DNA of 64,000 nucleotides from Melioribacter roseus (lineage in GTDB: Bacteria > Bacteroidota > Ignavibacteria > Ignavibacteriales > Melioribacteraceae): NCBI GenBank assembly GCA_020722065.1, contig DYLK01000001.1, positions 16,387 to 80,386 of the forward strand, written 5' to 3'. Position 1 is the stretch's first letter. Every line of letters starts with the position of its first letter. Below are positions 1-64,000 of this stretch, piece after piece. The notes under the pieces were generated by a model that saw nothing but the letters and a program-made list of their open reading frames with translations, did not search any database and was not told the origin of the DNA. The translations under genes and the position numbers were made by a program.

Positions 1-248
1 TTAACTAAAGTTGAATTAACTGCGGGAATTTTATCACCAAAACCGATTGTGGTAGATTCAGGTTTCCCTCCCATTTCTTTGTAAATATTACGAATAATAT
101 TTACATCTTTTGTTTTGTAACCGCCAAAAGCACACCCGATTGAATCATAAATAAATTTTTTTGTTGTTTCTATTACATTTTGTGGTAAGTCATTAAATTT
201 TAAATTTACTGCATATTCAGAAATAATTCTGGATATTGATTTACTCAT
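1..248 (-). CDS. MmgE/PrpD family protein (2-methylcitrate dehydratase-like), N-terminal fragment running off the left edge
   Basis: Not in the ORF track because it is truncated. My minus-strand translation from ATG 248-246 is MSKSISRIISEYAVNLKFNDLPQNVIETTKKFIYDSIGCAFGGYKTKDVNIIRNIYKEMGGKPE... This matches the usual PrpD-family N-terminus (..F.DLP..V......I.D.IGC...G). Confidence 0.55.
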   Translation of the reverse strand, partial: MSKSISRIISEYAVNLKFNDLPQNVIETTKKFIYDSIGCAFGGYKTKDVNIIRNIYKEMGGKPESTTIGFGDKIPAVNSTLV

Positions 249-265
249 ATAAGTCCTTTATTAAT

Positions 266-3200
266 TTATTTTTGTAATGCAAAAGTAAGAAGAAAATTTG
301 TTCCAATACCCTTTTGACTTTCAACTTTAATTGTAATATTGTTAATATCACAATATTGTTTAACAACACTTAAACCAAGTCCATTGCCATCAAATTTTCT
401 TGTGTAACCTTCATCTTCCTGAGTAAATGCTGTGAAAATGTGTGGTAAATAATCTGGATTCATTCCAATTCCAGTGTCTTTTATGCTAACTGTTACAAAG
501 TTATCTTTTTCTATAAAAGAGATTTTTATTTCACCTTTATTCGTATATTTTATTGCGTTATCAATTAAGTTTATAAAAATACTTCGTATAGAATAACTGT
601 CGGCTACAACTTTGTAATTTGAACTTGAATCATCAAATTGGAATAGCAAACCTTTATCAGCTGCTAGTGAATCAAATTCCATTTTTACACTATTAATTAA
701 TTCTACTAAATTGAGAGGCTGGTAATTTGGCGTAAAATCGCCAGCATCAAGCTCGGCTTTGTTGATTATTAAATCCATTGTTCTAATGATTCGGTTAGTC
801 GATCTTTCAATACTTGAAAATGAGAATTTCATATCTTCATCAAGTTGAAAATCAAGATTACTTCTTACTAAACCAATGTGGCTTAAAATAGAATTGAACG
901 GAGTTCTGATTTCATGCGACATTTGTGAAAGGAAATTTGCTTTAATTTGTTCAAGTTTGTTCAGTTTTTCTTTAGATTTAATTAAATTTTCAAAAGCAAT
1001 TTTTTCTTCGGTGATATTTCTTATTACAACTATAGAGCAAGGTTCATTTTTGTATTTTTGCCTTTTTACCCGAATTTCGGCATTTATCGTTTTTTGATAT
1101 TTATCAATAATTTCAATTTCATTAATATTAAAGCTACTTCCGGTGCTTGTTAAACGAGAAAGATATTTTTTATACTCTTTATCATTAATATTGAGAAATT
1201 CTTGAATATTTTTGCCTAAAATTTCGGGTCGTGAGTAGCCTAAAAGTTTCGAAGCACTATCGTTGAGTTCAACAATTTTAGAATTATTTAAATTTACAAT
1301 TAATATTGGATTATATGTTGCTTCAAATAAGTTGAAGTAATCATTTTTTGAATTCAAAAGCTCGGTATTTAGCTTTTCCTTTTCGCCAATTATTTGTTGA
1401 AGTTGCGTTACTTCTTGTTTTATTTTTTTTGTTCTATATCGATAAAATCCAAAAGTCCCAATTATAAAAAAAAGGAAAACGAAAATCTGGAATATCGCTG
1501 TTTGATAAAATGCTGGAACAATTTCAAATTCAAAAATTATTGGTTCGGATTCCACACCAAATCTATTTTTTGCCTTTATGTATAATTTATATTCATTTGG
1601 CGGTAACGAAACTAAGTTAATTTTGCTATTTTTTGAAAATTCAGAATATTCATTGTTAATTGGTTCTAATTTGTAAGCAAATTTTTCGGTAGAATAATTG
1701 TCAAAATTAAGTGCTGAAATTTCAAATGAAATATTATTTAGATAGTAGGGAAGTGAATATCCATCTGGCGTTAATTTATTTGTATTTTGTGGTAAATATT
1801 CTGTCTCTTGAATATTTTGATAATTGATAAAAACATCCTTTATAATTGGTTTATAACAAAAATGGTCAGCTCCTATTTTTGATTTTGAATATTTAATGAG
1901 CGCATTAACGCCACCAAACCAGATATTGCCTTTACTATCTTGGAGCGAAGAAAATTGGTTAAACTCTTCTCCTAAAATATTATCTGCTGGGTTGTATTCT
2001 GTGATGTCAAATATTTTTTCATTCTGATATTTTTTATAATCAAAAATTGCAAAGCCGCGTAAATTAAATATCCAAAGTTTTTGGGATTTATCTAAAAGTG
2101 CTGAAAAGGCTTGGCTTTGTGGTAATCCATCCTTAGAAGTTATTCGTTTTATCGCTTTTTTTACATCAGAGTTTTCATTTACATCGAAGAGTATTATTCC
2201 ATAATTAGAAGTAATTAAAATTAGAGTATTTTGTCCGTCAAATAGGGCATCAGTGTAAGTGAATTGAGAAAGAATGCTTGCAAATTTGAATTTAACTAAC
2301 TTATTATTTTCTATTTTTCTAATTGCTTTATTCTGTATTAACCACTTTACATTTGGTGAAGTCTGTACAATTTTTAATGACATATGCTCCTTAAGAGAAT
2401 GTTGCTTTTCGAACGCACTAAAATTCCCAGTACTTAAATTATAAACAAAAACTCCTTTTTCAGTTGTAGGAATCCAAATATTCCCTTTTTCTTCATAAAA
2501 CGACATTGGAGTACTAGTTTGAACATTAAATTTTTGAGTAATATTGATAATTTCATCGCCCGTTTTTACGTAAATATTATCAGTTGTCGAAAGCCAGAAA
2601 TTACTTTTGGAGTCTTCAAAAAATGTCCAAATAGTTGAATTTAATTTTCTTGACCAAGGAATTGGAGAAAATCTTTCCCCATTATATTGAAGGATACCTT
2701 GTCCGTCACTTCCAGCAATGATATTTTTACTTTTTGTTTCCAAAAGTTTGAAAATTTCTGCTTTTATACCATTTTTATTATGGAAATATGTAAAATCCAT
2801 ATTATCTATATGGTAAATTCCTTCGCCTAAAGTAGAAATCCAAAGAGAATTATTTCTATCGAAAAATAAATTGTATATAGAACTTTTTATTGGAGAAAAA
2901 TTCTTTCCCGAAATTTCACGTACAATTTTTTTATTGTTGTAAAAAATTATTTTAGTGTCTTGCTGAAAAACAACATTCCCTTCTTTATCAAATAAAATTG
3001 ATTGAAATCTATTTGTGGCTTTAAATTCATAACTATCGTATTGGAAATTTTCTTGAGTTCCTTTGAAAAGCCCAATATCAGAAAGTCCCCAAATAATTCC
3101 GTTGTGAGAAGAAATTGCATAAATAGTTTCAGAAATAATTTTTTTTATGGAATTATTTTTCCCGTTTAAATAAAATAGACCTTGGTTAGTGGCAAAATAG

Positions 3201-3739
3201 TAGTTGTTATTTTTGTCTGTAGTAATCGAATAAATGAATAAATTATTTAATATTTTATACTTTTTATTACGTTTTAAGATATTATTCTTAAATTCAAAAA
3301 TCCCGGTTCTCGTACCAATGAGTAATTTGCTTTTTCCTAATTCTAAAAAAGAGTAAACAACATTTTCAATCGAATCAATTTTTGGTAAAGTGAAATTTTT
3401 AAAATATTTTAGGTTTGAAATTGTTATAAAGCCATCTTTTTTCCCAACAAAAATAATAGAATCTGAAGTTGTGTAAAGTGAAACGACTTGTTCATTGCTT
3501 AGTAATGGATCATGAAAAATTGAAAATTCTTTCCCATTGTAATAACATAATCCATCAATTGTCCCAAAAAGCATAAATCCATTTTTTTCTTGAAGAATGG
3601 CAGTAGAAAAATCTGATAATAATCCATCGCCATAAGTATAATGCTCCATAATATAACTTTGAGCGAGTAAGTTAGTGCTTAAAAGAGTAAGTAATATTAG
3701 TTTTGTGAGTTGGATCATTGTTCTTTTCGTTTTATGCAT
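266..3739 (-). CDS. Two-component-regulator-propeller (Y_Y_Y) sensor histidine kinase with PAS, no receiver or HTH
   Basis: The track ORF is 266..3784. I prefer ATG 3739 (MHKTKRTMIQLTKLILLTLLSTNLLAQ, signal-like), because a TATTTTTG box (3761-3768, minus) lies between the two ATGs. About 700 aa is propeller-like repeat, followed by a Y_Y_Y-type segment (YKLEPINNEYSEF...NEYKLYIKAKN) and one TM helix (IFQIFVFLFFIIGTFGFY). Then come a PAS-like region, H-box SHEIRTPFNSI, and N/G boxes LIDNAIKYT, DTGIGM, GNGLGLS. Confidence 0.85.
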   Translation of the reverse strand: MHKTKRTMIQLTKLILLTLLSTNLLAQSYIMEHYTYGDGLLSDFSTAILQEKNGFMLFGTIDGLCYYNGKEFSIFHDPLLSNEQVVSLYTTSDSIIFVGKKDGFITISNLKYFKNFTLPKIDSIENVVYSFLELGKSKLLIGTRTGIFEFKNNILKRNKKYKILNNLFIYSITTDKNNNYYFATNQGLFYLNGKNNSIKKIISETIYAISSHNGIIWGLSDIGLFKGTQENFQYDSYEFKATNRFQSILFDKEGNVVFQQDTKIIFYNNKKIVREISGKNFSPIKSSIYNLFFDRNNSLWISTLGEGIYHIDNMDFTYFHNKNGIKAEIFKLLETKSKNIIAGSDGQGILQYNGERFSPIPWSRKLNSTIWTFFEDSKSNFWLSTTDNIYVKTGDEIINITQKFNVQTSTPMSFYEEKGNIWIPTTEKGVFVYNLSTGNFSAFEKQHSLKEHMSLKIVQTSPNVKWLIQNKAIRKIENNKLVKFKFASILSQFTYTDALFDGQNTLILITSNYGIILFDVNENSDVKKAIKRITSKDGLPQSQAFSALLDKSQKLWIFNLRGFAIFDYKKYQNEKIFDITEYNPADNILGEEFNQFSSLQDSKGNIWFGGVNALIKYSKSKIGADHFCYKPIIKDVFINYQNIQETEYLPQNTNKLTPDGYSLPYYLNNISFEISALNFDNYSTEKFAYKLEPINNEYSEFSKNSKINLVSLPPNEYKLYIKAKNRFGVESEPIIFEFEIVPAFYQTAIFQIFVFLFFIIGTFGFYRYRTKKIKQEVTQLQQIIGEKEKLNTELLNSKNDYFNLFEATYNPILIVNLNNSKIVELNDSASKLLGYSRPEILGKNIQEFLNINDKEYKKYLSRLTSTGSSFNINEIEIIDKYQKTINAEIRVKRQKYKNEPCSIVVIRNITEEKIAFENLIKSKEKLNKLEQIKANFLSQMSHEIRTPFNSILSHIGLVRSNLDFQLDEDMKFSFSSIERSTNRIIRTMDLIINKAELDAGDFTPNYQPLNLVELINSVKMEFDSLAADKGLLFQFDDSSSNYKVVADSYSIRSIFINLIDNAIKYTNKGEIKISFIEKDNFVTVSIKDTGIGMNPDYLPHIFTAFTQEDEGYTRKFDGNGLGLSVVKQYCDINNITIKVESQKGIGTNFLLTFALQK

Positions 3740-3833
3740 AATAGTTTTTTTAATTAGGCACAAAAATATATTGAAAATGAACAATATTGTACACTTATTT
3801 GAAAAATAAATTCTAAAATAGGTTAAATAATTG

Positions 3834-6800
3834 TTAAGAACCTTTTGAAACTAAATTTAACACGTCTTCGTAGCAAATTGTTGTTAAATCATCGTCCGAA
3901 AGATTGATTGATTCAGAAATTCGTTCTTCTTGAAAAGCAATAACTTCATAAAGCAAATTTTTCGCTGTTCGTGCATTCCCAAAATTTTTATTGCGATTTT
4001 CGTATGCTTTTTCAAAAATATCTAAGAATAATTGCAAAGCTCCTTCATCAAGTACATAACCAAAAGAATTTGCCATATTATAAGTTATTTCAAGTAATTC
4101 CCTTGGTTGATAATCTTCGAAATGGAAAAAATTCGTAAATCTTGACGTAAGTCCAGGATTTGAATTAATAAATTGCTTCATTTCATTTGTATAACCGGCG
4201 ACAATTACTGTAAATTCTCCTTTATAATCTTCCATTCGCTTAAGTAAAATATCAATTGCTTCTTGTCCAAAATCGCTTCCTCCTTTCGAAAGTGTGTAGG
4301 CTTCATCAATAAACAAAGTTCCGCCAATTGCTTCTTTAATAATTTTATCAGTTTTTATTGCTGTTTGACCTTGATATCCAGCTACTAATGAAGAACGATC
4401 ACATTCAACTAAATGACCTTTAGTTAAAATACCTAACTCTTTATATATTTTACTAACCAATCTTGCGATAGTTGTTTTTCCAGTCCCAGGATTTCCTGTG
4501 AAAACGCTGTGCAAATTTTTATCAACAATTCTTAAACCTCTTTGTTTTCTTACTTTTTCAACTTTCAAGCCTTTTATTAATCTATTTATTTCATTTTTTA
4601 CTGTTTGTAAACCAGTAAAAGAATTCAATTCTTCAAGATATTCTTCTAATTTCTCTTGGTCGCCAATTATTTCTATATTTTTTTTGACTTTTATCGTGGA
4701 AATTATTGGCAATACATCTTGTAAAACAATAATTTTTTCATTTTCGGGAATTAAATCACCAAATTCTGATAATCTTAAGAAATGCTGTTGTTGAATTCTC
4801 TCAACTAAAAATTTAACCATTCTTGCATTTCCAAATGTTTTATCTCTATTTCTATAAATTTCATTAAAATAAACTGATAATTTTTCTAAAACTGCTTCTT
4901 CAATAAGATAATTTTTATCTAAGTAATGCTTTTTTGTAATTTCAATTAGTTCTGTCGGTGAAAAGTCTTCGAAAATAAAAGATTTATTAAAATAAGATTT
5001 CAAATTAGCATTTGTTTCAAGAAAAGCGGACATCTCATCGGTATTCCCAGAAGCGAAAACAAGGAATTTCCCTTTATCACTTTCCAACCGTTTTACTAAA
5101 GTATCAATAGCTTCTTTCCCGAAGTCCTTTTCATCATTTAATTTGACGATGTTATTTGTCTGATTTATATATAAAACTCCACCAATTGCTTTGTCAATTA
5201 ACAGATTTGTCTTTTCAGCAGTTTGCCCAACAAAACCAGATACAAATGAATCTCGACTTGCTTCGATAAAATTCCCTTTTTCTAAAATTCCCAAAGCCGC
5301 AAAAATATTTGTAAGTATTTTTGCAACCGACCTTTTGCCCGTACCACTATTTCCCAGAAAAAGATAATTATCGTTGAATATTTCACTTAATTCATCCCCT
5401 TTATTTTTATAATATCTTGCCAACTTGATAGTTTTTGAAATATCATCTTTAATTGAAGTTAAAGCTACCAATTTTTCTAATTTTGTTAGTTCATTAGCAA
5501 GTTTATCTTCATCAATTGAAAGATCAAGTTTCTTTACAGAATTTTCTTCGAAAATTGATTCAAAAATTGGTTTAGTAAAAGTTGTTAGGATTTGTTTTAA
5601 TTCTTCATCATCAGTTGCAGAATCGAGTAAACTTGTTTCAGAGCTAATTTTCAATTTTGCTTTTTCGAAAATCTGTCGAACACTTCGCCCGTTTCCAAAA
5701 TTCTTGTCTCGGTTGCGGTACATTTCAGTGAATTTGTAGATTAAGTATTCTTTTGCTTCATCTGTAATCTCAAATTCTTCCTTTTTTGAAAAAAGTTGAA
5801 AGATTTTAAACATTTCATCTGGAAGATAATCTTCGAAAGTAAAATATCTTGAAAATCGAGATTTCAAACCAGGGTTTGATTCTAAAAATTTCTCCATATT
5901 ATCTGGATAACCAGCAACAATTACAACAAATTCATCCTTTTTATCTTCCATTTTTTTTAGAATTGTATCAATTGCTTCTTGCCCAAAATCATTTCCACCT
6001 TTCGAAAGGGAATAAGCTTCATCAATAAAAAGAACTCCACCCATCGCTTCTTCAATCTTCTTCTCGGTTTTTTGTGCAGTTTGCCCGATAAATTCTCCAA
6101 CTAAATCTGTTCTATCAACTTCCACAACATGACCATTTTTCAGAAGTCCCATCGAACGGAATAAATTTCCCATTAATCGTGCAACTGTTGTTTTTCCCGT
6201 GCCAGGATTTCCGACAAAGACAGAATGTAAAATAATATCGGAATTTGATTTTAAACCAAATTTTTGACGCTTTTTCTGGAAATTAATAAAATCAATCAAT
6301 TCCCGAATTCCTTTTTTAATAGATTCCAAGCCAATAAATTCATCAAGTTCGGCAATAAGTTGTTCAAGTGGAATTATTGGATTTTCAGCTATTTCTGATT
6401 TTTGTAAATCTTCAGATTTATTCAAATTAAGGCTTTTATTTTCAATTAAGTTGGTTTGTGGCTGTTCTGAATTATCTAACTTTGTATTTTTTGTAGGATT
6501 TTCAACACGGAATTGATTTTTATCGCCAATTATAAAGAAAGTCTGTGCAACTTTCATTTTCTCAAAATATAATTCAATTTTCCCTTGACCATTTGTTAAT
6601 TGAACAAAATCACCTTCAAAATCTTGCACAAACAAAACAGAATCCCAATCTTTTGAAACAAAAACTTCAAAGAAATTTTCAAAAATTACTCTATCATTTA
6701 CCAACCAATTGATTTTCCCATCAATATTTTGGTCTTCAATTCTAAAATTCGGGTTGGAAAAAATCACTTCGACAGAAAGTTGCTGCTTGCTAAGTTGTTT

Positions 6801-7763
6801 AATCTGTATAAGATACGGACCAGTTCCTTTTTGGTATTCATTTCTATTTACGAGTTGGAATTTATAAACTTCGCCATTGTCGTGTGGAAAATATTGTGAA
6901 TCAGTTCGGAAAGTAGGTCGTTCGTCAATCAATTTTGTTTGCTTTTTAGCATTTTCTTCAATAACCATCGACTTCGAAATTTTTTCATTTCGTTCTTTGT
7001 TATACTGAGTTAGTAAATTAAAAATCTTCTGAAATTTCTCATCATTTTCAAAATCATTACGAACTAATTCCGCTTTTCGAATAGCTGATACAAATTGATG
7101 CATATAAAAAAGAGATTCTATTTCAATAAAAGCTGCTTCAGAATGATATTTCTTTAATTCTTTTTGGGATTGAATTTTCTGCGCAATGATCAATGAAAAC
7201 CAATATTCTCTTAATTTTAAGGCTTTATGTGCATTTTCAATATATTGGTCAATATCTTTTTTGGGAATTTTAAATGTAGGGTGGTCAATTTCAAAAATCT
7301 GATTATAAAAGTTATATCGAATATTTAGTTCTGTATTATTTATCCCAGTTAGCGACATTGCAATTTCAATTTCGCGTAAAGCATCTTCATATTTTTTTAG
7401 ATTTGCGAGAGTTTTTGCTTTGTTTGAAGTTGTCCAGATGAGCAAAGTTTTTAGATTATCTTTTGCTTTATCAAAATATGTTAAAGCTCCTTCAAAAATA
7501 CTTACTCGTTGGAGCAAATAGCCGTAATAAAGATAAAATTCAGGAGAATTTGATTCTTGGATATTTAATGAATTTAACAAATCAATTGCTTTAATCGGGG
7601 AATTGTTCTCCAATAAAGCCCAAGAATAAGCAAGAATAGTCATATTATCATTTTGATTGAAAGTAATTATCTTTTCGGCAATTTGCAAAGCCAATCGATA
7701 GCGTCCATTCATCAAATGATTAAATACTTCTTTTAATAATTTATTGAATTCTTCAGCAGTCAA
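3834..7763 (-). CDS. TPR-like N-terminal domain protein with three tandem CbbX/SpoVK/EccA-type AAA+ ATPase modules
   Basis: 1309 aa. The first ~260 aa is helical and TPR-like, followed by an unassigned ~170-aa region and three AAA+ modules. Module 1 has [13 protein letters not shown] / [10 protein letters not shown]. Module 2 has [13 protein letters not shown] / [10 protein letters not shown] (degenerate). Module 3 has [13 protein letters not shown] / [10 protein letters not shown]. Each module also carries ..DFG.EAID.L.K.ME and NPGL.SRF, which are typical of the CbbX/SpoVK clade. Confidence 0.85.
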
Positions 7764-7822
7764 TTGAACCTATAATTTGGTTAATTTATGAACAAAAATT
7801 ACGAAATAGTATCGACACAAAA

Positions 7823-8575
7823 ATGAAATATTTAATTGAACTAATAAAAGAAAAAATGAACAAAATGAGAAAAAATTCGTCAGAAATGAGAAAATTTGAG
7901 AAAATTATGAAAGCGTTAAATTTTGTAAAATCAATAGTTTTATTTTTATTGATAGTTTTTGCCTCAACTTCTTGTAAATTAGTAGCTGTCCAGGGAAATG
8001 GGCAAATTTCTGAGATTGAGAAGAAAACATCAAATTTCAACAAAATAGATGCTTCAGGATCTTTTGATATTAATGTGAAATTAGGGAAGGAATCAAAAAT
8101 TAAAATAATAGCTGACAAAAATTTACAGAAATATATAACAACAAAAGTTGTAAATAACACATTATACCTTTCAACTAAAAAAAATTTATCACCAACAAAT
8201 GAAATTGAAATATTCTTAATTACTCCACAATTAGTCGCTGCAAATATTTCAGGTTCAAATGATTTGAAAATACACAATTATCAAGGACAAATTCTCAAAT
8301 TAGAAATTAGTGGTGCAGGTGCATTTTATGGAAGTGGAAAAGTAGATGTTTTTGATGTTGAAATAAGTGGAGCGGGCGAACTTAAAGCTGAAAAGTTAGT
8401 AACGAAAGTGTCTAAAATTCAAATCAGCGGCGCTGGAGAAGGAATAATAAATGTTAAAGACGAATTATATGCAGAAGTTTCAGGAGCTGGTGATTTGTTG
8501 TATATTGGTAACCCTAAAATAATTAAAACTGATATTTCAGGTGCTGGATCAATAAAAAAGAAAACAAAGGATTAG
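7823..8575 (+). CDS. DUF2807 / head-GIN-domain putative lipoprotein
   Basis: The track ORF is 250 aa. The real start is more likely ATG 7907 ([23 protein letters not shown], lipoprotein-like signal). The C-terminal half has five [IV]SGAG rungs about 20 aa apart (ISGAGAF, ISGAGEL, ISGAGEG, VSGAGDL, ISGAGSI), the DUF2807 beta-helix pattern. Confidence 0.7.
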
Positions 8576-8577
8576 TT

Positions 8578-9060
8578 ATGAAAAAATTAGTAGGAATTAT
8601 AATGGGCAGTGATTCAGATTTGCCTATTATGAATAAAGCCATTGAGGTTTTACAAGAATTTCAAATTGGATTTGAAGTGAAAATATTATCTGCACATAGA
8701 ACTCCAGATGAACATACAGATTACGCAAAAACAGCAGAACAACGTGGGCTGAAAGTGATTATTGCGGCAGCTGGTGGTGCAGCTCATTTACCTGGAGTTA
8801 CAGCTGCTCATACTATTTTGCCAATTATTGGTGTTCCTATCAATTCAAAATTAAATGGAATAGATTCGCTATTGTCAATTGTTCAAATGCCAAGTGGAAT
8901 TCCAGTTGCAACAGTTGCAGTTGATGGAGCGAAAAACTCAGCATTGTTAGCAATAGAAATCTTGGCATTATCTGATAAAAAAATTAGAGAAAAATTGATT
9001 ATTTATCGCGAAAATCAAAGAAAAGAATCTTATGCAAAAAATGAAAAGTTGAACAAATAA
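8578..9060 (+). CDS. purE: N5-carboxyaminoimidazole ribonucleotide mutase
   Basis: 160 aa. Motifs [26 protein letters not shown] and GVP...[12 protein letters not shown] are the canonical class I PurE signature. Confidence 0.95.
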
Positions 9061-9087
9061 TCTTACTTCTTAAATTATAAACTTTGA

Positions 9088-9358
9088 ATAAATAATGCTG
9101 TATTTAACAAATTCCCCAAACTTGAATCGAAGAATTTAATATTCTCAGAAATGGTAATATTCCCGCTGAAAGTTTTTTCAAAATGAGGTCGGATAAAGAA
9201 GTTGTAAAGTATATGGACACTTTCCCTTATAAATCCATTGAATAAACAATAAAATTAATTGAGTCTGCACAATAATCAATTTTTGAAGGTAATGCGAACA
9301 ACTAGTCCATTCTGAAAAAAAAAGGAAAGTTATTGTAAATAAAATTGTTTTTTTGATA
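9088..9358 (+). pseudogene. Decayed N-terminal remnant of a RimJ/RimL-type GNAT N-acetyltransferase
   Basis: My translation gives frame 1 ..FPKLESKNLIFSEM..KVFSK*. After a frame change it continues MRSDKEVVKYMDTFPYKSIE*TIKLIESAQ*SIFEGNANN*SILKKKGKLL*IKLFF**. This follows the GNAT N-terminal pattern (LET.RL.LR.., SD.EV.KYM...PY.S.EE...LIE....E.G.A..W.I..K.GKLIG.I.L) but has one frameshift and at least four in-frame stops. No acetyl-CoA motif follows. Confidence 0.5.
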
Positions 9359-9483
9359 ATCAAAACTTAGATACTGAAATATATTCACTTCTCAAGTAAA
9401 ATTAAATCAACAAAAATTTACAAATTATCTAAAGTAATTGAATTAAGTAAACACTTAGGAAATTTGTTTGTAAAAATATATTT

Positions 9484-9524
9484 AAAATAAAAAGTCGCCA
9501 AGGCTGAGGGCGGACCTTGACGAC
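9484..9524 (-). terminator. Rho-independent terminator-like hairpin downstream of the purA-kinase operon, or the 3' end of a small RNA
   Basis: The minus strand reads GTCGTCAAGG-TCCGCCCTCAG-CCTTGGCGAC followed by TTTTTATTTT. This is a 10-bp stem (one G-U pair) with an 11-nt loop and a T-run. It is the only GC-rich island in a 550-bp AT-rich spacer, 88 nt past the kinase stop. Confidence 0.6.
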
Positions 9525-9611
9525 CGGAATGTATTTAGGGGGGTAAAATGAAAAACTTACATGCGAAAAATAATGAAAATATTTGAGTTGTCAATAAAAA
9601 AGTAAAAAAAA

Positions 9612-10822
9612 TTATAAAATATTTTTTGGTAGTAAAATAGTGAAAGTTGAACCAAGATTTGATGTCTCTTTTAAGAATAACTTTCCTTTGTGATATTCAT
9701 TTATAATCCGTTTTGAAAGAGATAATCCTAGTCCCCAACCTCGGAGTTTAGTTGAATAACCAGGAGTAAACAATTTTTTCTTCGATTTACTATCAATTCC
9801 TTTCCCATTGTCAGAAACTTCAATAACAATATATTTCAAGTTTTCTACAACTTTTATCTTTATTACGCCTTTTTTTGACTCAATTGCATCACGTGCATTT
9901 TTAATTAAATTTTCAATAACCCATTCAAATAAATCAGGATTTACATTCGTAATTATCGATTTATCACAATCGACTAAAATTGAAATTTGCATTCCTGATT
10001 GAGGAAACCTTCTATCGAAATATCGCTTTATTTCTTCTAATTTTTCTAACAAATTTATTTTTTTAAGCTCAGGTCTGCTACCAATTTTTGAAAATCTGTT
10101 TGCAATCCTATTTAATCTGTTTAAATCGTTTGTTATTTCCTCAGAAATATCTAATACTTTAACGGGATTTTCATAATTTAATTTGATTAATTCATTCCAA
10201 CCTAATAAACTTGAAATTGGAGTCCCAAGTTGGTGAGCCGTTTCTTTGGATAAACCAACCCAGATATTGCTTTCTTCGGATTTACGAAAATAATTAAATG
10301 TGAAATACGCTATTATTAGAAAAATAATTGCAAAAGCAATTTGTGCAAAAGGGAAATAGTACAAAAGTAGAATGACATCCGAACTACCGTAATAAATCTT
10401 TCTCCAAACAACATCTTGTGGATAATAAACAAGAATTGGTTCGTTTTGTTTGCTAAATTCTTTTACTTTATTGTTTAAAAAAGTGAGTAATTGGGCGTGA
10501 GTGAAAGTTGAGTCAAATTCAATATTTCGAAATCCTGTTCCATTCGTTTCTACTATTGGAATATCATTTGTATCGGTAATAATGAGAGGAAAATCAATTC
10601 TTTGGACAATATTCTCAAAAATAAATGTGAAATCACCAGCAATTCCTTCTGAGTTAGCTAAATATGTTAAACTCTTTGCATAGAGATTAGCGATTTCCGT
10701 TTCTTTTTCTTGAATTTTCTGAATTATCATTTGTGAAAAAAATAATGAAGAAATTCCCAAAAAAGTAGCCACAAGCAGGAGTAATAGTTTAATTCTGCTT
10801 TTTAATGAAAAGGAGGTATTCA

Positions 10823-10823
<1 letters not shown>
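9612..10823 (-). CDS. Membrane sensor histidine kinase (two TM helices, extracytoplasmic loop, HisKA + HATPase_c), orphan
   Basis: 403 aa. TM1 is LLLLLVATFLGISSLFF and TM2 is FAIIFLIIAYFTFNYF. The H-box is ETAHQLGTPISSLLGW, and the N/G boxes are IENLIKNARDA, DNGKGI, GWGLGLS. Its ATG overlaps the purA stop (TAATG). Confidence 0.85.
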
Positions 10824-12444
<1,621 letters not shown>

Positions 12445-12600
12445 TTGTTTTACTCCACGTTTATTGTTCATTATGATAAAGAAAATTAAAGAGTATAAAT
12501 TTCATAATCAAATTTTTTCTATTAAATTTATACAAGTGATTTATAAGACGTAAATAATTAAGAAAGTTCAAACAAATTCAGAAAACCAACGTCAAAATTT

Positions 12601-13185
12601 TTGGAAGAAATAAATAATAATATAGTTTTTGATGAAGAAACCGAAAAAGATTTTGCATTAATTCGAGAATTTAATTCTGGAAAAGAGCGTTCTTTTAGCG
12701 ATCTAATTCTACGACATCGCGATAAAGTGAGAAACTTATGCTATATAACACTTGGCGATTCGGATTACGTTGATGATGTTATCCAAGATGTTCTTGTAAA
12801 CGTTTATCAGAATCTTAACTCTTTTCGGTTCGAAGCAAAATTCTCAACTTGGCTTTACAGAATAACTGTTAACAAATGCCGAGATTACCTTCGAAAAAAG
12901 AAGATAAGAAAGATTTTCATTGCACAAGAAGATGATTATAATTTTGTTTCTTCTGATAGAAAACATTTTGAAAATTTTGACTTAGGTGTAATATTGAATA
13001 AAGCAATAGCTAAATTACCTGAAAAATTGAAAGAACCTTTAATTTTGCGAGATGTTGAAGGCTATAGTTACAATGAAATTTCAGAAATGCTAAATGTTGA
13101 AATTGGGACAATTAAATCAAGAATTTTCAGAGCACGCGAAACGCTTAAAGCTTTACTAAAACCTTACCAAGAAAACAGAATGTAA
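12601..13185 (+). CDS. ECF-type (group 4) sigma-70 family RNA polymerase sigma factor
   Basis: 194 aa with only regions 2 and 4. Region 2 is DVIQDVLVNVYQNLNSFRFEAKFSTWLYRITVNKCRDYLRKKK. Region 4 is LKEPLILRDVEGYSYNEISEMLNVEIGTIKSRIFRARETLK. TTG 12601 is the only start-like codon between the in-frame TAA at 12559-12561 and region 2. Confidence 0.9.
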   Translation: MEEINNNIVFDEETEKDFALIREFNSGKERSFSDLILRHRDKVRNLCYITLGDSDYVDDVIQDVLVNVYQNLNSFRFEAKFSTWLYRITVNKCRDYLRKKKIRKIFIAQEDDYNFVSSDRKHFENFDLGVILNKAIAKLPEKLKEPLILRDVEGYSYNEISEMLNVEIGTIKSRIFRARETLKALLKPYQENRM

Positions 13186-13188
13186 GTT

Positions 13189-15273
13189 ATGCTTTCAGAT
13201 AAAATAAAATACTTCTTTCAATCAAAATTGATGGAAAAAGCAATATTTTTTTCTGTTACATTTTTTTTATATAAACTTTTCTTCCCTTATCAAGAGACAT
13301 TTCTAACAACATTTATCACAGAATTTTTAGTAGTAAACTCACTTTATTTTTGGTTGGCTTTTCTACCACAAAAACTTATAGTTAAAAGAACAACAATTTT
13401 AACTCTTTTTAGCACATTATTATTTATTGGATTTGTTTTCCTTATAACCGAAGCAATAATTATTTCTCTTTTACCAGAAAAAGAATTTTTTAAACTTGGT
13501 TTTTTTTACAATTCGTTAGTTACTGTTCTTTCTATTGTTCTTGCTGGACTTTCAGTTTACATTTTTTCTATTTTTAAGAAATTATTCTTCCTAAAGCAGA
13601 AATATAGCCCAACAAGTTATTTCAAGGTGATGGTAATATTTGTTTCACTTGTTGGCTTTTTAACGTCATTTTCTTCATATCTAAAGCAATTTTTTGGTTT
13701 TAAGGAGTATATTGAAGAAAATTTCTTTTCAGTATCAATTTTTATTGAATGGTTAACTGACATAGAATCAATATTACAAATTGGATTAATAATAATTCTG
13801 ATTTTTAATAGTTTTAGAGTTGCTTGGTTGGCATCTTTAAATAAATCTGAAAAACAAAAAATTATTCTTTTCAGCTTAATTTTGGTTGCAATAAACGGAA
13901 ATGCACTTTACTTTCTTTTTGAAAATTCTACTATCACAAAATTGGCTTATCTTTTTTCACCTTTTCTATATATATCAATAACTTCAATTATTCTTTATGC
14001 AGGAATTTACTCACTTGTGATTTTTTTTACTACACTTTTCCATTTGCCCACAGCCGAAGAATCAGATAGAAAAACTGAAGAATTATCAACTTTACTAAAT
14101 TTTGGGAAATTAATGGCGCACATTCTTGATTTACACGAATTACTGGAATCAATTATGACAATGAGCCTCAAATTATCCAATTTTAACGCAGCATGGTTTT
14201 ATTATCCAAACAATTCAGAAAAGAAAATTTTAACAAAAAACATTCAGAATTCTAAACTCGAACAGATTTCTAATAAACTACTTGAAAAAGTTGATGTTAA
14301 AACTTCAAGGCAGACAATTTTATCAAAATATCAAAATATTTATCACGAATTAAACTCGGAATATGCTTCAACAATAATAGTTCAATTCGAATTTGATAAA
14401 GAATCGGCTTATTTATTCTTGCTCCAAGAAAAATATTCCGATGTAGAAGACGAGGTTTTCAATTCAATTCAAGGTTTGCGAGATTATGCAATTGTGGCAT
14501 TGAAAAACGCAATTTTGGTCGTAAATTCAATCGAAAAGGAAAGAATGGAAAAAGAATTGGAACTCGCACGCGAAATACAAGGAAGAATAAATCCGCAAAT
14601 TCTACCAAAATTCCAACATTTCGATGTTGCTGCCAAATTTATTCCCGCTTTTGAAGTCGGCGGCGATTATTACGATTTTTTTACTATTGGCGATAAAACT
14701 GGTTTTGTGATTGCCGATGTTTCGGGCAAAGGAATGGAAGCCTCATACATAATGGCAGAAATGAAAGGAGTTTTCGAAACACTTTCAACAATTTACACTG
14801 ATTTGAAAGATTTATTAATTCAAGCCAATAGAATCTTTCTTAAAAGATTATCAAAAAAAAGTTTTATAACTGCAATTGTTGGTATTATTGACGACAAGGA
14901 AAGTAAAATCAATTATTTCAGAATCGGGCATAATTTACCGCTAAAAATAGATAAAGAAAGCAGATATCTTGAAAGTAAAGGGTTCCCGTTTGGAATGGTT
15001 AATAATGAAATTTTTGCCGAAAATTTAGAAGAAGTGGAAGTGAAATTTTCACAAGAAACTACGATGATTTTTTACACAGATGGAATTTCAGAAAGTATGA
15101 ATGAAAATGATGAACTTTTTGGATACGAAAGACTACAAAAACTTGGAATTAATTTGGCGAATGAAAATGCTGAAACTATTTCTCAAGTTATTTTAACTGA
15201 AGTTGGTTTGTATTCTAAATCAACAATTCAAGATGATGATATTACAATCTTAATTTTTAAGAAAAGTATATGA
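13189..15273 (+). CDS. Polytopic-membrane PP2C/SpoIIE-family serine phosphatase (RsbU-like)
   Basis: 694 aa. There are roughly 8-10 hydrophobic helices in residues 1-290, then a GAF-like linker. The PP2C motifs are VGGDYYDF, ADVSGKGMEAS, FYTDGISE and QDDDITILIF. It starts 4 nt after the sigma gene stop. Confidence 0.85.
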   Translation: MLSDKIKYFFQSKLMEKAIFFSVTFFLYKLFFPYQETFLTTFITEFLVVNSLYFWLAFLPQKLIVKRTTILTLFSTLLFIGFVFLITEAIIISLLPEKEFFKLGFFYNSLVTVLSIVLAGLSVYIFSIFKKLFFLKQKYSPTSYFKVMVIFVSLVGFLTSFSSYLKQFFGFKEYIEENFFSVSIFIEWLTDIESILQIGLIIILIFNSFRVAWLASLNKSEKQKIILFSLILVAINGNALYFLFENSTITKLAYLFSPFLYISITSIILYAGIYSLVIFFTTLFHLPTAEESDRKTEELSTLLNFGKLMAHILDLHELLESIMTMSLKLSNFNAAWFYYPNNSEKKILTKNIQNSKLEQISNKLLEKVDVKTSRQTILSKYQNIYHELNSEYASTIIVQFEFDKESAYLFLLQEKYSDVEDEVFNSIQGLRDYAIVALKNAILVVNSIEKERMEKELELAREIQGRINPQILPKFQHFDVAAKFIPAFEVGGDYYDFFTIGDKTGFVIADVSGKGMEASYIMAEMKGVFETLSTIYTDLKDLLIQANRIFLKRLSKKSFITAIVGIIDDKESKINYFRIGHNLPLKIDKESRYLESKGFPFGMVNNEIFAENLEEVEVKFSQETTMIFYTDGISESMNENDELFGYERLQKLGINLANENAETISQVILTEVGLYSKSTIQDDDITILIFKKSI

Positions 15274-15283
15274 TGGAGATATA

Positions 15284-15634
15284 ATGCAAGATTTCAAAGT
15301 TGAACTTACGCAAAAGGATAAGGTACAATTAGTAAAAATTGTCGGTATTTTAGACGCTCACACAACTGGTGAATTAGAAAAGTACTTTGATAAATTGGTA
15401 AGCGAAAAAAAATATCACATTTTGGTAAATTTAAGCGAATTAAACTATATAAGCAGTGCAGGTCTCGGAGTTTTTATGGCGTATGTTGAGACAATGCGTG
15501 AAAATAATGGCGATATCAAATTTGCAGAATTGCAAGATAAAGTATTTCACGTATTTGACTTACTCGGTTTTCCGATGTTGTACGAATTTTATCAAAAAGA
15601 AGAAGAAGCACTTAAAAAATTTATCGAAGGTTAA
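15284..15634 (+). CDS. STAS-domain anti-sigma-factor antagonist (RsbV/SpoIIAA-like), copy 2
   Basis: 116 aa. It has NLSELNYISSAGLGVFMA (conserved Ser-x-GLG) and FAELQDKVFHVFDLLGF, typical of antagonist C-termini. Confidence 0.9.
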   Translation: MQDFKVELTQKDKVQLVKIVGILDAHTTGELEKYFDKLVSEKKYHILVNLSELNYISSAGLGVFMAYVETMRENNGDIKFAELQDKVFHVFDLLGFPMLYEFYQKEEEALKKFIEG

Positions 15635-16066
15635 TTGAAAACAACTATTAATGAAATATCGATACAAAGCAAAACTGAGAATTTGAAGGTAATTCGCAAT
15701 TTTGTGCAAGAAATTGCAAGCAATTGCATGTTCGATTCTTCCGTAATTGCTGATATTGTCCTTTCCGTTGATGAAGCTTGTACAAATATAATTGAACACG
15801 CTTATTCTTGCGATGCAAAAGGTGAAATAATTCTGAAAATAGAATGTGCTGATGATAAAATTTTGATTGAAATAACAGATTTTGGTGTAGAATTCAACCC
15901 AATTTCAGTACCAAAACCAAATATTGCTCAACATCTTGCCGAGAAAAAATCTGGCGGCTTAGGAGTTTATATTATTAAGCAATTAATGGATGAAATAATT
16001 TATCAACGAAAAGACGAAAAGATAAATAAACTTACTTTAATTAAATATAGAGCACAAATTGCTTGA
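15635..16066 (+). CDS. Anti-sigma regulatory factor / serine protein kinase (RsbW/SpoIIAB-like HATPase_c)
   Basis: 143 aa. The N-box is VDEACTNIIEHAY, G1 is DFGVEFNP and G2 is GGLGVYIIKQLMD. The TTG start directly abuts the TAA stop of the STAS gene and is in the same reading frame. Confidence 0.85.
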   Translation: MKTTINEISIQSKTENLKVIRNFVQEIASNCMFDSSVIADIVLSVDEACTNIIEHAYSCDAKGEIILKIECADDKILIEITDFGVEFNPISVPKPNIAQHLAEKKSGGLGVYIIKQLMDEIIYQRKDEKINKLTLIKYRAQIA

Positions 16067-17720
16067 GAGTGAAAAAATATTAAAACGAAACATTTCAGCA
16101 TTAATCGATTTTAGCAATAAAATCAATTCAAATTTGGATGTGGATTTTACTCTTCGCAATCTTTTACTTACACTTTTTGCAAAGTTTTTTATCACGAAAG
16201 GAGCAATTTTACTCTATAATTCTAAAAATTTACTTGAAAATAGATTTTCAAAGGGAATCTCAGAAACGTTTTCAGAAGAAATTAGTAAATTGAATGAAAA
16301 TGAAAATGAAATTGAAAACCTCGAAAATCTTTATCAAAAATATAATCTGAAATACATTTTCGAGATTAAACACAGTGAAAATAGATTAGGATTTTTAATT
16401 TTGGGCAACAGAATCAACAAAGAACAACTTTCCAATGATGATTTTGACTTTATCCAATCAATCTTAAATATAGCCGCGACATCTATACAAAATAGTTTGA
16501 TGTTCGAAAAAATTACGTCAATTAATCAACAATTAGATTCAAAAATAAATCAATTAAATTCACTTTTTGATTTAGCAAAGGAATTTTCTGGTGTTTTTGA
16601 TGTAAAACTTGCTGCTAAAAAGTTTATTTATACGGTTTTAGGACAATTTCTAATTTCTAAGTATTCAATAATCAGTTGCGGTTCAAGCTATGAAATTATT
16701 GAATCGAAGTTTGATGAAAACACAATTAAGCAAATTTGCGAAGAAAATCGCGATATTCTTCAAAATCCCAATGTTTCATCAATTACACATTCAAATCTTA
16801 AGAAAAATGGGATTGAAATTGCAATTCCAATGAAAATGAAAGATGAAATCAAAGGAATTGTATTTTTAGGGAAAAGAGCAAATGGAATGGAATTTTCAAA
16901 ATCAGATATTGAATTTATTTCATCAGTAGCAAGTTTAGCCACAATTTCGATGGAAAATGGAAGATTATTCAACGAATTCCTTGAAAAAAAGAAAATTGAA
17001 AAAGATTTAGATTTAGCTCGAACAATTCAACAGAATCTTATTCCAAGCAATTTACCAAAATTAAATAATTTCGAAATCTCAGCAATTAACAAACCAGCAA
17101 AAAAAGTTAGTGGCGATTATTTTGATGTAATAAAATTAGTTGGGAATAGAATTCTTATTGTTATTGCCGATGTTTCGGGAAAAGGAATGCAGGCTGCCTT
17201 ATTAATGGCAAATTTGCAAGCTTTTATCAAAAGTCTTGCAAGAAAATCTGATTTTAAAATTGCGGAATCAACAAATATTTTGAACGATTTAGTTAGCGAA
17301 AACACAATAAATGGAAGTTTTATAACGATGTTTTGGGGAATTTTAGATGACACAAACAAAACATTTGAATTTGTAAATGCTGGACATAATCCGCCACTTC
17401 TGATTAGAAATGGAAATATAGAAAAGTTAAAAGTTGGCGGAATGATTCTTGGCGTAATGGAAACGTTAGTTCCTTATTCAAGTAGAATTGTTCAACTTAA
17501 TTCTAACGATTTTTTGTATTTATTCACAGATGGAATTACAGAAGCGATGGATGAAAATTTAAGAGAATTTTCAGATGAAAAATTTGAACAAATTGCATCA
17601 AATTTTAATGGAAACACTTCTTCGCAAGCAGTAGAGAAAATTTTGGATGAAGTTTCTATTCACACTAAAAATGTTGAACAATCAGATGATATTACTTTAA
17701 TGATAATTAAAACGAACTAA
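16059..17720 (+). CDS. Cytoplasmic GAF-domain PP2C/SpoIIE-family serine phosphatase
   Basis: 553 aa with no TM segments and two GAF-like regions (..RLGFLILGNR.., ..KGIVFLGKRANG..). The PP2C motifs are VSGDYFDV, ADVSGKGMQAA, LFTDGITEA and QSDDITLMII. It has a TTG start and overlaps the kinase gene by 8 nt. Confidence 0.85.
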   Translation: MLESEKILKRNISALIDFSNKINSNLDVDFTLRNLLLTLFAKFFITKGAILLYNSKNLLENRFSKGISETFSEEISKLNENENEIENLENLYQKYNLKYIFEIKHSENRLGFLILGNRINKEQLSNDDFDFIQSILNIAATSIQNSLMFEKITSINQQLDSKINQLNSLFDLAKEFSGVFDVKLAAKKFIYTVLGQFLISKYSIISCGSSYEIIESKFDENTIKQICEENRDILQNPNVSSITHSNLKKNGIEIAIPMKMKDEIKGIVFLGKRANGMEFSKSDIEFISSVASLATISMENGRLFNEFLEKKKIEKDLDLARTIQQNLIPSNLPKLNNFEISAINKPAKKVSGDYFDVIKLVGNRILIVIADVSGKGMQAALLMANLQAFIKSLARKSDFKIAESTNILNDLVSENTINGSFITMFWGILDDTNKTFEFVNAGHNPPLLIRNGNIEKLKVGGMILGVMETLVPYSSRIVQLNSNDFLYLFTDGITEAMDENLREFSDEKFEQIASNFNGNTSSQAVEKILDEVSIHTKNVEQSDDITLMIIKTN

Positions 17721-17722
17721 AT

Positions 17723-20293
17723 ATGGAAAGATTAAATAATTTTTTGACAAAACTGAAATATTACATTTCGCCCACATTAACGGTTTTTCTTGTCATTTTT
17801 GGATTTATTCAAATTTATTTTACACTTTTTGTAACTCCTCGCTCAAATGATGAATGTTTGTGGATTGAAAAAAAAGTCTCTGAAGATAGTTCGTACATTT
17901 ATTTTTACAAAGTAAAACAAAATGGTGTTACTTGGGAAGCGGGAATTCGAGATGGCGATATTTTTCAATCTATAAACGGGCAGAAAATTAAAGATGTTCG
18001 ACAGGCATCTTACATTATTGATAGTTTGAAAAGTGGCAAAATGGCAAACTACACTTTTTCCCGTGATGGAAAAGAGTACACAACAAAAGTGAGAATGAAG
18101 AAATTAATAAACTTTCCTAGCCTTGCCTTGGAAGTGTATTCGCTTTTATGGTTAATTGTTGGTTTCATTGTCTATCGTTCAAAACCAAGTAGTGTAGTGC
18201 AAAGTAAATTTTTTAACTTAGGTGTTTTTTTAGTCCTTTATGCTGGGCTTTCTGTTTTAACAATTGCAAGTACAGTTCCAAACCCGATTATGAATGAGCC
18301 AAAACTTATTATTATTATCGGTTTAACGGGAACATTTGCTTCTGCGCTAATTCCATCGGCAATTGTTGAATTATTTTTGCTTTTCCCATTAAAATTCAAA
18401 ATAATTGAAAAGCGAATTACTTCAATTTTATTGAAATCTTTCTCATTACTTTTAATTTTAGTATATATTTCCTTAAAATTCTTTATTAATCTTGAATTTC
18501 TTATTAAAATTGAAGGAATGTACTATTTAGCTGAATTAATATTTTCGCAAATTGTTAGGTTAAGTTTCATTGTTTCACTTGTAATTGGGTTTATAACTTT
18601 TACATATTCTTATTTTAAGATAAAAATTAAAGCTCAAAGAAAACCACTTACTATAATTCTTTTTGCATATTTAATAGGGATTTTTGGATTATTCTACGTT
18701 TCTACTTTAGCTCAAGTTTTTGCGGAAACTGTGTTCAATTCACCTGAACATTACATGCCGATAATTTTAATAGCTTTAATTCCAATTTCATTTGGTTATT
18801 CTATTTTTAGATATTCACTTATGGATGTTACAGAAGTTGTAAAGAATACAGTTTTATATGTACTTACTTCGATTCTTTTGGCTGGAATTTACTTCTTTTT
18901 TATTATTTTCTTGGGAGCTTCAATAATTTCGGTTTTGGGTCCTGAATATCAGGGATTAATTATTGGAATAGTTTTCATAATGTTTGTTATCCTATTCCAA
19001 TCAACAAAAGAAAAAGCTGATGAATTCTTAACTAAAACATTCTTCCCCGAAAAATTAGCTTTTCGAGAAGTACTTTTAAAGTTTGATAGCGAAATTTCTG
19101 GCATTCTGAATGTAAATGAAATATTATCCAAAACAGGAATTATTTTTAAGGAAAAATTAGATATTTCAGCTTTTGGAATTGGTTTAGTTGAAAAGAATAT
19201 TTTGAAATTCCCACTAATAAACGGAGAACAATTATTCGAAGGTGAAATTTCAATAGATTATAATACAATTCAAGAAAAAGTGGCAAATCAAAGAAAAATG
19301 ACATCAAATACTATGATTGAAAAAGTAGATTTTAGAACTATTTTCGGGAAATTTGGCGAAAATCTGATAGAAAATGGCATATATACAGTATTTCCATTAC
19401 AGACAAATAATGAGATTCTTGGCTTTCTTTTTCTTGGAACGAAACAAAAGGGAAGTGGTTTTTCTGACAATGAAATTGAGATTTTAACTGCTGTGGTTAA
19501 TCAAATATCAATTGCAATTAAAAACACACAGTATTATGAAAATGAAAAAGAAACATTGCTACTTAATATTGATTTAGAAAAAGCAAGAAATATTCAACAG
19601 AATTTGCTACCTAATGAAATGCCAAAAATAGCTGGATTTGAAATATTTGGGAAAATGATTCCAGCAAAATGGGTTGGTGGAGATTATTTTGATATTATTA
19701 AAATATCAGAAACTAAATTTTATGTTGTAATTGGCGATGTTTCGGGGAAAGGATTTTCTGCTTCGTTCTATATGTCAAGATTGCAAACAATGGTTCAACT
19801 TTTAGCTTCGCAAGAAATTTCTCCAAAGGAAATGATTATTCAATTGAACAAATCAATGTCTAAAATGCTTGATAAAAGCTATTTTATCACTTGTTCAATT
19901 GCTCTTTTTGATTCAGAAAGTAGGAAAATTAAGTTTGTTCGTGCGGGGCACACTCCTTTAAAAGTAAATCAAAATGGTGAAATAATTAATTATTTACCAA
20001 AAGGTTTAGCGATTGGATTAGAAAGAAATGATGATTTTATAGAAAAGATTGAAGAAATTGAAATTCCATTGCAAAATAATTCAACTTATTTCTTTTATTC
20101 TGACGGAATTGAAGAAGAAATGAATCTTGAAAATAAGAATATTGGGGAAGAATTTATTGATGAAATCCTTCGTAGTGGACAAAATGAAAAAGTGGAAGAA
20201 ATTTGGCAGAAAATTGAAACACAACTTTCGGATTTCAGACAAAAATCGCAACAACATGATGATATTACAGCCGTAATCGTGCAATATCGATAA
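17723..20293 (+). CDS. PDZ - polytopic membrane - GAF - PP2C/SpoIIE serine phosphatase
   Basis: 856 aa. TM1 is followed by a PDZ-like segment (WEAGIRDGDIFQSINGQKIKDVRQASYIIDSLKSGKMANYTFSRDGKEY). Then come about 9 hydrophobic helices and a GAF-like region (ILGFLFLGTKQKGSGFSDNE). The PP2C motifs are VGGDYFDI, GDVSGKGFSAS, FYSDGIEEE and QHDDITAVIV. Confidence 0.8.
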   Translation: MERLNNFLTKLKYYISPTLTVFLVIFGFIQIYFTLFVTPRSNDECLWIEKKVSEDSSYIYFYKVKQNGVTWEAGIRDGDIFQSINGQKIKDVRQASYIIDSLKSGKMANYTFSRDGKEYTTKVRMKKLINFPSLALEVYSLLWLIVGFIVYRSKPSSVVQSKFFNLGVFLVLYAGLSVLTIASTVPNPIMNEPKLIIIIGLTGTFASALIPSAIVELFLLFPLKFKIIEKRITSILLKSFSLLLILVYISLKFFINLEFLIKIEGMYYLAELIFSQIVRLSFIVSLVIGFITFTYSYFKIKIKAQRKPLTIILFAYLIGIFGLFYVSTLAQVFAETVFNSPEHYMPIILIALIPISFGYSIFRYSLMDVTEVVKNTVLYVLTSILLAGIYFFFIIFLGASIISVLGPEYQGLIIGIVFIMFVILFQSTKEKADEFLTKTFFPEKLAFREVLLKFDSEISGILNVNEILSKTGIIFKEKLDISAFGIGLVEKNILKFPLINGEQLFEGEISIDYNTIQEKVANQRKMTSNTMIEKVDFRTIFGKFGENLIENGIYTVFPLQTNNEILGFLFLGTKQKGSGFSDNEIEILTAVVNQISIAIKNTQYYENEKETLLLNIDLEKARNIQQNLLPNEMPKIAGFEIFGKMIPAKWVGGDYFDIIKISETKFYVVIGDVSGKGFSASFYMSRLQTMVQLLASQEISPKEMIIQLNKSMSKMLDKSYFITCSIALFDSESRKIKFVRAGHTPLKVNQNGEIINYLPKGLAIGLERNDDFIEKIEEIEIPLQNNSTYFFYSDGIEEEMNLENKNIGEEFIDEILRSGQNEKVEEIWQKIETQLSDFRQKSQQHDDITAVIVQYR

Positions 20294-20325
20294 GAAAAGT
20301 GAATTTGTAACAAAGATAGGTAATT

Positions 20326-20925
20326 ATGAAAATAATTTTCGCAACTGGAAATCTTGGCAAATTGAGTGAAGTGAAAAGAATTTTTGAAAATTATGATGTT
20401 GAACTAATATCATTAAAAGAATTAGTAAACGTGCCTGAAATCTATGAAAATGAGTTAACTTTTTCGGGGAATTCGTTCAAAAAATCGAGAGAAATATTTG
20501 AAAAATTTGGAATTCCGACAATTGCTGATGACTCTGGTTTGGTTGTTGAGCAACTAAACGGTAAACCCGGCGTTTTTTCTGCAAGATTTGCTGGTGAAAA
20601 TTGTACTTACGAAGACAATAATAAAAAATTATTGAATGAATTATCATTTTTTCCAAAGCCTCATTTTGCCAAATTTGTTTGTTCTGCAACTTATTTTTCC
20701 GCAGACAATCAATTTGAATTTATCGGGGAATTGTCCGGTGAAATTATTGATGAATTTAGAGGAAATAATGGCTTTGGTTACGACCCAATATTTGTCCCAG
20801 AAAATTATTCAAACACGTTATCCGAATTAGGGATTGAAGTTAAAAATCAAATAAGTCATAGAGCAAAAGCATTTTACGGATTAATTGATATTCTTTCTAA
20901 AAAGGGAATTATCCACTATAAATAA
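20326..20925 (+). CDS. rdgB: Non-canonical purine NTP pyrophosphatase (RdgB/HAM1 family)
   Basis: 199 aa. Motifs IIFATGNLGKLSEV, ADDSGL.V..L.G.PG..SAR, GFGYDPIF and ISHRAKA. Confidence 0.92.
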   Translation: MKIIFATGNLGKLSEVKRIFENYDVELISLKELVNVPEIYENELTFSGNSFKKSREIFEKFGIPTIADDSGLVVEQLNGKPGVFSARFAGENCTYEDNNKKLLNELSFFPKPHFAKFVCSATYFSADNQFEFIGELSGEIIDEFRGNNGFGYDPIFVPENYSNTLSELGIEVKNQISHRAKAFYGLIDILSKKGIIHYK

Positions 20926-20926
20926 C

Positions 20927-22606
20927 TTAAAAACGCAATTTCAACTTTTGGGAAGATGTTTTTCCTGTTAGAATTAGTTCTCTATTTGGAAAATCCACCA
21001 ATTTTAGATTAAAAATATTCCAACCAAAATTTGCTGAAATTACTGAAGATTCCATATTATTTTCGTTTTCAGAAATCGCAATTTCTTCATTTTGTTTACT
21101 GAAAAAATGAATTTGAATAAAATCACCATTTTTTATTGCAAAACTTATCGGTTTTGGTTCGTTATCAAGTAAGTTTTTCAAAACTGGAATTTCAACTTCA
21201 ACAATTCCCTCAGAAGAATCACTTTCATTCCATAATTCATCAACTGTTAGAATTTGAAATTTATTTAAAATTTTCTTCGGTTTCGGCATTGTTAAACTGA
21301 TTGAATTTGAATTTACGGGTAGCAAAGAAAGTAGAGTTTTTGACTTCAAATCAGAATTGTCTGAAATTTCATAAAATGAAAAATATTTAGGGGTAGTTGA
21401 GTCATCTTTTTCCCATAAAATTGTAAATGAATTGGGCTTTTCGGCGGGGAAATCTACATATAATTTTAAAATTGATGAAATAGTTGAATTAGAAAGCCAA
21501 GGCATTGCAGTTGGATAGGAAAAATGGTCGAATTCATCGAAATGAAAATCCTTGATGAAATTGTATCTAAAAAAACAAACTCCACTTGCTCCAACTTTAC
21601 GTGAAATATCAATCATTTCAGACATTTCAGAATAAACATCAGGCTTGTATGCTGCAATTCCGAGTACAATATTTTTTCTGTCGGAATTATTTACCCAATC
21701 TTCAGCCAAAATATCAAAACGGGGATTTCGGTTAATATTCCAATAAATTTGCGGTGTAAGATAATCCAACCAACCTTTTGCTATCCAATTTCTTGAATCT
21801 TGAAATACTGAAAAATAAGATTCTGAACCGCGAGCTTCTTTAAGATTTTTATAAATCCCGAATGGCGCAGCTCCGAGTTTAATTGTTTTATCAAACTGCC
21901 GTATGTTTTCACTTAATTGTTTTACAAATTTATTTAGATTTTCGCGTCTCCAATCGCCAAGTGATAATGAATCAGTATTCATCAAAGAATATGTTTGTGA
22001 ATCATCAAATTTTGTGTCGGGATAACGCAAAAAATCCATGTGAATTCCATCAACGTCATATTTTTGAGCAATTTCGGAAATAACTTGCACCATGTAATTT
22101 CTTGCTTCTGGAATTCCAAAATTCAGCCAATAACTAATTTCATCTTCTTTTTCACCAGCTTTAATTGTCCATTCTGGATGAATATTCAAAATGTGTTTCG
22201 GATGACGAAAAATATTTTGTTCAGACCCAGAATAAATTCTAACAACATTAACCCAAGCGTGAATTTCTAAATCATATTTACGTGCTAAATCGATTGCTAA
22301 TTGTAGTGGATCGTAAGTTGTAGTGTCGCCAACAATTCCAGAAATATAAGGTGAAAAAGGTATTATTTTAGATTTATAAAGTGCAGTATTTTTTGATAAA
22401 ACTTGAAAATAGACTGTATTAAAATTTTTTTTATGTAAATCAATAAAAATTTCTTCCAAAGCCGATTTTTGCTTTTCAGTATCAAAAGTCTGTGGAGGCC
22501 AATCTAATCTAAAATTTGTAGTAAGCCAAACTGCTCTTGTTTCTCTAATTGGTTGAGAAGAAAAAATGTTTGTAAAAAGGAGAATAGATAAGATGATTTC
22601 TTTCAT
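20927..22606 (-). CDS. Glycoside-hydrolase-like GHL10 (DUF187/YngK-type) secreted protein
   Basis: 559 aa with an N-terminal signal. RAVWLTTNFRLDWP and DGIHMDFLRYP are typical of the GHL10 TIM-barrel family. The C-terminal ~180 aa is unassigned. Confidence 0.65.
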   Translation of the reverse strand: MKEIILSILLFTNIFSSQPIRETRAVWLTTNFRLDWPPQTFDTEKQKSALEEIFIDLHKKNFNTVYFQVLSKNTALYKSKIIPFSPYISGIVGDTTTYDPLQLAIDLARKYDLEIHAWVNVVRIYSGSEQNIFRHPKHILNIHPEWTIKAGEKEDEISYWLNFGIPEARNYMVQVISEIAQKYDVDGIHMDFLRYPDTKFDDSQTYSLMNTDSLSLGDWRRENLNKFVKQLSENIRQFDKTIKLGAAPFGIYKNLKEARGSESYFSVFQDSRNWIAKGWLDYLTPQIYWNINRNPRFDILAEDWVNNSDRKNIVLGIAAYKPDVYSEMSEMIDISRKVGASGVCFFRYNFIKDFHFDEFDHFSYPTAMPWLSNSTISSILKLYVDFPAEKPNSFTILWEKDDSTTPKYFSFYEISDNSDLKSKTLLSLLPVNSNSISLTMPKPKKILNKFQILTVDELWNESDSSEGIVEVEIPVLKNLLDNEPKPISFAIKNGDFIQIHFFSKQNEEIAISENENNMESSVISANFGWNIFNLKLVDFPNRELILTGKTSSQKLKLRF

Positions 22607-23700
22607 TTCTTTACCAAATTAAATGTTTCGATAATTGCTAATTCAACGTTAGCTTGTTCTGATTCAAAACCTACTACAAGTTCGCCGAAGTTTATTGGAA
22701 GTACAAATTTTATTTTTCCACCGCGATTTTTTTTATCTCGTAATAGAATTGTGAAGATTTCATCCATTTCAATTTTGGGGAAATCTGCTCCAAAATCTAC
22801 TTTTTGAATTATTTTTGCAATTTGGGATGATAAGTTAATACCTGGAAGATTTTCAATCTCAGATAATCTGCTTGCTGAAAATAATCCTAAAAGGACAGCT
22901 TTCCCGTGAGTAATTTTATGATTTGTTATAATTTCGTAAGCGTGAGCAAAAGTGTGTCCAAGATTTAATATTTGTCGCATTCCACTTTCTTTTTCATCAT
23001 TTTTGACAATGTTGATTTTCATCTCAACTGCTTTTTGAATTATTTTCTGTGGAATTTCTACGGAATTATCTATCAAAATTTTATTAAAAATGGTTTTTAT
23101 CTTATTGAAATAGCTTTTTTCATTCAAAATGCCATATTTGAACAATTCTCCAAATCCCGAAATAATTTCTTCTTTTGCAAGAGAATTTAGAAAATAAGTG
23201 TCAGTAAAAATGAATTCTGGATGGTAAAATGTTCCAACAAGATTTTTAGTTTCGCCAAAATTAATACCAGTTTTTCCTCCGATTGAACTATCAACAATTG
23301 CTAATAAAGTTGTTGGAACATGTGCGAATTTAATTCCACGTGCATATATTGAAGCAACAAATCCAGATAAATCGCCAACAATTCCTCCGCCAATTGCCAC
23401 TAAAAAAGTATCACGTCCGTAGGAATTTTTTATTAAATCTTGAAGAATATCCTGTGCAGAATCAATTGTTTTGTTTGATTCTTTAGATTTTAAAATATAT
23501 TTACTTGAATTTGGGAATTTTTGAATTACATCGAGCAATTCATTTTGATAAAACTTAAATACATTTTTATCGATTATAAAATAAAATCTTTCTGTAATTT
23601 TACGGGATTTTGTGTAATCGAAGAAATTTTCAAAAAAAGATGAAAATACTATATCGATTTGCTTTTCAGACTTAAGTGAATATTTAATATTTTTCATCAA
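22603..23700 (-). CDS. aroB: 3-dehydroquinate synthase
   Basis: 365 aa. Motifs GGGIVGDLSGFVASIYARGI.F..VPTTLLA.VDSSIGGKTG.N and LNLGHTFAHA. Confidence 0.93.
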   Translation of the reverse strand: MMKNIKYSLKSEKQIDIVFSSFFENFFDYTKSRKITERFYFIIDKNVFKFYQNELLDVIQKFPNSSKYILKSKESNKTIDSAQDILQDLIKNSYGRDTFLVAIGGGIVGDLSGFVASIYARGIKFAHVPTTLLAIVDSSIGGKTGINFGETKNLVGTFYHPEFIFTDTYFLNSLAKEEIISGFGELFKYGILNEKSYFNKIKTIFNKILIDNSVEIPQKIIQKAVEMKINIVKNDEKESGMRQILNLGHTFAHAYEIITNHKITHGKAVLLGLFSASRLSEIENLPGINLSSQIAKIIQKVDFGADFPKIEMDEIFTILLRDKKNRGGKIKFVLPINFGELVVGFESEQANVELAIIETFNLVKK

Positions 23701-24244
23701 TTCTCCGTTTAATTTTTTTTACGATAATATCGATTGTTTTCCCAATTTGTTGTGTGTCAGATGAAATCTGAATTTCTGCGGATTTGTAAATTGGTTCTCT
23801 TTTTGAAAACAGTTTATTAATTCTTGTCATAAAATCTTCTTTTGTTGCCACATCTGAAAGGACCAAATCACGAATTAATGGACGGTCAATTTTTCGTTTT
23901 AGTCTCTGATATAAATTTTCTAAAGAGACAGAAAGGTAAATTGAAAGCCCAATTTCTGATATTTTTTTAATAATATTCGCATTTTCAACTGTTCCGCCAC
24001 CAAGCGAAATTACGATGAATTCCTTTTCGCAAATCTCAAAAAATATCTTTTCTTCTAATTCACGGAAATATTTTTCTCCTTTTTTTTCGAAGATTTGAGT
24101 TATTTTCATATTTTCTGATTGTTCAATCACTTTATCTAAATCTGCAAAATCCCAGCCTAAAACATTGGCTAAAATTTTCCCAAGTGTAGATTTGCCACTT
24201 GTCATAAATCCCATCAAAAAAATTCTGCGGTTATTTGTTTTCAT
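23684..24244 (-). CDS. aroK: Shikimate kinase
   Basis: The track ORF extends to 24295. The likely start is ATG 24244 (MKTNNRRIFLMGFMTSGKSTLGK), which puts Walker A near the N-terminus as in AroK. Further motifs are LGGG and R.PL. Confidence 0.88.
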   Translation of the reverse strand: MKTNNRRIFLMGFMTSGKSTLGKILANVLGWDFADLDKVIEQSENMKITQIFEKKGEKYFRELEEKIFFEICEKEFIVISLGGGTVENANIIKKISEIGLSIYLSVSLENLYQRLKRKIDRPLIRDLVLSDVATKEDFMTRINKLFSKREPIYKSAEIQISSDTQQIGKTIDIIVKKIKRRIDEKY

Positions 24245-24761
24245 CAAAAAATAGTTTTTTATTAAGAAAAGGAACAAGTGCCATAATAATCCCACTTACA
24301 TACAAATCTTTTCGTTTGAAAATATTTTGGGTAAAATATCCAATTGCCCCGCCTTTTGTTTTGGTATTTTTTTCACCCGAACATTCATCAATAACATCAC
24401 CTAATTCCATTCCATTTTTCAATTTTTCAATAATCTTGTCAGTTAATTGATAATGTGGAGAAGTTCCAAGTGCTAATTTCCCTTCGGAATTGAGAATTGC
24501 AATTACTCCAAACCCGAACCAAATATTATGAATTTTATCAACACCACCTTCAATTCCAACATAAAAATCTGCTGAATTATTTTTTGCGAGCGAAAAAGCT
24601 CGGTTTTTTGCCCCGATAAAAACATCTTCGCCAAAAGGTTGATTTGATACCAATGAGTTTGTTGCAATTCCTTCAACAGAAAAATCTTCATAAAAATTGG
24701 AAAAGGCTTCGGCAGTTGCACTAATTTTTACAATATTTTCAGATGCGACAAGTATTTTCAT
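24231..24761 (-). CDS. Inosine/xanthosine triphosphatase (YjjX / DUF84 NTPase family)
   Basis: 176 aa. The pattern MKILVASENIVKISA....F........G....S.VS.QPFGE, then VGIEGG, then a C-terminal block GDVID.....KNTK.KGGAIGYFT fits the YjjX family. Confidence 0.75.
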   Translation of the reverse strand: MKILVASENIVKISATAEAFSNFYEDFSVEGIATNSLVSNQPFGEDVFIGAKNRAFSLAKNNSADFYVGIEGGVDKIHNIWFGFGVIAILNSEGKLALGTSPHYQLTDKIIEKLKNGMELGDVIDECSGEKNTKTKGGAIGYFTQNIFKRKDLYVSGIIMALVPFLNKKLFFDENK

Positions 24762-25042
24762 TTTTGCGATAAATATTTTTTTCTTTGTTCAGTAAATTCC
24801 CACCATTTTTTGGATTTCCCACCTTCCATAAAATCAATTGCTGCAAGAAAAACATCAACAACACATTTATCTTTCTTTGAAGGAGTTAATTTACAGAGAT
24901 CATCAAATAATTGATAAGCATTTTTCCCGATTAAATCTTTCGGTTCAAGAATTCCCAGTAGAAAAAAATCTGATTCAGTTGCTTTCCCAACATTTGGGAT
25001 ATCAGTAAAATTATTGACAAAAGATGAATTTTCTGCTTTCAT
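24758..25042 (-). CDS. Helix-hairpin-helix protein (Cdd1 / mitomycin-resistance McrB-like family)
   Basis: 94 aa. The sequence DIPNVGKATESDFFLLGI..PKDL.GKNAYQLFDDLC......KDKCVVDVFLAAIDFMEGG.SKKWWEFT matches my recollection of this small HhH family. Confidence 0.6.
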   Translation of the reverse strand: MKAENSSFVNNFTDIPNVGKATESDFFLLGILEPKDLIGKNAYQLFDDLCKLTPSKKDKCVVDVFLAAIDFMEGGKSKKWWEFTEQRKKYLSQK

Positions 25043-25623
25043 TAAACCTCGTTATAGCGAAAACAAGTTATTAAATGGTCATTTATCATTCCAGCTGCTT
25101 GCATATAAGCATAACAAATTGTTGAGCCGACAAAACTAAATCCACGTTTTTTGAGCGATTTGCTCATTTCATCTGATTGGTTTGAACTTGCGGGAAGTTG
25201 CTTAATATCTTCCCATTTATTTACAATTGTTTTGTAATCAGTAAATTGCCAAATGAATTTATCAAATGAACCAAATTCTTCCTGAATTTTAAGAAAAGCT
25301 TTTGCATTTTGAATTGCACTTCTAATTTTGAGATTATTACGTATTATTCCAGAATTTTGGAGCAATTGATTGATTTCTGTTTCTCCAAAATTTGCAACTA
25401 TTTCGGGATTGAAATTAACGAATACTTTTCTGTAATTTTCTCGTTTTTTTAACACCGTTAACCAACTTAATCCAGCTTGAGCTGCATCGAGAATAAGAAA
25501 TTCGAAATGTTTTTTATCATCGTGAACAGGAACTCCCCATTCTTTATCGTGGTATTCAACGTAAATTGAATCGGATAAACACCATTGACATCGGGACTTT
25601 TCTGTATGATTTAATTCTGTCAT
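25042..25623 (-). CDS. tag: DNA-3-methyladenine glycosylase I
   Basis: 193 aa. Motifs RCQWC..D..YVEYHDKEWGVP, FE.L.L...QAGLSW and a C-terminal ..H...CF. Confidence 0.93.
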   Translation of the reverse strand: MTELNHTEKSRCQWCLSDSIYVEYHDKEWGVPVHDDKKHFEFLILDAAQAGLSWLTVLKKRENYRKVFVNFNPEIVANFGETEINQLLQNSGIIRNNLKIRSAIQNAKAFLKIQEEFGSFDKFIWQFTDYKTIVNKWEDIKQLPASSNQSDEMSKSLKKRGFSFVGSTICYAYMQAAGMINDHLITCFRYNEV

Positions 25624-25712
25624 ATTTTTTACAAATGATTTATTGTTCCAAAATATTGATTATTTATAAAATATAGAAGAATTATTTGGGAGAACTCTAA
25701 ATATTTTAAAAT

Positions 25713-25750
25713 AAAAAAAGGGAACTTCGGTTAGAAAATTCCCTTTTTTG
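25713..25750 (-). terminator. Rho-independent terminator after dnaK
   Basis: The sequence AAAAAAAGGGAA-cttcggttagaaaa-TTCCCTTTTTTG has a perfect 8-bp GGGAA-containing core stem flanked by A/T runs. It lies 24 nt past the dnaK stop, and on the minus strand the stem is followed by TTTTTTT. Confidence 0.75.
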
Positions 25751-25773
25751 TATTGATGTATATGGAAATTTAA

Positions 25774-27717
25774 CTATTTTGTGTCATCATCCACAACTTC
25801 GTATGAAGCATCTTCAACATCTTTTGCTTTATTTTGATTTGCTTGTTCATGGGCATTTTTTGCAGCCTCATTAGCATTGAAGTTTGGATCGAAACCAGCA
25901 CCTTGTTGCTGTCCACCACCTTGTTGATAAAGTTTTGGAGCAATTTCATTCCAAACTTTGTTCAAACTATCGGTAGCAGATTTGATACTTTCGGTATTAT
26001 TTGAAGCAATTGCATCTTCAATTTTCTTAATTTCAGATTCCAAACGTGCTTTATCGCCAGATTCAAGTTTATCTTTCAATTCTTCCATTTGCTTTTTCGT
26101 TTGGAAGACAAGATTATCAGCATTGTTCTTAATTTCAATAGCTTCTTTTTTCTTTTTGTCTTCAGCCGCAAATTCTTTTGCTTGATTTTTCATTTTTTCA
26201 ACTTCATCTTTTGACAAACCGCTTGAAGAAGTTATTCTAATACTTTGTTCTTTTCCTGTGGCTTTATCTTTTGCAGCAACGTGTAAAATCCCGTTTGCAT
26301 CGATATCAAAAGTAACTTCAATTTGTGGAACACCTCGTGGTGCTGGTGGAAGTCCATCAAGATGGAAACGACCCAGAGTTCTGTTATCAGCTGCCATTGG
26401 TCTTTCACCTTGTAGAATATGAATTTCCACAGAAGGTTGGTTATCAGAGGCAGTTGAGAAAACTTCACTTTTCTTGGTAGGAATTGTTGTGTTTGATTCT
26501 ATTAATTTAGTCATAACTCCGCCAAGAGTTTCAATTCCAAGTGAAAGAGGAGTAACATCGAGTAGAAGTACATCTTGAACATCACCAGCAAGTACACCGC
26601 CTTGAATTGCGGCGCCAACTGCAACAACTTCATCTGGATTTACACCTCTGTGCGGTTCTTTTTTGAAAATTCTTTTTACAATTTCTTGTACCATTGGAAC
26701 GCGAGTTGAACCGCCCACAAGAATTACTTCGTTAATCTGAGAAACTGAAACGCCAGCATCACGAATTGCATTTTCACAAGGAATAGCAGTTCGCTCAACC
26801 AAATCGTTAATCAATTGTTCAAATTTTGCTCGAGTAATTGAAATATTCATGTGTTTCGGACCTTCTTGCGTTGCTGTGATAAATGGTAAATTTACATCAC
26901 TTTGCATAGAAGACGAAAGTTCAATTTTTGTTTTTTCAGCAGCTTCTTTTAGTCTTTGAAGTGCCATAGGATCATTTCGTAAATCTATTCCTTCTATGCG
27001 TTTAAATTCTTCAGCTAAATAATCAATTAATCTTTGGTCAAAATCATCGCCACCAAGATGTGTATCGCCATTAGTTGATTTTACTTCAAAAACACCATCC
27101 CCAAGTTGAAGAATTGAAATATCAAACGTACCACCGCCCAAATCGTAAACAGCTACAAGTTGCTCTTTATTTTTTTTGTCTAAACCATAAGCAAGTGCTG
27201 CGGCAGTTGGTTCATTAATAATTCTGCGGACATTTAATCCAGCAATTTCGCCAGCATCTTTTGTAGCTTGACGTTGGGCATCGTTAAAATATGCAGGAAC
27301 AGTAATTACAGCTTCTGTAACATCTTGTCCAAGATATTCTTCAGCCGTTTTTTTCATCTTTTGTAAAATCATTGCAGAAATTTCTGGCGGGGAATAAAGT
27401 CTATCATCAATTTTAATTCTTGCAGAATCACCATCTCCACCCACAACTTTGTAAGGGACTTCTTGTTGTTCGCGTGAAATTTCATTTAATTTTCTTCCCA
27501 TAAATCTTTTCACTGAAAAGATTGTGTTATGTGGATTTGTAACAGCTTGTCTTTTTGCTGGTTGACCAACTAATCGTTCACCGTTTTTAGTAAATGCAAC
27601 GACAGAAGGTGTAGTTCTCCCACCTTCGGAATTTGGAATTACTACAGGCTCATTGCCTTCCATAACTGAAACGCATGAATTAGTTGTTCCAAGATCGATA
27701 CCTATTATTTTTCCCAT
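25774..27717 (-). CDS. dnaK: Molecular chaperone DnaK (Hsp70)
   Basis: The track ORF extends to 27774. The canonical start is ATG 27717 ([14 protein letters not shown]), which has AGGAGAA upstream. Further motifs are DLGGGTFD and [10 protein letters not shown]. Confidence 0.98.
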
Positions 27718-27789
27718 ATTTTCTCCTATAATTTGTTGAAAGCCAGAAGCTATAGGATTTCTTCCAGCTTTCAATTGGGTTAACCGTTG

Positions 27790-28200
27790 TTAATTAATTT
27801 CAATGTTTATTTCTTTTTTTTGTTCTGGTTTAAGTTTGTTTAATGAAATTGTCAGAATTCCATTTGTAAATTCGGCGTTAATATTTGATTTATCAATATT
27901 TTCAGGTAATTCAAATTCACGATTAAAAATACCAAACATACGTTCAGAATTTATGAATGTATTATCATTCCTGAAATTTTTCTTTTCACCTTCAATCTTC
28001 AAAGTGTTATCTTTCAATGTAATCTTTACATCTTTTTTCTCGATTCCGGCAATTTCAACATCTACAAAGTAATTTTCGGTATTCTCAGAAATGTCTATTT
28101 TGGGTGAAAATTTATTTTCATCAAAAATGTTTGAAAAAAGATTTGTAAAATTATTCAAGTTATTTTCATTTAAGATTTGTTCAAAATGTTTGTAATTCAT
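27790..28200 (-). CDS. Hsp20/alpha-crystallin family small heat-shock protein
   Basis: 136 aa. The alpha-crystallin core is PKIDISENTENYFVDVEIAGIEKKDVKITLKDNTLKIEGEKK...F.REFELP..ID...I.AEF.NGILTISL. Confidence 0.9.
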   Translation of the reverse strand: MNYKHFEQILNENNLNNFTNLFSNIFDENKFSPKIDISENTENYFVDVEIAGIEKKDVKITLKDNTLKIEGEKKNFRNDNTFINSERMFGIFNREFELPENIDKSNINAEFTNGILTISLNKLKPEQKKEINIEIN

Positions 28201-28230
28201 TATATTTCCTTTTTTTGAGCATTTATATAA

Positions 28231-28245
28231 TCAATTCACGTGCCA
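28231..28245 (-). promoter_or_regulatory. Sigma-54-like -24/-12 promoter element upstream of hsp20-dnaK
   Basis: The minus strand reads CTTGGCACGTGAATTGAT, i.e. TGGCAC-N5-TTGA against the consensus TGGCAC-N5-TTGC. Spacing is correct and only the final C is mismatched. It lies about 30 nt upstream of the hsp20 ATG (28200), with AGGAAA between them. Confidence 0.35.
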
Positions 28246-28401
28246 AGAATTTATATTGTGGATAAGTTATTATTTTATAAGATATTAGGTTAAATTTAGT
28301 TTAATGAAGAATATTAAGAAATAATTTATTATACATTTAATTTGTCGATAAAGATGTAAATATGTCGCATATTATGAAAAATATACATAACGGAGGTTTG
28401 T

Positions 28402-29181
28402 TTGTTTAATTTAGAAAATTTTGATATAAAATTAGATACTGAATATCTTGGAAGAGAATTTATTTATTTCGAAGAAGTTGATTCTACAAATAATGAGTTG
28501 ATGAAATATCCTGAATTACTGCCCAATGGAGCAGTTTTATTAGCAGAATCTCAAACAAATGGCAAAGGAAGAACAGGCAAAACTTGGATTTCAAATCCAG
28601 AGCAAAATCTAACTTTTTCTATTTTACTGAATGAAGATTTGGATAAATTTTCGTTGCCTCTATTAAATTTAACAACTGCACTTTCTGTTGGACAAGCTAT
28701 TGAAAACTTGTTTCAACTTGACATTAATCTGAAATGGCCAAATGATGTTTTAGTTAAAAATAATAAGATTGCAGGAATTCTTGTTGAATCTAAAAGTAAA
28801 AGTAATTTGATAGAAAAAGTAATAATTGGAATTGGAATCAATGTGAATCAACCAATTTTTAAGGGAAATTTTGAAATTCACCCAACTTCAGTACTTAAAG
28901 AATTAAAAAGGGAAGTAAGTAGAGAACGATTACTGAGTGAGTTTTTAAATATTTTTGAAGAAAATATTGAAACGCTTGTATATAATCCAAAAGAAATTTT
29001 ACAAAATTGGAAGAATAAATGTAAAATGCTTGATGGAAAAATTAAGATTATAAATGGAGAAATTGTAAAAGTAGGTAAATTTATAGATGTAGATAACGAA
29101 GGATTTTTAGTTCTTAGAAAAAATGATAATTCACTCGAAACTATTGCTTTCGGAGATGTATCTATACGAGAACAAGATTAA
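28402..29181 (+). CDS. birA: Biotin-[acetyl-CoA-carboxylase] ligase, group I (no N-terminal HTH)
   Basis: 259 aa. Motifs GKGRTGKTW (the GRGRxGRxW motif), KWPNDV and KIAGILVE. TTG start with GGAGG 5 nt upstream. Confidence 0.9.
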   Translation: MFNLENFDIKLDTEYLGREFIYFEEVDSTNNELMKYPELLPNGAVLLAESQTNGKGRTGKTWISNPEQNLTFSILLNEDLDKFSLPLLNLTTALSVGQAIENLFQLDINLKWPNDVLVKNNKIAGILVESKSKSNLIEKVIIGIGINVNQPIFKGNFEIHPTSVLKELKREVSRERLLSEFLNIFEENIETLVYNPKEILQNWKNKCKMLDGKIKIINGEIVKVGKFIDVDNEGFLVLRKNDNSLETIAFGDVSIREQD

Positions 29182-29183
29182 AA

Positions 29184-30428
29184 TCAGTTTACATTATAAA
29201 TAATTTCACCTTTTTTTATGGTTTTATCTACAATATTTTGCCCAATATTATAAAATAAATCTGAATAATTTGGACTTTGAAGTACAACAAAATCAGCTTT
29301 TTTGCCAATTTCTAAACTTCCGATATTAGCTTCCATTTTTAGAGCTTTTGCTGCATTAATTGTACATGCTGAAATAATTTCCTCGAAGGACATCTTCATT
29401 CGCATTGCTGCAAGTTGCATAATAAAATGAAAATTTAGAATGTGTGAGGACCCAGGGTTAAAGTCAGTTGCAAGTGCGACGATTGCATTATTATCAATTA
29501 ATTTTCTTGCGGGAGCGAAATTATAATTTAAAAAGAAAGACACTCCAGGTAACAAAGTTGCAACTGTTTCAGAATTTGATAGAAGCGAAATACCATTTTG
29601 AGTTAATACTTCAAGATGATCAACACTAACTGCTTTATTTTTTAGAGCAATATTCAACCCACCAATTTCGTTAAATTGTTCTGTATGTAATTTAAGTGAA
29701 AATCCGAGTTCATTAGCTTTTTGAAAAATAATATCAACTTCTGTAGGAGAAAAAGCAGTTGTTTCGCAAAAAGCGTCAACAAATTCTGCTAAATTATTTT
29801 CTTTTATAAAAGGAAGCATTTCTTCTGTAATCAAAGAAATATATTTTGATTTATCATTTTGATATTCAGGCGGGAAAGTGTGTGCCCCAAGAAAAGTTGA
29901 GACAATATCAATGCTAAATTCATTTTTCAATTGCTTAATGACTTGCAGAATTTTTATTTCATCTGAAAAACTTAATCCATAACCACTTTTAATTTCAAGC
30001 GTTGTTATTCCTTGCTCAATAAATTTTTGAATGCGTATTCTTGAATTATGTACGAGTTCTTCGATCGATGAATCTCTAACTGATTTTACAGTATGTAAAA
30101 TCCCACCCCCATTTTTTGCAATTTCCTCATAAGAAATTCCACTTAATTTCAATTTAAATTCATTTGAACGCGAACCAGAAAACACCAAATGAGTGTGCGA
30201 TTCCACAAATCCAGGTAAAATACATTTATTCGTCAAATCGATTATATCTTTGTAATCATCCAAAACCAATTCAGAATTTTTAGGAAATTCTAGTATAATG
30301 CCATTTTCAACTAAAATTGAATGATTTTCTAAGATTGAAATCTCATTCATTTCATTTCCTCTTAAAAAAAATTTTCCAGCAGTATTTGCTGTAACAATTT
30401 GTGAAGGATTATAAAATAGTCTTTTCAT
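29184..30428 (-). CDS. hutI: Imidazolonepropionase
   Basis: 414 aa amidohydrolase. Motifs PGFVESHTHLVFSG.R, EIKSGYGL, LKLH.EQ and ATDFNPGS. Confidence 0.88.
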   Translation of the reverse strand: MKRLFYNPSQIVTANTAGKFFLRGNEMNEISILENHSILVENGIILEFPKNSELVLDDYKDIIDLTNKCILPGFVESHTHLVFSGSRSNEFKLKLSGISYEEIAKNGGGILHTVKSVRDSSIEELVHNSRIRIQKFIEQGITTLEIKSGYGLSFSDEIKILQVIKQLKNEFSIDIVSTFLGAHTFPPEYQNDKSKYISLITEEMLPFIKENNLAEFVDAFCETTAFSPTEVDIIFQKANELGFSLKLHTEQFNEIGGLNIALKNKAVSVDHLEVLTQNGISLLSNSETVATLLPGVSFFLNYNFAPARKLIDNNAIVALATDFNPGSSHILNFHFIMQLAAMRMKMSFEEIISACTINAAKALKMEANIGSLEIGKKADFVVLQSPNYSDLFYNIGQNIVDKTIKKGEIIYNVN

Positions 30429-30466
30429 TTTTAGTCAACTTAATTTAATACTTAAATATGCTATTT

Positions 30467-30485
30467 TTTTGGCTCTGAGCCAAAA
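30467..30485. promoter_or_regulatory. Perfect 19-bp palindrome in the hutI/glgA divergent intergenic region (candidate operator)
   Basis: TTTTGGCTC-T-GAGCCAAAA has 9-bp arms around a single central base. It sits in a 104-bp spacer between two divergent start codons and is relatively GC-rich for this genome. Confidence 0.35.
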
Positions 30486-30532
30486 TTTACATATTTTCCA
30501 AGTCAGAATTTTAAAAAATAATTGGCTAAAAA

Positions 30533-32026
30533 ATGGCACCAAAATCATTAAAAATATTATTTGTAACTTCTGAAGTTATTCCGTTTACAAAAACGGGTGG
30601 TTTGGCAGATGTTTCTTCAGCCTTAACACAAAAATTGTTGCAAAGCGGACATCAAATAAGAATATTAACTCCAAAATATGGTGCGATAGACGAAAGAAAA
30701 CACAAAATTCACGAAGTTGTAAGATTAAAAGATATTCCAACTCAAATTGCTGGTAAAGATATTACTTTTTCTTTACGCTCATCGTTTTTACCTGGACAAA
30801 AAACACGTGTTCAATTATATTTTTTAGACAATCAAGAATATTTTGGAAGCCGATTTTCTCTTTATATGGACCCAATTTCTGGTGTCGATTTTGCTGATAA
30901 TGATGAAAGATTTATTCTTTTAGCTAAGTCTGCAATAGAATTAATAGAAAGATTAGGTTGGTATCCTGATATTATTCACTGCAACGATTGGCAAACTGGA
31001 CTTGTTCCAGCATACGTTAAACTTGCGAGTCAAACAAAAGAAGAATTCAAGAAAATTAAAACTTTATTTACAATTCATAATATTTCTTTGCAGGGAATAT
31101 TTCCAAAAAGTACTTGCAAAAAGATAGAATTGCCTGCCGACGATTGTGTAGATTCAAAAATAACTATAAAAGAAAAACCAAGTTTTTTGAAAGCTGGATT
31201 AATTTACGCCGACTCCATTAGTACTGTAAGCGAAAGTTTTGCAAAAGAAATTTCTACAAGTGCTGAATTGAGCTATGGATTAAATGAATTTTTGCTTTCG
31301 AGAAAAGAAAATTTATTTGGAATTTTGAACGGAATTGACCAGTCAATTTGGAACCCAGAGAAAGATAAATTAATTCCCAAAAAATATTCAATTGATAAAT
31401 TAGAAAATAAATTAGTAAATAGAGAATCATTAACTGAAAAATTTAACATTGAAGTTGATGAAAACACTCCAATTGTTGGAAATATTTCCCGATTATATGA
31501 TTCAAAAGGCTTCGATTTAATTAAAAAATCTTTTAAACAGTTGATGAAATTGCCAATGAAATTAATAATTCTTGGCACAGGTGATAAAAAATACCACGAA
31601 TTCTTTGATGAAATGGCATTTGAATTTCGTGATAAATTTACATTTTACCCAGGTTTTGATGATAATATCGCCCATTTAATAGAAGCCGGTTCTGATATTT
31701 ACTTAATGCCTTCAAAATCTGAACCTTGTGGGCTGAATCAAATGTATAGTATGAATTATGGCACTGTCCCAGTTGTTCATTCAACAGGAGGATTAAAAGA
31801 TACTGTTATTCCTTTTAATATGGAAACAAGTGATGGGACTGGCTTTGTTTTTAATAATTATACAACTACTGATTTCTTAAATACACTTGAAACTGCAATT
31901 AATATATTCATTAATAACCGCAAAATTTGGCAAAAAATAATGATAAATGGAATGTCAACTGACTTTTCTTGGGAAAATTCTGCGGAAAATTATGTGAAAT
32001 TATATAAACAAATAATTGCAAAATAA
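30533..32026 (+). CDS. glgA: Glycogen/starch synthase (GT5)
   Basis: 497 aa. Motifs ILFVTSEVIPFTKTGGLADV, HCNDWQTGL, SR...KG.DL and PS..EPCGL.QMY....GT.P.V..TGGL.DTV. Confidence 0.93.
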   Translation: MAPKSLKILFVTSEVIPFTKTGGLADVSSALTQKLLQSGHQIRILTPKYGAIDERKHKIHEVVRLKDIPTQIAGKDITFSLRSSFLPGQKTRVQLYFLDNQEYFGSRFSLYMDPISGVDFADNDERFILLAKSAIELIERLGWYPDIIHCNDWQTGLVPAYVKLASQTKEEFKKIKTLFTIHNISLQGIFPKSTCKKIELPADDCVDSKITIKEKPSFLKAGLIYADSISTVSESFAKEISTSAELSYGLNEFLLSRKENLFGILNGIDQSIWNPEKDKLIPKKYSIDKLENKLVNRESLTEKFNIEVDENTPIVGNISRLYDSKGFDLIKKSFKQLMKLPMKLIILGTGDKKYHEFFDEMAFEFRDKFTFYPGFDDNIAHLIEAGSDIYLMPSKSEPCGLNQMYSMNYGTVPVVHSTGGLKDTVIPFNMETSDGTGFVFNNYTTTDFLNTLETAINIFINNRKIWQKIMINGMSTDFSWENSAENYVKLYKQIIAK

Positions 32027-32029
32027 TTA

Positions 32030-32611
32030 ATGATTCCATCAGCAATATTTTTTGATAGAGACGGAACTTTAAATTATGATTATGGTTATGTAAGAGACCC
32101 TAATTTAATTAAACTGCTACCTGGAGTTAACGAAGGTTTAACTTTACTTCGCAAAAAATTCTCTAAAATCCCATTTATTGTAATAACAAATCAAGCTGGG
32201 GTAGCTCGTGGTTTGATGAGTATGGAACAAGTTGAAATAATTAATAGTACAATCAACTCGCTAATTCAAGATGAAAATGCAAAAATTAATAAATTTTATT
32301 CTTGTCCATTTCATCCTGAATTTAGTGATAAATCTGATTTGAATTGTAGAAAGCCAAATCCCTATTTTCTTTATCAAGCAAAAAAGGAATTTGAGATTGT
32401 TCTTGAAAAATCTTTTTTCATAGGAGATAGAAATCATGATATTCTTGCAGGCAAAAGTGTTGGTTGTAAAACAATTTTGCTAAAATCAGATGTTTACCTG
32501 AACGAAGAAGAAATATTATCAGAGTTAAAACAGCCAGCTGATTTCGTAGCTGAAAATTTTTTAGAAGCAATTAATTTTATAATAAATCAATCTCCAATGG
32601 AGGAAAATTGA
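32030..32611 (+). CDS. gmhB: HAD-IIIA phosphatase, D,D-heptose 1,7-bisphosphate phosphatase-like
   Basis: 193 aa. Motifs FFDRDGTLN, TNQAGVARG, CRKPNP and IGDR..D..AG. Confidence 0.7.
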   Translation: MIPSAIFFDRDGTLNYDYGYVRDPNLIKLLPGVNEGLTLLRKKFSKIPFIVITNQAGVARGLMSMEQVEIINSTINSLIQDENAKINKFYSCPFHPEFSDKSDLNCRKPNPYFLYQAKKEFEIVLEKSFFIGDRNHDILAGKSVGCKTILLKSDVYLNEEEILSELKQPADFVAENFLEAINFIINQSPMEEN

Positions 32612-33786
32612 AATTTAAATATAAATTATCTTTAATATTTTTGTTAATCCCTTTGTTTTTTGGTTGTTCTGAAAACCCAAATCAAATTGGGCTAGATGCA
32701 ATTCCAGATTACGACAAACTAAACTTAAAAAGTTGGAACACAAACGAAAATCCAATTGAAATGGAATCAGCTACTTTGCAAGATTCGATTTCTACAAGTT
32801 ATTCAAGCATAATTTTACTTGGTCAAACAAATAATGTGAAAAGTACATTATTACTTAAATTTTTAATTTCACTTCCAGATTCGATTAAAAATGCACTTTC
32901 TGCTGATAGTCTAATTATTAGAAAAGCATATTTAAAAGCCTCAATTGTATATAAACAAGGAAATGGGCCAAATCTAAATTTTACTGTAAATAATATTTTA
33001 CAATCTTGGACATCAACTACTTTTACAAAAGATAGTTTAGAATTACTTACTACTGACCCAACAAATTTGTATCAGAGCCAAGTTATAACCGACTCAACTT
33101 TTCAATTTGATTTTAATGTTGCTCCAGTTTACGATTGGTTTAAATCATACATTGATCCAGATACATACTCAAATTACGGTTTGTTGTTAAATCCCACAAA
33201 TAGCGATTTAATTCTCGGTTTTCCAGCTCTATCAGCATCATTAAGTGCTGCACAATTTCATCTTTACACAATTGTAGAAAAACCAGGTGAATTTATTGAT
33301 ACGTTATCTTTTTATACATCTATAGATTTGCATCTTGTTGATAGAGCTTATCCGACAGATACAGAATCTCGGATAACTTTGCAAGCTGGAACTGGAGTTC
33401 GAGGTAAGCTTAAATTTGATTTGACAACATTCCCAAAAAATTCAATAATAAATAAAGCGATCGTTAGAATATTTTATGAAAAAACAGAAGCTGATTTTGG
33501 CAGTAATCCATCAGATTCAATAATTGTTTATATGTTAAATTCAAATTCAGATTTTAATGTACGAACCGATGTTGGAAAGTGGCTTTTAACAGCTGATTCA
33601 TTAAAATATTCAGGAACAATTACTGAATTTGTACAACATTGGATTGATTATCCCGACTCAAATAATGGAATGCAACTTCGACTACTTGATGAATATGATG
33701 CAACAAGTGAAGTCAAATTATATCCAGCAAATTATGTAGATCCAACCAAACGTCCTTATCTCGAAATTATTTATACAAGGTTATAA
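32608..33786 (+). CDS. Lipoprotein, DUF4270-like
   Basis: 392 aa. TTG start behind GGAGGAAAA, with lipoprotein signal MKFKYKLSLIFLLIPLFFGCSEN. The DUF4270 call rests on the FCB-typical position after glgA and the general composition, not on a sharp motif. Confidence 0.45.
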   Translation: MKFKYKLSLIFLLIPLFFGCSENPNQIGLDAIPDYDKLNLKSWNTNENPIEMESATLQDSISTSYSSIILLGQTNNVKSTLLLKFLISLPDSIKNALSADSLIIRKAYLKASIVYKQGNGPNLNFTVNNILQSWTSTTFTKDSLELLTTDPTNLYQSQVITDSTFQFDFNVAPVYDWFKSYIDPDTYSNYGLLLNPTNSDLILGFPALSASLSAAQFHLYTIVEKPGEFIDTLSFYTSIDLHLVDRAYPTDTESRITLQAGTGVRGKLKFDLTTFPKNSIINKAIVRIFYEKTEADFGSNPSDSIIVYMLNSNSDFNVRTDVGKWLLTADSLKYSGTITEFVQHWIDYPDSNNGMQLRLLDEYDATSEVKLYPANYVDPTKRPYLEIIYTRL

Positions 33787-33788
33787 AT

Positions 33789-35024
33789 ATGAAATTACTA
33801 ATAAAAATAGTTTTAGTATTAATTACTACTTCAGCTTTTGCTCAAACAGGGAATGTTTATTCAAGATATGGAATTGGAGATGAATTAAGTTCATTTTCTG
33901 GTAGAATATTTGCACTTGGCGGAGCTTCATTAGCATTAGATGATTCAGAAAATCTTGCCTCATCAAATCCAGCTGCATTACACAATTTGAATCTAACAAG
34001 ATTTGAAGCTGGCGTAGCATTTCAACAAGCATTCCAAGAACAAAACGGTTTGAATAGTCAGTCATTTGATAACAGATTTATGGGAATAAAACTCGGCTTT
34101 CCCATTCATAAAGAATTAGGAATTGCTTTTGCATTATACATCGAACCTGTTGCATCGGTTAATTACGATGTTCGACACACATTTTCTTTTGAAGATGAAG
34201 ATGTTACTGAAAGATATGCTGGTGAAGGCGGAATTTCAAAAATCGGAATGGGAATTAGTTACAGACTTCCGTTCGGTTTTTCACTTGGTTCTTCTTTCGA
34301 TTATTATAGCGGTGAAACAAAATATATCTCAGAAATTATTTTCCCAATTGCATCTGCATACAACGATTCCTATCACGAAAAGCGATATCAACAACGTGCA
34401 ATTGGTTATAGTTTGGGAATTTTGTCAAACAATCTTTCTGAATATTTTGGAATTTCAGCAATAAACGATTTCAAAATCGGAGCTACTTTTCGCCAAATTC
34501 CCAAAATGATAGTCGATACTTCACTTGTTCTTAAATCTGATTTTGAAGAAGTAACAAACGAAGCCGCAACTGTTTATTCCGAAATTCCAAATCAAATTGC
34601 ATTTGGTATGAAAATGGACATCAGCAGAAAGTTTTTAATTTTAGCTGATTTATCAACTACACCTTGGTCAAAATATTCATTTAACGACCGAAAAATGCCA
34701 AATTTTGTGGATGATGTTAAATATAATTTCGGAGTTGAATATTTGGACAGAAATCCTCGTTCAAAAACTTTTCTTGAAGAAGTTACATACAGACTTGGAT
34801 TTGAATATAAAAAGTTAAATTACACAATTGAAGATACTCAACTACATCAATATGCTTGGAGTTTGGGTTTTGGTATTCCAATAAGCAATGATGATAATCT
34901 TGACTTTGGTGTTCAATATGGTTTCAGAGGAAATCCCGAAAATGATAATATCGTTCAGGAAAAATTTATAAAATTTGCACTTTCACTCTCTTTTGGTGAA
35001 CAGTGGTTCTTAAGAAAAGATTAA
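33789..35024 (+). CDS. Outer-membrane beta-barrel protein (PorV/PorQ- or FadL-like)
   Basis: 411 aa with signal peptide ..ITTSAFAQ. It has the N-terminal ..RIFALGGASLALDDSENLASSNPAAL motif seen in FadL/PorV-type barrels. Alternating amphipathic strands run to the end and the C-terminus is aromatic (..QWFLRKD). Confidence 0.45.
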   Translation: MKLLIKIVLVLITTSAFAQTGNVYSRYGIGDELSSFSGRIFALGGASLALDDSENLASSNPAALHNLNLTRFEAGVAFQQAFQEQNGLNSQSFDNRFMGIKLGFPIHKELGIAFALYIEPVASVNYDVRHTFSFEDEDVTERYAGEGGISKIGMGISYRLPFGFSLGSSFDYYSGETKYISEIIFPIASAYNDSYHEKRYQQRAIGYSLGILSNNLSEYFGISAINDFKIGATFRQIPKMIVDTSLVLKSDFEEVTNEAATVYSEIPNQIAFGMKMDISRKFLILADLSTTPWSKYSFNDRKMPNFVDDVKYNFGVEYLDRNPRSKTFLEEVTYRLGFEYKKLNYTIEDTQLHQYAWSLGFGIPISNDDNLDFGVQYGFRGNPENDNIVQEKFIKFALSLSFGEQWFLRKD

Positions 35025-35051
35025 CAAAAAATAATTGAAATTAGCGAGGAA

Positions 35052-36350
35052 ATGATGTTGAATTTTTTACAAAAAGATGAAGAAATATTCAGAATAGCTA
35101 AATCTGAATTATCTCGACAAGAAAACTATATTGAATTAATTGCATCAGAAAATTTTGTTTCACCAGCAGTTTTAGCTGCTGCTGGTTCAGTTTTAACTAA
35201 CAAATACGCAGAAGGTTATCCAGGTAAAAGATATTACGGCGGCTGTGAATTTGTTGACCAAGCTGAAGAATTAGCAAAAGACAGATTGAAAAAGCTATTT
35301 GGAGCTGAATATGTAAATGTTCAACCTCATAGTGGATCACAAGCAAATATGGCAGTTTATATGTCGTTACTTGAACCAGGCGATAAAGTACTTGGATTAA
35401 GTCTTGACCACGGCGGACATTTAACACACGGTTCACTTGTCAATTTTTCGGGGAAAATATATAAATCAATTGGATATTCATTAAATAAAGAAACTCAACT
35501 TTTGGATTACAATTTTATTGAAGATTTAGCTACAAAAGAAAAACCTAAAATGATTATTGCTGGAGCAAGTGCATATTCTCGCGATTGGGATTTTGAGAAA
35601 TTCCGCCAAATTGCCGATAAAGTCGGGGCTTATTTAATGGCTGATATTGCTCATCCTGCAGGATTAATTGCAAAAGGTTTCTTGAATAATCCTCTTCCAT
35701 TTTGCGATGTTGTAACTTCTACAACTCATAAAACTCTCCGCGGTCCGCGTGGTGGAATTATTATGATGGGCAAAGATTATGAAAATAAAATGGGAATTAA
35801 AACTCTAAAAGGTGATAGATTAAAATTAATGTCCGAAATTTTTGATGGAACTGTTATGCCTGGAATTCAAGGTGGACCTTTAATGCATATAATTATGGCG
35901 AAAGCAGTTGCATTTGGTGAAGCTTTGCAAGATTCATTCAAAGATTATATTCAACAAGTTATTCTTAATGCAAAATCATTAGCTAAAAAATTAATGGAAT
36001 ATGATTTTCAGATTATTTCTGGTGGAACTGATAACCATTTAATGCTTGTTGATTTATCTAACAAAAATATTAGTGGCAAGAAAACTGAAAATATTCTTGA
36101 ACAAGCTGGAATTACATTAAATAAAAATATGGTTCCTTTCGATACACGCTCGCCATTTATTACAAGTGGAATTAGAATTGGAACTGCGGCAATTACAACA
36201 AGAGGTATGAAAGAAGCGGAAATGGAAAAAATTGCTGAATTTATTAATAGAGTTGTTTCCAATCCAGAAAATGAAAATGTTATTTCGCAAGTTAAAACTG
36301 AAGTTAGTGAGTTAACAAAACAATTCCCTATTTATCCTGAATTAGCTTAA
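35052..36350 (+). CDS. glyA: Serine hydroxymethyltransferase
   Basis: 432 aa. Motifs [36 protein letters not shown] and [12 protein letters not shown]. The second ATG at 35055 is also possible. Confidence 0.97.
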
Positions 36351-36358
36351 ATATTTCA

Positions 36359-36395
36359 GAGAAGTTCAAGCGAATCTTGGACTTCTCGACTTTTT
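36359..36395 (+). terminator. Rho-independent terminator after glyA
   Basis: GAGAAGTTCAAG-cgaat-CTTGGACTTCTC is a 12-bp stem (one G-U pair) with a 5-nt loop, followed by GACTTTTT. It starts 9 nt after the glyA stop. Confidence 0.75.
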
Positions 36396-36463
36396 CACAA
36401 TCATATTCAAATTTATCCTTCTGAAATGTTATTTTATACAATCTAAAAAACTTGAGTTAATCA

Positions 36464-37702
36464 ATGAAAACAATTGTAATTTATGAAGATTCGTTAATCA
36501 CAAATTTTTTGCCTCTTGTGTATTTTCGTCCAATTTATGATTTAATAACAGGAATTGATTCTTTACGAACCAAAATTTCAAGACAGTTTGGTGAAAAAAT
36601 TATTTTACATTCTCGTAAATACCTTGAAATTTATCTTAAATCTGTAAACACTAAGAATTTGGTTAATCAATTTGAAGATGAAAATCTTCTTTTTATTAAC
36701 GGAAGGGTAATATTTTCTGAAAATGATTTTCAGATATTGAAAAATGTGAAAAATGAAACACTGTTTTTAAGTGAAAATCAAATTGTTGCAGCGTTTTTAT
36801 CTAAGAAAAATTATCAAAAAGTTGTAGAAAACTCAGATTTATTAGATTTCTCAATATTAATTTCTGAAGTAGAAACAGCAAATCTTAATTCAAAAGTATT
36901 AAATTATGCTTGGGATTTGTTTTCAAACAATGGCGAACAAATCAACATTGATTTGAAATATCATAATTATTCAAAATTCGCAAACAATTATGATGGAGTT
37001 TTTACTCGAAATTCTGACCAAATCTTTCTCGGGAAAAATGTGGATATTCATCCAAATTGTTTTCTTGATGCAACACACGGACCAATAATTCTTGATGATA
37101 ATTCTACGATTATGTCGCAAACAACAATTCAAGGTCCAACTTATATTGGGAAAAATTCTATAATTAAAATCGGTTCAAAAATCTACCATGAAACGACAAT
37201 TGGCAATACTTGCAAAGTTGGCGGGGAAGTGGAAAATTCAATAATTCATGGTTTTTCTAACAAACAACATGATGGATTTTTAGGACATTCGTACATTTCA
37301 GAATGGTGTAATTTGGGTGCTGGGACAAATAATAGCGATCTGAAAAATAATTACGACAAAATTTCTGTAAAAATGAATGGCAAAAATGTTGATACAAATT
37401 TGCAATTTGTTGGGTTAATTATGGGTGATCATAGTAAAACTGCAATTGGAACGCAATTTAATACTGGCACTATTTGCGGAGTTTCAGCAAATGTTTTTGG
37501 GGCTGGATTTCCATCACGAAATATTCCATCGTTTTCTTGGGGCGGAGCAGATTTGATAAAATCCTACCAATTAGAAAAAGCCAAGGAGGTGGCAAAAATT
37601 GTGATGAATCGAAGAAAAGTCGAGTTTTCAGAAGTTTACGAACAAATTTTTGATGAAGTTTATCGATTATCAGAAATTGAACGGTTGGCAATAAGGAAGT
37701 AA
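36464..37702 (+). CDS. GlmU-like putative sugar nucleotidyltransferase with left-handed beta-helix
   Basis: 412 aa. The N-terminal nucleotidyltransferase-like half (PLVYFRPIYDL..G) is followed by hexapeptide repeats (IGKNS.IKIGSKI..ETTIGNTCKVGGEVENSII). It ends in the C-terminal block GDHSKTAIGTQFNTGT..GV typical of this family. Confidence 0.6.
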   Translation: MKTIVIYEDSLITNFLPLVYFRPIYDLITGIDSLRTKISRQFGEKIILHSRKYLEIYLKSVNTKNLVNQFEDENLLFINGRVIFSENDFQILKNVKNETLFLSENQIVAAFLSKKNYQKVVENSDLLDFSILISEVETANLNSKVLNYAWDLFSNNGEQINIDLKYHNYSKFANNYDGVFTRNSDQIFLGKNVDIHPNCFLDATHGPIILDDNSTIMSQTTIQGPTYIGKNSIIKIGSKIYHETTIGNTCKVGGEVENSIIHGFSNKQHDGFLGHSYISEWCNLGAGTNNSDLKNNYDKISVKMNGKNVDTNLQFVGLIMGDHSKTAIGTQFNTGTICGVSANVFGAGFPSRNIPSFSWGGADLIKSYQLEKAKEVAKIVMNRRKVEFSEVYEQIFDEVYRLSEIERLAIRK

Positions 37703-39315
37703 TGTTTCGTAATTATTTTTATTTGGGTAGAACTGCATTCGAACTTTCTTCTGAACTAAAAGATTTTAAAATTGTTGATATTTACACGCAAGAAAAAGAT
37801 GTACTTTTCCTTGATGTTTACAAAAACGAAATTCAGAAAACTTTAGTAATCTCCACAAATCCACAAATCCAATATTTTTATCTAAAAGAAAATCATAAAA
37901 AAGCGAAAAAGAATGTAATTTCTTACTTTCACGACTCAATTCCTTCTAAAATTAATTCAATCTCAATTTCTGATAGAGATAGAATTCTGAAGATTGAAAC
38001 TGAAGAATTTGATTTATTCTTTACAATTCGTGGACCAAAAACAAACGTCTTATTTAAGTTTACAGATTCAACAATAAGTAGTTTTAAGAAAACTGTTGAT
38101 GAATATTTGAGATCATTTTTTATTGAAATATCTGAGCAGAAATTCCTAAAAAATAAAAATGATATTTTCTTTAACTTATTTGATAATAATACTTTAGAAA
38201 AAATTCAAAATGATAAAAGAATAAATAGAAGAATTTGGTTAGAGTATAAATCGAAGTTCGGAGATGATGTTCAGATTGCCAAAATCAAGCAAGTTGTTTC
38301 ACAAATATTTGATTCGAGAATTAGGATTTTAGTTGACGATAACTTAGCAAAAGTTGATTTTCTATTTGAAAATTGGGAAAGCGAAATTCATCAATCGCAA
38401 GTTTATGATTTTAACGAAAGTAACTCGGCAATAGCAAAATTCATTTCGATACATTATAAATATTCAATTTTAAGTCGAACGGAAAGTGATTTATCTAAAA
38501 AAATAGAAAAAGATTTAGCTTTTTGGAGCGAGAAATTGAATAATCTTCAAGCAAGAATTGAGATGGGTTCGCAATCTGAAAAGTATTCACATTGGGCAAA
38601 TCTCTTGTTGGCTAATATTTATAAAATAAAAAAGGGAATGGAAAGTATTGTAGTTGAAGATTATTCAAATGGCGAAAGCGTTGAAATTAAGCTAAATCCC
38701 AAAATTGAACCAAATAAAAATGTTGACTATTATTTTGAAAAATCCAGAGATGAAAAAATCAATTATGCTAAATCAATCGAAATATTCGAACAGACTAAAG
38801 CTAAGTACATGGAATTATTAGATTTACAAAAAGAAATTAGCAAATCAGAAAGTTTGCAGAATTTGAATCAAATTAGTAAAAATCTTTTAGGAAATAAATC
38901 AAAAGAAAAAACTAAGATGGAAGATGAAAAAATAAAGTATAAAAAATTTGTAGTTGAGCAAAAATATAGTGTTTTTGTTGGGAAAGATTCTGAAAGTAAT
39001 GATAGACTTACGTTCAATTTTGCAAAGCAGAATGATTTGTGGTTTCATGCACGAGGTTTGGCTGGCTCGCACACAGTTTTACGAATTGAAAACACAAAGG
39101 AAGTCATCCCAAAATCAGTAATTAAAAAAGCTGCTTCAATTGCAGCATTTTTCAGTAAAGGGAAAACAGCATCACTTGTGCCAGTTTCTTACACTTTCCG
39201 CAAGTTTGTAAGAAAATCAAAAGGAATGCCAGCTGGACAAGTAATTATTTCAAATGAAAATGTTGTAATTGTTCCACCAGAAATACCAAAAGACGCAGAG
39301 GAAATTTATGAATAG
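37702..39315 (+). CDS. NFACT-family protein (FbpA/RqcH-like) with DUF814
   Basis: 537 aa. The DUF814/NFACT-R block is VFVGKDSESNDRLTFNFAKQNDLWFHARGLAGSHTVLR, followed by VSYTFRKFVRKSKGMPAGQV. A coiled-coil middle region is present. Confidence 0.75.
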   Translation: MFRNYFYLGRTAFELSSELKDFKIVDIYTQEKDVLFLDVYKNEIQKTLVISTNPQIQYFYLKENHKKAKKNVISYFHDSIPSKINSISISDRDRILKIETEEFDLFFTIRGPKTNVLFKFTDSTISSFKKTVDEYLRSFFIEISEQKFLKNKNDIFFNLFDNNTLEKIQNDKRINRRIWLEYKSKFGDDVQIAKIKQVVSQIFDSRIRILVDDNLAKVDFLFENWESEIHQSQVYDFNESNSAIAKFISIHYKYSILSRTESDLSKKIEKDLAFWSEKLNNLQARIEMGSQSEKYSHWANLLLANIYKIKKGMESIVVEDYSNGESVEIKLNPKIEPNKNVDYYFEKSRDEKINYAKSIEIFEQTKAKYMELLDLQKEISKSESLQNLNQISKNLLGNKSKEKTKMEDEKIKYKKFVVEQKYSVFVGKDSESNDRLTFNFAKQNDLWFHARGLAGSHTVLRIENTKEVIPKSVIKKAASIAAFFSKGKTASLVPVSYTFRKFVRKSKGMPAGQVIISNENVVIVPPEIPKDAEEIYE

Positions 39316-39664
39316 TAAAATTTTATTAAGATACACAACTGCAAAAGCAAATTGCGAAAATGAATTGTTTTTAGCAAAATTAGCATTAGAAGAGGGAAAT
39401 CACGGAAAAGTTAGAACTTGCGTTCGTCGAGCTATTGGATTTTTAACCGAGATTTACCTTTTGGAAAATCCAAATTCACAATACGGACATAGTTTTATGA
39501 ACAATTTACGTGGAATTATTGGTGATTTATCAATTCCAGAAAATATTCGAAATTCAGCGGAAATTCTTATAACAAAAACATCAAATTATGAAGTTGACGG
39601 AAAAACAGCTCTTGAAAATGGAGAAATTGTGATTGAATATTTCAAAAAAATATTAGAAAAATAA
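39308..39664 (+). CDS. Hypothetical helical protein (118 aa)
   Basis: The track ORF starts at 39269, but ATG 39308 (MNSKILLRYTT) overlaps the NFACT stop in an ATGAATAG arrangement. I recognised no family motif. Confidence 0.5.
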   Translation: MNSKILLRYTTAKANCENELFLAKLALEEGNHGKVRTCVRRAIGFLTEIYLLENPNSQYGHSFMNNLRGIIGDLSIPENIRNSAEILITKTSNYEVDGKTALENGEIVIEYFKKILEK

Positions 39665-39669
39665 ACAAT

Positions 39670-40290
39670 ATGAACTATTTACAAATCTTTGGATATGTCG
39701 CTTCTGGTTTAATTGCAATTTCATTAATGATGAAAAACATTGTAAAATTACGCTGGTTGAATCTTTTGGGAGCTTCTTCTTTTGCTACTTACGGATTTTT
39801 AGTTGGTGCGATGCCAGTATTTTTCTTAAATTCATTTATTACTTTGGTTGATATTTACTATTTAATCATCATTTACAAAAAGAAAGATGATTTTTCCCTT
39901 GTAAATGCAAACGAAAACTCACCATTTCTTAAGCAATTTGTAGATTATTATTCTAAAGATTTGCTTCATTTTTTCCCAGATTTCGACTTGAATAAAATCC
40001 AACATTTCAAAGTATATTTTGTATTAAGAAATTTGTTGCCCGTTGGTTTATTTATTTATCGTGAATTGGGGGAAAATAAAATTGAAATTTTGGTCGATTA
40101 TGCAATTCCAAATTACCGGGATTTGAATAACGCCAAATTCCTTTTCAAAGCTGGAAGGAATTTCTTTATTGAACATAATTATCAAAAAATTCTTGCAACT
40201 GCTGAAAATCCAATTCATAAGAAATATTTAGAAAAAATAGGTTTTAGAAAATTATCTGAAAACGAATTTGAATATTATCCTTCTTTATAA
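39670..40290 (+). CDS. Membrane protein: three-helix YgjV/PQ-loop-like N-terminus fused to a GNAT-like C-terminal domain
   Basis: 206 aa. Residues 1-70 are three hydrophobic helices (IFGYVASGLIAISLMM, LNLLGASSFATYGFLV, PVFFLNSFITLVDIYYLIII). The C-terminus ends ..YQKILATAENPIHKKYLEKIGFRK, resembling the GNAT beta-alpha terminus. Confidence 0.4.
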   Translation: MNYLQIFGYVASGLIAISLMMKNIVKLRWLNLLGASSFATYGFLVGAMPVFFLNSFITLVDIYYLIIIYKKKDDFSLVNANENSPFLKQFVDYYSKDLLHFFPDFDLNKIQHFKVYFVLRNLLPVGLFIYRELGENKIEILVDYAIPNYRDLNNAKFLFKAGRNFFIEHNYQKILATAENPIHKKYLEKIGFRKLSENEFEYYPSL

Positions 40291-40297
40291 TGAATTC

Positions 40298-42766
40298 TCA
40301 CATCGTGTTTGTTGGGTCAATGTCAATCAGAATTTTAACATCATTAAAACGCGAGTTTTGATTAAATTCAATAAATGAATTGAAAATAGCATCTCGCATT
40401 ATTTTACCATTCGGGTCTTTATTTCTACTACTTTTTACCACAATATGAAATCGAAAATATCCTTTCAACTTGTGAATTGGAGCTTCAACTGGTGAATTTA
40501 TTATAAGATTTTTCTCATATTTTCTCAAAATTTTGTAAAAATCATTAATTGCACCAATTGATTTGCCAGCGACTTCTGATTTACTTTCTATAATTCCAAA
40601 TTTTGTAAATGGCGGATAATTATTCTTTTTTCTAAGATTTATTTCCCGCTCAATAAATCCATCATAATCATTTTCTAATACTTTTTGAAGAACAAAATTC
40701 TTTGGATTTTCTGTCTGAATTACAACTTCTCCCAAAATACTACTTCTACCCGACCGACCCGCAACTTGAGTGAGAAGTTGGAAAGTTCGTTCATCTGCTC
40801 GAAAATCTGGTAACCAAAGTGTAGCTTCCGCCGAAATTACGCCAACAAGTGTAACATGAGGAATATCCAAACCTTTTGAAACCATTTGAGTTCCAACGAG
40901 AATATCAATCTGTTTTTCTCTGAATTTTTTTAACAGATTTCCCATTTTCCCTTTTTTGTTAATTACATCAGAATCAGCTCTTTCAATAATTGCATTTGGA
41001 AAATGGAAAGCGAGCTCATCTTCAACTTTTTGAATTCCAACGCCGTAAAAATTAAGTGAAATTGAACCGCAATTTGTGCAAGCAGTTGGAACTGGCTTCT
41101 TAAAACCGCAATAATGACATTTCAATTCATTTTCATAAATATGATGAACAAGTGAAACCGAACAATTCGGGCAAGTTTCCACATGTTTACAATCTTGACA
41201 AAAAATATTTGTTGCGAATCCACGTCTATTTTGCAAAATAATTACACCTTCTTTCTTTTCAATTCTATCTCGAATTTTAGAAATTAATGTTGTGGATAAA
41301 CTTCCTTCAAGTATTTTTTGTTTTCTTTCTTGCGTTAAATCAACAAATTCAATTAGCGGAAGCGATGCATTGTCGGCTCGTTTTGTTAATTCCAAAAGTT
41401 TGTATTTCCCGATTTGGGCGTTATAAATTGTTTCGACAGAAGGAGTTGCACTCCCAAGAATTACGGGAATATTTTCGATTTTTGCTTTCATAATTGCTAA
41501 ATCGCGAGCGTGATATTTCGGGACAATATCGTTTTGTTTGTAGCTTGAATCGTGTTCTTCGTCAACAATTACGATTCCCAAATTGTTTAGCGGCGTAAAT
41601 AATGCTGAACGTGGACCAATTATTACAGAATATTTTCCTTTTAAAACTCCTCGCCAAACATCGTAACGTTCGCCAACTGAAATGCGACTGTGGAAAATTG
41701 CAACTTTTTCGCCGAATTCGTTTGTAAATCTGCTTGCAATTTGCGGAGTAAGAGAAATTTCTGGCACAAGAATTATTGCTGTTTTCTCATTTTTTATTAC
41801 TGATTTTGTGAGTTCAATGTAAACTTGCGTTTTTCCACTTCCTGTAATTCCTTTCAGCAAAAAAGGTTGAAATTCACTTTTCAAAATGTACTTTTCTACT
41901 TCAGATATTACCTTTACTTGTTCCTCATTTAGATTAATTTGCTTTGAATTTTCGCTATATGTTTCTATGTGCTTTCGCTCAACTTCTTTATCATAGATTT
42001 GAATAAAATTTTTCTCTTGAAGTGATTTTAGACTTTGCAAATTTGTTTGAGTCTTTTCGAGAATTTCTTTAACAGATTTTTCACTTGATTGAGTAGCAAT
42101 AAAAAGTAGCAAAATAGCTTGTTTTGGGGATTTTTTTTCAAGAAGTGAAATTTCATCGCCAATATCTTCTTTTAAAATTAGACTTCGAACATATTTTTCA
42201 GTCTTAACTTTTACTTTTGGTTTTTCAATTTCATCAATTATCGAAATTGCTCCATCTTTTTCTAAAGTGCGTAAAATTCCATAAATATTCTTTCTTTTTA
42301 ACCTTTTCTGTAAAGTAGAAAGTGTGTGTACTTCTTTTTCAATTAGAATTTCAAGCAATTCTTGTTTGATTTTCGTTTTGATTTTTTCTTTCAGCAATTC
42401 TCTACAATAATCTTGCGAAACAACAATTTTTCTTTTAGTCTCAAAATCAGTTCCACTTGGGAAAGAATTTACAAGCGATTCACCAAGTGAACTTATATAA
42501 TATTCCGAAATCCATTTGTAAAAATCCAATTGTTTTTGAGTGATAATTGGAACATCATCAAGAATATCAATTATTTTTTTTGGAGGTTTTTCAAGATTAT
42601 GCTCAGTTTCGATAGAAATAATAATCCCAGTAGTAGTTCTTTTTCCAAATGGAACAACAACTCGTTTACCAAATTCTGCAATTTCATCAAATTCAGTAGG
42701 AATCTCGTAAGTAAATGCTTTTCGGGATGGATTAAAAAAAATTACTTTTGCAAACATTTCAGCCAA
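40298..42766 (-). CDS. priA: Primosomal protein N' (replication restart helicase PriA)
   Basis: 822 aa. Motifs GITGSGKTQVY, VDEEHDSSYKQ and the Zn-finger insert CQDCKHVETCPNCSVSLVHH....LKCHYCG.....P..CTNCGS. Confidence 0.95.
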   Translation of the reverse strand: MAEMFAKVIFFNPSRKAFTYEIPTEFDEIAEFGKRVVVPFGKRTTTGIIISIETEHNLEKPPKKIIDILDDVPIITQKQLDFYKWISEYYISSLGESLVNSFPSGTDFETKRKIVVSQDYCRELLKEKIKTKIKQELLEILIEKEVHTLSTLQKRLKRKNIYGILRTLEKDGAISIIDEIEKPKVKVKTEKYVRSLILKEDIGDEISLLEKKSPKQAILLLFIATQSSEKSVKEILEKTQTNLQSLKSLQEKNFIQIYDKEVERKHIETYSENSKQINLNEEQVKVISEVEKYILKSEFQPFLLKGITGSGKTQVYIELTKSVIKNEKTAIILVPEISLTPQIASRFTNEFGEKVAIFHSRISVGERYDVWRGVLKGKYSVIIGPRSALFTPLNNLGIVIVDEEHDSSYKQNDIVPKYHARDLAIMKAKIENIPVILGSATPSVETIYNAQIGKYKLLELTKRADNASLPLIEFVDLTQERKQKILEGSLSTTLISKIRDRIEKKEGVIILQNRRGFATNIFCQDCKHVETCPNCSVSLVHHIYENELKCHYCGFKKPVPTACTNCGSISLNFYGVGIQKVEDELAFHFPNAIIERADSDVINKKGKMGNLLKKFREKQIDILVGTQMVSKGLDIPHVTLVGVISAEATLWLPDFRADERTFQLLTQVAGRSGRSSILGEVVIQTENPKNFVLQKVLENDYDGFIEREINLRKKNNYPPFTKFGIIESKSEVAGKSIGAINDFYKILRKYEKNLIINSPVEAPIHKLKGYFRFHIVVKSSRNKDPNGKIMRDAIFNSFIEFNQNSRFNDVKILIDIDPTNTM

Positions 42767-44924
42767 TTATTGGTTCGTCATTTTGTTGAATTAATTGTGC
42801 TAAAATACGATTTTCTTCTTTGGAAAGAGTAGAATCATTTTCGATAATTGAAAAAGCAGATTTTCTTGCTTGTTCTAAAATCTGGAAATCACGAATTAAA
42901 TCAACATACTTAAAAATAGGCTCGCCACTTTGCCTGAGCCCAAAAATATCACCTTGTCCGCGTAATTTAAGATCGATTTCTGCAAGCAAAAATCCGTCAG
43001 AATTATTTACGATTGCATCTAAACGAATTGCTGTTTTGTGCTTTTCTAATTCTGATTTAGAAAGGAATTCGAGGTCGAAATTATTTGAATTTGGTAAAAT
43101 GTAATTTTCTTTTGTAATTAGAATACAAAATGCTTGTGATTTTCCACGACCAACTCTACCACGTAATTGATGTAATTGCGAAATTCCGAATCGATTTGCT
43201 TCATTTATTAAAATAATATTAGCATTTGGAATGTCCATTCCAACTTCAATCACAGTTGTAGAAACTAGAATCTGAAACTTTCCGTTTGCAAAATCATTCA
43301 TAACTTGTTCTTTTTCAACCCAATTCATTTTCCCGTGAATTAATCCGACAGAATATTCTGAAAAGTACTTTGTTTTTAAGATTTCAAATTGCTCAGTTGC
43401 AGCCTTTAGTTCAATCTTTTCAGATTCATCAACAAGCGGATAAACAATGAAAACTTGCATATTTTCATCGTTAATTTTCTGTTTTACAAAATCATAAATT
43501 GAATCAAGTTTACTTTCATTTCTCAAAACGGTTGTAATTTCCTTTCTCCCTGGTGGTAAATTACGAATTGTTGAAACATCTAAATCACCATAAATTGTAA
43601 GCGAAAGTGTCCGTGGAATTGGAGTTGCCGACATTATTAGAATATTTGGTGAAATTCCTTTTTCTATTAATTTTAAACGTTGTTCAACCCCAAATCGATG
43701 TTGTTCATCAATAATTACAAGTCCCAAGTTTTTGAAAATAATTTTTTCTTGGAAAACTGCGTGAGTGCCAATAATTAAATCAATTTCACCAGAAGCAATT
43801 TCAGATTGGATAATTTTTCTCTCAGATTTAGTTTGACTTCCAAGTAAAAGAGCAATTTTCACATCATTTTCTTTGAATAACGAAATGCTATTTACAAAAT
43901 GCTGATTCGCAAGAATTTCAGTCGGAACCATCAAAACTGCTTGCTTTCCAGATGAAATTGTCATCAAAGCCGAAAGAAAAGCTACAATTGTTTTCCCACT
44001 TCCAACATCGCCTTGTAACAATCTATTCATTGGAATTTGCGATTCCAAATCCAATCTTATTTCGTGTAAAACTTCGAGTTGGTCTTTTGTTAATTGAAAA
44101 GGTAAATTCTTTAGAAAATTATTAATATCACTTGTTTTGAAGGTAATTTTTGATTCAGGTTTTAGTTTCCCCATTAATTTTTTTCGTTTGGCAACACGCA
44201 ATTCAAAAATGAGCAATTCTTCAAATTTCACACGATACCAAGCTTGTTCAAGATCTGCTTTACTTGTTGGAATGTGTATTTTGTTTATCATTTCAACTAA
44301 CGGTAATAAATTATTCTCAGATAAAATAGATTGAGGAAGGTATTCTTCTAATTTTGATGAAAATTCAAGAACGGTTTCTTTTACCAAATTTCGAAAATTT
44401 ATATCGCCGATTTTCTTTTCTCTGAGATCTTTGGGAATTCTATAATATGGAATAATTTTCCCAGTGTTTTTGAATTCGTTAGATTCATTTGTAGTAAGTT
44501 TATCAAAATCGGGGTGAATGAATTGCAGATGACCATATCGGGTAATTTTCGGTTTTGAAGAAATTGCAAAGAAAGTATTTTGTTTGAAAATTGAAGAGAA
44601 GTAGTTAATTCCATTGAAAAAAACTACTTCAAAAAGTCCTTCATTATCAGAAAATATAACTTTTAGTATTTTTTTTTTGAAAGAATTTACAATTTCAGTG
44701 TTTTGAACTTTCCCAATTATTGTTACTTCGGAATCAAATCCATTTGCAACATAATATGCAATTTTTTCACTTGTTAGAATTGAAGTCCTATCGAGATATT
44801 GAAAAGGGAAATAGAATAGTAAGTCGCGAATAGTTACAATTCCATTTTTCTCGAAAACTTTAGAATTTTTTGGCCTAATTGTTTTCAAATACTGAATAGA
44901 TGTTTCCAACCCCTTCAATTTCAA
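42759..44924 (-). CDS. recG: ATP-dependent DNA helicase RecG
   Basis: 721 aa. Motifs FQLTKDQ, LLQGDVGSGKT, IIDEQHRFGV, MSATPIPRT and HQLRGRVGRG. Confidence 0.95.
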   Translation of the reverse strand: MKLKGLETSIQYLKTIRPKNSKVFEKNGIVTIRDLLFYFPFQYLDRTSILTSEKIAYYVANGFDSEVTIIGKVQNTEIVNSFKKKILKVIFSDNEGLFEVVFFNGINYFSSIFKQNTFFAISSKPKITRYGHLQFIHPDFDKLTTNESNEFKNTGKIIPYYRIPKDLREKKIGDINFRNLVKETVLEFSSKLEEYLPQSILSENNLLPLVEMINKIHIPTSKADLEQAWYRVKFEELLIFELRVAKRKKLMGKLKPESKITFKTSDINNFLKNLPFQLTKDQLEVLHEIRLDLESQIPMNRLLQGDVGSGKTIVAFLSALMTISSGKQAVLMVPTEILANQHFVNSISLFKENDVKIALLLGSQTKSERKIIQSEIASGEIDLIIGTHAVFQEKIIFKNLGLVIIDEQHRFGVEQRLKLIEKGISPNILIMSATPIPRTLSLTIYGDLDVSTIRNLPPGRKEITTVLRNESKLDSIYDFVKQKINDENMQVFIVYPLVDESEKIELKAATEQFEILKTKYFSEYSVGLIHGKMNWVEKEQVMNDFANGKFQILVSTTVIEVGMDIPNANIILINEANRFGISQLHQLRGRVGRGKSQAFCILITKENYILPNSNNFDLEFLSKSELEKHKTAIRLDAIVNNSDGFLLAEIDLKLRGQGDIFGLRQSGEPIFKYVDLIRDFQILEQARKSAFSIIENDSTLSKEENRILAQLIQQNDEPIIG

Positions 44925-45919
44925 TATTCCGGCTTTATTTCTCGTGTCATTAATTCATAAGTAACAAAAGCTGGGTCTGCATCATTAAATAAAATGTTGT
45001 AAACTGCATTTGAAATTGGGATTTCGATTCCAACTTTTTTTGCTAATTCAATTACTGATTTAGAAGTTTCTACTCCTTCGGCAACCATCGACATTTTTTT
45101 CAAAACATCTTTCAATTTTAGTCCTTTCCCAACTTGTTCGCCGACAAATCTATTTCGGCTGTGCTTACTCATACAAGTTACAATCAAATCGCCCATTCCT
45201 GAAAGACCTTTGAATGTTTCATTTTTAGCACCGAAAACCAAACCCAATCTTGTTATTTCAGCAATAGCTCTTGTCATAATTGCTGCTTTTGTGTTATCGC
45301 CATATCCAAGTCCATCAATTATTCCAGCACCGATTGCAATCACATTTTTGAAAGCAGCACCAAGTTCAACGCCGATTAAATCGGTTGAAGGATAAACCCG
45401 AAAATAAGTATTCATAAATGCGGCTCGAATAAGTTCGGCTGTATTTTCTGTTTCTGCAGCAGCAACTACAGCAGTTGGAATTTTGCGGCTTACTTCTTCC
45501 GCGTGACTTGGACCAGAAAGCACACCGATATTCTCATGTGGAATATCTTTAATTATATCTCTGATAATTCCTGTTACTGTGAGTAGTGTATCTTTTTCAA
45601 TTCCTTTAGAAACACTTACTAAAATTGTATTTCTAAAATCCTTTTTTTTCATTTTTTCAAGAACACTTCTTACAAATTGAGTAGGGACAGCCATTACGAG
45701 CATTTGGCGTTCATCAATTGCATCATTAAGATTGTAGGTTATTTCAATTTCATCTGGGATTTTAATGCCTGGGAGAAGGACAGAATTTTCTCTGTATTTA
45801 TTTAATTTTCTTGCAACACTTTTATCATATTCCCATAGAATTACTTCATTTCCGTTATTAGCGAGTAATATTGCTAAAGTAGTTCCCCAACTTCCTGCTC
45901 CAATTACTGAAATTTTCAT
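44921..45919 (-). CDS. gpsA: NAD(P)H-dependent glycerol-3-phosphate dehydrogenase
   Basis: 332 aa. Motifs ISVIGAGSWGTTLA, SKGIE, GPSHAEEV, KNVIAIGAG and SRNR..G. Confidence 0.95.
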   Translation of the reverse strand: MKISVIGAGSWGTTLAILLANNGNEVILWEYDKSVARKLNKYRENSVLLPGIKIPDEIEITYNLNDAIDERQMLVMAVPTQFVRSVLEKMKKKDFRNTILVSVSKGIEKDTLLTVTGIIRDIIKDIPHENIGVLSGPSHAEEVSRKIPTAVVAAAETENTAELIRAAFMNTYFRVYPSTDLIGVELGAAFKNVIAIGAGIIDGLGYGDNTKAAIMTRAIAEITRLGLVFGAKNETFKGLSGMGDLIVTCMSKHSRNRFVGEQVGKGLKLKDVLKKMSMVAEGVETSKSVIELAKKVGIEIPISNAVYNILFNDADPAFVTYELMTREIKPEY

Positions 45920-46578
45920 TTATTTTTCTTTACTTTTATTTTTGTCTCATTCCCGTTAATTAATCGAACAATATTTTTTTTATGAGTAAAAATTACAATT
46001 GAAGAAATCAAAATTATAAATGGCAACAAAGTGGTATAACTTTGAATATTTACATTAAAAATATTTTCTCGAATAATCATTATAAATGGCAAAGAAAATG
46101 CAGCAATAATTGAAGCAAGAGAAACATATTTAGATACGAATACTACAAAAAAGAAAATTGCAAAAGCAAGTAGTACATCAACTGTAACAATTCCTAAAAG
46201 AAAACCAAGTGCAGTTGCAACACCTTTTCCACCTTTAAAACCTGCAAAAATTGTCCAAATGTGGCCCAAAACAGTTGAAATTCCAGCAATTATTTGAACA
46301 ACAGCAAAATCATTAAAAATTGTTTCATGCTGAAAAAGTGAATCTGAGAGATAAATTCTTGAAATTACTAAAACCGCAAATGTCCCTTTTAATGAATCAA
46401 TAACCATAACTAAAATACCATATTTCCAACCAAGGACACGTAAAGTATTTGTTCCACCAGCATTTCCACTTCCGTGATTTCGAATGTCAATTCCTTTTAC
46501 TTTTTTTGCAACTATAATGCTTGTTGGTATTGAACCAACTAAATAAGATAAAATAATGATAACAAATAAGTTTAGCAT
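45916..46578 (-). CDS. plsY: Glycerol-3-phosphate acyltransferase PlsY
   Basis: The track ORF extends to 46623. The likely start is ATG 46578 (MLNLFVIIILSYLVGSIPTS). Motifs HGSGNAGGTN and FKGGKGVAT. Confidence 0.92.
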   Translation of the reverse strand: MLNLFVIIILSYLVGSIPTSIIVAKKVKGIDIRNHGSGNAGGTNTLRVLGWKYGILVMVIDSLKGTFAVLVISRIYLSDSLFQHETIFNDFAVVQIIAGISTVLGHIWTIFAGFKGGKGVATALGFLLGIVTVDVLLAFAIFFFVVFVSKYVSLASIIAAFSLPFIMIIRENIFNVNIQSYTTLLPFIILISSIVIFTHKKNIVRLINGNETKIKVKKNK

Positions 46579-46675
46579 AAAACCTCGTAAAATTTGGGGT
46601 TGAATATAAAACAGGAAAATCAAATTACCAAATGTAATTGAATAGAAAATGTTTTAGTTCCTTCAAATTGAATAA

Positions 46676-46707
46676 TTTGTAATTCGAAAAGTGAAAATCT
46701 ATATTTG
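46676..46707 (+). promoter_or_regulatory. Bacteroidetes-type sigma-A promoter for mutS (TTTG-N20-TATATTTG)
   Basis: TTTG at 46676-46679 and TATATTTG at 46700-46707 match the -33 TTTG / -7 TAnnTTTG consensus with 20-nt spacing. The -7 box ends 33 nt upstream of the mutS ATG. Confidence 0.45.
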
Positions 46708-46740
46708 CTTACTTTTTTTTGAAAATTACTCGAAAGCAAA

Positions 46741-49350
46741 ATGTCTCAGACGCCTTTAATGTCTCAATATTTTAAGATTAAATCTGATTATCCAGATACA
46801 GTTATACTTTTTCGCGTTGGCGATTTTTTTGAAACATTTGACGAAGATGCAAAAACTGCATCAAAAGTATTAGGGATTACACTCACAAAACGTTCAAACG
46901 GAAAAGCAAGTTCAGTTCCGCTTGCGGGGTTTCCACATCACGCAATAGATGCTTACTTACCCAAATTAATTCGAGCTGGTTTTCGAGTTGCAATTTGCGA
47001 ACAAGTAGAAAATCCAAAATTTGCAAAAGGTTTAGTAAAAAGAGAAGTGATTGAGCTTGTTACTCCTGGAGTTGTCCTTTCTGATAAAATGCTTGAACAT
47101 AATAAAAATAATTTTTTGATGGCGATTTATTTTGGTGAAAAAAATGTTGGAATTTCATTTGCCGATATTTCAACTGCGGAATTCTATTCATACGAAGTTG
47201 AGTTTGAAAAATTAGCCGATCAATTTTCCCTAATAAATCCGTCAGAAATTCTAATTTCGAAGGGACAAAAGGATGAGCTCGAAAAATTCTCAAAAATTAA
47301 ATATGATGGAATTAGAATAACAAGAATTGAAGATTGGTTTTTTGATTTTGATTTTGCAAATGATTTGCTGAAGCAACATTTTAATGTAAAAACATTAAAA
47401 GGATTTGGAATAGAAAGCCAAAATGCAGGAATAATTGCTTCTGGAATTGTGTTAAATTATCTTAAAGAAACGCAAAAAGCTAATATCCCACATATTCGAA
47501 AAATATCTTTGTATAATCCTTCTGATTTTATGTCGCTTGATAATTCTACCAAACGCAATTTGGAAATTATTTCGAATATGCAGAATTCACAAAAAGAAGG
47601 TTCGTTAATAAATGTTATGGATAAAACAAAAACTGCAATGGGCGGAAGATTACTGAAAAAATGGATAACTTCACCGTTAACAAATCTTCAAATGTTATTA
47701 ATTCGGCAAAACTCAGTTGCTAATTTGTTCGAAAAATCAACTTTACGAAAGAATTTACAAGAAGAATTAAAAGAAATTGCAGATTTGGAACGACTAATTT
47801 CTCGAATCAGTACTTTGCGAGCAACTCCGCGAGAATTAGTGAGTTTGAAATTATCACTCAGAAAAATACCACTTTTGAAACAGTTACTCGACCAAGTAGA
47901 AGATGAAAATCTGAAGAAAATTAATTTAGAATTAGATGAATTACAGGAAACAACTGAATTGATTGAAAAATCAATAAGCGATTTTCCACCACTTTCAATT
48001 GCAGATGGCGATATAATAAGAAGTGGTTATAATTCTGAATTAGATGAATTACGAGATATTTCGAAAAATGCGAAAAAATGGATTTCTAATTTGCAGGAGA
48101 AAGAACGCCAAATTACCGAAATTCCCTCGCTGAAAGTTAGTTACAACAAAGTATTTGGATATTATATTGAAATTTCAAATGCTCATAAAAATAAAATTCC
48201 AGAAAATTACATTCGAAAGCAAACGCTTGTTAATGCTGAAAGATATATTACTCCCGATTTGAAAGAATGGGAAGAAAAAATTTTGAATTCACATGAAAAA
48301 ATTTTGGAATTGGAAACTGAATTATTTAATCAAATTAGAAAATCTGTTGCCGAACAAACCGAAATTATTCAAAATAATGGAAAGTTGATTTCAGAATTGG
48401 ATTGTTATCTTTCGTTAGCCGAAGTTGCTGAGGAATTTAATTATGTTCGTCCAAAATTGAGCGAAAATGACGAAATTATAATTAAAAATGGACGACATCC
48501 TGTTGTAGAGCAAATTCTGAAAGAAGGTGAAAAGTTCATTTCAAATGATTGTCGATTGGATAATCAGAAAAATCAGATAATTATTCTAACTGGTCCAAAT
48601 ATGGCTGGAAAATCAGTTTATCTTCGCCAAATCGGTTTAATTGTTTTACTAGCACAAATTGGTTCGTTTGTCCCAGCTGATTTTGCTGAAATTGGGATTG
48701 TAAATAGAATTTACACTCGAGTTGGTGCGAGTGATAATATTTCAGCTGGTGAATCTACTTTCCTTGTTGAAATGCAAGAAGCCGCGAATATCCTTAATAA
48801 TGCGACAAATAAAAGTCTGATTTTACTTGATGAAATTGGACGAGGAACAAGTACTTTTGATGGAATTTCAATAGCTTGGTCAATTACCGAGTTTTTGCAC
48901 GAAAATCCAAAAGTTGCAGCAAAAACACTATTTGCAACTCATTATCACGAATTAAATGAAATGGCTGAAATTTTTCCGCGGATAAAGAATATGCGAGTTG
49001 AAGTGAAAGAACACGGCGATAAAGTAATTTTCCTACATAAAGTATCTGAAGGTAGTGCCGACCATAGCTACGGAATTCAAGTTGCTCAAATGGCTGGGTT
49101 GCCGAAAATAGTTACAAATCGAGCAAAAGAAATTCTAAATAATCTGGAAAGCAAAGAACTTACTCCTTATGAAATAAAGCAGAAAAAAATTTCAAAATAT
49201 CATAATAACAATGATCAATACACACTTTTTGAATATCGAGATGATGATTTAAGGAAAGAGATTTCTGATTTAACAATTGAAAATTTAACTCCAATTCAAG
49301 CTTTGAATAAACTTAACGAACTTCATACTAAAGCAAAGGAAAATACATGA
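46741..49350 (+). CDS. mutS: DNA mismatch repair protein MutS
   Basis: 869 aa. Motifs TPLM.QY..IK, F.R.GDF.E.F, GPNMAGKS, DEIGRGTSTFDG and THYHEL. Confidence 0.97.
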   Translation: MSQTPLMSQYFKIKSDYPDTVILFRVGDFFETFDEDAKTASKVLGITLTKRSNGKASSVPLAGFPHHAIDAYLPKLIRAGFRVAICEQVENPKFAKGLVKREVIELVTPGVVLSDKMLEHNKNNFLMAIYFGEKNVGISFADISTAEFYSYEVEFEKLADQFSLINPSEILISKGQKDELEKFSKIKYDGIRITRIEDWFFDFDFANDLLKQHFNVKTLKGFGIESQNAGIIASGIVLNYLKETQKANIPHIRKISLYNPSDFMSLDNSTKRNLEIISNMQNSQKEGSLINVMDKTKTAMGGRLLKKWITSPLTNLQMLLIRQNSVANLFEKSTLRKNLQEELKEIADLERLISRISTLRATPRELVSLKLSLRKIPLLKQLLDQVEDENLKKINLELDELQETTELIEKSISDFPPLSIADGDIIRSGYNSELDELRDISKNAKKWISNLQEKERQITEIPSLKVSYNKVFGYYIEISNAHKNKIPENYIRKQTLVNAERYITPDLKEWEEKILNSHEKILELETELFNQIRKSVAEQTEIIQNNGKLISELDCYLSLAEVAEEFNYVRPKLSENDEIIIKNGRHPVVEQILKEGEKFISNDCRLDNQKNQIIILTGPNMAGKSVYLRQIGLIVLLAQIGSFVPADFAEIGIVNRIYTRVGASDNISAGESTFLVEMQEAANILNNATNKSLILLDEIGRGTSTFDGISIAWSITEFLHENPKVAAKTLFATHYHELNEMAEIFPRIKNMRVEVKEHGDKVIFLHKVSEGSADHSYGIQVAQMAGLPKIVTNRAKEILNNLESKELTPYEIKQKKISKYHNNNDQYTLFEYRDDDLRKEISDLTIENLTPIQALNKLNELHTKAKENT

Positions 49351-49985
49351 AAAAGTTAGTGCTTTTATCAATTTTATCGTTTTTGTTTTTGGGAATTATT
49401 GGTTGCCAAAAATCATATACAAAAGAAGAAAAGCAATATATTGCCATTATCGAAAAAGAAAGAGCTGAAAAAGATAAATGGATGGAAGAAAGTGAATATT
49501 CTCCATTTAATTACAAGAAAAAAATAGAGTTTCACCCACTAAAATATTATGATGTTGACCCAGAATTTATATTTAAGACGAAGTTGTATGAATATCCCCA
49601 AAAGGATAGTTTAACAATTTTTGGAACAAAAGGGGAAGCACGACCGACAATTCGATTTGGTTATATCAAAATATATTATGGTGGGAAATATTACAAAATA
49701 AATGTTTATCAAAGTAAAAGTCGCCAAACTGATGCAAGTGGAAATCCAATTACTTATTATAGTATTTGGTTTACTGATAGAACAACAAATAATGAAACTT
49801 ATGGCGTAGGTAGATATTTGGATTTTGAACGAGTTGAAGATAAAAATTTCATTTACATAGTAGATTTTAATAAAGCTTATAATCCATATTGTGCTTATAG
49901 TGCAGAATATTCATGTGCAATTCCTACGAAAGAGGATTTTATCGATTTAGCAATCGAAGCAGGCGAGAAGAAATATCACGAATAA
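49347..49985 (+). CDS. DUF1684-domain lipoprotein
   Basis: 212 aa with signal ..FLFLGIIGC. It has NETYGVGRYLDF and DFNKAYNPYCAYS..YSCAIP, characteristic of DUF1684. Confidence 0.7.
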   Translation: MKKLVLLSILSFLFLGIIGCQKSYTKEEKQYIAIIEKERAEKDKWMEESEYSPFNYKKKIEFHPLKYYDVDPEFIFKTKLYEYPQKDSLTIFGTKGEARPTIRFGYIKIYYGGKYYKINVYQSKSRQTDASGNPITYYSIWFTDRTTNNETYGVGRYLDFERVEDKNFIYIVDFNKAYNPYCAYSAEYSCAIPTKEDFIDLAIEAGEKKYHE

Positions 49986-50096
49986 ATTTCAGTATTAAAA
50001 AAATATAAACGAATTTTTACCATTTGTGGTAAACTTTAGCGTTTTTTGTATGAATTTCTTTTTAATATAGAATAGAAAGATGATGGAAGAGCTATT

Positions 50097-50309
50097 TTAT
50101 TTCTTTTTATCGTCTGGAATTTCTTCAAACTCAGCTTCGATAATATCTTCTTTGTTGATTTCTAATTTGTTTTTATCTGTTGGAATAATTTCTTCAAAAT
50201 TATTTTGTTGATTCTTTTGAGTAAATCTGAATATGAAGAATAACTTAAAAATTAGTTTTAATAAGTAATAAATTCCAAATACTAAAATTAAAGTTCCTAA
50301 AAAGCCCAT
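50097..50309 (-). CDS. Small membrane protein, DUF4834-like
   Basis: 70 aa with one N-terminal TM helix (GFLGTLILVFGIYYLLKLIF) and an acidic tail (IIEAEFEEIPDD), as in FCB DUF4834 proteins. Confidence 0.5.
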   Translation of the reverse strand: MGFLGTLILVFGIYYLLKLIFKLFFIFRFTQKNQQNNFEEIIPTDKNKLEINKEDIIEAEFEEIPDDKKK

Positions 50310-50310
50310 T

Positions 50311-50955
50311 TTAACCTAAAGTTTTCGGATTAAAATATTCGATAAAGCCACGATCTTCCCTGAAAATATGATTAAACAATTGGTCAAAATCAGCTTGATT
50401 ATTTACAAAATCGATTTCTGTAGTATTTACAATTAATAAAGGAGTTGTGTTATATCGAAAAAAATAATTGTTATAAATTTCGTTAAGGCTTTCAATATAA
50501 TTTCTTGGAATATTTCTTTCAAAAGGACGTTTCCTTTTTTTAATATTGTACATCAACCTATCTACGCTTGAATGTAAATAAATAACTAAATCTGGTTTCT
50601 GAATATTTTTTTCAAGAGTAGGGAAAATTGATTCGTAAAGTTTTAATTCTTCGTTATGCAAATTGATTTTTGCGAATAATTTGTCTTTTGCAAAAATGTA
50701 ATCAGCTACCAAAAATTCGTTAAATAAATCACCCTGTGAAATTTCTTCTTGTTGTTTATATCTATTTATCAAGAAAAACATTTGAGTCTGAAAAGCAAAC
50801 TTATCTCTATTAGAATAAAAATTTTCGAGGAAAGGATTTGTCTCAAATTCCTCGAGAATAAGTTTAGCGTTTAATTTCTCAGCAAGTAATTTAGCAAGCG
50901 ATGTTTTTCCAACGCCTATCACACCTTCAATAGCAATGTATTTAATTTCTTTCAA
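50311..50955 (-). CDS. Deoxynucleoside kinase
   Basis: 214 aa. The P-loop is IAIEGVIGVGKTSLAKLL. Motifs E.F..NPFL..FY, FQ.Q..FL..R and DRL..NI..R.R..E follow the dNK family pattern. Confidence 0.88.
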   Translation of the reverse strand: MKEIKYIAIEGVIGVGKTSLAKLLAEKLNAKLILEEFETNPFLENFYSNRDKFAFQTQMFFLINRYKQQEEISQGDLFNEFLVADYIFAKDKLFAKINLHNEELKLYESIFPTLEKNIQKPDLVIYLHSSVDRLMYNIKKRKRPFERNIPRNYIESLNEIYNNYFFRYNTTPLLIVNTTEIDFVNNQADFDQLFNHIFREDRGFIEYFNPKTLG

Positions 50956-50966
50956 CTCTTTCTCAA

Positions 50967-51479
50967 TTAAAAATTAATGGAAAACTTGTTCAAAATATAA
51001 TGATTTTGTAATTGCTCAACCAAGTGAAAAAGTGGAATATTTTCATTTGGGAAAGTAAGATTTCGGTCGATTTCTAAAAGCGGAATTAATACAAAATCGC
51101 GTTCTTTTATTCCATGATGTGGAATTTTCAGTGAATCTTCTTCAACTATTTCTTTATTAAAAAATAATAAATCTATATCAATTTCTCGCGGTCCCCATCT
51201 GTAAGTTCCATTTCTCCCAATTCTGTTTTCAAGTTGCTTTATTTCAGAATGAAGTTGGTGCGAAGAAAACGTTGTTTCAATTTTAATTACAGCATTCAAA
51301 AAGTTCTGCTGCGAAGTAACTCCCATCGGTTTTGTTTCATAAATGGAAGAAATTGCTAAAAGAGAGTGTTCTTTACTTTGTTTAAAAAATGTAATTACTT
51401 GCTTGATATAAAATTGACTATCGCCTTTGTTTGAACCAAGTCCTAAATAAGCAATATTTTTCATTTTATTACCTGTCAA
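50967..51479 (-). CDS. folK: 2-amino-4-hydroxy-6-hydroxymethyldihydropteridine diphosphokinase
   Basis: Motifs YLGLGSNKGD, YETKPMG, FLN..I...T, GPREIDIDLLFF and PH....R.FVL.PL. ATG 51464 (MKNIAYLG) is an alternative start. Confidence 0.92.
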   Translation of the reverse strand: MTGNKMKNIAYLGLGSNKGDSQFYIKQVITFFKQSKEHSLLAISSIYETKPMGVTSQQNFLNAVIKIETTFSSHQLHSEIKQLENRIGRNGTYRWGPREIDIDLLFFNKEIVEEDSLKIPHHGIKERDFVLIPLLEIDRNLTFPNENIPLFHLVEQLQNHYILNKFSINF

Positions 51480-51834
51480 TTATTACTTCAGCTTCTACAA
51501 AATCAATTACACCACCAATTGGAACGTTGTTTTTTCTAATTTTAACTGAAATCTTTTGGATTGTCGAGTATTTTTGAAGTAGTTCTTGTGCAATAACGGA
51601 GGCAATTTTTTCAATTAGATAATACTTTTTTTCATGAATTTTATGATTAATAAATTGATATACGTCGGTATAATTTATTGTTTCAGCAAGATTATCAGTT
51701 TCAGCAGCTTTTGAAAAATCAGTAAAAATAGTTATATCTGCTTCGTATTTTCCACCAATATTTTGTTCTTCTTGCAATGCGCCATGATATGCGTAAAACA
51801 CTGCATTTTTAATTCTTATAATGTTTTGTATCAT
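51469..51834 (-). CDS. folB: Dihydroneopterin aldolase
   Basis: 121 aa. Motifs F.AYHGA..EEQ..GG.Y..D., INY..VY and a C-terminal K.N.P. Confidence 0.88.
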   Translation of the reverse strand: MIQNIIRIKNAVFYAYHGALQEEQNIGGKYEADITIFTDFSKAAETDNLAETINYTDVYQFINHKIHEKKYYLIEKIASVIAQELLQKYSTIQKISVKIRKNNVPIGGVIDFVEAEVIIDR

Positions 51835-52724
51835 TTCTTTCTTAAAATGTAATTTTTTAATCCTTTAAAATTAGCTAATAAAACGCCAAGTAAAACTAAG
51901 GCACTTGCAAAATAAACAATATTCGAGAAAGTTTCTTGCAAAATGAACCAACCAAGATAAACTGCAATTATTGGTGTTATGAAAGTTGAAATAGCGAGAA
52001 TTACAACATCAATTTTTTTCATCAGCCAATAATAAGTTGAAAATGCAATAACTGTCCCAAAAATTCCCATATAAATAATAGCAAGAATTCCTTTTGTTGT
52101 AAAATTTTCGGGTGAAATATCTTCAAAAAGTAATCCTAAAATAAAAACGAAAATTCCACTTAAAATTAATGGAACAAAACTCATTGCAATTGGATTGAGA
52201 TAACCTGCTTTACTTTTGATATAAATTGTCATATAAGCTTGAATAGTTGCGCTTGTAAGAATTGCAAGAATTCCCCAAAATGTGTTATTCCCTGCGGTTA
52301 TATCATCTGCAAAAATCATTACAATTCCAACAAAACCCAATATAACGCCAATAATTTTTGTTATTTCAATTTTCTCTTTGAATTCTATAACTGAAAATAG
52401 AACGACAAAAAAGGGAAAAGTAGCAAATAGAATTGCTCCAAGTCCGCTTGAAACAACTGTTTCAGCCCAATAAACTAACGAAAAGGGAATTGTATATGAG
52501 AATAATCCGAGCATAAAATAAATGCGAAATGATTTTTTATCCAATGGGAGCGGAATGCCCGAAAGCCGAATAATTATCCAAATTGAAATTGCTGCGATTA
52601 TAAATCTGCCAGAAGTAGCAAAAAATGGTGGGAAAGCTTCGACACTATATTTGATTCCAATCCAAGTTGAACCCCAAATCAAACAGATTAAAATATATCC
52701 AAAAATAATTTTTAATTTATCCAT
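51831..52724 (-). CDS. DMT-superfamily (EamA-type) transporter
   Basis: 297 aa with ten hydrophobic helices in two repeated halves and a WGSTW-type motif in helix 1 (LIWGSTWIGIKY). Confidence 0.8.
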   Translation of the reverse strand: MDKLKIIFGYILICLIWGSTWIGIKYSVEAFPPFFATSGRFIIAAISIWIIIRLSGIPLPLDKKSFRIYFMLGLFSYTIPFSLVYWAETVVSSGLGAILFATFPFFVVLFSVIEFKEKIEITKIIGVILGFVGIVMIFADDITAGNNTFWGILAILTSATIQAYMTIYIKSKAGYLNPIAMSFVPLILSGIFVFILGLLFEDISPENFTTKGILAIIYMGIFGTVIAFSTYYWLMKKIDVVILAISTFITPIIAVYLGWFILQETFSNIVYFASALVLLGVLLANFKGLKNYILRKK

Positions 52725-53452
52725 TATTTTCCTAACATAATTACACCAATCGCTCTACCAGAGAATTCTTTATCTCTGCGATAAGAATGGAGAAAAGGTT
52801 GTTGAAATGAGCAAAGTCCCGAAAATTCAATGTTATTTTCTGGAACTCCACATTTTAGAAGCAAATCATAATTTGCCAAAGAAACGTTTAGCAAATATTT
52901 ATCTGCATTCGGAATTAAGTATTTCTCCTCAAAATACTGTGCAACCTCAACTCCTACTGTGTAATTATCTTGTGAAATAGCTGGGGCAATAAAACAAAAC
53001 AAATCGTTTGGATTTGATGAAAAATCATATTTCATCTTATTTATGGTAAGTTCAACAATTTTCTGAATTGTTCCTCGCCAACCAGAATGTATTGCTGCTA
53101 TTACATTTTGTGTTTTGTCATAAATGAAAATCGTTGTGCAATCTGCCGAAAAAGCAGAAATTGCAAGATTGGGAATATTTGTAATTAATGCGTCACTTTC
53201 ACCAGAAAACCCAGGTTGGTTTACAAATTTTACGATATTACTGTGAATTTGCTTTTGATAAGCCAATCTATTAATTGAAATATTTAATTCTGTGAGAAAT
53301 ATTTCACGGTTTTTCTGCACAATTTGTTCGTTCTTGCCAACTGAAAATGACATATTGAAATGGAAATCATCATTTAAGTTTGTATCATTTTTGGTACTAA
53401 ATCCAAAAATAATTGGGAATTGTTCAAAAATCTTACTTTTTATGATTTGCAT
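52724..53452 (-). CDS. pgeF: Peptidoglycan editing factor PgeF (YfiH / DUF152 laccase-domain protein)
   Basis: 242 aa. Motifs Q.HS..V, SDAL.T, SADCTTIFIYD, AIHSGWRGT and SYRRD. Confidence 0.88.
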   Translation of the reverse strand: MQIIKSKIFEQFPIIFGFSTKNDTNLNDDFHFNMSFSVGKNEQIVQKNREIFLTELNISINRLAYQKQIHSNIVKFVNQPGFSGESDALITNIPNLAISAFSADCTTIFIYDKTQNVIAAIHSGWRGTIQKIVELTINKMKYDFSSNPNDLFCFIAPAISQDNYTVGVEVAQYFEEKYLIPNADKYLLNVSLANYDLLLKCGVPENNIEFSGLCSFQQPFLHSYRRDKEFSGRAIGVIMLGK

Positions 53453-53876
53453 TTGAATTGATTTCTTGTTCTAATCGAGAATCTAAAAAAAGATAAAGCA
53501 GAGTTTTAGTAGAATCATCACCAAAAAAAGCCTTTGCAAAATCATTTTTCGTAAAATGTGGTAGTATGTCAGTTTCATCACCCAAAAAGGAAGAAATATC
53601 AACTAAAGGTTGAAAGTTTATTGTCTTTCCTTCAATAATAAAATTGGGATTTTGAGTGTTTTCACCGTAAACTGATTTATAATATTCGGTAAAAAATTGG
53701 TTTGAAGTCATTTCATTCATTTTTGTGAAATGATTTTGAGAGAAAAGGTATTTTTCTCCATTAACTTCAAAAATGGCAATTACTTGAGGAATTGTATTCT
53801 CGGAGAATTCTTGTGCTAAAAGATTCTCCGAAAATATCAATAGTATTATGAAAAGTAGTTTATTAAATTGCATCAA
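53433..53876 (-). CDS. Hypothetical secreted protein
   Basis: 147 aa with signal-like N-terminus MMQFNKLLFIILLIFSENLLAQ. I recognised no family. It overlaps both neighbours (14 and 20 nt). Confidence 0.5.
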   Translation of the reverse strand: MMQFNKLLFIILLIFSENLLAQEFSENTIPQVIAIFEVNGEKYLFSQNHFTKMNEMTSNQFFTEYYKSVYGENTQNPNFIIEGKTINFQPLVDISSFLGDETDILPHFTKNDFAKAFFGDDSTKTLLYLFLDSRLEQEINSNANHKK

Positions 53877-55173
53877 GCGAATCTGCTAAATCTTTAATAA
53901 TATCTTCTGCTTTTTCTAAGCCAATTGCAATTCTAACACCGCCAGCGTGCAATCCATAATTTTCTAATTCATCTGTCGGAACAACTGAATGGGTCATCGA
54001 TGCTGGATGTTCAATTAATGTTCTTGTGTGACCAAGACTTACGGCAAGCGTCATTGTATAAGCATTTTTTGCAATGTAATTCATAAAATTGCTCCCCATT
54101 TCTCTCGAAATATTAGTTTCATCACCTTTAAGAACAAAGTAGATTAAATGTCCTGGGGCAAATTCACCTTCAAAATTTGTCATTTGTTTTTTTGCAAGAT
54201 TGTAGGATTTGTAACTTGGTAAACCTGGATAATTAACAAAATCAACTTTAGGATGTTTTTCAAGAAATTCTGCAATTTTTATTGCACTGGAAATTGCTTT
54301 TTTCTGTCTTAAAGCAACTGTCGGAAGTCCATAAGTTAGAATTGACCAAGCATTTTTAGGACTTAAAATACCACCAAAATCTTTTCTGTATAGTAATAAT
54401 CTATCGCGAAATTCCATTCTACCGATAACAGCCCCGCCAATGTCAGTTCCAAATCCGCCAATTCCTTTTGTTAAGGAATGAATTGTAAAATCCGCACCGT
54501 GTTCAATTGGTCTTTGGCAATATGGAGTTGAAAAAGTGTTATCAACTACAATTTGGATTTTATCATTTTGTGAACGATTTGCATTTGCTTCGTCAGCAAT
54601 TTGTCTCATAGCAGCAATATCGATAATATCTAAAGTTGGATTTGCGGGAGTTTCAAAGTAAATTACTCGAGTTTTTTCGGTAATGAGAGATTTAACATTT
54701 TCAAGATTGCTTAAATCAGTCTGGTGAACTAAAATATTATATCGAGGGTACCAATTTTTCAATAGAGAAATAGTACAACCATAAAGTGTTTTATGAGCAA
54801 TTATTTCATCACCAGATTTGGTAAGAATTCCCAAAACGCCAGAAATTGCTCCCATTCCACTTGAAAAAGTTACTGCGGTTTCGCCTTTTTCAACGATTGC
54901 GAGATTTTCTTCGAGCATATCTTTGTTCGGTTCACCAAGTCTATCGTAAATATAAATTGGGTCAGAATCATTCTCGTGCTTTGAACTTTCTACCCAATTC
55001 GTAAAACCCATTGCACCGCGTTCAACGGAATCTAAACGGAAAGTTGTTGAAGAAGTAATTGGAGCTGTAACGTGGTGGTCATACTGCCACTTGTTTGAAA
55101 TATCTTTCCCATACAAAATATGAGTTTCAGTTGAATAATTTGAAAGTTTGTTTTTGTCGTTTTCTGATGACAC
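53863..55173 (-). CDS. Cys/Met-metabolism PLP-dependent enzyme (methionine gamma-lyase / O-acetylhomoserine sulfhydrylase-like)
   Basis: 436 aa. GTG start with GGAGGA 4 nt upstream. The PLP-lysine context is HSLTKGIGGFGTDIGG. It has the C-terminal SLG...TLIEHPASMTH and VRI.IGLE, typical of the Cys_Met_Meta_PP family. Confidence 0.8.
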   Translation of the reverse strand: MSSENDKNKLSNYSTETHILYGKDISNKWQYDHHVTAPITSSTTFRLDSVERGAMGFTNWVESSKHENDSDPIYIYDRLGEPNKDMLEENLAIVEKGETAVTFSSGMGAISGVLGILTKSGDEIIAHKTLYGCTISLLKNWYPRYNILVHQTDLSNLENVKSLITEKTRVIYFETPANPTLDIIDIAAMRQIADEANANRSQNDKIQIVVDNTFSTPYCQRPIEHGADFTIHSLTKGIGGFGTDIGGAVIGRMEFRDRLLLYRKDFGGILSPKNAWSILTYGLPTVALRQKKAISSAIKIAEFLEKHPKVDFVNYPGLPSYKSYNLAKKQMTNFEGEFAPGHLIYFVLKGDETNISREMGSNFMNYIAKNAYTMTLAVSLGHTRTLIEHPASMTHSVVPTDELENYGLHAGGVRIAIGLEKAEDIIKDLADSLDAI

Positions 55174-55324
55174 TTTTCCTCCGAATAGAAATAAAATTTG
55201 TTAGTAAAAATATGGAAAAAATGATGAATTGTTGGATGGAAATTTTATCTTTACAGAAAAAGGAATGTTATTATTAAAATCGAAAAATGTATCTCAAACA
55301 ATAAAGATTACAGATAATTAAAGA

Positions 55325-55936
55325 TTATAAAAAATAACTAATATCTCCAATTCCTTCGCGAATAATAATTGGATCATCTTCACTTAAATCTATAATAGAA
55401 GATGGCTTTCCTTCTAAAATGCCGACTGATAACATTAAATCGACTTGATTTCCGAAAATTTCTTCAATTTGTTCTGAATCATAGAAGAAATCTACGTTTT
55501 TATTAGAAACACTTGTACTTAAAATTGGATTTCCCAATTCTTTTGCAAGAGTAATTGTAATTTCATTATCAGGCACGCGAATCCCAACAGTTTTCCTTTT
55601 AGTCCATAATAATTTAGGAACTAATCTTGAAGCTGGTAACACAAATGTATATGGTCCGGGAAGATGCTTCTTCATAGCTTTGTAAGCATAATCTGAAACA
55701 CGGGCGTATTTCGCAATATCTTTTAAGTCTGGACAAACGAATGAAAGTAACTTGTTCTCATTTTCGCCCTTGATTTTGTAAATTCTATCAAGAGCTTTTT
55801 TATTCATAATATCACAGCCAAAGCCATAAAGTGTATCGGTTGGATAAATAATAATTCCACCATTTTTTAAGACTTCAACTGCTTTCGAGATAAACCTTTT
55901 CTGAGGATTTTGAGGATGAAGTTCATAGAATTTCAT
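55325..55936 (-). CDS. tsaC: L-threonylcarbamoyladenylate synthase (TsaC/YrdC family)
   Basis: 203 aa. Motifs GGIIIYPTDTLYGFGCD, IY.IKGE.....LSF, PGPYTFVL and SSIIDL. Confidence 0.88.
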   Translation of the reverse strand: MKFYELHPQNPQKRFISKAVEVLKNGGIIIYPTDTLYGFGCDIMNKKALDRIYKIKGENENKLLSFVCPDLKDIAKYARVSDYAYKAMKKHLPGPYTFVLPASRLVPKLLWTKRKTVGIRVPDNEITITLAKELGNPILSTSVSNKNVDFFYDSEQIEEIFGNQVDLMLSVGILEGKPSSIIDLSEDDPIIIREGIGDISYFL

Positions 55937-57000
55937 TAATTTATCTCATTTTTGGCATTAAATTTCTCTATATATTTTTTCAGATTTTCACCAATCAATT
56001 TTTCAGTATTCCATTCAACATCGTGCTGAAAATCAGTTTTGCGTTCAGAACAATCATTAAATTTACAAAACGCACACATTTGATAATTACAATAATCGTT
56101 ATGAATATACACATCACCACTACCAAAGTTTTTAAGCATTTCTTCGGAAATGAAGTCATCGATTTCATGAGCTTGTTTTAATGTGTAATAATATGGCAAA
56201 ATTAGATGAAAATCTAAAAAAACTTTGTCGGCTGATTTCATCAAACGCATTTGATGAATGTCTATCCAGTCTTCCTTTTTGATTTTTTGAAAATGTCTTA
56301 CAATATTATCCTGAAGTTCAGTGTCAATTTCAAGCATTAATCCACGAATTGATTCACGAATTAACTTGTAACCAGTAAAAATAATGTTAATACCAACCAA
56401 ATAAGCAATGATAATATCAATAATAAAAAGACCAGTAAATTTTACTAAAATAAAACCAAACAAAACACCGCCAGTTGTGTAAGAATCGGTAAGAATATGT
56501 TCGCCATCTGCAATTAAAATTAGGGAATTAGTTTTTTTGCCTTTTTGAATTAGATATTTCCCTAAAATTAAATTAACAACTGCAATTACGAGAATAATTA
56601 TCATTCCATCATCAATATTCTGGAATGTTTTTCCAGAAATTAAATCTACAGTTGCTTCCTTAAAAATTGCTATTGCTGCAATAATTATTAACAAACCTTC
56701 GAATCCAGCAGAAAAATACTCAATGTTCCCATGTCCATAAGGATGATTTTTATCGGCTGGTTTTGCTGCATAATAAATGCTAAAAAGTGCAATTATTGTG
56801 GCAACAATATGAACAACAGATTCTGCAACATCAGAGAGAACTGCTGTTGAATCAGTTAAATATAATGCCCACAACTTACCAGCAAAAACAAGTAAACCAA
56901 CAATTACCGAAACAATCGCTGCAAATTTTTTCTCTTTAATCGCCTTTTCATTATTGATTTGGAATGCTGAATGTAAATCGTGTTTGTGATTATTGCTCAT
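55936..57000 (-). CDS. Cation diffusion facilitator (CDF) transporter with Cys-rich C-terminal extension
   Basis: 354 aa. There are six TM helices with metal-site residues (LSDVAESVVH; HILTDSYT), the NHPYGHG loop and a cytoplasmic CDF dimerisation domain. The extra tail is DYCNYQMCAFCKFNDC. Confidence 0.85.
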   Translation of the reverse strand: MSNNHKHDLHSAFQINNEKAIKEKKFAAIVSVIVGLLVFAGKLWALYLTDSTAVLSDVAESVVHIVATIIALFSIYYAAKPADKNHPYGHGNIEYFSAGFEGLLIIIAAIAIFKEATVDLISGKTFQNIDDGMIIILVIAVVNLILGKYLIQKGKKTNSLILIADGEHILTDSYTTGGVLFGFILVKFTGLFIIDIIIAYLVGINIIFTGYKLIRESIRGLMLEIDTELQDNIVRHFQKIKKEDWIDIHQMRLMKSADKVFLDFHLILPYYYTLKQAHEIDDFISEEMLKNFGSGDVYIHNDYCNYQMCAFCKFNDCSERKTDFQHDVEWNTEKLIGENLKKYIEKFNAKNEIN

Positions 57001-57813
57001 CTAAACCACCAATTTTAAGTATGACGTTGGAAGGGAATCTATGCAATTTGATAAATCCGACTCGTTTTCAAAAAATCCAAAAACTGTAGAACCAGTCCCA
57101 GACAAAGAAGCAAAGGTTGAATTATTTTTTAACATAATAGATTTGATTTCAGCAATTTGTGGGAATTTATTGAAAATTACATTTTCAAAATCGTTTGAAA
57201 AATTAGAAATATTCAAATTTTTGGAATTATTCCAATCAATTTCAGTTCTCTTTGGAATAATCATTTCAAATGCCATTTTTGTGGAAATTTGAATTCCAGG
57301 ATTTACAATTAACAAATTCCCTTTAATTGAGAAATCAATTTCGTGTAACAATTCACCTCTACCAAAACCAAGTGCAGGTTTTGAAAGTAAGAAGAAAGGG
57401 ACATCCGAGCCAAGTTGTAAAGCTAATTCCGATAGTTGACTTGTGCTAAATGCCAAATCAAAAATCTCGTTCAAAGCAATTAATGTTGTTGCCGCATTGC
57501 TACTTCCGCCACCTAAACCAGCTCCGATAGGAATATTTTTTTCTAATAAAATAGAAACATTTAGCCTTTTCTTAATAGTTGATTCCAATAATTTTTTGGC
57601 TTTAATTATCAAATTCGAGTTATCAAAAGGTAATTCAGAAATATTTGAACGATTAATAGAATTACCGCCAATTTTGAAAGTTAATCTATCATAAAGATTT
57701 GGAATTGGGTAAAAAAGTGTTTCGAGATTATGGAAACCATCGTTTCGTTTTTCGATTACTCTTAAAAATAGATTTATTTTTGCGATAGATTTATAATCAT
57801 AAGTTTTTATCAA
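57001..57813 (-). CDS. ispE: 4-diphosphocytidyl-2-C-methyl-D-erythritol kinase
   Basis: 270 aa. Motifs AKINLFLRV...R.DGFH.LET.F and the GHMP motif IPIGAGLGGGSSNAAT. Confidence 0.92.
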   Translation of the reverse strand: MIKTYDYKSIAKINLFLRVIEKRNDGFHNLETLFYPIPNLYDRLTFKIGGNSINRSNISELPFDNSNLIIKAKKLLESTIKKRLNVSILLEKNIPIGAGLGGGSSNAATTLIALNEIFDLAFSTSQLSELALQLGSDVPFFLLSKPALGFGRGELLHEIDFSIKGNLLIVNPGIQISTKMAFEMIIPKRTEIDWNNSKNLNISNFSNDFENVIFNKFPQIAEIKSIMLKNNSTFASLSGTGSTVFGFFENESDLSNCIDSLPTSYLKLVV

Positions 57814-58699
57814 AATATTGCCTTAAGACATTTGTGTGATTTGGATTAGAGCCACAACAACTTCCAACGTATATTGTGTTTTCGTTGATGGCGTTAAGTG
57901 CGAATTCTAAATATTCTTGTGGGGAAATATAACAGGAAATTTCTTCATCATTATGGTTGCTATGTGCAGAATTGAAATGAAAACCCCAATTTATTTTTTC
58001 TAATTGAGATTTGTCAATAAATTCGAACAATTTTGGATTTACGCAATTAATTCCAATTATAGCGTTTGGGTATTTCAAATTTATATATTCAATTACACTA
58101 TTTATATTTTCTCCACTCAATAAATTTGCATTTTCATCAAAATATAAACTGATTACATAAGGAATTGCCATTTTTTCGCAAATATCACAAATTATTGAAA
58201 TTTCATCTAAATGACCTTGTGTTTCATTAAGAATAAAATCCACACCATTTGACCACAATAATTCAATATGTGTTTGATGATTACGTTTAAGTTCGATTTC
58301 CGAAATAGTACGTTCGTACTGATAACAATCTTCAGCAGGAGAATTGCTTCCAGCAATTAAAATATTTTCAATTCCACTTTCTTCTCTTGCTTGAATTGCT
58401 GCTTGAACAGCCTTTTTAACTAATATTTGAGATTTTCGCATGTTTTTGTTCAAATGTACAGCATGCGGATTCGAGCTAAAAGTATTTGTTGTAATTATTT
58501 CAGCACCGTTTGCAATATATTCTTTGTGAATTTCTACTACCATTTCATATTTCGAAATGTTGGCTTCAGTTGTCCAAATTGAATTATCTGGGATAATTCC
58601 TTTTTCAATTAAATAAGTTCCAATTGCTCCATCCAAAACTAAAGGACGATTTTTTATCTCAAATTGGTTGATTAGAGGATGATTCATTAAAAATTCCAT
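57797..58699 (-). CDS. Homocysteine S-methyltransferase family protein
   Basis: 300 aa. It has LVLDGAIGTYL, TNTF and the Zn-ligand cysteines (GINCV; VGSCCGSNPNH). ATG 58687 (MNHPL) is an alternative start. Confidence 0.85.
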   Translation of the reverse strand: MEFLMNHPLINQFEIKNRPLVLDGAIGTYLIEKGIIPDNSIWTTEANISKYEMVVEIHKEYIANGAEIITTNTFSSNPHAVHLNKNMRKSQILVKKAVQAAIQAREESGIENILIAGSNSPAEDCYQYERTISEIELKRNHQTHIELLWSNGVDFILNETQGHLDEISIICDICEKMAIPYVISLYFDENANLLSGENINSVIEYINLKYPNAIIGINCVNPKLFEFIDKSQLEKINWGFHFNSAHSNHNDEEISCYISPQEYLEFALNAINENTIYVGSCCGSNPNHTNVLRQYFDKNL

Positions 58700-58704
58700 T
58701 TTAG

Positions 58705-58977
58705 TTACAAAAAAAAGAATTTGCCATAATTCCCAAATTCAGTATTACATTTGCCAACAGAATTTTGTGAAACTAAGACAAAATTTATGGTATCAGAAAG
58801 TGAAAAATCTAAGGAAATAGGGGAAGTGTAATTTGTCCCAAAAGAAGGAATTAGCTGAATATTTGTATTATTCAATTCCTCTTTTACATTTTGTGAAAGA
58901 GCAAAAATGTGAAATGAGTTTTCGTTATAAACTTTAATTAATTCTTGGATTTCGATAATTTTATCTGAGTTCTTCAT
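58705..58977 (-). CDS. Hypothetical protein (90 aa)
   Basis: An ORF only 5 nt upstream of the methyltransferase gene on the same strand. No motif recognised. Confidence 0.4.
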   Translation of the reverse strand: MKNSDKIIEIQELIKVYNENSFHIFALSQNVKEELNNTNIQLIPSFGTNYTSPISLDFSLSDTINFVLVSQNSVGKCNTEFGNYGKFFFL

Positions 58978-59234
58978 ACAGATATTAATATTTACAAATC
59001 TTTAATTGTAGTTTTATAATTAGATGCATTAAAATAATAAAATTGAAATTTGCTCAAATAGGTTTTTTAGATTTTTTTGAAATAAATCTTCAAAAATTTT
59101 AATTTAGAAATTAGTTAGATATTGTAATATAAATCAAATCTAAAACTGAATTTCAAAATAAAATAAATATCAATATTAAATTGAATTTTGTGAATCAATT
59201 ATCTATTTTAATTGCCCTAAAATTTACCAATAAT

Positions 59235-59843
59235 ATGAAAAAAATAGCAGTTTTTGTTTCAGGACGTGGTTCAAACTTGCAAGCAGTGTATAATGTTTCT
59301 AAAAATCCTGAATCAAATTATAGAATTGAATATGTTGTTGCCGATAAAGAATGTTTAGCAATCAATTTTGCCAAAGAAAATCAAATTCAAACATTATTAG
59401 TTAGCAAAGAAAAAAAAACTAATTATGTAACTTTCCAAAATCTGATTGAAATTTTTTCTAACAAAGTCGATTTGATCGTTTTAGCTGGTTTTTTGAAAAA
59501 AATACCAGAAGAATTTGTTCATAAATTCAAAAATAAAATAATTAATATTCATCCAGCACTTTTACCCTTATTTGGTGGAAAAGGAATGTATGGAATGAAA
59601 GTGCATTCTGCTGTTTTTGAAAGTGGTGTGAAAATCTCTGGAGCAACAGTACATTTTGTAAATGAAGAATTTGATAAAGGTCCAATTATTTGCCAAAAAG
59701 CTGTTGATATTTCAAATTGTAATTCATCTGAAGAAATAGCGTTAAAAGTTTTAGAAATTGAACACGAAATTCTTCCAGTAGCAATTAAAAAAATTTTAGA
59801 AAATGAATTAGTAATCGAAAAAAATAGAACAAAATTTTTATGA
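59235..59843 (+). CDS. purN: Phosphoribosylglycinamide formyltransferase
   Basis: The track ORF starts at TTG 59181. ATG 59235 (MKKIAVFVSGRGSNLQAV) gives the canonical PurN N-terminus. Motifs LAGF....P, NIHPALLP and G.TVH.V.EE.D.GPII. Confidence 0.93.
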   Translation: MKKIAVFVSGRGSNLQAVYNVSKNPESNYRIEYVVADKECLAINFAKENQIQTLLVSKEKKTNYVTFQNLIEIFSNKVDLIVLAGFLKKIPEEFVHKFKNKIINIHPALLPLFGGKGMYGMKVHSAVFESGVKISGATVHFVNEEFDKGPIICQKAVDISNCNSSEEIALKVLEIEHEILPVAIKKILENELVIEKNRTKFL

Positions 59844-61357
59844 AAAAATATGCACTAATATCGGTTTCAGATAAAACGGGAATTTTAGAATTAGCACAAG
59901 CACTACTTTCAGCTAATTTTTCAATTTTAGCAACAGGAAAAACAGCTAAACTTTTAACCGAGAATAAAGTTGAAGTAACAGAAGTTAGTGATTATACAAC
60001 TTTCCCAGAAGTGTTTGGTGGAAGAGTAAAGACACTTCAACCAAAAATATTTGGTGGAATTCTCTTCAGAAGGAATAATTTAGACGATTTAGAGCAAGCT
60101 AAATTACACGGAATTGATTCAATTGATGTTGTTTGTGTCAACCTCTATCCATTTCCCCAAGTTGTTTTGAATGAAAATGCAAGTCTTGAAGAAAAAATTG
60201 AAAACATTGATATTGGCGGACCAAGTTTAATTAGAGCAGCTTCTAAAAATTATAGAAATGTATCAGTTTTAACATCCCCAAAACAATACCAACTATTTAT
60301 TGATGAATTAAGAGAAAATGGCAAAATTTCGCTAAAAACGAATGAAATTTTAGCAACAGAGGCTTTTGCACACACTGCCTATTATGATAAAGTTATAGCT
60401 GATTATTTTGAACAAACATTTTTAGGTGAAAAAAATACTTTCAGAGAAAATCTCCCCCAATCAAGAATTTTGCGTTATGGGGAAAATCCTCATCAAAAAG
60501 CTGCTGTTTACGGTGATTTTGAATCATTTTTTGAAATTATGTATGGAAAAGAACTTTCATACAATAATATTATCGATTTGGTTGCGGCAGTAGAATTATC
60601 TGAAGAAATTGGGGAAAAATCGGTTGCAATTATAAAGCATACAAATCCATCTGGTGCGGCAAAAAAGGGAAATGAATTAGATTCATACCTTGCCGCTCTT
60701 TCTGGCGACCCAATTTCTGCTTTTGGTGGAATTGTTTCGATTAACGGGAAAGTTGATGAAATATTAGCTGAAAAATTGAATGAAATTTTTAACGAAATTG
60801 TTGTCGCAAAAGATTTTACAGATACGGCTCTTGAAATTCTCAAAAAGAAAAAAATGCGTAGAATTATTAAAATCTCAAAGCCATTAAATACAAAGCAGAT
60901 TGTTAAATCAATTCCAGGTGGTTATTTAGTGCAAGATTATGATAACTCTCAAATTCTACCCGAAAATTTTCAATTAGTTTCTTCAACTAAATCTGAAAAT
61001 TTGTCTTTTGAAGATTTGCGATTTTCTTGGATAATTAGCAAACACGTTAAATCGAATGCAATTGTTATAACAAAAGATATGAAAATATTAGGCATCGGGG
61101 CGGGACAAATGTCGCGTGTCGATTCATCAAAAATTGCAGTTAATAAAGCAATTGAGCACGGTCACGATTTATCAAACGCAATTGCAAGTTCTGATGCTTT
61201 TTTCCCATTTGCTGACGGATTGGAAGTATTAATAAAAAACGGCGTAAAAACCGTAATCGAACCTGGTGGTTCAAAAAACGATGAAGAAGTTATTGAATCT
61301 GCAAATAAGAATTCAATATCCTTATATTTTACTGGAATTAGAAACTTCAAACACTAA
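59840..61357 (+). CDS. purH: Bifunctional AICAR transformylase / IMP cyclohydrolase
   Basis: 505 aa. Motifs ALISVSDKTG, GGRVKTLQPKI.GGIL, NIDIGGPSLIRAA.KN, KHTNPSGAA, GIGAGQMSRVDS and SDAFFPF.D. Confidence 0.97.
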   Translation: MKKYALISVSDKTGILELAQALLSANFSILATGKTAKLLTENKVEVTEVSDYTTFPEVFGGRVKTLQPKIFGGILFRRNNLDDLEQAKLHGIDSIDVVCVNLYPFPQVVLNENASLEEKIENIDIGGPSLIRAASKNYRNVSVLTSPKQYQLFIDELRENGKISLKTNEILATEAFAHTAYYDKVIADYFEQTFLGEKNTFRENLPQSRILRYGENPHQKAAVYGDFESFFEIMYGKELSYNNIIDLVAAVELSEEIGEKSVAIIKHTNPSGAAKKGNELDSYLAALSGDPISAFGGIVSINGKVDEILAEKLNEIFNEIVVAKDFTDTALEILKKKKMRRIIKISKPLNTKQIVKSIPGGYLVQDYDNSQILPENFQLVSSTKSENLSFEDLRFSWIISKHVKSNAIVITKDMKILGIGAGQMSRVDSSKIAVNKAIEHGHDLSNAIASSDAFFPFADGLEVLIKNGVKTVIEPGGSKNDEEVIESANKNSISLYFTGIRNFKH

Positions 61358-61365
61358 GGAAATAA

Positions 61366-62391
61366 ATGGCAATTTTTAATTTTCTTTCGAATGATTTAGG
61401 AATAGATTTAGGAACAGCTAATACATTAATTCACGTTAAAGGGAAGGGAATTGTTCTCAACGAACCATCTATTGTGGCTTTCGACAAATATACCAAGAAA
61501 ATACTAAGTATTGGAAACGAAGCAAAACAAATTATGGGAAGAGAACATGGGGATATTCGTGTCTCTCGTCCAATGCGAGATGGAGTAATTGCTGATTTTG
61601 AAATTGCTGAAGGAATGATAAGAGCATTTATAAAAAAAATAAGCTCAAATTCGCTATCAACAAGAAGAATTGTAATAGCAGTACCAAGCGGAGTTACTGA
61701 AGTTGAAAAAAGAGCAGTCCGCGATTCGGCAGAACATGCTGGAGCGAAAGAAGTTCATTTAATTTATGAACCAATGGCTGCTGCAATTGGAATAGGGATA
61801 GATGTTAGTCAATCAGTTGGAAATATGATTGTTGATATTGGTGGTGGGACAACTGAAATTGCTGTCATTTCACTATCTGGTATTGTTCGAGTTGAGTCAA
61901 TTCGAGTGGCAGGCGATGAAATGAACAACGCTATTATGCAATTTTTTAAGAAAAATCATAACTTACTTATTGGTGAAAGAACAGCAGAAGCAATAAAATG
62001 TGAAGTTGGCTCGGCAGTTCCATTAAAAGAAGAAGTTAAAATTAATGTAAAAGGAAGGGATTTAGTAGCTGGAATTCCAAAAACTATTGAAGTAAACTCT
62101 GCCGAAATACGTGGATCACTTGCAGAAAATGTTAGCCAAATAATTGACGCAGTCAAAAGAACATTAGAACAAACTCCACCAGAATTATCTTCAGATTTAC
62201 TTGAAAGAGGAATTATGTTAACAGGAGGCGGCGCACTTCTGAAAGGATTAGATAAAAGAATCAGAATGGAAACTGAACTGCCCGTTCATGTAGCTGATGA
62301 CCCGTTAACCGCAGTTGCACGTGGTGTTGGAAAATCTGTTGATAATATAAATCACTATTCAAGAGTATTTATTAGGAAAAGAACATTTTGA
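61366..62391 (+). CDS. mreB: Rod shape-determining protein MreB
   Basis: 341 aa. Motifs DLGIDLGTANTLI, RPM.DGVIADF, EPMAAAIG, VDIGGGTTE and LTGGGALL.GLD. Confidence 0.97.
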   Translation: MAIFNFLSNDLGIDLGTANTLIHVKGKGIVLNEPSIVAFDKYTKKILSIGNEAKQIMGREHGDIRVSRPMRDGVIADFEIAEGMIRAFIKKISSNSLSTRRIVIAVPSGVTEVEKRAVRDSAEHAGAKEVHLIYEPMAAAIGIGIDVSQSVGNMIVDIGGGTTEIAVISLSGIVRVESIRVAGDEMNNAIMQFFKKNHNLLIGERTAEAIKCEVGSAVPLKEEVKINVKGRDLVAGIPKTIEVNSAEIRGSLAENVSQIIDAVKRTLEQTPPELSSDLLERGIMLTGGGALLKGLDKRIRMETELPVHVADDPLTAVARGVGKSVDNINHYSRVFIRKRTF

Positions 62392-63209
62392 TTGATAAAA
62401 AGAAAATAATCGACAAATACAGAGATTATTTCTTCCTTTTCTCTTTTGTTTTGATTAGTCTTTTTTTGATTTCGTCTGATAAATCAGATCCAAATTCAAG
62501 TGGGAAAAAAATGTTTTTCACAATTTTTGCTTTGAATAACTCTTTGATTAATCATCTAATTCCAAATTCCAACTTAGCTTATAGATACGAAAAAGAAGTT
62601 AGAAAATCTGCAGAATTAATGTTGGAAAATTCATTACTTCGCAAATATGGAATTGAGAATATTCAGTTGAAAGAAATGCTAAAATTCAAGGAAAATTCTA
62701 CAAATGAACTTGTTTTTGGTGAAATAGTTGGAAGAGATTTATCACATACAAAAAGTTTTCTGATTGTTAATTTGAGTAAATCTGATTCAATTCAACCTGG
62801 GATGACAGTAATAACTTCGGATGGATTTTTAGGAATTGTCGAAATTGTTACAAATAATTACTCCAAAATTTCAACTCTTCAAAATTCTAATACAAAAATC
62901 ACTGTTTCAGTTGAAAGAAGTGGCATTAACGGAATGCTTGAATGGAATGGGAAAAATTTAGTGATGAGAAATATTCCATCAAATTATGATGTTAGAACCG
63001 GCGACAGAGTTGTAGTTTCTTCAATTTCAGCAAAATATGAACCCAATATTCCAATTGGAATAATTAAATCAAAATCAACTTCAATTTCAGGCTTTGTATC
63101 TGATTTTGAAATTGAACCTTTCAATAAAGCGGAATCTGTTAGAAATTGTTTCATTCTTAAAAAAACGAATTTGAAAATTCAAGAAGTAACCAAAAATGAA
63201 GAACTATAA
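62388..63209 (+). CDS. mreC: Rod shape-determining protein MreC
   Basis: 273 aa. TTG start overlapping the mreB stop (TTGA). It has an N-terminal TM helix, a coiled-coil (LENSLLRK..ENIQLKEMLKFKE) and a beta-domain (PGMTVITSDGFLG.V; GDRVV.S), and sits between mreB and mreD. Confidence 0.85.
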   Translation: MIDKKKIIDKYRDYFFLFSFVLISLFLISSDKSDPNSSGKKMFFTIFALNNSLINHLIPNSNLAYRYEKEVRKSAELMLENSLLRKYGIENIQLKEMLKFKENSTNELVFGEIVGRDLSHTKSFLIVNLSKSDSIQPGMTVITSDGFLGIVEIVTNNYSKISTLQNSNTKITVSVERSGINGMLEWNGKNLVMRNIPSNYDVRTGDRVVVSSISAKYEPNIPIGIIKSKSTSISGFVSDFEIEPFNKAESVRNCFILKKTNLKIQEVTKNEEL

Positions 63210-63687
63210 ATTAATTGTATTGTTTTTACTCTTATTTTTTGGGTTAACTATTCTTCAAAGTACAATAATCCAATTCATTGAGATTGAAGGAATCACTCCG
63301 TTTTTGCCGATTTTTGTGATAATTTATATAAGCATTATGTTTAATAGAAATTTTGGGATGTTTATCTCGTTTTTGCTTGGGTTATTTTTCGATTTACTTA
63401 CTGCTTCAAATCTTGGAATTACTTCGCTTGGTTTTGTACTTATTTCATTTTTTGGATTTTCACTTAAAAAGCACATTCAGACTGATAATTTACCTGCAAG
63501 GCTAACAATTATTGTTAGCATTTTACTTTTTATTTTTTTCGTAACTACTCAATTTTTCTCAATAAACTATACAATTAGTTTTGGAATGTTCTTACTAAAT
63601 GTTTTGTTTTCAACAATTTATACTCTTTTGATTTTTCTACCTTTTCTATTTTATGAAATCAATTTTTACATAAAAGACAATGAATAA
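63196..63687 (+). CDS. mreD: Rod shape-determining protein MreD
   Basis: 163 aa, fully hydrophobic with about 5 TM helices. The call rests mainly on its position after mreC and before PBP2. Confidence 0.75.
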   Translation: MKNYKLIVLFLLLFFGLTILQSTIIQFIEIEGITPFLPIFVIIYISIMFNRNFGMFISFLLGLFFDLLTASNLGITSLGFVLISFFGFSLKKHIQTDNLPARLTIIVSILLFIFFVTTQFFSINYTISFGMFLLNVLFSTIYTLLIFLPFLFYEINFYIKDNE

Positions 63688-64000
63688 TCAAAGTAATTTT
63701 CAACAAAGTAGAATTCTATTTTGGATTATTAGTATTACGATTACAATCTTTTCATTTCAATTAATCCGATTACAACTTATTGATTATGAAATATATAATA
63801 AAAAATCTATTAATAATTCGATTAAAATAATTCCAATTCCAGCTTCTCGCGGTGTTTTTTTTGATAGAAATTTTAAAGTTGTTGTGGGAAATAAACCAGT
63901 TTACCAAGTTACAGTAATTCCAGCTTTTTTTGATACAACCAATTTCCAAAAAATTGAGAAAATGATTGAAATTGATAGTCTTGCACGATTATCAGTTGGG
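63680..64000 (+). CDS. mrdA: Penicillin-binding protein 2 (elongasome transpeptidase), N-terminal fragment running off the right edge
   Basis: Not in the track because it is truncated. My translation is MNNQSNFQQSRILFWIISITITIFSFQLIRLQLIDYEIYNKKSINNSIKIIPIPASRGVFFDRNFKVVVGNKPVYQVTVIP... It shows a TM anchor, the L..LQ....Y...S..N pattern and RG.I.DRN, and it follows mreBCD. It overlaps mreD by 8 nt. Confidence 0.8.
   Translation, partial: MNNQSNFQQSRILFWIISITITIFSFQLIRLQLIDYEIYNKKSINNSIKIIPIPASRGVFFDRNFKVVVGNKPVYQVTVIPAFFDTTNFQKIEKMIEIDSLARLSVG

Follow-up and report, generated by a model that had tools for sequence, protein, structure and literature searches.

A conserved triple-module AAA+ protein of Ignavibacteria-type Bacteroidota, catalytically dead in its middle module in Melioribacter roseus, with a possible three-ring architecture

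A single gene of Melioribacter roseus joins a TPR-like head, a beta-sandwich and three tandem AAA+ modules of the CbbX/SpoVK/EccA clade in one chain. Judged by its sequence, it is an intact, conserved remodeller gene with a non-catalytic middle module, and the survey of homologues indicates a conserved single-copy gene of one order of Ignavibacteria-type Bacteroidota. From the pattern in which catalytic residues have been lost across the family we favour, at a probability of about 55%, a hexamer held together by same-module contacts, in which three rings would be stacked beneath a TPR/beta-sandwich crown that would recruit a client.

Gene and domain architecture

The window analysed here is a stretch of 64,000 nucleotides from contig DYLK01000001.1. 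The gene was assigned to the minus strand because the plus-strand translation of 3834-7763 is full of stops, and the plus-strand reading was rejected. The minus-strand frame has a TTG start and 1309 codons plus a stop, which confirms the 1309-aa protein that the initial annotation had proposed for this interval, and its N-terminus agrees in position with the starts of 60 aligned orthologues. The genome (2.38 Mb, 30% GC, apparently assembled in 69 contigs) compares with 2.8-4.9 Mb in relatives of the same family and holds one AAA_lid_6 gene, the triple-module gene itself. The main parts of the gene are as follows.

3834..7763, minus strand: whole gene (open reading frame; N-terminus aligned to 60 orthologue starts)
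6969..7763, minus strand: TPR-like superhelix, all-alpha, 13 helices, aa 1-265 (AF2, Foldseek, Pfam)
6504..6911, minus strand: Ig-like beta-sandwich, aa 285-420 (AF2, Foldseek)
6366..6503, minus strand: disordered linker, aa 421-466 (pLDDT 29-36; poorly conserved)
5559..6365, minus strand: AAA+ module 1 (M1), aa 467-735, fully intact (Pfam, NCBIfam, motif scan)
4704..5507, minus strand: AAA+ module 2 (M2), aa 753-1020, catalytically degenerate (motifs, orthologue alignment, tree)
3837..4649, minus strand: AAA+ module 3 (M3), aa 1039-1309, intact (Pfam, NCBIfam, motif scan)

The TPR-like head claimed earlier was supported by a weak Pfam match to ANAPC3 (E 2e-6), by an AF2 model with pLDDT mostly >90 over aa 1-265 and by Foldseek matches of this region to NatA Naa15, consensus TPR, P58IPK, OGT and PilF. 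The superhelix is a probable docking surface for a client or adaptor. Residues of about 270-440, which had been described as matching nothing recognisable, indeed matched no Pfam family, and within them aa 285-420 fold as a confident beta-sandwich (strands at pLDDT 82-97 in AF2) with the invariant residues E332, N337, W353, F365, F378 and F410. This domain is homologous to both N-terminal repeats of one two-module relative. Its Foldseek matches to RhoGDI (1ft3_B, TMt 0.58) and UNC119 were weak (E about 6e-4, TMt 0.41-0.58), so only the fold label ‘Ig-like sandwich’ is used here and a lipid-binding function was not adopted. The linker that follows shares 14-17% identity among orthologues.

Motifs and clade of the three modules

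Three PF00004 (AAA) and three PF17866 (AAA_lid_6) domains were found by Pfam, and the NCBIfam models spore_V_K (TIGR02881), cbbX (TIGR02880) and T7SS_EccA (TIGR03922) each matched three stretches. The whole-protein NCBIfam scores exceed their cut-offs solely through summing of the three modules; for TIGR02881, the 707 bits are a three-module sum and each module stays below the 423-bit cut-off. The names of these models are misleading for annotation: the gene is not that of a Rubisco activase, a sporulation protein or a type VII secretion ATPase. The best solved relatives were CbbX (3zuh/3syk, E 1e-58) and EccA1 (9lur), and each module superposes on CbbX 3zuh/3syl with TMt 0.70-0.75 at 39-40% identity. 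Together these results uphold the earlier placement in the CbbX/SpoVK/EccA clade, and the motifs GNPGTGKTT[VI]ARL and LFIDEAY quoted for modules 1 and 3 are both present. The motif scan gave the following positions, all on the minus strand.

6186-6212, minus strand: M1 Walker A motif
6078-6098, minus strand: M1 pore loop GEFIGQT
6012-6035, minus strand: M1 Walker B VLFIDEAY
5853-5876, minus strand: M1 NPGLKSRF
5328-5354 and 5154-5183, minus strand: M2 degenerate Walker motifs
5220-5240, minus strand: M2 pore loop SGFVGQT, aromatic kept
5040-5054, minus strand: M2 sensor-1 ASGNT in place of AGY
4989-5012, minus strand: M2 NANLKSYF in place of NPG..SRF
4470-4496, minus strand: M3 Walker A motif
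4362-4382, minus strand: M3 pore loop AGYQGQT
4296-4319, minus strand: M3 Walker B TLFIDEAY
4137-4160, minus strand: M3 NPGLTSRF

Three features tie the modules to the SpoVK-EccA-like clade: the AAA core with its AAA_lid_6 lid is closest to CbbX, SpoVK and EccA; sensor 1 is of the AGY type in M1 (VAGYP), in M3 (VAGYT) and in the M2 of orthologues (AAGYT), being lost in M2 here (ASGNT); and the sensor-2 arginine, the second arginine finger, is kept throughout (FGNGR in M1, FGNAR in M2, FGNAR in M3). In each of the three modules the aromatic residue of the pore loop is conserved, with Y558 and Y1130 nearly invariant in the orthologue alignment. The conserved Asn is N630, N918 and N1202 in the respective modules. 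At +4 after it, this protein has Lys in M1 and M2 and Thr in M3, where the family consensus reads Lys, variable and Gln; the SRF arginine lies at +6 and aligns to CbbX R194. NPGLQSRF is the form common to free single-module relatives.

Distribution and ancestry of the family

The family comprises >120 full-length orthologue clusters with a length of about 1300 aa, and database entries in the hundreds are all named just “AAA family ATPase”, the homologues being named Melioribacteraceae, Ignavibacteria or Bacteroidota. The head-plus-middle region was found in 16 of the 17 genomes sampled from the window’s family, is confined to the window’s order (20 of 301 phylum genomes) and formed 31 clusters (E < 1e-10) among 1.84 billion representatives. 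The architecture is therefore common within one order and carries no functional annotation, so that the possibility of a common, functionally annotated family, raised by the initial annotation, holds in its first part only.

Proteins of this clade had been said to carry normally one module, which proved wrong for this lineage: AAA_lid_6 had matches in 24 genomes of the window’s class, and 23 of these encode chains of 2, 3, 5 or 6 modules. Such chains include six-module ones (P0015, 1671 aa; L008, 1712 aa), a five-module chain (L007) and the two-module derivatives L006 and P0303, which consist of M1 and a dead M3-type module. The family thus shows that the CbbX/SpoVK/EccA clade also builds long multi-module chains. 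Our literature search on tandem or triple CbbX/SpoVK-type proteins returned nothing beyond the 2024 paper on the SpoVK clade (PMC11513918).

Pairwise identity within the M. roseus protein is 46% for M1-M3, 38% for M2-M3 and 35% for M1-M2. In the module tree, the modules of the whole family group by their position in the chain, with 98-99% support for the M1, M2 and M3 clades, and the sister group of M3 consists of free single-module proteins from cyanobacteria. Both features argue against a recent triplication. The intragenic triplication suggested earlier is therefore retained insofar as the modules are paralogous and discarded as a recent event; the tree shows it to be ancient, each module representing an orthologous lineage of its own.

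Genomic neighbourhood

The genes flanking the triple-module gene in the window are listed below.

266..3784, minus strand: Reg_prop/Y_Y_Y/PAS/HisKA/HATPase sensor kinase (Pfam), 49 bp downstream on the same strand
7823..8575, plus strand: DUF2807 protein with a lipoprotein-like signal (Pfam DUF2807, E 2.5e-31), divergent
8578-9060, plus strand: purE, following the DUF2807 gene (synteny)

The adjacency to the sensor kinase noted in the initial annotation is real (49 bp, same strand), but the association is not conserved: the kinase lies beside the gene in this genome only (1 of 8 loci) and is absent from all seven orthologue loci, which indicates that it is not part of the system. The divergent DUF2807-purE pair, by comparison, is a conserved synteny found in 6 of 8 loci, the window included, and is read as synteny rather than as a functional link. 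The groES-groEL genes lie upstream in 2 of 8 loci, and their proximity is suggestive only as a functional hint. A conserved operon partner, client or adaptor was not found at the eight loci examined, in agreement with the earlier remark that no substrate or partner is evident.

Loss of catalytic residues

M2 of M. roseus has lost the Walker A Thr, the Walker B Asp-Glu, the GY motif of sensor 1 and the Arg equivalent to CbbX R194, while it keeps the fold signature, the pore-loop Phe and the sensor-2 Arg (GNAR). The Walker motifs of M2 are intact in 60 of 60 aligned orthologues. Identity of this M2 to its orthologues is 46%, compared to 61% typically, its HMM score is 331 versus 345-412 for intact M2 modules, and its end branch in the module tree measures 0.84 versus 0.10-0.20 in the nearest kin. 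The protein falls into a clade of 12 (99% support) in which the remaining 11 proteins are all intact, so that by alignment the dead M2 is, within that clade, a feature of this genome only. The initial annotation was silent on this catalytic degeneracy, which should be added to the description.

We then considered the family as a whole by scoring 393 modules of 131 proteins, with counts that are raw tallies over related sequences. An intact ATP site occurred with the module’s own SRF arginine in 376 modules and without it in none; a dead site occurred without the arginine in 16 modules and with it in one, i.e., a dead site went with loss of the same module’s arginine in 16 of 17 cases. M1 was intact in 131 of 131 members, and in 118 of 131 proteins none of the three modules had lost a catalytic motif or the pore-loop aromatic. 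In four proteins (P0252, P0260, P0270 and L009) M1 is perfect in its Walker A and B motifs, Arg, sensor 2 and pore loop and stands beside an M2 and an M3 that both lack the arginine. Mapped on the M1 tree, the inactivations were independent, with at least four changes for M2 and at least five for M3. Several lineages have lost the activity of M3 only, one sister family that of both M2 and M3, and M. roseus that of M2 only. Co-loss might also come from another source, if a dead module decays as a whole and the impaired site of its neighbour is tolerated.

Arrangement of the modules

In classical AAA+ proteins the SRF arginine acts in trans, and we take its role here to be that of CbbX R194. Because the site and the arginine are lost from the same module, and because M1 stays intact beside Arg-less M2 and M3, same-module contacts and stacked hexameric rings are favoured. 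Protomers would pair M1-M1, M2-M2 and M3-M3, so that the hexamer, with a mass of roughly 900 kDa, would consist of three rings on top of one another, a plan that would extend the two-tier layout of p97, ClpB and NSF. The TPR and beta-sandwich crown would recruit a dedicated client or adaptor, and the always intact M1 tier, here together with the M3 tier, would hydrolyse ATP to pull a client segment through the central pore. The M2 tier would serve in this genome as a structural spacer that does not hydrolyse ATP, comparable to NSF D2 or Pex1/Pex6 D1.

The initial annotation had instead suggested a dimer closing a six-module ring. This would be a planar pseudo-hexamer in which two protomers lie head-to-tail (M1-M2-M3-M1’-M2’-M3’) and, in this genome, two positions facing each other across the ring are inactive. 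Three divides six, the inter-module linkers are short (about 8 disordered residues), and the six-module chains of the same class (P0015, L008) have the number of modules to be expected if one chain closes a ring, as in dynein or midasin. In these Zn-ribbon chains of five to six modules the dead first module retains its arginine, which is what a hetero-ring predicts and which contrasts with the three-module family, where a dead site loses its own arginine and not that of its neighbour. In the four proteins named above, a conserved M1 would have to sit between Arg-less modules with its own arginine facing a dead site, and the five-module L007 breaks the divisor-of-six rule. Structure prediction gave no confident arc either: the AF2 monomer of the three modules reached pLDDT 83 at pTM 0.38, i.e., no confident arrangement, and two-module Foldseek alignments of the model to Cdc48, p97 and Rix7 (rmsd 15-22 Å) were uninformative as to an arc or a stack alike. 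We thus regard the dimeric ring as disfavoured and unlikely for this protein. Somewhat less likely still is that M1 alone forms a working hexameric ring, with M2 and M3 as ring-less peripheral regulatory, spacer or client-binding domains. That M1 is the sole module intact in every member fits such an organisation, as do the repeated decay of M3, or of M2 plus M3 (11 and 6 proteins, at least five and at least four events), and the retention of M1 with a dead M3-type module in the two-module derivatives. However, the 118 fully motif-bearing proteins, pore-loop aromatics included, argue that in most lineages all modules function as ATPases whose pores contact the substrate, M3 of M. roseus among them.

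The changes in M2 might also mark the onset of pseudogenisation, the genome being reduced and AT-rich. The small genome size and the end branches of all three modules, 3-6 times longer than in the nearest kin, are in line with such decay; yet at 30% GC a frame of 1309 codons would very probably not stay free of stops unless selected for, every motif is kept in M1 and M3, M2 itself has preserved its fold signature, pore-loop Phe and sensor-2 Arg, and dead modules have been carried over long divergence in other lineages, so that we consider decay very improbable. A part in anti-phage defence of the Iet or CBASS-TRIP13 type, for which there were weak partial matches to the PADLOC TRIP13 and IetA models and to NCBIfam IteA, is the least probable reading: the matches span about 110-150 residues of generic AAA core (IteA at 44.6 bits against a cut-off of 510), and the gene occurs as a single copy almost throughout its family, in synteny with purE or groESL and outside variable islands. 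With neither a full-length model match nor a defence-island context found, a defence role was rejected.

Under the stacked arrangement, it is possible, and we propose it tentatively, that an AAA+ unfoldase with three tiers is seen in this family for the first time. Six chains would bring 18 modules into an assembly of about 0.9 MDa, whose tiers would have been repeatedly switched off around M1 as the obligatory motor; no three-tier AAA+ machine was found described in the literature. If true, the family would offer a natural mutant series for asking what extra tiers add to AAA+ machines. The pattern of dead modules also provides a test of inter-module contacts from sequence alone, as well as natural variants for biochemistry.

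Comparison with known systems

The modules belong to a large clade of client-specific AAA+ chaperones of which, to our knowledge, only CbbX, SpoVK and EccA have been studied, and all three are single-module homohexamers. For each module, CbbX (3syl, 3syk, 3zuh) came out closest in sequence (E 1e-58) as well as in fold, and it has Walker A, the Walker B LFIDEAY, the AGY sensor 1 and the GNAR sensor 2 in common with the protein; the pore-loop aromatic occupies the position of CbbX Y114 and the arginine that of R194. However, CbbX is a single-module homohexamer acting on Rubisco and has an Arg at +4 after the conserved Asn, whereas the protein described here has Lys, Lys and Thr at this position and combines three modules with a TPR/beta-sandwich head. 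A CbbX (TIGR02880) identity was rejected since RuBisCO_large had no match in the 100%-complete genome, while five control genomes matched.

EccA (9lur) likewise fuses an N-terminal TPR domain to a CbbX-type AAA+ module, and TIGR03922 matches all three modules, but EccA has one module and belongs to a different phylum. The match covers the AAA part of the model (positions 269-534) and leaves its TPR region unmatched, no WXG100 protein was found in the genome and the neighbours are DUF2807, purE and sensor kinase genes, so this identity was rejected as well. SpoVK, the sporulation chaperone of MurG (Delerue et al. 2024, PMC11513918), belongs to the same higher-order clade, whose members are described as specialised chaperones that lack a protease partner and recruit through N-terminal domains of variable type (PMC11513918). 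It differs in having a single module and a short beta-beta-beta-alpha N-terminal domain, in being restricted to sporulating Bacillota and in being modelled as a homohexamer; three modules, a 466-aa head and per-module scores below 423 bits led us to reject a SpoVK (TIGR02881) identity.

Dynein and midasin, the model behind the dimer idea, carry several AAA+ modules per polypeptide, some of them degenerate. They belong to another AAA+ clade, and the motif pattern of the three-module proteins opposes neighbouring modules completing each other’s sites; the plan may apply, judging from their retained arginines, to the six-module Zn-ribbon relatives. Tandem modules in one chain are also found in type II AAA+ proteins (p97/Cdc48, NSF, ClpB/Hsp104, Pex1/Pex6), unfoldases in which one tier is often both hydrolysis-dead and structural, while N-terminal domains recruit clients. 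These have two tiers rather than three and modules of other clades, and stacking in the family described here is read from sequence patterns. The co-loss of site and arginine is nevertheless what stacked homotypic rings predict, and if the modules do stack, the one- and two-tier plans of AAA+ proteins would be extended to three.

Gene, domain layout and clade

The architecture encoded by this gene is that of an order-wide uncharacterised family and not a unique fusion, while the catalytically dead second AAA+ module (dead meaning that the ATP-site motifs are lost) is a novelty of the window's genome.

Features of the gene and its product (aa, residues of the product)
3834..7763, minus strand: triple-module AAA+ gene, open frame of 1309 codons with a TTG start
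aa 1-265: TPR-like superhelix of 13 helices (AF2)
aa 285-420: beta-sandwich of approximately nine strands (AF2 pLDDT 82-97)
aa 421-465: linker, disordered and unconserved (AF2 and orthologue comparison)
aa 467-735: AAA+ module 1 (M1)
aa 753-1020: AAA+ module 2 (M2)
aa 1039-1309: AAA+ module 3 (M3)

Read on the plus strand, the same coordinates are interrupted by stops. Pfam returned three AAA (PF00004) and three AAA_lid_6 (PF17866) matches, and aa 18-99 matched ANAPC3/TPR weakly. The NCBIfam SpoVK, EccA and CbbX models each matched in three stretches, and their whole-protein scores exceeded the curated cut-offs solely through the summing of the three modules. The closest solved relatives were CbbX (3zuh, 3syk; E 1e-58) and EccA1 (9lur). 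The domain layout described in the initial annotation is therefore real, and its placement in the CbbX/SpoVK/EccA-type clade is correct.

For aa 1-470, AF2 was run on 26 orthologue pieces (mean pLDDT 83.6), and Foldseek matched aa 1-265 of the model to the TPR superhelices of NatA Naa15, consensus TPR proteins, P58IPK, OGT and PilF. The middle domain, annotated as unassigned, indeed matched no Pfam family over aa 285-420; the predicted beta-sandwich bears only weak resemblances to PDB entries, namely RhoGDI (1ft3_B; TMt 0.58) and UNC119. Each module, as modelled by AF2 within aa 458-1309, superposes on CbbX (TMt 0.70-0.75, 39-40% identity). Alignment to 3syk gave F558, F844 and Y1130 as the equivalents of CbbX Y114, and R636, Y924 and R1208 as those of R194; the 2011 CbbX structure paper reportedly identifies Y114 as the functional residue of the pore loop and R194 as that of the arginine finger. 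The aromatic pore loops, conserved across all three modules, point to a client segment being threaded via the central pore.

Distribution of the family

In a word-indexed search, over 120 clusters matched at full length; they come from MAGs of Melioribacteraceae, Ignavibacteria and Bacteroidota, are 1277-1384 aa long and show 44-54% identity at a coverage of 95% or more. The names they carry are limited to 'AAA family ATPase' and 'SpoVK/Ycf46/Vps4 family ... TPR repeat protein'. The head-plus-middle region (TPR part and beta-sandwich) was found in just 31 clusters at E < 1e-10 among 1.84 billion representatives, the full-length ones being 1256-1461 aa and the others shorter proteins or fragments; weaker matches were generic TPR. 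In the GTDB genomes sampled, the region was present in 16 of 17 from the window's family and, within the same order, in one genome of a second family and three of five of a third; the remaining 281 genomes sampled from the phylum lack it. The window's genome holds no second AAA_lid_6 gene. In a sister-family genome, a second head-plus-middle copy (G316:C1:2519546-2520913; 1360-aa frame) contains an internal TGA and may be a pseudogene or carry a recoded codon.

Age of the triplication

M1 and M3 are the most alike pair within the window's protein (46% identity; M1-M2 35%, M2-M3 38%), the likeness from which an intragenic triplication had been proposed. The module phylogeny suggested for dating it was run on 102 modules, including M1, M2 and M3 of 20 orthologues, and yielded three position-specific groups (SH-aLRT support of 98-99% for M1 and M3, 80% for M2), with free single-module proteins of cyanobacteria and others as sister of the M3 group (98%). 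This grouping indicates that the modules were already distinct before the family radiated, and the likeness of M1 and M3 reflects slow evolution, not a recent event.

A dead second module in the window's genome

Motifs of M2 in the window's protein compared with M1 and M3
Walker A: GNSGTGKRS in M2; GNPGTGKTT in M1 and M3
Walker B: LYINQTN in M2; LFIDEAY in M1 and M3
Sensor 1: ASGNT in M2; AGY in M1 and M3
SRH block: NANLKSYF in M2; NPGL.SRF in M1 and M3

[quoted passage not shown] M2 of the window's protein shares 46% identity with orthologous M2s compared to a typical 61%, M1 and M3 being close to the family norm, and its end branch in the module tree is 0.84 compared to 0.10-0.20 in its nearest kin. 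In a tree of M1, the protein groups with 11 others, all of them intact, as a clade of 12 (99% support). M2 still has its fold signature, a Phe in the pore loop and GNAR at sensor 2, and looks like a non-hydrolysing yet structurally maintained module. The genome (69 contigs totalling 2.38 Mb, with a completeness rating of 100%; 30% GC, as in the window) is much smaller and more AT-rich than its family relatives (2.8-4.9 Mb), all three of its module copies lie on long branches, and the lineage looks streamlined and fast-evolving.

Multi-module relatives in the class

The expectation that proteins of this clade normally carry one module did not hold in this class, in which 23 of the 24 genomes with AAA_lid_6 matches had multi-module frames. 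Locus L004 (G028:C1) encodes an 871-aa protein with two modules after two N-terminal beta domains (first ~270 residues), and the middle-domain HMM matched both repeats (i-E 3e-9 and 2e-8), so the beta-sandwich recurs at the N-terminal end of such ATPases. A 773-aa protein (L006, P0303) consists of the middle domain, M1 and one dead module. The whole TPR, beta-sandwich and three-module layout is retained in four orthologues (L009, P0252, P0260 and P0270) with heavily degenerate M2 and M3 (HMM scores of 129-188 compared to approximately 375-380 for M1); L009 (G129:C1, 1287 aa) is a sister-family orthologue from the same order with M2 and M3 both dead.

The class also contains a second CbbX-type chain family, with an N-terminal Zn-ribbon (CxxC...CxxC) followed by three, five or six modules (L005, G101:C1, 833 aa; L007, G121:C15, 1395 aa; L008, G112:C139, 1712-aa frame; and the 1671-aa P0015). 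Their first module has D-N in Walker B and His in place of the sensor-2 Arg, and their later modules fall into two alternating types in the module tree, as though pairs had been duplicated. The chains with six modules may each close a ring on their own.

Which modules touch

In rings of classical AAA+ proteins, an Arg of the neighbouring subunit completes the ATP site. A planar ring made of M1-M2-M3 and the modules of a second chain, the dimer proposed in the initial annotation, would have each site completed by the Arg of another module type. With a separate ring for every module type, site and Arg would come from the same type. The state of Walker A, of Walker B and of the Arg equivalent to R194 (own Arg) was scored across 131 family proteins with three modules, 393 modules in all.

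ATP-site state and own Arg in the 393 modules (counts ignore kinship)
ATP site intact: own Arg present 376, own Arg absent 0
ATP site dead: own Arg present 1, own Arg absent 16

A dead site was thus accompanied by loss of its own Arg in 16 of 17 modules, and the association with the Arg of the next or previous module was far weaker across the 131 proteins. The inactivations were recurrent, with at least four changes for M2 and at least five for M3 on the M1 tree. In addition, P0252, P0260, P0270 and L009 keep a perfect M1 despite Arg loss in both M2 and M3; a planar ring would therefore leave the M1 site fingerless and M1's own conserved Arg facing a dead site. Both patterns, drawn from sequence comparison, favour homotypic contacts (M1-M1, M2-M2, M3-M3), i.e. 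a hexamer with stacked tiers, as the better-supported but unproven assembly, and make the planar dimeric six-module ring less likely. An alternative reading of the co-loss is that it may come from whole-module decay of a dead module. The AF2 monomer of the modules gave no confident arrangement (pTM 0.38), with rmsd of 15-22 Å to Cdc48, p97 and Rix7 protomers. In the five- and six-module Zn-ribbon chains, the dead first module retains its SRF-type Arg, as expected if those chains form hetero-rings.

Genomic neighbourhood

The divergent upstream neighbour encodes a DUF2807 protein (E 2.5e-31) that bears a lipoprotein-like signal, and purE comes next. This pair adjoins five of the seven orthologues examined, the remaining two having groES-groEL upstream on the same strand.

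7823-8575, plus strand: DUF2807 ORF as listed, 250 aa

This ORF exceeds its orthologues (214-218 aa) by ~32-36 aa. Translation probably begins at an internal ATG, M22 or M29; the protein would then have a signal peptide with a lipobox-like FASTSC at its end, and the divergent intergenic region would widen to ~120-145 bp.

Downstream genes were variable, and the Reg_prop/Y_Y_Y/PAS sensor kinase, reported earlier as a neighbour, was present at the window's locus alone compared with the seven orthologues, so the gene appears to stand alone. The accompanying remark that no partner is evident was upheld, no conserved partner being found beside the gene at these eight loci. Downstream of the orthologues P0060, P0026 and P0039 (L011, L013 and L015) we observed a conserved convergent block of SDR, BMC shell protein, RnfC-like, SpoIIE/PP2C phosphatase, M64 peptidase and phosphoribosyltransferase genes and then a ClpB/ClpC-type gene, which is absent from the window.

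Relation to CbbX, EccA, SpoVK and defence proteins

Despite the names of the matching models, the protein is not an orthologue of CbbX, EccA or SpoVK, since no Rubisco large subunit and no WXG100 protein were found in the window's genome and the host is not a sporulating Bacillota. PADLOC gave partial, generic AAA matches and nothing more. According to a 2024 analysis (PMC11513918), members of the SpoVK/EccA-type clade are specialised chaperones with narrow clients, whose substrates are recruited by variable N-terminal domains and which do not involve a protease partner, and the triple-module family fits this picture of the clade.
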